From assembly GCA_051530055.1 (NCBI GenBank), contig CM121342.1:3072797-3136796 (forward strand): 64,000 nucleotides of DNA, in the 5' to 3' direction. The notes beneath the pieces are model-generated. The model saw nothing but the letters and a program-made list of their open reading frames with translations, did not search any database and was not told the origin of the DNA. Both the position numbers and the translations under genes were made by a program. Shown in pieces: positions 1 to 64,000 of the stretch. Source of the DNA: Neoechinorhynchus agilis. Lineage: Eukaryota; Animalia; Acanthocephala. Position 1 is the stretch's first letter. Every line of letters begins with the position of its first letter.

Positions 1-508
1 AAAATTGCCTTCAATTGTTCGTAATATTGGGTTTTTCTGCTCTTTATTGACTCCATTATGGCACTTTCTGTTCTTTTGGTATTCTTGGTCTTATAATCGT
101 GCTAATGTCTTTTTGTCTGCACCAATGATAAAAAATATAAGACAGGATTATTTCTTACAATTATTATATTTATTTTTCTCCTTGTTTAACTCTTCTATTC
201 TTCACTTGGAAGCAAACTTTCTATGTATTTGAGTGCATAAATTGATCTTGTTGATTAATGTGTTCTGTTAAGTCGAAACGATTGAAACTTTTTTAATTGC
301 GCGTAGTTTTAGAAGATTGACAAACTGAAGATCAATTTTTGAGTTAAATCTGATTTATTGAAGCTGATCATTTTTCGATAGGTCACAAAATCTACTTAGA
401 TTTCCTAAAAGATACCAGACTGAAGATGACCGCTTGCATTTCCTTTATGTCGTCTCGTCAGGATAAAAAAATTACATAATTTTCTCTTTTATTAGAATTG
501 CAGACACG

Positions 509-3115
509 ATGAAACTCAGTTTGATTCGACAACTAAAGCTCTTGCCTTCGATTTCACGTCTGAATCGTTTTGCGGCTCATAAAGCAAAATCAACTTCATC
601 TCCTTCCTCATTTGAGGAAGATGAAAAATTACAGGTACAACGACAACGTTTAAAAGAAAAGATCGATAAGCGTCAATGGATTCGACTTTCTGATATTCCG
701 ATTCAAGACCGTCAAAAGTACCAACAAACAATGCTTATGCTCCGTTTGGTAGAAGTAACGAGTTCATTGGCACAGATTGGTCTTGGAACTGCCATTGTTT
801 ATTTCCTTTATAAAAAAGCAACCGGAAATAAAGATAAAAAGAAGACAGTGACTGCTTTTGATGTATTTACAACCAAGTCCGGTTGTGTATTGCCAAAGGT
901 TAATCAATCGGAGGCAGACGAGTCGGACATTTCAATTGATCGGCTCAAGTCTAACGATGTCGTAATCACAGGAATGCCTCGATCTGGTGAGACGACTATA
1001 CTTTTATATTTTTATCTGTGACATTTTCAGGAATGTCTCTGGTGAGGGAGATTGCTTGGCTTTTGCGAAACCATTGTGATTTGGAGAAAGCAAAGAACAT
1101 TTTATCGGATATTAGGACTCCTTGTCTACACCGGACGCTTGCTGGAGATCCAAAAGGGTTCCTAATCGAATACACTGAAGACGAAACTAATTCTGGGATC
1201 TATACTAGTCTTATTCCTTTAATTGCAGGTATTTTAAGAGTAGGAAGTTTCTCTCTTATTTTAAAAAGGTTACAAATGAGCGTGGTTTTATTTTTTAATT
1301 CTCGCCTAATCGAGGTTAATACTTCTTTGACTTGAAGAACAACGAGTTTTTAAGCTGTTAAGACAAGCAGAAATGTTACGAGACCGAAATTTATTTTACA
1401 TGGGAGCTAAAAACACTCAAATTGGACACCATGGGACATTTAATGTAGGCACTTATCTCTTTTTTGTTGTCGATTCGCACTGTCCTACTCTTCGGTCCAT
1501 TATTCTCTAGCTTCTTTATGCATTCCCAAGACTTTCCTTTTAACCTCAATGCCCCAATCAACACCTCCTTTCACAAGTTCCTTTTAAGAGAATTCTTTGT
1601 CGCAAGACATTCCCATAAACATTCTTAGCAATACACTTTCTATCGCAAAAGCATTCTCGGATTTCTCATCTTTTCTTAGTTATTCTTTATTCCCAATGAA
1701 ACAGATATGTTTATTAAGATTATGTTGCAATCGGACTTACGACAATAAACTTACTCGGGAGTTTCCTTTTTGGTCAGGAATGGTGAGACATCATTCACTT
1801 CTCTATACCGCATTATCATTCCTCTGCTATGCAATTTACATTCTCCGTATGTTTTGCAGACGTCTCATCTTCCCCTCGTGGCATCATTCACATCCACTGA
1901 TTCTCCTTTTTCCTTATTATCCACCAAGTTCTTCATCACTTCTTTTTTTGCGCCTGCTCTTACTACCGTCTCTCACTCCGAAGATATTTTCCTAAAATCG
2001 ACCGATTCCTTAACTTGTATGTTTCTGCTTGAATCCATATTCAACTCCCTTAAAATAATCAATTCCCTGTGGTAATTGGAGAACAACTAAGGTACTCAAT
2101 AACTCAACTGAACCTTAATAAGTTTCCTCTTTATTTCAAGCATCCAAGTTGCGATATTTTAAAAAATTTACCCATTAATTTGGGTCTATAATCTTCCTTG
2201 GGATTTGGTAAAAGAAGTCGAAATACTCTGAATCCGGGTTATTATTTAGGATGTTAGAACGCTAAGAAGCCTAACGTTGTAGCGTTAAATAGATGCAAAA
2301 TTATAATGGTTTCTTATTTCATAACATTAGACAGGCTTTCCATTTATTTTCTTAAACGAAATATCTGAAATACCTGCCAGAAACGCTTCAAATCAAAAAC
2401 TCCCTACTAACATCAAAGTAAAATTTCTCAGTGTTAAACAATCTGCTCCACACATTCTGCTCATATTTGTCAGATAATCTGTTGTGTGCGGAATCCCTAT
2501 GATGCCGCAATATCCGGATACAATGCTTTGAAAAAGACTAAGAATGATATCGTACCGCTTGGAGACTTCTTGAAAAAATCCGTTTTAAATGGAGGTATGA
2601 CTTTTTTTTACCTTTTTCATTGATCATAAAGTTCACGTACACAAAAAAGAGTCATTATACGGACCATGGTGGAGAGCCTTGGAAGCTGCCCTCGAAATCA
2701 AATGTCTGGTCATTTCATTTGAAGATTTGATTGAAGATACGGAAGGAAAAATTAGGCAGATAGCTGATTATTTAGAGCTAGACGTCTCGGATGACAAAGT
2801 CAGTCGAATAAAGGAATGGATTTCCAAGTCAAACTTTTGGAATCAGCCTTGTACGAACCTTAGTTGGCTATCTCTTACATCGTTGCTAAAAAAGGGGGAA
2901 ACAATTATGGGTCCAACAGGTCTATATTATGATTTTTAACAAACAATTATTCAATCATTTATTTAGCAACTATGGAGAACTTTAATGGACAATATGGATA
3001 TGCGTACGACACTGATAAATTCGGTAAGCTTGTTGCGGATAAATTGGGTTCTTGGAATGCAAAGACAAGTACAGTAAATATTCATGCACTGCGTAAATCT
3101 GGAATTTTGTTGTAA
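509..3115 (+). CDS. Sulfotransferase (cytosolic SULT-type domain) with N-terminal extension; multi-exon
   Basis: Manual splicing at GT-AG introns (987-1030, about 1240-2330, about 2418-2474, about 2596-2630, about 2921-2967) gives DVVITGMPRSG|MSLVREIAWLL (5'-PSB-like), IICCVRNPYDAAISGY (3'-PB-like RNPxDxxxS) and LVISFEDLIEDTEGKIRQIADYL. Stop TAA at 3113-3115. The donor of the long intron is uncertain. Confidence 0.8.
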
Positions 3116-3189
3116 AGGTGATTCCGAATAAACATAAAAGTTACAGGTAATATCTTTATAACTTATGTTTAACTAAATATCCCAAGATA

Positions 3190-5205
3190 CTTTTATTTTC
3201 TAATCATTGTAGAGCTTACAGTCTTAATAATAAATTGTTTAGCTGTCTTAGTGCCAGATAAAAAGGGCCAGTGTAATTTTTTTCTAATTTCTAATAATTG
3301 TAGAGCTTACAGTCTTGCTGATAAATTATTTAACTATCTTTGTGCAAAAGAAAAAGGTTCAGTATATTTTTTTTCTAATTTCTAATCCTTGTAGAGCTTA
3401 CGGTCTTAATGATAAATTGTTTAACTATCTAAGTGCAAAAGAAAAAGGTTCAGCATAATTTTTTTCTAATTTCTAATCCTTGTAGAGCTTACGGTCTTAA
3501 TGATAAATTGTTTAACTAACTTAATGCAAAAGAAAAAGATTCAGTATATTTTTTTCTGATTTCTAATCCTTGTAGAGCTTACAGTCTTAATGATAAATTG
3601 TTTAACTATCTTTGTGCAAAAGAAAAAGATTCAGTATATTTTTTTCTGATTTCTAATCCTTGTAGAGCTTACAGTCTTAATGATAAATTGTTTAACTAGC
3701 TTAATGCAACAGAAAAAGGTTCAGTATAATTTTTTTCTAATTTCTAATCCTTGTAGAGCTTACAGTCTTAATGATAAATTGTTTAACTATCTTTGTGCAA
3801 AAGAAAAAGGTTCAGTATAATTTTTTTCTAATTTCTAATCCTTGTAGAGCATACAGTCTTGCTGATAAATTGTTTAACTATCTTTGTGCAAAAGAAAAAG
3901 GTTCAATATAATTTTTTTCTAATTTCTAATCCTTGTAGAGCTTACAGTCTTAATGATAAATTGTTTAACTATCTTTGTGCAAAAGAAAAAGGTTCAATAT
4001 ATTTTTTTCTAATTTCTAATCCTTGTAGAGCTTACAGTCTTAATGATAAATTGTTTAACTATCTTAGTGCAAAAGAAAAAGGTTCAGTATAATTTTTTTC
4101 TAATTTCTAATCCTTGTAGAGCTTACAGTCTTAATGATAAATTGTTTAACTATCTTTGTGCAAAAGAAAAAGGTTCAGTATAATTTTTTTCTAATTTCTA
4201 ATCCTTGTAGAGCTTACAGTCTTAATGATAAATTGTTTAACTATCTTTGTGCAAAAGAAAAAGGTTCAGTATAATTTTTTCTAATTTCTAATCCTTGTAG
4301 AGCTTACAGTCTTAATGATAAATTGTTTAACTATCTTTGTGCAAAAGAAAAAGGTTCAATATAATTTTTTTCTAATTTCTAATCCTTGTAGAGCTTACAG
4401 TCTTAATGATAAATTGTTTAACTAGCTTAATGCAAAAGAAAAAGGTTCAGTATAATTTTTTTCTAATTTCTAATCCTTGTAGAGCTTACAGTCTTAATGA
4501 TAAATTGTTTAACTATCTTTGTGCAAAAGAAAAAGGTTCAATATAATTTTTTTCTAATTTCTAATCCTTGTAGAGCTTACAGTCTTAATGATAAATTGTT
4601 TAACTATCTTTGTGCAAAAGAAAAAGGTTCAGTATAATTTTTTTCTAATTTCTAATCCTTGTAGAGCTTACAGTCTTAATGATAAATTGTTTAACTATCT
4701 TTGTGCAAAAGAAAAAGGTTCAGTATAATTTTTTTCTAATTTCTAATCCTTGTAGAGCTTACAGTCTTAATGATAAATTGTTTAACTATCTTTGTAAAAG
4801 AAAAAGGTTCAATATAATTTTTTTCTAATTTCTAATCCTTGTAGAGCTTACAGTCTTAATGATAAATTGTTTAACTAGCTTAATGCAACAGAAAAAGGTT
4901 CAGTATAATTTTTTTCTAATTTCTAATCCTTGTAGAGCTTACAGTCTTAATGATAAATTGTTTAACTATCTGTGTAAAAGAAAAAGGTTCAGTATAATTT
5001 TTTTCTAATTTCTAATCCTTGTAGAGCATACAGTCTTGCTGATAAATTGTTTAACTATCTTTGTGCAAAAGAAAAAGGTTCAGTATAATTTTTTTCTAAT
5101 TTCTAATCCTTGTAGAGCATACAGTCTTGCTGATAAATTGTTTAACTATCTTTGTGCAAAAGAAAAAGGTTCAGTATAATTTTTTTCTAATTTCTAATCC
5201 TTGTA
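3190..5205. repeat. Tandem satellite, about 90-91 bp unit, about 22 copies
   Basis: Unit ...TTTCTAATTTCTAATCCTTGTAGAGCTTACAGTCTTAATGATAAATTGTTTAACTATCTTTGTGCAAAAGAAAAAGGTTCAGTATAA...; TTGTAGAGC recurs at 3751, 3842 and 3933 (91-bp spacing). Confidence 0.97.
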
Positions 5206-6800
5206 AGCGTCCATATGATCTTGGACATACATAAGAATAGCTATTAACGTATTGGGAAAAGGCGCTTTTATAAGAACTAAAACTATTTAGTAAAACTTAC
5301 AATTGCTAATATGTAGCGAAATCCGTAGGATAAGACTAAAATTGACTTCGGTATTATTAATTCATTTTGGTCCCGCATCTCCAAATATAACTTATTATTT
5401 ATTAGAGATTGTTGTTTTCGTCGTTTCTTGTTGTGCAATTTGAAGTCACCAAGGTATGCGAGAATTCGGAATATCCAACAATAATGTTGATCGGACATCT
5501 TTTTATCGAAAATAATAACTTATATAGGGACATGCAATTTCTTGAATTTGTGTAATAATCTGCGAATGCTCCACGCCTTCTTTTAAGAAGCAAAATAATT
5601 TTTAATCCTTTTGAAGTATTCAAAGTCTTGGCATTTGCTTGCACCTAAAATAATATTAAATCTGCATTGCAAAAGTCATGATCCACCGCATTGATTGGCG
5701 CAAAACTTTAGACTCAATGCCAATGGTTTTAATTTAGAATTTTATTCTGAACACAGTAATTCTAGGTACCCATAGTTAAGTCATGGCAATTTCTCTATTT
5801 TTTAATTCCACTAACCAATGATATTTCCTAATAAAATAGTTCGGATTTTCGCACAAAATCTCTTTAGAAAAAAGTTTAAATTTCTGTCAATTAGAGAGTG
5901 ACCATGCACCGCTTTCGTCGGGTTGGAAGGGCAATAGTCTAATATGAATTAGTAAACAGTTAAACGCAAAAAATGTATTATTAGGGCGAAAAAGGCATTT
6001 CTAGTAAAGAAATTGACCCGAATCCCCAAAGGATAAATCCATTTCAAAAAACATTACTTATTTTCATCAATGAATAATATTTTTGTTCCGGAATTTGCAT
6101 CAAATGCTGACAAGCGTTAAAGGTTGGTTTCATTTATGTGTCTTGACTTTTTATGATTGTCCTAAAATAAGCTCTAAGATTGGAAAATGTCACATAAAAG
6201 CAATTTCCTCAATCTACACAGGAGTAGACCTTGTCAAAACATTAAAAGGTGCACTATATCACTGCCATACGAAAACGCAACCTGCTAAGACTCAATATTG
6301 ACTATCTCAAAACGAGTTTGATCCAAACTACCCCTCTGAAACCATTATAGATTAAGTCGAGAGAGCACTTTTTCGCAATAGTGCTTTCATTATGAAGATT
6401 TTTTCGCTTGTTCTCAGCGATTGCCACTACCGACACCCTTTATCTACAAACAAAGTGTCCCAAATTTTCATAAAACCAAAGCAAGAGAAGTAACGATAGA
6501 TGACTGTCGGAACATTCGTCAACTTAATGATTGATTAGTCACGAAAAATGGATTTCCAGGCCATACTGAAATTATGTGAGCGATCCTATGGAAGATTTTT
6601 ATGATTTTGTGAATTTCTCTTTATATATTTCTACGTTTCACCCACAGCGTTCAAATTTAAAAACATTAATCTATATGTATATGTAAGTATCTCTCTATGA
6701 TAATTTGGAAGATCTTTTTGTTTTTTCAGAACAAAAAACAAATAGTCCAGCCATTTAGCACCGATTAAGTTTTTTGTTCATATGGATTAACTATATCGGA

Positions 6801-8823
6801 TCAGCGGTTGTGACTAGGATGCTTCTTGAGATGTCTGTCCAGGTTTGTATGCTGTGCAAACTGTTTTTCACATCCGTGGCATTTATAAGGACGCTGATTT
6901 AGATGGATACTTCGGACATGGCGTTGGAGATTAGATGATATTGAGAATCGACGGCTACAGTGCTCACATTTGTATGGTTGTTCTCCGGTGTGTGTTCGTA
7001 AATGCCGTGTCAGATTATACCGTTGATTTTTCGAAAAGAAACCATTTCATGAAGAATCAACGGGTAGCTGAACGTGGAAACTGTTTGCTACAATGGGGGC
7101 ACTCGTGGATAGTTGATTGAGTTGGTATACCAGCATTACTTCGTCCTTGTAAGGCATTCGAATGGTTACTAGAAGGACTGGACGGATCCGGAACGTTGCC
7201 ATTTGAGATAGCTGGTTTCTTAAGCAGACTACAACTCATGGTATTTTTCCGTCGCTTACGGTTTTCGACTTCTGGTGGAACGGGCGGAATTGCGGCAGCA
7301 GTTTGAATATTGGCTATTTCTGAAGATGATCCAGATGAAGGATGACGATGTTGACTAAGATCAAGTGGCTGATCGTCAGTTCGCTTTGTATCTGTTGACT
7401 GTAGGTTGCTGCTATTGGTGGTGGTGGTGGGGATGTTTGCGTTTGCCATCGGTGTCGAATGGAACAGGTTGACTGATTGGAACGGATTCTGGACTCCAGC
7501 TTGTGCAACGAGATTAAGAACGATTTGACACATTCGATGGAATTCTCTGTAGTCATTGTGTTGCAGCATTAAAGGATTCCCAGCGAATCCGTTTGTGATA
7601 AAGGAGATTATGTTTTGATGGAACTGTGCCGCTTGGAGGTTCAGATGATGGGTTGGTGGCATGTAAGCGGTGGCCACTGGCGCCTGTTGTTGGCTTACAA
7701 CTACTGGATTTGGTGGGACTATGTGAATAAAAAATAGGTGAGAAGTGTTTTTCCAACGGCAAGAATAACAGGACGAACCTTGTTGATTTGTATGCTGAGC
7801 GATTGAAGTGCTATGTTTATTTTTGTGTTGTTGTTGTTCGACTAGATGAGTTCGTTTGTGTCGACAAAGGTTTGAAGGTTGTGTATAGGACTTATCGCAG
7901 ATCTAAAGGTTTTTTAGGGTTACAAAACGGCATCTCTGTTTCTCTTTAAGGCATTCTATGGTTGAACCGAGAGAGAGCAGGAATTGGATCATTTATAAAT
8001 GTCGTTGTGTGCACGCGTTGATCATTACCGCCACACTAAGAGAAACTCTTCATCTTTACTGGGAGTTGGAGTTACATGGCGGCACAGTAGTTGGACACCG
8101 CGCGGTAGCATCGGCGTGACAAAAAAGTGTGTGATGAACATCCCTTAATGGGTTCAACGAGCAGAACATCATGATCGTTTTCACGGCAAGAATGAGTGTT
8201 TGGCCTTGATGATGGGGAAAGCATAAGATGACTCGCATGCACATACACACAAAGACGTCCTATTATTCAGTTCAAAATGCTCCATTTAGATCTGGGGTGC
8301 TGCTCTAATGAATCATACAGGCGCCGACGATCCGTACAATTCCTAAAACCACCACCCCCGTACCGCTTCAAGGATAATGGAGTGAGCCAAAAGTAGTGGA
8401 AGGAGTCATTGCTCAAAAATAAAAAGGAAAAAAAACTGATTCGGTGTTGAGGAGACCCAATGAGTCACAAGCAAACACGAAGATGAGAAGAGTCACTCAC
8501 CTGACATGTATATGGCCGATTACTCTTGTGAACGTTCATGTGCTGCTTTAAACCCGATTGGGACGCAAAGCTCTTCGAACATATCTTACAATTGAACTTA
8601 GAATCCTTGACATACTCCTCGTTCAATGGAGCTACTGTTGAACTGTTCTCTTGTCTATTGTTATCGTCTTCATTAACCGTGGAACTCGTGACGCCCTGAA
8701 CACCATTAACTCCGGATTCGCCACTCGAAGCTGACTTTGTAGACTCGTCGTTGTTGTTGTTGTTGTTCATCCCAGTAGTTGTTATTTGATGTGAAGAGGA
8801 TGCTATGATCATTTCATCAACTG
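6801..8823 (-). CDS. MECOM: Evi1/MECOM/PRDM16 (hamlet/egl-43)-like C2H2 zinc-finger transcription factor; 5' exon(s) not resolved
   Basis: Exons encode [33 protein letters not shown]|[19 protein letters not shown] and a C-terminal cluster [14 protein letters not shown]^[66 protein letters not shown], matching the two Evi1-family finger clusters. GT-AG introns at about 7909-8500 and about 7724-7779; one non-canonical insertion at 7016-7066. Confidence 0.88.
7016..7066 (-). other. TA-bounded, inverted-repeat-ended exon insertion #1 (49 nt removed)
   Basis: Minus strand: TCA GC[TA] C CCGTTGATTCTTC...GAAAAATCAACGG TA [TA]AT CTG. Removal leaving one TA gives TCA GCT AAT CTG (S-A-N-L). There is no AG in the insert. 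Confidence 0.9.
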
Positions 8824-11249
8824 AAACAATGGGGACAACGAAATATACTCATCTGTGGTGGTAACGGCGGTTTCTGTATAGCAAATCCAAAAAATGTACT
8901 TGGGATAACCGAATTATAGACATAATAAAGGAGGTATCAAGTAGCTTATACACACAATCTAATAACATCCTCCCACCCCCCAACTCATGAATATGTATTT
9001 ATGAACAATATGAAAAAAAAGGTCGGTCTAATCTTTAAGAAAAAGAATTATTAAGGACCGCTTATTAGGATCTATTTGGAAGGAAAAATGCGTTGAACAT
9101 CCAGTCTGGGCGAGCAGTCTTTCAACGACGTTCAAGGGCGCCTACATAAATGTCAGCTTAAGTCGTGCTGAGCATTGTGAGTCAAAGCCTAGACTCAATT
9201 TTTTAGGTTTTCGAGAAACAATGAAAAAGGGAGCAGCCACTTCTCAGCAAGTCGGATGAGCACGGATTACAAGGAAGGGCATCGCTCTTCATCCTCGCGG
9301 TAGACTTCTCCAAATGGTGTATAAAACACCATGTCTATTTGGCACCAATAATGGATAAACACTCGAGACATCCTGTTGAAGAAAACCAACTATAAATCAA
9401 AAGGCCAAAAGCCTCTTAATGTCGACCGCACATGAAAGATGATATCAAATTCGACGAAAGGCGTGTAAATCTTCGCCATCCGGATTATTGGTAAAGTTGC
9501 CCTCTCAATAAATCTACAAACTAGTTTAGAAGTTTGAAAAATTTATCGCCTTCTTCAAAACTTCGCAATATGATAGGATTATGTCGAAAAAATACAAATC
9601 TAAGGTGTTTTGAAACAGAAAATAGACTGAAATTTAAGCCCAAAACGTATAGAATATACGAATTAGAGAGGTAGCGAAGGAACACATTACTGAAAATGCC
9701 GATTCGACTGGAAAATAATCAAATATTTACTATTTTGTAGCAAACCAAATTCCCAAGCAAATACAAATTTTCTAAAAGTCTTGTTTATGAGTAAAATGGT
9801 TTACACACAAAAAACAAATAGTATTTGTAAGATCAATAAATGGCGCTACTCACATTTTTCCATAATCTTAACAAAAAAGGTAGAATGTAGAATTCGTTAA
9901 AAAGTCATAAAATGTTGCCGTTGAACATTTGAAACGATTCTCAGGTGAAACATTATCACCAACGTACTCGAGATAAAAAAGATTCTTGACATTCACTGTC
10001 AGGTTTTTGAAGACAATGGCTGTTTCCTAGCGAGGTGTGCAACTTATCACTAAAGTTAAAAGATGACATTGTGACAAGAATTTAAATATTTGAACCAAAA
10101 ATATAGTTGAGAAAAAGTTTAAAATTGTGAAAACTCGTGGATGATTTTTTTTATGTTGGGCACCGAAATTATATATTCTGACTTTAAAAGAAGAGAATGA
10201 AATTGAATTTATTAAAGACACGTTTCAACTGTGAAATTTCGGTGATTTACCCATAAAATTTAAGCAACAGCCTTTAGACATTGACGATCAAGGGGACTCG
10301 TTCGATTAAACTCAACGACCATTTAAAGAAACTGGACACCCCACGCACACGAGCCTCAATGTTTACGAAGATTAAATTCATCCAATAGACCGGGATCGCT
10401 AGCCGTCACCATGATGATGATGATGTTTGAAATAGATTCATTAATTTCATCGAAATTTATCCCAGCTCGGGTTAACACGCATTTCACAGTTGGACACCAT
10501 AACACCGAGACGCATTAGTGGCATAATTGATAAATGTAGAATTTGAACTTTTGAAATTAAAACTCTTTAAAGGAATATCTGTAACAAAAATGTTGGACCT
10601 AAGGTAAAATAGATTTCACCCTTTATGAAGGCATGAATAATGCTCTGTCTTCTTCTCTTGGTTTATCGCGAAGGACCGCCAAGAGAAGATGATGGATTTA
10701 ATTTCCGTTCCCTCAAGGCTGCCATCTTGCACGAAAATAAATGACCCCTTTTCTACACGAATTTGAATTATTTTAAAGCTACCGTGGATAATCATTCGGG
10801 ATGGTTGGTGGTAGTGGTGAATATAATCCCAGTTTAAAGGAATCTGTAACTACCACTGATATTTGTTATAGGTGGAATCATGTCGGTGAAGTTCTGACCG
10901 TTTGAGGTTTCAATAATGTCCTCGTTGCAGTAACAAGAAGTCTGTAAATTTAAAGAAATACGATAGTTTACTACGGTCTATTTAATGTCTCCCGTTAAGA
11001 CAATTAGTGCATAGGGGGAGGAAGCGTGTTTCTTCTTTTTTCTCATCTTACTGGTCAACATTGTTTTACTCCATCTACTCGTTTTTAGACCGATCGAATT
11101 TTTTTTGTGGACTATGGGTTTCAAGATTACGAGGACGATTTCTCTCTCGAGTTCTCAACATAATTTCTCATCACACAAAGTACAAGTGTCATCAGCCAAA
11201 CAGTTTAGACTAATCAACGTCTTAAAGACCTGTACGACGATATGATCGA

Positions 11250-12500
11250 TTAATCAATCAATAAATTGCGGTCTGACAAGAGGGGTGTCCATTTCGTCTC
11301 CTTCCCAAAATGGGCGTAGAGGTCACCCCTCCCCCCCCGCCTATTATAAGCAGTATTAACCCGGCAAATTTTTTTTGCGTGAGCCATGGATGTTGATGTA
11401 GTGTCTCGTGTTGGATATCTTCGTCGATATCAACTACACCCATCACCATCTCTTGCTCTGATCAAATATTAGTCTCATCTTTACACACAGCCCACAAAAG
11501 CAGTGTCTCGGTATGTGTGTGTGTGTATTCTCGGTATGGTGGCATCATGCAGTGGTGGTGGTGGTGGTGGTTGTGCTGGGTGTAAACTGAATGTGGAGCG
11601 AGTTATCTATTTTTCTAAGCGAGCTGTACCGACCGCCTCACTTGCATTTGAAATGCTTTTATACACGGCAACACAAACTAGAGCAAATGAGGCGTCTAAA
11701 CTCATCACCAGGACAACTACTGGTGGTGGTGGTGGTGGTGGTGAAAGGAGAACGGTGATTTTGGTTGTTCATGAAGGAGCGAGCTGGTGAGTGTACCAGT
11801 GTGACTGTGAACAAAAACTATTGCTCAAGAATTCGACATTTAAGAGGAGGAGGAAGCCATAAATACCTGTCTTTGTGCATTTGGGAGAGCCAATTTCTCA
11901 GAGTTTAAGACACATTTGAATACGCCGACAAAAGAGCGTAGAAATCATCCTGCTGTGCGTGAACTCAAAATCACCAGGGTGATAGTACTTTCTCTTTTCT
12001 TCAAAGAACCTGTTGGAGTTTCACGTTTATGGAAAGAGAGAAATTTTAGTATAGTCCCGGGTGTGCTTTATATAGAGCGAGAGAGCTTGACAGTGGTGCG
12101 CTGCCGCGTTACCTTAGACTATATACTTTTAGAGCACCACCACCACCACCACCACCGGAATAGTCTGCTGTTTCGCCGCCGCCGCCACCGAGTTGGAGTC
12201 GTTTGTGTGTAGCGGAGGCAGCGGTGCTGGTGGTAGTAAAATGAAATGGATGAGAGAGAGAAGAGAAGAGCACGGCGGCAACAGACTGTCGTCAGTTTGA
12301 GATAATTGAAGTCTTTGAGACTCTTGAGAACGAAGAGCCCCATCCACCAGCTGATGCTCTCGTAGTTGTCATGATCTTCTCTCTCGCTCTACAATAGAAA
12401 TGGAGTGCAAAGACACGAGCCAACACCAACAAAAACCGAAATGGTGGAGGCGGCGGCAACTGCGTGGTATCTAATTTTTCTACCAAACTAAAAGACACTC
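11250..12500. other. GC-richer, microsatellite-rich (GGT/CAC/GA) region; possible upstream exons or promoter of the MECOM-like gene
   Basis: (GGT)n and (CAC)n runs. Minus-strand TATATAAAG near 12070 and a donor-like ACAG|GTATTT near 11866. No reading frame could be linked with confidence. Confidence 0.25.
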
Positions 12501-15394
12501 TTCACTTGAATACCTAATGGAGCAACGCTTTCTTGTCACAAAAGAGGGTTTTAAGCCATTTTACAAGGGACGATTAAAAGATTTATCCACCTGCCAGAGA
12601 GAGAAACACGTAACCTTTCCTGGAAACAGCCAGACCGGACTTCCTCGTCGCAACCAACACCATAGAAACGCATCTTCGCCTTTGTGTCTTACTGATGATT
12701 CAATTATATCTGGTCATTTAACATAATCTACTTTCACACTAATGCATTCCATTATATAAAAAAAGAAGGATAGGTTTGTGATTCGCTGCGCATAGTGCAA
12801 TTGTGGTGTGTGCACCCAATCAGACGCTTTGAAGGTGTGGACACTCTTATTTTATTCATGGTTTTGTTGTTGTTGCTGAACACCACTCTCTCTGATTGAA
12901 TGAATCTATTTCAAAACACACATTTTTTAATTCACAGTATCTTCATTTTTAAATAGAATATCCGGAAAGTACACACAAGTTCGCCAAAAACGAGTTTTAG
13001 AGGTCATAGAGCCAGCTCGTGCCCGAATACTGCGCTTTTAACTTTACAATCACCTCATATTCCACCATTTCAATTAAAGAAGATCATTACGATTCGCGAC
13101 TCCCAATAGAATTGTCTCTTTGTGTGAAGCTCGCCGCAGGTCGCCACGATTTATAGATAGCAATCAGTGGCTATAAAGGAAACCACTTTCCATAGTCGCT
13201 ATGAAGAAGACTGCACAACACCATTGACGGCTTTTAAAATTTTGATTATGTTTGCCGAGTAGATGATGAGGCCGTCGCTCTCTAAAACAAACATTTAATG
13301 AAGATGTTTAGTTAATCTTATGTTTAAGTCGTTTTATATGAGTCGGAAAAATGTCAAACTTTTTTTTGCACTTGTTAAATTCTCAATACGTTTGAACCTT
13401 TGAATTTTAGACGTCACTTAAACGACATCTCGAATTCACATTAATCAAAGGGCGATCAACATCGATCACCATTAATGGTAAGTCTGAACGCTCAAGATAT
13501 TAGATCATCGAGTGTCAAGCCTCTCCCATTTAATCTTCACGTTGACTACGCAGGGCGAAGGCAGTCTAAATATTGCTCGAGGTATCAATTAATGAATTTC
13601 TTGCTTAACACGGGCCCCACGGCACTCATCAATCTCTCTTTGAGAATAGCCTACGGGTTCATTTAAATGAGGGAAAATGCTTTTATTTTGCTTTAATTTT
13701 AAAAATTCAAATCACATCGGTCAGCAATGTTCATCTGAAATTTTCTAACTTTTTTAATCCTAACTTGTTTTTTTATTAGTTGCTAAGAGCAGTGATCTTA
13801 AAGACGAATGCAAATTTCTTTTGCAAAATCTAGATAAGTCTCAAAGTACGAAATTTACTTTCCGTCCATTATAAACCATGCTTGCTTCGATCAATTCTAG
13901 GACATTTCGATAAGAAGAGATCTATGTACTGTCCTTCGGGACTCTCTTTGATGTAGGAAAACAAAAGATAGAAAGTAGATATCACTTACAGCCATAATGA
14001 TTTCCCATGTGACCCGAAAACCTTCTAGCATTTAATATTCAAATTTCAATCTTGATTCGGTGCGTTCATCAACTTCCGTAGAACTCGATACAATTGGTCT
14101 AAAGTTGTTTGACGGATTCTTTACAATGGGAGCCTTTCATCACAAAGCTTGTCTTATCTAAGCAAATAATACTTATAATCAAACATTAGATAAACCACAA
14201 TGTATTTTCATAGATTGCAACCGCTTTCCACATCTTCTGTTTAAGAAATTATTCGTAAATTGTTATCAGATATCCGCAGAATCAACAAAACACAATTCAG
14301 AGCCTAATATTTGAACCCTATTGATTCGAAAAATGTATATATTTGTATAAATCACTTTAGTAAATAGTTATCGGAACAAATCTTAACACCATGATGACAT
14401 TAACACTTGCGATTTCACTATTCGCTTCTAGAAAATCCGCCTGCTTTATTAAAATAAACGGGCAAATGAGCATTAGTGCAATATTTTATAGTTTTCAAAA
14501 ACCAACAAAACACAGTGATTCTTAGATTATAAAACACTTTTTGGTAATGAATGCTGTCAACGTTCCGTCGTTTTTTCACCGTTTACGGAGTTAATAAAAC
14601 GCAGACCGAATGCACTTGAACAATCTTAACAAAATCAAAACAATTTCCCCTAGAAGTTTTTAAATTGAGGATATAAAAAAGGAAGCTTGTAATCCTACAA
14701 GTTTCAATTTTTAATTTACGAAAAATCGTAACGAAAAGTTAAAGCGGACAAAGATCGCTTCTAAATCGTTCAAATTATCATAGTTAATCTAAACAATGGG
14801 AAGCCATCTCCAAATTCTTAAAACGTCGTCGAAAAAGAGTACAAGATTAAAAGTATTCATTGAATATCATTTTGCTGTAAATCTGTTCTGACGCTTCATC
14901 GCATCCAAAGAAAGGAGCTTCTAATTTCACATTTGTAATGAAACCTCAAGAGATATCATGGCGCAAACGAAATCTTTGCTGGGGCTTTATTTAAAAGTTC
15001 TCATGTTTCAGCTGTCACATCCCAAAAGAACGATCTTTTGGATTACATTTCAACTCACTACATTAGCATTCGATAGAAAAGACGTATTACCATTCATTCT
15101 TGTGTTTTTAATGAAACTTTGAATTTTAGAGCACAACGAATTTAATGTATACATAAAAAACTTTCGCTAGTAAAAAATCGACATTAATTAAAATAGGATC
15201 ATTATTTTCTAGATATGCAACCACTTTTGAGTAGAATTTGAACGAACACAATTTTTCAATATCTATGCGCTTCCAGTTTAAATATAGCCAAAAATTGGAC
15301 TACCGTAAGAATAATTTCATTTGTCGATAGGAGAAAATAAATGAAATTAAGATTTTATTGGATATTTCGATCAACTATCTCGGATCTCCGGTGG

Positions 15395-16545
15395 GAGTCG
15401 CATCCTTAATTTGAAATCAGGTTTATTGCCCTCGAACGTTTCGAACCTATTTATAAGGATTCGATGATAATACGTTCGAAACGCCGACCATTGCGAACTA
15501 GTGTTGTAGCGCCACTAAAATCGATAGTGTGCCCTGTGTTTTTTGCATGGGCCACCACTGCGGAACTAATATCCGTGTTGCGAACAAATCCGTCGGTTGA
15601 AATTGTTGGTCTGCCCCACATAGACCTGTTTGCAACCGGAGCACGGAATTTTGGAGACCGCACCAGATGACTGTTGGCCATTCTTGGGACATATCAATCC
15701 GTGTAGAGTGCGTCCCACTCTCTTGGCCTCACATCCTGATTTTATGATGCGCTCCATAGCAAGAATGATCATCAGGGAATGGCAGTTCAACGTGGATTTC
15801 TTCCTTTTTAGACTTTGTCTCCCCATTGAAGGTTCGACAAGATGGAGAGGATAACCATATCGACCTGATATGTACTTTAGGTAATCAATCTCCTCGTTAC
15901 ACAACTTGGCGTTGCTACAATGTGTAAGAGCACGATGGATGAGTGACATAATCCTCAAAATTTTGTATTTGCGAGGTTGGGCTGATGTCCATGGCACAAG
16001 GCCCACAGGTATACTTCTCTTTCGGTACACCCTGGTCGTGTAGTTTCCACTGGTTAACCGGGCTATCCTTACATCCAGGAAGGGAAACGTTGAAGGCGGT
16101 CCATATTCGTCTCCGACGGGTCGATCAACAAGAACGTGTCATCCACATATCTGAACCAGATCTTCTGTATCGACGACAAATGTTCGCTCTCCCAGTGCCG
16201 CATATATAGCTCAGCAAGCACAGGGGCTAACGGGCTGCCCATCGCCACTCCATCTTTTTGATCATAGTCGATACCGTTGAACTGGAAGTTGCAGAATCTG
16301 GTACAAAAATCCTCTCCATCTTGTCGAACCGACCCACTGGTATACCTCTCTTTCGGTACACGCTGGTCGTGTAGTTTCCACTGGCTAATCGGTATATCCA
16401 TACATCCAGGAACGGAAACTTACCATGGTCCTCCTCCTCGATCGTCCACTGAATATTGTCGTCCCTTCAGTTCATGTTTAAGGCGATTCATATTAGTCTC
16501 TGAAGGTTGGATCAACAGGAACGTCTGATATGTACTTTAGGTACG
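15395..16545 (-). mobile_element. Decayed, rearranged Penelope-like retroelement (RT + GIY-YIG)
   Basis: Fragments YDQKDGVAMGSPLAPVLAELYM and WFRYVDDTF (RT), plus GAVSKIPCSGCKQVYVGQTN...HAKNTGHTIDFSGA (GIY-YIG). Frameshifts, and an internal duplication at about 16005-16080 vs 16335-16410. Confidence 0.88.
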
Positions 16546-16781
16546 GACGATCGATATAGCATTAACCAAAGTGTGTGTCGATCGATATTTATATCACAGT
16601 TGAGTTCGTCATATCGAGTGGTTTTAGATTCGCTTCATCAATGATAGTTTGGTTAATCAATAATCCAGTTTCCTCGAAAGAACAACAATCCATTTAGGTC
16701 GATGACGCATTTCGAGCGCTGATTCTTCCGTATCAGTTTCTTCTCTGCGTTTTTATATTCATGAAGCAAACAAAACCATAA

Positions 16782-17255
16782 ATGGAGTCGTAAGTGGAGA
16801 TCTTCTCATTTTCCGTTCTGTTATTGCGCTTTTCCGTCTTTAGAATGTCGACCGATCAAATCAATGAAATTTGTGAAATGTCCATTAGAAATGCTCTCGC
16901 CTCAGGTCACGTCCTTCTTGGTCTTCGCCAAGTTGTGAAGATGCTCGATCGCCGGCAAGGTCTTTTCTGTATCCTAGCCAAGAATTGCGATCATCAAGGA
17001 ATCACAAGTCTTGTACAAGCATTGTGCAAAGAACACGGAGTTAAATTATTGATGGTTGATGATAATAAGAAACTTGGTGAATGGGCCGGTTTGTGTAAGT
17101 TCGACCGGGAAGGCAAGGCGAGGAAAGTTAGGGCTTGTAGTGTCCTTCTCATTATGGTTAGTAATCTCCTTTTTTTATTTCAAAAACCATCATTTTTTTA
17201 GGACCATGGAGTGGAAAATGAATATGTCAATCAGTTGACGGCTTTGGTCCAATAA
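16782..17255 (+). CDS. RPS12: 40S ribosomal protein S12 (eS12)
   Basis: ATG GAG TC|intron 16790-16843|A ATG TCG...; GLRQVVKMLDRRQGLFCILAKNCD...LVQALCKEHGVKLLMVDDNKKLGEWAGLCKFDREGKARKV; intron 17157-17201; last exon DHGVENEYVNQLTALVQ*. Confidence 0.95.
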
Positions 17256-17329
17256 ATCGTTTTAGTTGCGGTTTTAGAGCGCTTGTTTGAAAGCATTCAG
17301 GTATTTTCGACTACTACCCTGTTTCAAAA

Positions 17330-18070
17330 TCATTTTGACTTGTAATGAAATACCGGACGAGTATATTCACCACAAGTCAAAATTTACCATCCCAATATGA
17401 ATTTTCTGTCCAGGAATTATTCGTGGTAAAAAATAATGGTCATTTCGGTGTATTTTAAAAAAAAACACTTTTAAATTTATTAAATCTGAGATATTTTACA
17501 GACACAATCTTGTTAACGACTTTAATAAATTCCTTCAATTTTTTACTGCCATAAACAAACATTTAATATTTGTTAATGTGTTTCTTGGGGTTTGAAAAAA
17601 GTGACCGCATAAAAATAATAACATATTGAACCACTCGAATTCAATCGATTAAAAAAATGTTTGGGATAAATGCTTAAAGAACTATTTAAAATTTGTTTGA
17701 AGCTTACGAAACAATTTAAATAAATTGTCAATACCAACAACAATCCGGGGTTAAAACATCGCCAAACTCGAATTTAATATTATTTTACATATAAAATAAT
17801 TTCAGCTTTGTACGCCAACTCTGGTCGGAATGTTGGCGTGATTTTTTTAAATTTTAAACTTTGTATTGTCTAATTCTTCATTTTTACATTTTTTGGTTGA
17901 ACTGTATTTTTCCGCGTTTTTAGACTCCATTTTGCTACTTTAAGGCGAAACAAAATTTAATATTTCCTCTACTTCGTTCGAACCTCATCAGAATTGCTTA
18001 TAAGTTTTAGAAATTGTTCCATCGACATGAAGGAAATATTAAATCATTTCTATTTCGCCTGACCTAAAGC
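17330..18070. mobile_element. MITE-like element remnants, same family as those nested at 45551-45880
   Basis: Shares CACCACAAGTCAAAATTTA.CATCCC and AAATATTAAATCATTT...TATTTCGCC with 45705-45880. Confidence 0.5.
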
Positions 18071-18539
18071 GGTCATGGTCTAGCAAATCAAACGGTTAAA
18101 AAATCAGCAATTAAAATGATTGATTTTTTTAGCAAAAAAAGGAGAATATTTATTGACCATTATAGTGATATCGCTTGGCTTTCCGTCACAATCGTCCTTA
18201 CGGTTTACGATTGTGTCTTCATTTGCAAGGAATATTTGATCGAATGTATGCACTTAGAATCCTCATCCGCCATATTTGGAAGAACAATTCATGTACGGAT
18301 TAACAGTCATTGTAGAAGGAACCGTTAATTGCCTTCTGTATACCTGTAAACATTTCCTTGTAATGTGAGTTTATTTTTATAAGCTTACCATCGGAGGTGC
18401 CGTCGATTCTCGTACGGTAGATCTAACAAAAACGTTCTTTCCATTCACTAAAAAAATTCTTTTTGGGGGGAATCTTTATTCATAAACATTAGCGAAATTT
18501 TGCTATGTTGAGTAGAAGTAATAAGCTTTTAACACAAGA

Positions 18540-19010
18540 AACTCCTTCACCTTTCGAAGCTCGTCGAGTTTATTATGACCGTTTATTAATAACACGTCTT
18601 TAATAAACTTTTTAAAGGGGGTGAAGACTTCTAAACAATAAGTTTAATTTTTTATTAAAGGCGTTCTGCGAACCTCGCAGGGTTCATCATCAGTCTGTTG
18701 CTTTCTTGCGAAATAAACTGATGATGAACCCGACGAGGGTCGCAGAACGTCTTTAATAAACTTTTTAAAGGGGTTGCAGAGTTCTAAAAAATAAGTCTAA
18801 TTGTTTGGTAAAGACGTTCTGCGAACCTCCTCAAGGGTTCATCATCAATTCCATTCGCAAGTTTGTTGCTTTCTTGTGAAATAAACTGATGATGAACCCC
18901 TTGGGTGAGGTTCGCAGAACGTCTTTAATAAATGCTTTAAAGGGGTTGCAGAGTTCTAAACAATAAGTCTAATTTTTTATTAAAGACGTTCTGGGAACCC
19001 AAAACTTAAA
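18540..19010. repeat. Palindromic-unit tandem repeat family (copy 1)
   Basis: Units TTATTAAAGACGTTCTGCGAACCTC...GGGTTCATCATCAG...CTGATGATGAACCC...GAGGTTCGCAGAACGTCTTTAATAA separated by an AAAGGGGTTGCAGAGTTCTAAA linker. Confidence 0.9.
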
Positions 19011-19320
19011 CAATTACCGAGGAAGCTAAAGGACGGCGAAAGTTAAAATTTCTTTTTGTTGATCATTGAGTACAACAGTCCGTCCAAATGTTCATTTTAA
19101 AAAACAAAGTATTCCACACCCAAGTTTATTTAACACGATGATTAGTTTGTTTTTCTAATGGAGATAATGAAGAACTTGACGAAAAAAAGTTATATTCTTA
19201 AAAAATTTTTTTACTTTAAACGCCTTTGAGTCTGATGCTTATTGAGTGCATTTTTAAAAGTTTAAACTAGACTAAATTTTTGGGCTGACAATAACACGTA
19301 TCCTTCATGATAACATTCGG

Positions 19321-19560
19321 GTGAAAAGTAATCCTCTTACGGCGATTCACACCCCGAGCTTTGAGGGCGCATCGTTTCTGGCCACGGAACGATTTCTTTT
19401 GCGGAGATTGGTTTTAGAGGCGGTATACATTGATTCCGCACATGCAATGGAAGGCAATAAAGGTAATTTTGCACTGCGATTGTCCATCAAGGATATCAAC
19501 GTAAGGAGGGACGTCGGATACCCAATCGCATGGGGTTCGTCCGGCATTTAACGGCTCGAT
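19321..19560 (+). mobile_element. Penelope-like GIY-YIG 3'-end remnant
   Basis: FEGASFLATERFLLRRLVLEAVYI resembles the Penelope C-terminal F-x-x-a-x-I-L...R-x-x-L-E-a-x-x-I motif also seen at 15451-15530. Confidence 0.45.
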
Positions 19561-20439
19561 CCACGGGAATGGCAACCCCACGATCCCGAGCCAATAGGCT
19601 AATGCAATCTATGTTTCGGGTTTTTTTTTCAGATGACAATGTTTGAAAAGGTTTGGCCCACGAAATATTACGAAATAAAACTGAGTCTCGGGTGTGAATC
19701 GCACAAGAGGAATAATACGTTTTGAAATGGAGACGTGGTGATTTCAATAAAGAATATGGTGCTATTTGGATTTGTGATATCTCTCTAATCCCTACGGATT
19801 TTGCTATTGATGTAGAGATGTTCACTTAAAATCAGAAAATGGGCTTATTTGAACGATAAGACTACTTACTAGGATACTGTTTCCAGCTACCAGACTTATT
19901 GACTCTCATGGAACCTCCGGAATGTGCTCGTAAGCCTTGCCAATGATTATTTTGTGAATCGTTTCCTGAAAACATTCGCTTGATTCTTCTCCACAGTCTT
20001 TTTAAAGGTTGCGATTCTCGATTCCGAGCAGCCTCCAAGTAAGGATCATTCATGACTGTCGTCTAGAATGGATATGAGCACTTTTTTATGCTTTTAGTTG
20101 TGCAAGTTGCACCTTTATACAAATGTTTTGAGGTAAAAGACCACAATGAGTTGTTTGCTGTGTAGACAGGATGAATGTGCTTAGCTAAACTCATCCACGA
20201 CTTGGCTCGAGACAATACGAAGTTGCCAGGGAAACTTTCGTGAAAGACTCATTTTTATGTGATCATTGCTTTTTGAAAATATTCGAAGTCGTTTTTAGCT
20301 GTTATGAAAATAGATAATCGGAGCTATTTTTTAAAAACCCTTGACATCATGAGGAAATCGTAAATCTCGAGAATACCACATAATACGAGATATTGTGTGA
20401 ATTGTGAATGCGAGCAATCTTCGATGGCCGTATTAGAAC

Positions 20440-20700
20440 GGACAGTGTCGCCGCAGCCAGTAACACAAAATTCGCCACTGTTAAACCAGAGAGGGGATCA
20501 GCTACTGAGGATCTCAAAAAGACGGGTTGAAATCATTATTTTGTTCCCTTTGGCGTCGATACACTGATCGTTTTTTACTGCGGTGCAGGACCTCGCCAAT
20601 CAATTGTCCAAGAGACTACAACTAACGAACGCTGCATCTTTCCTTTCAAAAATTACACCGACACTCTCAACTGAGCGATGCAGAGCGGTGGCGTAGATGT
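20440..20700 (+). mobile_element. Degenerate copy of the CRE-like retroelement 3' region
   Basis: CATTATTTTGTTCCCTTTGGCGTCGATAC resembles CACTATTTTGTCCCCTTTGGGGTAGAGAC at about 35469; GCAGCCAG.AACA is also shared. Confidence 0.45.
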
Positions 20701-20742
20701 TTTTCGAACTGTTTTTGTTGAAAAAAAATAGAGATTTTTTAA

Positions 20743-21228
20743 TCAAAATATATAAGAGAAATTAAGATTGGTGTTATCAAATTCAAGGAAATATTCATTG
20801 TCGCCTCCTGCCGTTGCACCGAATAGTGATTTGATTTGCGTGAAGCAGTTCATTTTGGCATAGACACTTTTAACGATTTCATCAAATACCTTGATCATTT
20901 CCAGTAAGAAATTCTTCATTTGATCCATATGAAAGTTGTAGACATTAATCGTAAGATTTTCGACAAGTGATTTGCGAAACACTTGCGTCGACTTGAAATC
21001 TTCTTTGGACTGATTTTGGTTTCCAATTCCCTCCTTGCCTTCTACTTTATTTATAATAGTGACTTTTTCAAGTTGTCTATTAACTATAAAGTTGTTCTTA
21101 AAGTTTTTTTCATCCGTAATCATCATAACTCTGCTGCAGTTTGCAGATTCAGACTTATTTGAACAAAAAGTGGGGAAAGCGAGCACTTTTAATGATAAGA
21201 CTAGAACACTCGCAACAAAGATTGCCAT
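20743..21228 (-). CDS. Single-exon hypothetical protein with signal-peptide-like N-terminus (161 aa)
   Basis: Hydrophobic N-terminus MAIFVASVLVLSLKVLAF; a 161-codon ORF in AT-rich DNA; no recognisable domain. Confidence 0.4.
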   Translation of the reverse strand: MAIFVASVLVLSLKVLAFPTFCSNKSESANCSRVMMITDEKNFKNNFIVNRQLEKVTIINKVEGKEGIGNQNQSKEDFKSTQVFRKSLVENLTINVYNFHMDQMKNFLLEMIKVFDEIVKSVYAKMNCFTQIKSLFGATAGGDNEYFLEFDNTNLNFSYIF

Positions 21229-21830
21229 CTAGATAGCTCGACGAAAGTGTCTACTCTTTTCGTCGAAAAGAGCATCTCTCATATATATCCTAAAAAAAGA
21301 CTAACTCTTCGTCGGTCCATACACAGCTTGACATTTTAGACTTGTACAATTTAGAGCCTCTCCTCGTACTAGATCTGAGTGAAGAATCTGAATTGTTTTA
21401 GAGTTTAAAGTAAACTTCGATGATAGACACGTAGTTTTTACTCGTGATTTATGCAAAATCATATGAAACATCGTCGACTTCTCTCTCGTCGTCCTCTCTC
21501 TCGCCGTCGACCGTCATCCACCTCTCCGGATCCGTCATCCACCTCTCGGGGTCCGCCATCCACCTCTAAAATGATCACGAGGACCCAGAGGTACATGGGT
21601 CCTCTTCTTAAACAAAATAAATAAAACGTGTCGTTGAATCCCTGGATCGATTCAGCCGTGAGTTTACATTATTGAACGCAAAGTTGACCAAGAATTTGTC
21701 ATCTAAAGTTAAGAAAGTAAGTTGGAATATGTGAAATATGTGGTGATATTTTAGGTTCCAACAATAAAATATTTTTTGGATAATATAAGCTTTATTTTCG
21801 GCAATTGTTATTGTTGCACATTAAAAATCA

Positions 21831-23082
21831 TTATTCAGATAAAAGATCTTTTAAGATTACACGCGACTTTTTAGACATTCCCGCTTTTTGCATATTTAAA
21901 AAGAATCCATCTTCAGTAGAATGTTCAATTGAATGGTAAGGATCTCCATAAGATGTGGTCAGATACTTTCGCCAAATCTTGATGGCCAATGCTCGCTGAA
22001 GGTTGAGGAACACAAATGGACTTAGTGGAACAATTCGCACACTTCCTTGGCATTCATCTTCGCCGGATTTAGATACGATCTTTAAAAGGATCAATCCACT
22101 ATTCGTCAAACGCATTGTTGAAAACAAAACGTTTGATCGGATTCGTCCGATCACTTTTTCCACTTTAATGTATTTTATTAAATGTGTTACCAAATCCGCG
22201 AGTATTAGAAATTGTGAGTGCTCTTCAGCCTTTTCCGAAAGCATAAGACAATATTTGCCAATAAGACATTTTCGATGGCAGTGTAGAAAAAGCGTTCTCT
22301 GGAATCGAATAAAGGAAACCGAGTCCTGAACTTAGCGAGACAACGAAGAACCCGGAGAACACTTTTGGTACGTTTTTGAATAAACCATCGAGTTTTTCTC
22401 GCTTACAGCCTTTTTCTACACTGTATTCGTGCCAATTGAGTTCAATTTTTGACAAATCGATACTCGCAATCTTGTCCGTGAAAGCACTTTCAGCGTTTTT
22501 AAGAACTCCGCCAAAGACATAAGCCAATCCTTCGAACACTACGACGCACGGAGCCACTCTGTGGAATTTATCCACTTGGTCTTCTCCATGAATTTCATGG
22601 TAACAAAACGATCGCTTGTAAGTATCGACTTCGACGACGACTTTGGAACATTCTGTTGGAAAACAATATCCGCCAATGACAAATACCGAATTTTCATGAA
22701 CGACCACATCAGGAAGGTAAGGTAAGTAATTTTGCTTACATCTAATGCAGCTGATTAAACCTCTTCCATCTTGCAAGCTGATTCTATATGATTCTCTGCC
22801 TTCGGATACATATTTGAAACTAAATTTGTTTCCAATGAAACTTTTGTCGCTAGACTTTACACTTATTTCCCGATCAGTCTTCGGAATCAAAATACTTGGC
22901 ATAAAGGGTTCAAATTCGTAAGTTGTGCCGCAATAACGTTGCGTATCCCAAGAGGAAGGGTCTTTGAGTTTATCGAGAAATTTATACGGAAAAGAAGACG
23001 AAAACATTTCTTCCATTTTGGTTTTTCCTTCTTTAATTTCGGATATTGATCCCTCGATATATAAAAATTCGTCAATTCTCAT
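21831..23082 (-). CDS. Kelch/beta-propeller-like protein, two exons
   Basis: VFVIGGY and AYVFGG kelch-type GG motifs. The frame change between ORFs 22225-23082 and 21831-22244 is resolved by a canonical GT-AG intron of about 43 nt (about 22299-22341). Confidence 0.6.
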
Positions 23083-24059
23083 CTCTTTTTGACGCGAACG
23101 GCGATTTATCTTAAATAATCACAAACAATAAAATCGATTGAATTTCCCTTCCTTTTAAAATTCATCAACAAAAGATCACACATTGGCTTTATCCTGCCAG
23201 CTTACAAAGCTATAAAATCGAAGTTTTACATACTTAAATTAAGGTGAAATTAAATATTTAATTTTTAAACTCATTTGATCGAATGGCACTATTAAATAAA
23301 ATGTGAAATAGTAAAGTTTTCCTACGAAAACTGCAACCGAGAGAGATATAGAAAGCGGCGAGCACATCTTTGAGAGAAACGAAAACGCTCAAATACTCCA
23401 AATATCTTAGAATTGTACAGAAAATATCTAAAAACCGAAAAGCAATGCTCAATAAAACATTTATTATATTCTCAAATGTGGATCATTTTCAATCCAATTG
23501 AAACTTTGGTACTCAATTACTGATTTTTCCGCATATTTTCGGTCGAATTGTACTGAAGCGAAATCTTTTAAGGCTTTAGAGGGACAATTCTCGAATCAAA
23601 TAATCCTAATGAAAAGTCGATAAGGTGGGATTCGCAATCGATGGTACCAAAGCCGCCAGCATTATGAGCACGACATCGACTGGCGACGAGCTGGGAAGTG
23701 ATTGATGCCACCACGAGTAGGGCCTGTATTTTAGATTGAAAAATGAAAGAGATATTGAGAAGGAAAAGAGTTTTTGCTGCTGGACAATATGAAGTAAAAA
23801 CAAGCGATTTGCGACGGCTGGACAATATGAAGTAAAAACAACCGATTTGCGACGTTAATAAGAAACGTAGTTGCGCTGATTCCAAATCTGGTTTCAGATT
23901 TTTGATAGCTGTCATAGTTATTGAGTTATTCATCTTTCAATCTTTAAACAAACATTCTTGATAAATGATAGATATGTGTTTAAGATTATTTTTTCCATAC
24001 GCTGCTGAATGGACACACAGTCCACCGATTTCGGTCTGGGAAAGCGCTGGTCACAGTTA

Positions 24060-24242
24060 TAAGTTTGTACATCTCTCCGGATTCTCAGATACCTCCGGGG
24101 GAGGCGGAACTCATCAGTGAGTTTCCTCCATTCAACGGGGTACTTCGAATGCGTTGGTTGTGCATCATCGTCGGTAACGGATTCGAACCCGCTGATCCTA
24201 AATGAGATCAGGAGCATCAGTCCACTCGACCACCTCAGCACA
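24060..24242 (-). mobile_element. tRNA-derived SINE (copy 1)
   Basis: Minus strand GCTGAGGTGGTCGAGTGG (A box) ... GGTTCGAATCC (B box), followed by a body GGAGGAAACTCACTGATGAG...GAGAATCCGGAGAGATGTACAAACTT shared with 61297-61486 and 61750-61860. Confidence 0.8.
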
Positions 24243-24438
24243 ACTACGGAATGTACAAACTTCGCAACAAATTGGCCTGGATTAGCTTTCCGATTTAAGT
24301 GTTCTTATAGGTGGCTCAGACGGTATTTTTTTATAGGTGTGTTTAAAATTACTTTTTCAACCATAGTTCCATGGGGTTCTTGGCCACATATCTAACTCGC
24401 TTCGATTGTTTTCTCCGCCGCTGCTCATGATTTTGCGT

Positions 24439-25133
24439 CCGGATTCAGTGCATTGCGAACATTGACTCAAAAGGGTAGGTCAGTTTTCTCGATGTAGATG
24501 ATCCTTTGATAGTCATCGGGCAAACATAGTTCGCTCGTTATCTCTTAGACCACGATTCTTCGAGTGTAAATCGAATCTTATCGGTTATTTGTGTCCACTG
24601 ATTTCCCTGGGCACGATACTGGACTTGTTTCCGGCGGTTCATGATGTCCAGTTCTCGTCAGTGTTCGTCTAAGTGTAGGCTCGCTTCTCCGTGGACAATC
24701 CGGACATCCATTCTGGATCGTAGCAGCAACTTTAAAAAACGGCACTAGTGAACTTTTCACTGATATATTTTTATCTTCAGAATCGGTTATCCCCCCAATC
24801 GATTCCTTGAACGATTATTGTTCCGCTTCTCCTTTCTTGAGTAACACAAATTCTGGATCCTCCTGATATCGTGCAAACTCAATTCAATAGGTTTCCCGCT
24901 TTGTAAAGGAATCATCAATTTAAATGCCACGTTTTCGCTGTGCTTCTTGTTTATTGACCTTTGGCGTCTTCGCTGTACGAGTGCCGCAGTTGGGCTGCTA
25001 AATGTCGAGTTGTGATATCGTGGTCTAAGAGATAACGAGCGAACTATGTTTGCCCGATGACTATCGAGGGATCATCTACATCGAGAAAACTGACCTACCC
25101 TTTTGAGTCAATGTTCGCAATGCACTGAATCCG
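24439..25133. repeat. Fold-back structure with about 115-bp inverted arms
   Basis: 24439-24555 (CCGGATTCAGTGCATTGCGAAC...TCTTAGACCACGA) is the near-perfect reverse complement of 25018-25133. Confidence 0.9.
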
Positions 25134-25710
25134 GGTGTAAAATTGTGACAAACCGCGCAACGACAGAGAAAACTCGATATCTGGTGCGCGCTCACATTGC
25201 ATGTTTAATATGCTGCCCAAATATTTGAATGTGTTCATCTTTTCGATCTGAGTTCCTTGCATATCGAGGTTACCCGGTCCCATGTATTTCGTTTTGCACC
25301 TGCTCGCTCTCAATCCTTTGCTCTCTAATCGTTGTCGCCAAATCTCCAGCAAATTCTTGAGCGTGTCCACATCCCTTGCTGTGAGCACCAAATCGTCCTG
25401 CGTTAATTTCTCTTTCCGCATTTCCTAGGACGTCCATCACGATCGTGAACAAGAATGGGCTCAGGGCCGAACCCTGTTGCAGACTAACGGAGACTAGGAA
25501 ATAGTCGATGGTTCCGCCATGGCATCGAACGCAGGTGTAGCATTCTCGATACATCGCTCGAATCGCGGCACCATCCTACTGTTTTGTCTCCTCTTGAACG
25601 ACACGACGCAAAATCATGAACGAATCAATGACCAAAAGCACAACTCAGCGTTCTCGAAGCGAGTTAGATATGTGGCCAAGAACCCCATGGAACTATCGTC
25701 GAAGCACTTC
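25095..25710 (-). mobile_element. RTE-clade non-LTR retrotransposon RT fragment (frameshifted)
   Basis: LQQGSALSPFLFTIVMDVL and DDLVLTARD...WRQRLESKGLRASRCKTKYMG...FKYLGS occur in two frames. Confidence 0.85.
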
Positions 25711-25939
25711 TTATGTCCCGGATAAGGTGTTTCATCAGACAATGAGCGAAGGAGAGAGTTCTGGACATCAGTTCGGCGAAGCCCAAAAACTGCCAAAGGG
25801 GCGAGACGAATTCCACCGTAAGAGGACGAAAAATCGAAAACTATTTCACAAGATTTCTTTATTGCGCTATAAATTCAGAAGACTGCATCTCAATTAGGTA
25901 TTGTGGACCAACAAACGTCTGTGTTTTTTGAAGAAATCA

Positions 25940-48889: not shown

Positions 48890-49799
48890 TTCCTCTTTTT
48901 TTCTATCCAATCAGTACGATTAATGTGAAACAGAATAGGTCCCTGAGGGTGGATGGTAGATGAACAACTCCCGGTAACAGGTTTATCAAAAAAAGACAGG
49001 AAAATGGCGAGCTGTTCACATAATGGGAATAAAATGTGTTCTAAAGCATGCCAGTATTGGTGCAGCCAAGAAAAAAATATGGATCGGTACTAACGCAGTA
49101 TAAATAGCAGATAAAAAAAAGGTAGTGGGAAATGTAGAGTGGGAAATGGGGACGGTGAGAGCAAATAAGACAAGAACAGATTAATATAATCGCCCATTTT
49201 TTCGATTTTAGCCAATGAAAATACGTTTTAGAAGAGTAATCCATTTTGATAAATTCATAATGTCTCCGAGATATCGGATTAATTCAATTTTTCCGTTGTG
49301 AATTGTGCCACTTTTTTAGCACTGCAGTCTCGGGTTCAGCAAACAAACCAACATGAGCGTTGATATCTTTCAATGTCGTATCTGAGATACAGAATTGGGT
49401 GAGAGGATGGAAAAATATTGAAACGTTGTTAATAATCAATCTTAAAGCGCGGCGATAGCAATTTAAAACCAATGAATCGAAATTTCAGTGTTCTCGCTTG
49501 CCTTTTAAGGAACTCAATGTGCCCCCTTTGTTTAGAGTAAAGGGTTTGGTCAACAAACGTCTATCAGCCAAATCGATTATTTACAATAAAGGACTCTTTA
49601 TTCTCGAAACATGACATCGATTAGGAGCAACAGAAAGGAGGGCATAATGGATCTATCTGCTATTGCTCTGTGTTGCTAATATAATTCAAAATCAGTTTTC
49701 CATGTTATGACCTCCGGTTACTTGGTAGATCCACGCCGTTCATAGAAAAGTTGCCTTGAATGTTAATGCTCGGACAATAGTTTTCGTAAATATATTCAT

Positions 49800-50410
49800 T
49801 AAAATGTCGATATGTGAGGAGGAGGAGGAGGTACCACGGGCTATATGGTTAGAAAGTTTAGAAATATTCACTCCTTTAAGGCATTTATTAAAGACGTTCA
49901 GTTTATTTCGCACGAAAGCAACAAGCTTGCGAAACGAATTGAGGATGAACCCTGCGAGGTTCGCAGAACGTCTTTAACAAACAATTAGACTTATTCTTTA
50001 GAACTCTGCAACCCCTTTAAAAAGTTTATTCAGTTTATTTCGCAAGAAAGCAACAAACTGGCAGTGAACCCGTGACGAGGTTCACATAACGTCTTTAATA
50101 AAAAATTAGAAATCTTCTTTAGAACTCTGCAACCCCTTTAAAAAGTTTATTAAAGACGTTCTGCGACCCTCGTCGGGTTCATCATCAGTTTATTTCACAA
50201 GAAAGCAACAAACTTGCGAAACGAACTGATGAACCCGTGACGAGATTCGCAGAACGTCTTTGACAAACAATTAGACTTATTCTTTAGAACTTTGTACCTC
50301 TTTAAAGCATTTATTAAAGACGTTCTGAGAACCTCGTCGGGTTCATAATCTGTTCTAAAATACAAGTGGTTCCATTTAACCACTTGTATTTTAGAACTGA
50401 TGATGAAATC
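49800..50410. repeat. Palindromic-unit tandem repeat family (copy 3)
   Basis: Same units. Begins with GTCGATATGTGAGGAGGAGG and ends in a perfect 20-bp stem GTTCTAAAATACAAGTGGTT/AACCACTTGTATTTTAGAAC. Confidence 0.9.
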
Positions 50411-52639
50411 GACATTTCCTATTGGTAGTTTTGCCAATATATTTCCGATATTTTGTCGGATAATTCCTCCAAATTTGTAGTTGAAGACCTAAACAATAAG
50501 TATATTAACGTTGGCGCAATGCGTCCAAAATTTAATTCAAAAAGATATAGCGAGCATGTGACAAAGGGATATACTTTTTCGTTTAATTGATTCCGCTTCT
50601 ACAAAAGCATCTTTGTATTTTCCCTTTGTGGGTATTTTTCACGAAGACCGGATGTTGCATTATTCGGCTCAAAGACAAGAATCGGGAATCCGCTTTGAGA
50701 GAACAACAATAATAATCGTATATTTGATATTCGTAAATACCCATTGAAAGTATCGCTTTCTTCAGCAAATGAACATTTTAAATGGTAAATGACATTTTTA
50801 CTGGAATTATGACTTATAATTAAGTAGCAAAAGCCTTAGACTGCTTAAATTTACCAGAATTCAAACAAAATCAAACGTGGGTGGTTTAAGAGTACTGATA
50901 AAAGAGCAGACAGTTTGACATCTTCATTCGACATTCTACATGGAGCTTAAATTTCCATACAATGCGTGGAATCTTTGCGTTAATCAGACTAAGAGCTTCC
51001 ATTTAAAATTCAATACTGTCATTTAATTTAGTTAGATCATAATTAAAACATACTTGGACCATTGTGCAATCGTTCTTTTTGCAATTCTCAAGGGTAATCG
51101 AGTTTCCTCCACACTCCATCGCCACTATTTAGATGCGTAAAATGTGTGAAATTTGGATATCTTGAAGCAGTTATCTTCACTAATGTGATTATTTAGTCGA
51201 TCTTGAAACTTATAGTGAAGTATAAATATTATCATTGGTCTTAAAAGTCCCAGTAAGGCGCTGTTGTGTCAATATTTAACTCATCCATATCGCCAGTTAT
51301 TACTTTGGCCACCAGAACAGAAACTATTGGTTAGTAAATGAGTTTTCTAATATCAAATGAATAATTTACATCGCCACGATGTTAGAATGCTGAATTTCTA
51401 GTGCCACTTTAAGTTCACATTTGTAAAAAAATCGAGACAACTAAATCTTACTACTACTACTTTCGAAACCAATAAAATGAGCTAAGATTTTGAAAAACAC
51501 AATATCGAAAAAATGATTGAGAAAATTTTTTAATTCATTGATCATTGTCAGTTATTCGAATTTCATCTTTAGACTGACCTATTATCTTATAAAATCTGAG
51601 AGTAATTATAAATTGAAAAAAAAACAAATGTCAAAAATTAAACAACAATATCATAACTTTTGAGATCATAGATGTTTTTCCAAAAGAAAATCGATAATCA
51701 CAGAGTTCAAATCCGTGCTTATTCGATGATGGTTTTCCACAGATTTGTATTTAAACAAAATAATGATATAAAAATGTTTTGTCCTTGCTAAAAGAATAAA
51801 ATATTAAAGATTTTAAAAAATCACTTAATTTTTTCATTGACGCGTTTGTCAAGAAGTTTGTCCGCGAGGAAAACTAGATCGATTTCGTCTCTAAAGTGCA
51901 TCTAAACCTCCCCAGCGATCCAATTTTCTGCACTGTAATCAACTTTCCAAAAAGGGCGCAGATCCTATGTAGTAGCTCGAGCATTTTAGTATAATTGTAT
52001 GGCACATATCATGCAGCAAATTTGGTTAAATGAGAAACGGCTAATTGTATTCAAAAGTGTTTATCGTGACATTTCACAACGGCCTATTTTTTGGCTGATG
52101 CCAATTAATATATAATTCCCAGCAATAGTTTACTTTCCACCAAGAGACTCATGTCTATTAATAACTTCCATCGCATGATGCAAAGCAAAGAGTGCGAACT
52201 TATTTTAAAACAACGAAAATCTTTGTATATAAAGGAATTTCTTTAAAAGTTAGAGTAAAAGGAAGTGCAAGGATTTCGAGAGTTACAACGAAGATCGACA
52301 ACGAGTAGTTTCTCATGAGACTTGAAACAGAATCAAAGACTGATTTCAAGTTAGTATGCAAAATCCTTTTAGAGGGAGAAATTAAAAATGATTATTAAAA
52401 ACCAGACTTGAGACAACAATTTCGCATGAATGAGAAGCAGCGCTTAGAGAATGATTTTAATAAAAAGCAAAAAATTATATAAAGATTTTGTAGGATACCA
52501 AAAATGTTATGCAATAGATAAAATTATGGCCTACTTCCAAATAAAGACAAAGCTGTCGCGAATACGAATGTGCAAATTGTTTGATAAAAAAAATTTTAAA
52601 TGTCCTTCCTCTTACAGGCAAGAGCTTCTTAGTCGCAGT

Positions 52640-54545
52640 AAATATATAAGAGAAATTTAATTCGAAAAATGGCTATATTTTCAATAGGTTCGTAAGTAGA
52701 TCCGGGAATCCGGATAAGCATTGATGTTTTATCAATACAACAAATAGCTCCATGCCGGAATTTTCGTTCGCCAATGAATCTCCAATATCATTTAGATCTC
52801 AGCTAAAAAATCAAAGTGATTTTGCCTAAAATTCACTTGATCATTTAAAGCTTATTTTTTTTAGTATCCAAGAACTGATGAGAACTTCGAGTAATTTATA
52901 ATGAATCTTTTTCTTTTATAATATCGTACGGATATTCTTTTCATGAAATCACTTATCGACCGATCGATTAAATCCGCCAATCATAGATACCGATAGAAAC
53001 GAAGAGCCTCTTAGTCCTAGTAGATTTCCAAGAGAAAATCTATTATCAGTGTCATGTTCTAATTCGAAAAGTGGCTGTATTTTCCAAAGGTTCGTAAGTA
53101 GATCTGAGAATCCGGATAAGCATTGATGTTTTATCAATACAACAAATAGCTAAATGCCGGAATTTCCGTTCGCCAATGAATATCCAATATCATTTAGATC
53201 CCAGCTAAAAAATCAAAATGATTTTGCCTAAAATTAACTTGATCATTTAAAGCTTATTTTTTTAGTATCCAAGAGCTGATGAGAACTTCGAGTAATTTAT
53301 AATGAATCTTTTTCTTTTATAATATCGTACGGATATTCTTTTCATGAAATCACTTATCGACCGATCGATTAAATCCGCCAATCATAGATACCGATAGAAA
53401 CGAAGAGCCTCTTAGTCCTAGTAGATTTCTAAGAGAAAATCTATTATCAGTGTCATATTCTAATTCGAAAAGTGGCTGTATTTTCCAAAGGTTCGTAAGT
53501 AGATCCGAGAATCCGGATAAGCATTGATGTTTTATCAATACAACAAATAGCTAAATGCCGGAATTTCCGTTCGCCAATGAATCTCCAATATCATTTAGAT
53601 CCCAGCTAAAAAATCAAAATGATTTTGCCTAAAATTCACTTGATCATTTAAAGCTTAATTTTTTTAGTATCCAAGAGCTGATGAGAACTTCGAGTAATTT
53701 ATAATGAATCTTTTATAATATCGTACGGATATTCTTTTCATGAAATCACTTATCGACCGATCGATTAAATCCGCCAATCATAGATACCGATAGAAACGAA
53801 GAGCCTCTTAGTCCTAGTAGATTTCCAAGAGAAAATCTATTATCAGTGTCATATTCTAATTCGAAAAGTGGCTGTATATTCCAAAGGTTCGTAAATAGAT
53901 CCGAGAATCCGGATAAGCATTGATGTTTTATCAATACAACAAATAGCTCCATGCTGGAATTTCCGTTCGCCAATGAATCTCCAATATCATTTAGATCCCA
54001 GCTAAAAAATCAAAATGATTTTGCCTAAAATTCACTTGATCATTTAAAGCTTAATTTTTTTAGTATCCAAGAGCTGATGAGAACTTCGAGTAATTTATAA
54101 TGAATCTTTTATAATATCGTACGGATATTCTTTTCATGAAATCACTTATCGACCGATCGATTAAATCCGCCAATCATAGATACCGATAGAAACGAAGAGC
54201 CTCTTAGTCCTAGTAGATTTCTAAGAGAAAATCTATTATCAGTGTCATGTTCTAATTCGAAAAGTGGCTGTATTTTCCAAAGGTTCGTAAGTAGATCTGA
54301 GAATCCGGATAAGCATTGATGTTTTATCAATACAACAAATAGCTAAATGCCGGAATTTCCGTTCGCCAATGAATCTCCAATATCATTTAGATCCCAGTTA
54401 AAAAATCAAAATGATTTTGCCTAAAATTCACTTGATCATTTAAAGCTTAATTTTTTTAGTATCCAAGAGCTGATGAGAACTTCGAGTAATTTATAATGAA
54501 TCTTTTATAATATCGTACGGATATTCTTTTCATGAAATCACGTAT
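52640..54545. repeat. Tandem repeat, about 396-401 bp unit, about 4.7 copies
   Basis: Near-identical ORF fragments start at 53137, 53538 and 54330 (minus strand), with the corresponding segment in 53746-53973. Confidence 0.95.
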
Positions 54546-54894
54546 CGAATGGGAAATAAACTTTTCACTCCTTCCTCAACAAGACCATCTCGAACCTTTA
54601 TCGAGTTATCAGTCCAATCGCAAATTGCCTAAGGAATTCTTCCCCATTTCCGGAATAGGACTCCATAATCGCTTTTGTAGCTTACTTCCGATTGTAACCT
54701 TCATTTTATTTCTATTCAGTAGTTTTGGGATGTTCCTTGCTTTGCGCTTTTCTTCTAAAATTTCTAGTATGTTTTTCCACTTGCTGGTTGAATCTGCGCT
54801 TTTCGATTCTGGGTTCCCTTATAAGATCTTGATGATTCAAACCGAGAGAAAAATTGCTAGCAGTCATGCTTTAAAAAAGGTTACTGAAATTGTT

Positions 54895-55448
54895 TAACTT
54901 ATTTAATTTTACTAATTTTTTTAATCTTGTAAAAGACATTGTCGACGAGAAAATTGTAATTTAATTAAATCGAAATTTACAAAACCTTGATAAAGGCTCA
55001 AGATTAATAATATTCCTTCAATTTTTTCGCTATAAACAAGGATGAATAATTTAATCTTTTTGAGTGCGATCATAATCCTTTTTGTTCCTCGAGTCGATTG
55101 ATTTCTCATGAACTTAACTCGTATTCGCTTTATTCATGCTGTAAATATTGCAATTTGATCAATACTTTAAAGATATCTTCGGTAAAATCTGAATTTTTTT
55201 GTTTGGGGTACAGAGTTCGTTTTTATTCGAGCCTTGAAGTGCATTCGGAATTATCCGACTCAAAAGATTATGATCACACTCAAGAAGATTAAAGTATTCA
55301 TCCTTGTTTATAGCAGAAAAATTGAAGCAATTTTATTAATCTTGAGCCTTTATCAAGGTTTTGTAAATTTCGATTAGATTAAATTACAATTTTCTCGTCG
55401 ACAATGTCTTTTACAAGATTACAAAAATTAGTAAAATTAAATAAGTTG
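54895..55448. mobile_element. MITE/fold-back element with about 110-bp TIRs
   Basis: AACTTATTTAATTTTTACTAA...GGCTCAAGATTAATAA (about 54896-55010) is the reverse complement of about 55333-55448. Confidence 0.85.
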
Positions 55449-56239
55449 AATTTTTCATTTGCATTTTGTGAGCGAAACTAAAACAGGGCAGAATTTGAAG
55501 GATGAGTGCTAGCAATTTTCCTCAATACCAAATGGAAGCGGCAAAACTAAGAAAAAGAAAGTGCCTTTTTCCCGTCGAAGACAGTTACCTAAAAAAATGA
55601 ATAATTTTTTGTATATCATTGCGATCAGCAAATTTATTTAGATTGAACTGTTCATATTTATTGTACGGCAAAATATCAAATTTTAAAAATAAAATCATTT
55701 CAATTTCCTCGCCATAAAACAACATTTTTTCATGATTTTATACAAATCACTGTAAAAAATTTTTTTTAACGTCTATTTCTATTTCCCATCAACCTTTAAA
55801 AAATGTTCAATGTCTCTCCAGACAAAGACAAATTCCGTTCCGCACTACATGAACTTCGTGTTCTATCAACGATCTGAAAAAAATGTTTCCTTTATTTTTT
55901 TTATTAATCACACCGAAATGGTCGTCTTTTATTGTCGACTTAAATTATTCGATGTGTTGTTGTAACGCAACCACTTGATTGCAATCTCGTTAAAAAACAG
56001 TCTTTTGAAGTTTAGTATAGACCAATCCAAAATTTTATTCTGCTCATTCGAGAATCGAAACTTTATTTCTGTTTTTAAAATTCTGTCTCTTGAAATGGTA
56101 GTTACGTCTTAAAGACTTAATTATTGTCTTAAAAACTAGTTTCGCAATTTCTGCGACGAGAACTCGTGCTTTTAAATAAAAGTATAGAGCAATCCATAGC
56201 CTCTAAAAGACAATCGACTTCAGAATGATTGTGTGCGTT

Positions 56240-57065
56240 TCTCTCTAGTGCATAGAGTTATAATTTAGAACTCTTCATCCCTTTAAAGAGTTTATTAAAG
56301 ACGTTCTGTGAACATCATCGAGATGGGTTCATTATCAGTTTATTTCACAGGGATGCAACAAACTGATAATGAACCCCTTCGGGGAGGTTCGCAGAACGTC
56401 TTTAATAAAAAAATTAGAAATATTCTTTAGAACTCTGCAACCCCCATAGAGAGTTTATTAAAGACGTCCCGCGAACCTCGTCCGGGGGGTCATCATCAGT
56501 TTATTTCGCAAGAAAGCAACAAACTTGCGAAACGAACTGATAATGAACCCTGCGAGGTTCACAGAACGTCTTTAATAAAAAATTAGACTTATTTTTTAGA
56601 ACTCTGCAACCCCTTTAAAAAGTTTATTAAAGACGTTCTGCGACCCTCGTCGGGTTCATCATCAGTTTATTTCGCAAGAAAGCAACAAACTTGCGAATCG
56701 AACTGATGATGAACCCTGCGAGGTTCACAGAACGTCTTTAATAAAAAATTAGACTTATTCTTTAGAAGTCTGCAACCCCTTTAAAAAGTTTATTAAAGAC
56801 GTTCTGCGAACCTCGTCCGTGGGATTCATCATCAGTTTATTTCACAAGAAAGCAACAAACTTGCGAATCGAACTGATGATGAACCCTGTGAGGTTCGCAG
56901 AACGTCTTTACCAAACAATTAGACTTATTGTTTAGAACTCTTCATCCCCTTTGAAAAGTTTATTAAAGACGTTCTGCGAACCTCACCGAAGGGGTTCATC
57001 ATCATCAGTTCTAAAATACAAGTGGCTTAATGGTTATTCTGCTCTCACACGCGCTTATGGTTCAT
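56240..57065. repeat. Palindromic-unit tandem repeat family (copy 4, about 4.5 units of about 166-170 bp)
   Basis: TTTAATAAA recurs at 56401, 56571 and 56737; ends with TAAAATACAAGTG...GCTCTCACACGCGCTTATGGTTCATT as in copy 2. Confidence 0.92.
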
Positions 57066-57418
57066 TATGTGAAGATTTCTAAACGATAATTCTCAAATAC
57101 TTATATTCCGGTATCTCCCCATTTGGGTCCTCATAAACACTTGAATTCTGATTTGTTCAGTGAATGCGGTTTGTTGTTTTTGGAGTGGATTACGGGTTCG
57201 GTCGGGTTCTTTCCTCGGGTTACATTTCTAGAGCTTATTTTTTTGGCGTTCACATATTCGTCTAATCTGCATGATACGCTAACCCGTTTCCTTCCTTTAA
57301 GCTCCGTTAACTGAATCCGGAAGCACGCCTTATTGTCCGACGCCGTAATTCGATGATTTCAAGCGTTTCAGACACTCGTAGGAAAGATGGCGTTAATCTA
57401 TTGACGGCGTCGACAAAA

Positions 57419-59386
57419 ATGTTAATCCATTGTTTCTCTTTGCCAATCATAATCATAGCCAGCATTCCATTATTTGGCTCGGTGTACGGTGGAGGCAACG
57501 CAAATGGTACTGCAGCGACTACATATCTGCGAACTGAGGCCGGACGCAGTGTTGAGTTTGCATGTAGTAATGATGTTCGAAGTACTCGAAACACGAGTTT
57601 AATGTTCTCGGATGATGAAGGTTCTACATGGAGTCCACTTAATGGATTCAATATAACCAAAGGTGTTGTTCGTATCGACGGTGTTGATTTAAAACATTCA
57701 GGACTGTATAAATGTTTGGGTGGATCGGAGAAATTGTATCATCTGTGGGTATACGGTGAGTTTTGCAGTTAATCGAAGACGATATTCATTTCTTACGCCA
57801 TAGATCTCCAACTCAGTTGGGTATACACTTGTCCATCTGACGGAAGTGCTCATTGTAGCCCAGACTACGACAAAAATAGAATGTATATTGTCGAAAATGC
57901 TACTGTGGTTCTGGGATGCACTTCCTTTTACGCTAACATGGGCGAGTCGGTTAAACTTGAAACAAGAGTTCCTTCGCATTGGGAATCACCTCTTGAAAAA
58001 TCAAACAAATCATCCGTGTCCCAATCGAAGAGATGGCGAGTGTCTATCAGTGCTCGTGATAGAAAACAAAAGGTTCAATGTGCAATTAGAGCTCTAAACC
58101 GAGAAGGAAAGTATGAGACACTAGCAGAAACCGGTTTCACTATTGAAGTAAGAGGTGAATATTTGTTTATTGTAAGAGAACAACATTAGCCAATATTCAC
58201 CACCACGTCTTAACCTCAAATTTATTTTTTATACAGTCAAATCAAAAATATGAACGCCTGGCAGAAATTTTTCGGGATTATTGAAGACCAGACGAGGCTT
58301 CCAACGTTTCCGAATCTATTTCAGATTCTAAATTTAGTTAAGACTTCAACGCACGGAACGGCGAAGCATTTTTATCCTCCATTGCCTCGTAGAAGCATCC
58401 AGCATTCCCTTTCTTAAGCGCTGATTCCCTGATAAAAATAGTTTTGTTGTTGCGACTATTTTTCAGGATTAGTTATGCGGTTAATTGTCTCAATAGCGAG
58501 AGAGGCTGGAAAACACGGAGAACGAGACGGGTCGAGGCATTGGTATTTCTCCTTTTCTCGATGTCGTTTTTGCCATTTTACCGGCTTCTGAAACTGCATG
58601 GGACAAGTTGTTCTTCGCAATCGTATTCGTGCTCTTCTAAATATCATTTTAATGTTACTACTTGAATCTTTTTTTTGCCTCGTAAACTACATCTTCTGTA
58701 TGGATTAGAATCAACGATTTTAAAATACAAAACTGCAAAAGATTCAGACTCTTGTCTTTTAAATAGATGCAAAAAATCCAGATTCTCTTCTTGATGACAA
58801 ACGATTCAGCGGTCTCTCGCTTTGGTTCGGCAGTTATTACAGTAAGAACTAATCTTTGATTCCACTAATTCCTTTAAAAAAGAAGAATACATAAGCTTAA
58901 TTTTCTCAATATTGTCAATAATTGCGGCACTTACAATACTAGTCTGTTGGAAACGACGAAGACATCGAAAGATCGCAATGACTCCAAGTGAGAGTTTGTT
59001 CGTTTGGCTGAAAGTAATTCACTTTCTCTTTTTAAGCCAATCAACGACAAAGATCGAACAGTATTCTTCTATCACGAAGGTAAACAAAGTGATTTTAGGT
59101 GTGTTTTAGTTTAATGGAATTATTTAGTGTAAGAGATAAAAGATTGCATAGTGGTCCAGGTAATATATTTCTCTAACTTTTAACCCTATTATTCAATGGA
59201 AATTTATGTCAAGTGATTGGTTATTCGATTCCTGCGGAACACATAGCTCATACAAGAGCTTCAGCCGAATATTTCGATCGATCGAGGGCATCATTAGCCC
59301 TGATCAACTCAAAATATCCAGATTCGTCCGATTCGGAAAACGATACACGAACACCACCCAAACGGCCACCCCCGAGGCTTAAATAA
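57419..59386 (+). CDS. Type I membrane protein with two Ig-like domains
   Basis: Signal MLIHCFSLPIIIIASIPLFGSVYG; Ig motifs VEFAC...VDLKHSGLYKC and ATVVLGC...VQCAI; TM YISLIFSILSIIAALTILVCW followed by KRRRHRK; proline-rich tail. All introns can be read as GT-AG. Confidence 0.75.
58250..58416 (+). mobile_element. Possible hAT-transposase C-terminal (dimerisation) remnant in an Ig-gene intron
   Basis: NAWQKFFGIIEDQTRLPTFPNLFQILNLVKTSTHGTA loosely resembles the hATC W...FPNL..L..L.L..P.S.A motif; short, and recognised by eye only. Confidence 0.3.
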
Positions 59387-60910
59387 ACATCGATTTTAAA
59401 GTGTGTGTTTCAATTTCTGATCAAAATAAACAGTACTTGATCTCTCGGTTTATGTAAAAATAATTGGATACATTTATTTGAAAGCTCGTTTCAAAAAGCG
59501 GATAGCAATGTTCCCTCTGATTTTGTGACAGGCAAAAGATTAAAACGGACAAATCCGAATGAAAACCTTAAATGAGCGGAATCTGTAATTATAGTAACAC
59601 ATTTTTGATCCTCCGAACACTCGAATCCGCAGGAGAGATTGTTAGGTTGTAAGGTTGGGTATTTCCTCCGATTCATGATAGTTAGAATTGTTTTTGGTTT
59701 GTAGGTTGATTTTTGTTTATTTGATTTTTGTCGGTGTGCGAGGAACTGAAGGATGAAAAATATTGGGGCGACGCGAGTGTTGTAATTGTGAGTAAAATAT
59801 ATAGAAAAGGATAAATTTAATATTCCTTTTTAAACAATTAAACTTAATTTTATTGAGGATTTCATTAAGGTATGGTCAGATTTATATTGTTGTTAAGGTC
59901 GCTTGTCGACAACACCCGAGAGGACTATGTATTAAAGGCGGCTGAATCAATTAGAGTCATTTAGCACTTACTTGAAAGGATTTCATTTGCTTGAAAGTAA
60001 ATTGAATTGATAAAATAACTCTGACTCAATCAGTTCAAATATAGTTGGTGGATTGCCAACTGATTTCTCAACCGCATGTTGTCGTTTCAATTGTCACTTT
60101 ATTTAAGCGATTTCCGCGATTAAGAACAAATGTTTATTAATGATCGATATTTCGGGGTTTTATTCCTTCTTCAAGGTCCAACACAACACACACACAATTG
60201 TTTGCAAGTGTTTACGACCTCTGAAGAAGGAGTAAAACTCCGAAATCGCGGTCATTGATAAACATTTGTTCAACCGTGGAAATTACTTAAATAACAACAA
60301 TTGAAAAGTCCAAATATATACATTCTTCTTTAAAGATATCGCTTCTCGGATGTCGACAAGCGACCTAAACAACAATAAATTAAGCTTAATAATTTGTTAT
60401 ATACATACGTGATCCCGATCTAATTTACCTTTTCACCCCCAATCTTCAAACTAGTGAATTTGTTTGTATTAGGCGTATAAAAATTCAAACGATTTATTGG
60501 TTCGTGTCTACGAAACAACGTTGATAAACGCTTATAATATTGTACCTTCGAAAACAATTGGAACCAATGAATCCTTTGAATTTTTACACGCCTATCACAA
60601 ACATGAACAATTCAATCTTCAAGCTAATGAATTTGCACAGTTTAGCATTTTATGATTGCTTGAGAAATGATGAATTTTGTATTGGGACCTCAATCGCTAT
60701 TCGGGCGGAGGGAAGACTAATGAATTTGCATAGTTTAGCATTTTATGATTGCTTGAGAAATGATGAATTTTGTATTGGGACCTCACCCGCTATTCGGGCG
60801 GAGGGGATAGCCTTTTATAATTTGAATTGTAGTTTCAGTCCTTTATGCAGTAGCGTAAAATTAAACAACCAATGTCCATTAAATTTCATTTTTGGTAATT
60901 TTCGGCCACG

Positions 60911-61195
60911 AAGATGAGAGAGAATGACGAAGCAAGAAAAGTACTTCATTGAAGCACCATCCATCAGTCGTCTATGGAACTCAAAAATGGAAACTGTAAT
61001 CACAAAGATTTATATAACAAGAAGGGCAGGACTCTCCAAACAGTACTTCGACCGAAGAATGAGAATGGTATTTCTGGTTGTGTCTACAAGATCCCAAGTT
61101 CCAACTGCAATATATCAAATGTGGGACAAACGAACAATCTAAAAAGAAGGATTGCCGAGCACCGAAAAGCAACCTTAAAGAAGACTCATCATTAA
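60911..61195 (+). mobile_element. Penelope-like GIY-YIG fragment
   Basis: RPKNENGISGCVYKIPSSNCNISNVGQTNNLKRRIAEH. Confidence 0.75.
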
Positions 61196-61296
61196 ATTTT
61201 ACTTTTGTCCTTCTTGTCCGGCTTATTTCTAGGCACAAAGCCAAACAAACCAATTGCATCAGAGAAGTCATATAACCACATAGTCTCTAATGCACG

Positions 61297-61486
61297 GTTA
61301 AAAGTTTGTACATCTCTCCGGATTCTCAGATGAGTCCCGGGGAGCCGGGACTCATCAGTGAGTTTCCTCCTTTCAACGAGGTATTTCGTCCCCTTTGGTC
61401 GTGCGTCATTGGCGGTAACGGATTCGAACCAGTTGACCCTCAACTGGTGGGATCTGGAGCATTAGTCCATTTGACCACCTCGACAC
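61297..61486 (-). mobile_element. tRNA-derived SINE (copy 2)
   Basis: GTCGAGGTGGTCAAATGG (A box) and GGTTCGAATCC (B box); body shared with 24060-24242. Confidence 0.8.
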
Positions 61487-61599
61487 AATTACGAAATGTC
61501 AAACCCAGCCAGTTTTTCGACTCAGGGTGAGGCGCTGTATTCTATTTTACGTTTTACTGGCAAGCCGGTTTGTTTTCATATCATCATTAAATTTAGTTT

Positions 61600-61860
61600 G
61601 CCCCTTCTTGTCCGACTTATTTTTAGGCACAAAGCCAAACAAATTGCATCAGAGAAGTGATATAACCACATAGTCTCCAATGCACGGTTAAAAGTTTGTA
61701 CAATTGCATCAGAGAAGTGATATAACCACATAGTCTCCAATGCACGGTTAAAAGTTTGTACGCATCCCTCGGGATTCTCAGATGCCTCCCGGGGAGGCGG
61801 GACTCATCAGTGAGTTTCCTCCCTTCAACGAGGTATTTCGCCCCCTTTGGTCGTGCATCA
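61600..61860 (-). mobile_element. 5'-truncated SINE copy 3 with duplicated 60-bp 3' segment
   Basis: CAATTGCATCAGAGAAGTGATATAACCACATAGTCTCCAATGCACGGTTAAAAGTTTGTA occurs twice, followed by the SINE body. Confidence 0.7.
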
Positions 61861-62651
61861 TGTCGGAAATCGCATTGTTATATTTCGTCAAAAGTCATAG
61901 TGAAAGATCACTAAATTTGCAAGATTCGTTAAAATTGGATAACACCATTGAAATCAGCGCATTAGATGTGCTCAAAATGTTTTATAAGATCTAACCCGCA
62001 TCTTCGCACCATGGATTAAATTAAGATGTCTTTTATGAACATCAACCTTCGAACCAAATGTTAAGGTTGACAAAGGCAAAAAACAGTAAATGCTGGTGAA
62101 ATCAGCTTTAAAATTACATCTAGAAAAGTTAATTTGATCTGATCCCCATTTTTTTAAAGCTATTCGTTTTATTTGAGTTATTTATTTGATAATTTTCGGT
62201 CTTCGCGTAGCCTTCTTTAGTCTATTGTTTCGCAAGTTTGTCAATAAATAAATCAATTATTATAATTCGGTACTCAGATTCTTGCGCGGAGTGATGTAAG
62301 GCGCGACAGGGTGACGATCGAGTCCATGATGGTACAAAAACGGATATTTTTGTGGGCAACAAATCGGATTGCACACTCAATCTGAGGATACCACCGGATA
62401 AACGAATCGGGTGCATTTTAGATAGACTGAAGAAAGCCTACGCGAAGGCCGAAAATTATCAAATAAATGAATTATCATAATTCGCTATAAAAAGTCAAAT
62501 GAAAGAAGAATTGAAAACAACGCAAGAGTTTTTGCCACCGCGCGGCAGGCTTTGGACATCTACATAGCACGGCGGAGCGTACTGATTCTTCCGGGGAAAT
62601 TACGTCACGATACGATTAATTGTTAGTTATATTTTGTTTGGTTATTGAGAA

Positions 62652-62722
62652 CGAGGCAATGCTGCCAGCGTGATGGCGACGGTCGAGGAAGGACAAAAGC
62701 TGGAATTTGGCGGGGGGCTGTG
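62652..62722 (+). mobile_element. Extreme 3' tail copy of the CRE-like element
   Basis: GGCAATGCTGCCAGCGTGATGGCGACGGTCGAGGAAGGACAAAAGCTGGAATTTGG is identical to about 35625-35680. Confidence 0.85.
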
Positions 62723-62954
62723 AGTGTGCTTCAAACGTTGCCAAAGGCGCGTAACGATTGAACGATTAAACATATAAAATGCATTTTCTTTTGAGAAAAT
62801 AGAGATTAATTTCAATTTCAATTAGCGATATTCACTAAGAAATAGATTTATATTGAAAATTTTCGGTCTTTTCGTTGGCCTTCTTCAGTCAGATTGTTTA
62901 TCGCTAATTGAAATTGAAACAATTATAATCAATTTCTTTACAAGAGGTTAATTT

Positions 62955-64000
62955 GTTATTCCGACGAGACGCACCAAAAATATCATGAAAGGGAATAAGA
63001 ATCAATAAATTAATCTCTATTTTCTCAACAACCAAACAGAATAGAAAAACTCTGGTAATCGCATATCACCCAAAAGATAAGAGTCATTTTCGAAATCAGT
63101 TTGAATTCGATACTTCAAGAAAGGGAATTCCAGTGACCAAATTCGTGTGATTAAAAAAATATAGAAAAACTTTGTCATAAAGAAGTTGTTTTCATGAATT
63201 TATTTTGTTTTGCTATTAAGAAATAGAGATTAATTCCCTGTTTCCCTTTCTCACACAATATTTTTGGTCCGTATCATCGGAAATCTTTATCTTTCAAGCA
63301 ACCTGAAGAATTCCGACGAGACGCACCAAAAATATCATGAAAGGGAATAAGAATCAATAAATTAATCTCTATTTTCTCAATAACCAAACAGAATAGAAAA
63401 ACTATGGTAATCGTATATCGCACAAAAGATAAGAGTCATTTTCGAAATCAGTTCATAGTCGATACTTCAAGAAAGGGAATTCCAGTGACCAAATTCGTAT
63501 GATTAAAAAAATATAGAAAAACTTTGTCATAAAAAGTTGTTTTCATGATTTATTTTGTTTGGCTATTAAGAAATAGAGATTAATTCCCTGTTTCCCTTTC
63601 TCACACAATATTTTTGGTCCGTATCATCGGAAATCTTTATCTTTCAAGCAACCTGAAGAATTCCGACGAGACGCACCAAAAATATCATGAAAGGGAATAA
63701 GAATCAATAAATTAATCTCTATTTTCTCAACAACCAAACAGAATAGAAAAACTATGGTAATCGTATATCGCACAAAAGATAAGAGTCATTTTCGAAATCA
63801 GTTCATAGTCGATACTTCAAGAAAGGGAATTCCAGTGACCAAATTCGTATGATTAAAATAATATAGAAAAACTTTGTCATAAAAAAGTTGTTTTCATGGA
63901 TTTATTTTGTTTGGCTATTAAGAAATAGAGATTAATTCCCTGTTTCCCTTTCTCACACAATATTTTTGGTCCGTATCATCGGAAATCTTTATCTTTCAAG
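62955..64000. repeat. Tandem repeat, about 350-352 bp unit, 3 copies, running off the window end
   Basis: TTCCGACGAGACGCACCAAAAATATCATG at about 62959, 63311 and 63661. Confidence 0.95.

Follow-up and report, generated by a model that had tools for sequence, protein, structure and literature searches.

TA-bounded, helix-closed inserts in conserved genes of Neoechinorhynchus agilis point to an animal intron type defined by structure

Among the described systems nearest to the one considered here is SOS splicing, by which animal mRNAs are freed of DNA transposons independently of the spliceosome: the pairing of inverted repeats sets off excision, the ends are joined by RTCB, and the process depends on AKAP17A and CAAP1 as well as RTCB (Zhao et al., Nature 2025; PMC12779559). 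SOS splicing yields imprecise, variable joins, and few exonic targets of it occur naturally (PMC12779559). The nonconventional introns of euglenids are closed by helices, lack GT-AG ends and have borders made ambiguous by repeats (PMC11282704, PMC11170887). The tunicate Fritillaria borealis has introner MITEs whose inverted-repeat ends are used by the U2 spliceosome as splice sites other than GT-AG, and the introner introns of both Fritillaria and Amoebophrya (PMC7789003) occupy species-specific positions. Finally, Paramecium IES are cut from DNA, in the ciliate macronucleus, by a domesticated transposase.

Here, we describe at least five inserts that share one anatomy and lie in three conserved genes (Evi1, Rpn1 and KCC) of the acanthocephalan Neoechinorhynchus agilis. 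All fall within a single window, by which we mean the whole stretch of 64 kb analysed on contig CM121342.1, so that the class is defined from one stretch of one genome. The insert in Evi1, at 49 nt, is the shortest; the other four measure 556-1318 nt. We put the chance at somewhat above even that the 49-nt element is the smallest of a set of TA-bounded, helix-closed intervening sequences removed from RNA non-spliceosomally, and the sequences point to an undescribed, structure-defined intron kind in an animal.

The host gene of the shortest insert was delimited by its ORFs and by homology. Its predicted protein carries a PLDLS motif and, at the C-terminal end, a block of three fingers that shares 68-75% identity with MECOM/hamlet proteins; by sequence it is an Evi1/MECOM-type factor. 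The features of the gene and of the insert, located by sequence, inverted repeat and fold, are as follows (positions in the window).

6801..8812, minus strand: Evi1/MECOM-like zinc-finger host gene
8812-8501, 7902-7779, 7718-7065 and 7015-6804, minus strand: Evi1 exons, with the stop codon at 6803-6801
8500-7903 and 7778-7719, minus strand: the two canonical GT-AG introns of Evi1
7016..7066, minus strand: removable 49-nt unit together with the TA that is kept (51 nt, both TAs included)
7066-7065, minus strand: 5' TA of the insert
C7064, minus strand: spacer C
7063-7051, minus strand: 5' helix arm, CCGTTGATTCTTC, including the in-frame TGA
7050-7033, minus strand: 18-nt loop
7032-7020, minus strand: 3' helix arm, GAAAAATCAACGG
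7019-7018, minus strand: spacer TA
7017-7016, minus strand: 3' TA

A sequence-only reading of this DNA had described a 49-nt hairpin insertion that splits a conserved Evi1 zinc finger and cuts FPRSA off from the residues that follow, with 12 of 13 positions paired between its arms. Sequence and inverted repeat bear this out to the base. On the minus strand two 13-nt arms enclose an 18-nt loop, with TA and C ahead of them and TA-TA behind, spacers of 1 and 2 nt and a single C.A mismatch in the helix, and the insert sits inside one finger, between its Cys pair and its His pair. The in-frame TGA that the reading had reported lies at 7059-7057: past GCT (Ala) the codons are ACC CGT TGA, in agreement with the ORF end, and GenBank model ACOME3_005283 (P0001, 365 aa) terminates within the hairpin, as FPRSATR followed by the stop. 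The public record, GCA_051530055.1, contains the identical 51 nt.

Removal of 49 nt that keeps one TA yields TCAGCTAATCTGACA, the product that had been predicted, in which FPRSA is joined directly to the rest of the finger. Three registers (7066-7018, 7065-7017 and 7064-7016) give the same product, and sequence cannot fix one of these equivalents as the precise cut. The join restores a 20-residue stretch identical to that of Adineta vaga, and the Adineta ricciae orthologue has no interruption at this site. The 71 codons 3' of the insert are open to the stop and encode 2.5 zinc fingers with all ligands kept and no Met. Folded as a 63-nt RNA, the hairpin reaches -16.4 kcal/mol, against a shuffle mean of -8.4 (z = -3.4; 0/200 shuffles as stable). 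In the predicted structure a 4-bp helix of exon sequence leads through a 4x6 internal loop into the 13-bp helix. Of TA pairs drawn at random in the 64-kb window, about 0.4% have 12 or more helix pairs in the same placement. A search of known RNA families returned no match to the hairpin.

Conventional splicing, with GT or GC at the 5' end and AG at the 3' end, would be costly here, as had also been argued. No AG occurs in any of the 49 nt, and the nearest one 3' of the insert, at 6984-6983, lies within the CCGGAG of the linker. The sole GT...AG option, from donor CCC/GTTGAT to acceptor CCGGAG/, deletes 11 residues (plus E) of the conserved finger; these are identical in the rotifer orthologues and must therefore be coding.

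The reading had taken the Evi1 insert for the short form of a class, and four further members with the same TA...TA and terminal-helix anatomy substantiate this. They lie in Rpn1/PSMD2 and KCC/SLC12.

27002..28002, plus strand: Rpn1/PSMD2 junction 1, ATC[TA]gatgaGGATCGATGAGTGGGG ... TTTCACTCATTGATCCaa[TA]CGTT
29209..30420, plus strand: Rpn1/PSMD2 junction 2, CTT[TA]aGTCAGCAAAACG ... CGTTTCGCTGACaa[TA]TGGAC
44012..44569, plus strand: KCC/SLC12 junction A, GCAT[TA]aGATATCGATTTTCT ... AGAAAATCGATATCa[TA]CAAGAC
45381..46700, plus strand: KCC/SLC12 junction B, ATTT[TA]tGGCAATCA ... TGATTGCCc[TA]ACGGCT
Junction sequences predicted by the TA rule, Rpn1: GATATGATCTACGTTATG and AAACTTTATGGACAC
Junction sequences predicted by the TA rule, KCC: GCGCATTACAAGACATT and ATGATTTTAACGGCTCAC

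Taking 999 nt out of Rpn1 junction 1 gives ...KQTDMI/YVMNGS..., and taking 1210 nt out of junction 2 gives SNPKLNF/MDTLLKF, which corresponds to human residues 706/707. In KCC, 556 nt would leave at junction A (human counterpart ACALQ/TLLRTPNWRP) and 1318 nt at junction B, giving HDAGLMIL/TAHLIKKHKVW (human HDGGMLML/LPFLLKQHKVW). The joined ORFs are uninterrupted over 979 aa in Rpn1 and about 1070 aa in KCC, and colinearity with the orthologues is established, without gaps, at 4/4 junctions. The exons that flank the inserts show no decay, and at every insert site the GenBank model is cut short, split or wrongly spliced; at KCC junction A, for instance, the annotated intron (GT44045-AG44657) deletes 30 conserved residues.

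The anatomy and the TA rule are established for the class as a whole. All five inserts are bounded by TA...TA, and keeping one TA restores the frame in 5/5, whereas each of the 15 other dinucleotides does so in 0-1/5. We relied on this homology-anchored test because de novo scans for TA-helix-TA units joining long ORFs were too noisy in AT-rich sequence to yield members or TA specificity. The terminal helices have 10-16 pairs (G.U included), start 1-5 nt inside the 5' TA and end 1-2 nt short of the 3' TA; the background for such helices runs from 1.6% down to 0.06% per random TA pair. In the MFE folds of all five, both TAs stand at the foot of the closing helix, and the end-to-end duplex energies of the four long members (-15.7 to -27.1 kcal/mol) compare with -5.8 and -11.4 kcal/mol for two long canonical introns. 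Helix mismatches amount to four G.U, all in one helix, vs two A.C, too few positions to inform and not clearly favouring the RNA strand.

The helix sequences differ in all five inserts, and the 80-nt termini are mutually distinct and single-copy in the 64-kb window, which fits recognition of a shape rather than a transposase binding site. Inside the long members lie a tandem repeat of roughly 150 bp (Rpn1 junction 1), a palindromic repeat family (Rpn1 junction 2) and a MITE with 35-nt perfect inverted repeats (KCC junction B). Despite these nested repeats the termini are still complementary, so only the ends seem to matter.

Short TA-flanked hairpins in general exceed shuffled expectation (43 vs 2-13), and those flanked by AT, AA or TT are just as frequent; this excess is one palindromic repeat family and carries no TA-specific signal. 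An 85-nt TA-flanked hairpin at 22370..22284 on the minus strand, considered as a sixth member, overlaps a good annotated 46-nt GT-AG intron and was excluded.

Compared with the systems described above, the inserts resemble SOS substrates in that they are exonic elements of an animal whose inverted ends are predicted, by folds and duplex energies, to pair, with junctions that are not GU-AG and lie close to or at the ends of the repeats, and with an interior that seems dispensable; SOS splicing moreover acts on the TA-inserting Tc1 and Tc3. It differs in using many junctions and leaving indels, where the junction here must be exact, in acting on recent insertions and on a few UTR or pseudogene targets, where these are permanent inserts in essential genes, and in the length of its repeats (54 nt, against helices of 10-16 bp). 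With euglenid nonconventional introns the inserts share non-GT-AG ends, terminal pairing, borders made ambiguous by direct repeats, the lack of a polypyrimidine tract, lengths from tens to thousands of nt, coexistence with conventional introns and a suspected MITE origin, and the pyrimidine/purine border of euglenids is matched by T/A here. Euglenids, however, are protists whose introns have short pairing and a CCAGG-type consensus at +3 to +7 (PMC11170887), in contrast to the longer helices and strict TA of the inserts, and no such consensus is present at any of the five 5' ends.

We propose the following model. The inserts would have originated as small DNA elements with terminal inverted repeats that entered at TA, in Tc1/mariner-MITE fashion, and duplicated it; the features of a Tc1/mariner-type (Stowaway-like) MITE, a TA target-site duplication and terminal inverted repeats, are present, and further copies of the 80-nt termini, sought as evidence of a MITE family, number 0 in the 64-kb window. 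Co-transcribed with the gene, the ends of each insert would pair in the pre-mRNA into a helix of 10-16 bp, bringing the two UA junctions next to one another whatever the length of the interior (49 nt to 1.3 kb). Machinery that recognises structure and is distinct from the spliceosome would then cut at or beside both UAs and ligate the exons, and the one UA left behind would bring back the exact pre-insertion reading frame. Because the inserts sit in essential genes, removal would need to be constitutive and precise; Rpn1, for one, is an essential proteasome subunit. We infer separately that the inserts are removed, that removal takes place on RNA and that enzymes of this kind act, and a precise, constitutive version of SOS splicing would be an extrapolation from the process as described. 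The BUSCO (eukaryota) score of N. agilis is higher for the transcriptome (71.0%) than for the genome (58.4%), a gap that would be consistent with genes broken up in DNA and whole in RNA.

If the spliceosome were to remove the inserts instead, it would have to do so by relaxed splice-site recognition, as in Fritillaria, an animal precedent whose introns have inverted repeats and target-site duplications at their borders. Some features lean this way: AG directly follows the 5' TA in 2/5 inserts (Rpn1 junction 2 and KCC junction A), recalling the AG-AC and AG-AT of Fritillaria, and 49 nt falls within the 37-60 nt of the small ordinary introns of the window, a similarity in size that the earlier reading had rightly noted. 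We nonetheless regard this explanation as unlikely. Whereas introners are removed by an altered spliceosome, all eight GT-AG introns checked in the window have conventional ends (GTAAGT, GTGAGT ... T-rich AG), suggesting an ordinary spliceosome; their terminal pairing is 4-8 pairs in 7/8 and 10 pairs, in a weaker duplex, in the 1245-nt sulfotransferase intron. Introners also form multi-copy families with common ends, whereas each helix here is different and the class has no end consensus beyond TA: past the 5' TA the inserts read CCCGTT, GATGAG, AGTCAG, AGATAT and TGGCAA, and their 3' ends, each within the helix, read ...AAATCAACGGTA, ...GATCCAA, ...GCTGACAA, ...GATATCA and ...GATTGCCC. A polypyrimidine tract with an accessible branch region is absent from the 3' ends of all five, as is a terminal AG, and at Rpn1 junction 2 no AG lies between the in-frame TGA and the exon. 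No in-frame GT-AG solution for the inserts spares the conserved residues. Lastly, the helix takes up 26 of the 49 nt in Evi1 and would bury both ends together with any branch site.

Other known arrangements were considered and rejected. No insert starts ATATCC or ends AC in any of three registers (0/5), as a U12-type AT-AC intron would (5' /ATATCCTT, AC end). A bulge-helix-bulge consists of two 3-nt bulges with a 4-bp helix between them, and IRE1 introns carry twin 7-nt loops of the form CNGNNGN; such bulges and loops are absent from the predicted structure, which disposes of a tRNA-type or IRE1 (XBP1/HAC1) intron. Nor do the parts look like a split gene or independent cistrons: the 3' part of Evi1 is without a Met, and the first codons of KCC exon 2 include no start.

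Programmed excision of DNA, with germline-restricted, IES-like inserts cut at TA in the soma and an assembly that represents germline DNA, we consider improbable. The anatomy of TA and inverted repeats would equally serve a DNA-level system: TA at both ends with one kept is exactly the Paramecium IES rule, and IES likewise lie in coding sequence, there as here within exons, and range upward from a minimum of a few tens of nt, as the inserts do from tens of nt to kb. IES, however, have a weak end consensus and no long complementary ends, and the ten ends here do not match that consensus, TAYAGYNR (position 4 is A in 2/10, position 5 is G in 4/10). A domesticated transposase needs no unique, maintained complementary ends, whereas a folded single strand does, and the assembly that contains the inserts was built from worm DNA. 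We also know of no animal case of precise intragenic DNA elimination.

Less probable still is that nothing is removed, and that the Evi1 insert by itself is a recent, disruptive and possibly polymorphic hairpin insertion, the protein stopping at FPRSATR. The annotated product does end within the insert, and the element is very small and may be recent, its sequence not being datable. But such a protein would finish in half a finger, while the 71 codons downstream stay open with every ligand of their fingers and, having no Met, could not make a separate product. Four sister inserts lie in Rpn1 and KCC, with exons intact over about 2000 codons, and two of them carry nested repeats and are therefore old. 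An error of assembly or polishing, or ribosome hopping (translational bypass) as in phage T4 gene 60, is scarcely credible: hairpins can trouble sequencing, and a 49-nt gap with an early stop and a stem-loop superficially resembles the 50-nt gap of gene 60, but one specific rule holds at five sites, record and window are identical, bypass needs matching take-off and landing codons where no GCU-matching codon stands ahead of AAU, and its gap limit of about 55 nt (T4 gene 60, mitochondrial byps) falls far short of sister elements of 556-1318 nt.

We also looked for the spliced product and for further loci. The joined Evi1 and Rpn1 proteins found neither a spliced N. agilis product nor an acanthocephalan relative in a search of 5.8 billion proteins, and exact look-ups of the two gave none, with only broken annotation models present. 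A Penelope-like element ORF, used as a homology query to sample more N. agilis loci, found nothing.

Returning to removal from RNA, we suggest, more tentatively and at rather less than even chance, that acanthocephalans own constitutive, precise, spliceosome-independent TA-bounded hairpin introns in essential genes, with a terminal helix and two UA junctions as their sole defining features, either as a domesticated, high-fidelity form of SOS splicing or as an independent analogue of the euglenid introns. If the inserts are indeed removed from RNA, a bilaterian would possess a second, structure-defined intron type beside its ordinary ones, even in the gene for a proteasome subunit, and a TA-inserting transposon would have become an intron without ever gaining GT-AG. 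The inserts would then offer naturally occurring substrates, precisely spliced, for the study of how inverted-repeat elements are spliced out, a process discovered only lately and still poorly understood in its endonuclease and its rules of cut-site choice, and the 49-nt element, with its 13-bp helix and two UA junctions, would make an ideal minimal reporter. For annotation there is a warning, as every insert-bearing gene of the window is broken in the GenBank models. The view that acanthocephalans have lost genes on a massive scale is based in part on gene models and on BUSCO (genome 47% metazoan complete), and, if this reading is true, it would merit re-examination with an intron model that includes the TA-hairpin class.

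The window covers about 3.07-3.13 Mb of CM121342.1, and the host of the 49-nt insert is an Evi1/MECOM-type gene on its minus strand. This gene encodes two N-terminal C2H2 fingers, then a PLDLS motif, by which Evi1 binds CtBP, then a C-terminal three-finger block that shares 68-75% identity with arthropod, annelid and rotifer MECOM/hamlet proteins. The following features of the gene are used below:

8500-7903, minus strand: ordinary GT-AG intron
7778-7719, minus strand: ordinary GT-AG intron, the second of two
7063-7051 and 7032-7020, minus strand: arms of the insert, from an inverted-repeat search

When we re-read the minus strand, the layout described in the sequence-only reading was exact to the base: the QFPRSA codons (CAG TTT CCA CGT TCA GCT) are followed by TA-C-CCGTTGATTCTTC-ATGAAATGGTTTCTTTTC-GAAAAATCAACGG-TA-TA, and coding resumes with AAT CTG ACA CGG CAT. 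The arms pair at 12 of 13 positions, as claimed, with a single C.A mismatch and a loop of 18 nt; the insert is two arms and a loop with little else. A 63-nt RNA carrying the hairpin folds at -16.4 kcal/mol (z = -3.4), a value that 0 of 200 shuffles equalled. The in-frame TGA that had been reported is also present, as read-through gives ACC CGT TGA with the stop at 7059-7057, and the GenBank protein ACOME3_005283 terminates there (...FPRSATR*). The expected lack of a usable acceptor held as well: the insert contains no AG, and the first one downstream is at 6984-6983. The single in-frame GT-AG option (donor ACCC/GTTGAT, acceptor CCGGAG/AA) would remove the helix bearing both His ligands, the loss that had been foreseen, and the stretch removed is coding, since it is conserved at the codon level. 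Comparison with orthologues, also suggested earlier, showed that deleting the 49 nt yields a 20-residue string identical to that of Adineta vaga; two residues differ in A. ricciae.

The A. ricciae genome carries the same Evi1 stretch uninterrupted (CAJNOJ010000108.1, locus 2332-2480), so the insert is lineage-specific. At FPRA/ANLTRH its DNA reads GCG AAT, with no TA. A. ricciae has a canonical GT intron downstream, after SISSNLQ, that N. agilis lacks; intron positions in the gene have thus turned over between the bdelloid and N. agilis lineages. Between the sulfotransferase and Evi1 genes lies an AT-rich region (window about 3170-5300) with a tandem repeat of ~91 bp, recognized from recurring ORF fragments (…FLISN.CRAYSL.DKLFNYL.AKEKGS…) and hits at 91-nt spacing.

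The insert had been proposed to belong to a class, and this was borne out: two further conserved genes in the window, Rpn1/PSMD2 and KCC, are interrupted in the same way. Exon ends in both genes were set by aligning ORFs to solved human structures (PSMD2; KCC1-4) and eight orthologues, giving four longer inserts (slashes mark joins):

27002-28002, plus strand: Rpn1/PSMD2 junction 1, ATC-TA-gatgaGGATCGATGAGTGGGG...TTTCACTCATTGATCCaa-TA-CGTT; removing 999 nt gives ...KQTDMI/YVMNGS...
29209-30420, plus strand: Rpn1 junction 2, CTT-TA-aGTCAGCAAAACG...CGTTTCGCTGACaa-TA-TGGAC; removing 1210 nt gives SNPKLNF/MDTLLKF (human 706/707)
44012-44569, plus strand: KCC junction A, CAT-TA-aGATATCGATTTTCT...AGAAAATCGATATCa-TA-CAAGAC; removing 556 nt gives ACALQ/... 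(human ACALQ/TLLRTPNWRP)
45381-46700, plus strand: KCC junction B, TTT-TA-tGGCAATCA...TGATTGCCc-TA-ACGGCT; removing 1318 nt gives HDAGLMIL/TAHLIKKHKVW (human HDGGMLML/LPFLLKQHKVW)

In all five inserts, 1-5 nt separate the first TA from the 5' arm and 1-2 nt separate the 3' arm from the second TA, the frame is recovered once the element and one TA are deleted, and the join is gapless against orthologues. Joined by this TA rule, Rpn1 becomes one ORF of 979 codons and KCC one of about 1070. The conserved MDTLLKF at Rpn1 junction 2 is preceded, at a distance of 18 nt, by an in-frame TGA, and the interval contains no AG. At KCC junction A, the acceptor TAG/AAA requires a phase-0 donor, and none is present. 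The annotated KCC intron GT44045-AG44657 belongs to model KAL7670353.1, whose identity was confirmed by exact look-up; we rejected this intron as spurious, because it costs the protein 30 residues that show strong conservation with human KCCs and brings in RYRFSLFPFW.

To set a background for the helices, we took TA pairs at random from the window, at spacings of 40-1500 nt, allowing one mismatch and the same spacer tolerance. Helices of at least 10, 11, 12, 14 and 16 pairs closed about 1.6%, 0.8%, 0.4%, 0.11% and 0.06% of them; the five sites have 12, 16, 11, 14 and 10 pairs. The joint probability of this by chance is negligible, even with several alternative TA pairs per junction. With stems and reading frames fixed beforehand from homology, TA...TA boundaries resolved in frame at 5/5 sites, AA at one and the remaining 14 dinucleotides at none; TA makes up 6.9% of dinucleotides. 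As controls we used eight GT-AG introns of the Evi1, L7Ae-family and sulfotransferase genes (six of 37-60 nt, two of 598 and 1245 nt). Seven of these have 4-8 terminal pairs, and the 1245-nt sulfotransferase intron has 10, the count of the weakest class member, with a weaker end-to-end duplex energy. The two long canonical introns gave duplex energies of -5.8 and -11.4 kcal/mol, and the four long hairpin members -15.7 to -27.1. In minimum free energy folds of the ends, the closing helix has both TAs at its foot in all five inserts; at KCC junction B the self-complementarity of TA allows a predicted pairing between the two TAs, across a 1x1 mismatch.

Short TA-flanked hairpins number 43 in the window, compared with 2-13 in shuffles, and most of the excess belongs to one palindromic repeat family with units of ~115 nt. 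A separate TA-flanked hairpin of 85 nt (22284-22370, minus strand) has a helix of 16 positions and spacers of 2 and 2; its removal would likewise fuse, in frame, the two long ORFs of a gene that is lineage-specific. The hairpin overlaps a good annotated 46-nt GT-AG intron (GTACCA...CTAAGTTCAG), the two products differing by 13 codons, and is either a coincidence or one site processed two ways.

TA...TA flanks with inverted ends are typical marks of DNA transposons that insert at TA (Tc1/mariner-type MITEs). Among the five helices there is no sequence in common, no second copy of any 80-nt terminus was found within the 64-kb window, and the interiors of the long members are packed with other repeats. 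Rpn1 junction 1 holds a tandem array (27215-27891, period ~150 bp, copies 91-98% identical), and Rpn1 junction 2 a cluster of the palindromic family. The repeats concerned are:

18594-18999, 29640-30254, 49856-50413 and 56253-57066: palindromic family, ends TTTATTAAAGACGTTCTGCGAACCTCG.../...CGAGGTTCGCAGAACGTCTTTAATAAA, in clusters whose units stand head to head
45551-45723: MITE-like element nested in KCC junction B, its terminal inverted repeats perfect over 35 nt (AATTTTGACTTGTGGTGAAGATAATCACCCGGTTA)

On these grounds, it is apparently the pairing of the ends that is conserved, with the interior free, as would be expected of a folded single-strand signal and not of a transposase binding site. 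A relative of the junction-B element lies at 17352-17407, just downstream of the L7Ae-family gene. Elsewhere, decayed retroelement ORFs (15569-16419, minus; 60953-61192, plus) contain a motif resembling that of GIY-YIG endonucleases (…YVGQTNNFNRRI…, …NVGQTNNLKRRIAEH…), which suggests Penelope-like elements; the first had no match at E <= 1e-5 in a database of 5.8 billion proteins. Directly upstream of Rpn1, an element at 24356-25703 has 50-nt bounding inverted repeats (96% complementary) and a further inner pair of 141 nt; its ORFs are frameshifted and, judged by eye, resemble reverse transcriptase.

GenBank models are broken at all five insert sites. The Evi1 model is truncated. Rpn1/PSMD2 (25940-31088, plus) is annotated as two genes: a 354-aa model whose stop codon is a TAG that includes the 5' TA of junction 1, and a 421-aa model beginning 5 nt past its 3' TA and running through junction 2. 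The third and last exon (30421-31085) has no annotation. KCC (42181-47264, plus) is split into the mis-spliced 907-aa KAL7670353.1 and a separate 191-aa SLC12 C-terminal model, whose start ATG is part of the junction-B 3' arm. Introns are nowhere mentioned in the genome paper; it gives 47.1% complete metazoan BUSCOs for the genome, and complete eukaryotic BUSCOs are higher in the transcriptome (71.0%) than in the genome (58.4%). The 90% cluster of the 421-aa fragment is represented by an unrelated 53-aa Logan protein (SRR24994265), whose contig is not similar to the window; we rejected it as an Rpn1 relative, and it looks like a database clustering artefact. Also in the window are a tRNA gene (34770-34841, minus; RF00005, 63.9 bits), the sole Rfam family above threshold, and an intact single-exon CRIP/LIM-type ORF with an acidic tail (MEIERCGRCDKPVYFAEERIAGGKKWHNTCFKCGLC...; 33576-34133, plus), missing from the genes that the public record calls in this stretch.

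As the exons flanking the inserts are intact across about 2300 codons and Rpn1 is indispensable, we infer that the inserts are probably removed before translation. We favour removal from the transcript over removal from the DNA, because the shape of the inserts and not their sequence is conserved, and because precise intragenic DNA elimination is not known outside ciliates. Two precedents favour the same reading. In animals, SOS splicing excises exonic elements with pairing inverted repeats, independently of the spliceosome, via AKAP17A, CAAP1 and the ligase RTCB (PMC12779559). As described, however, it is imprecise, whereas the N. agilis inserts need precision and permanence; its authors note that exonic transposons are purged over time (PMC12779559). 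Euglenids have helix-closed, non-GT-AG introns of tens to thousands of nt, with repeat-ambiguous pyrimidine/purine borders and apparently no lariats (PMC11282704; PMC11170887). In the transcript-level mechanism we propose, the terminal helix would form and bring both UA junctions together 1-5 nt from its foot; an endonuclease would then cut both strands in the same register, and the exon ends would be ligated with one UA staying. Speculatively, cutting between U and A on both sides would be a blunt cut through a 2-bp UA/UA palindrome, and the resulting U>p and HO-A exon ends would suit RTCB chemistry.

A Fritillaria-like tolerant spliceosome might possibly remove the inserts instead, but the canonical introns in the window are wholly conventional, and the hairpin class lacks shared ends and a polypyrimidine tract and has buried termini. 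IES-like excision from the DNA fits the TA rule, but does not explain the need for unique complementary ends, and the IES end consensus is not matched. Evi1 alone could have suffered a simple disruptive insertion, but this leaves the sister elements in Rpn1 and KCC unexplained, and the 71 Evi1 codons downstream, open and Met-less, speak against it. Artefact, translational bypass, BHB or IRE1 introns, U12 introns and split cistrons each fail on their own defining features.

In the literature searched, we came across no account of introns of this kind for Acanthocephala or Rotifera, and no paper extending SOS splicing to natural coding introns. Introns that derive from transposons, have non-canonical borders and are flanked by inverted repeats and target-site duplications are already known. 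The TA-strict version proposed here, with idiosyncratic helices and no end consensus, appears to be new, and its candidate members lie in essential genes of a bilaterian, alongside normal introns within one 64-kb window.
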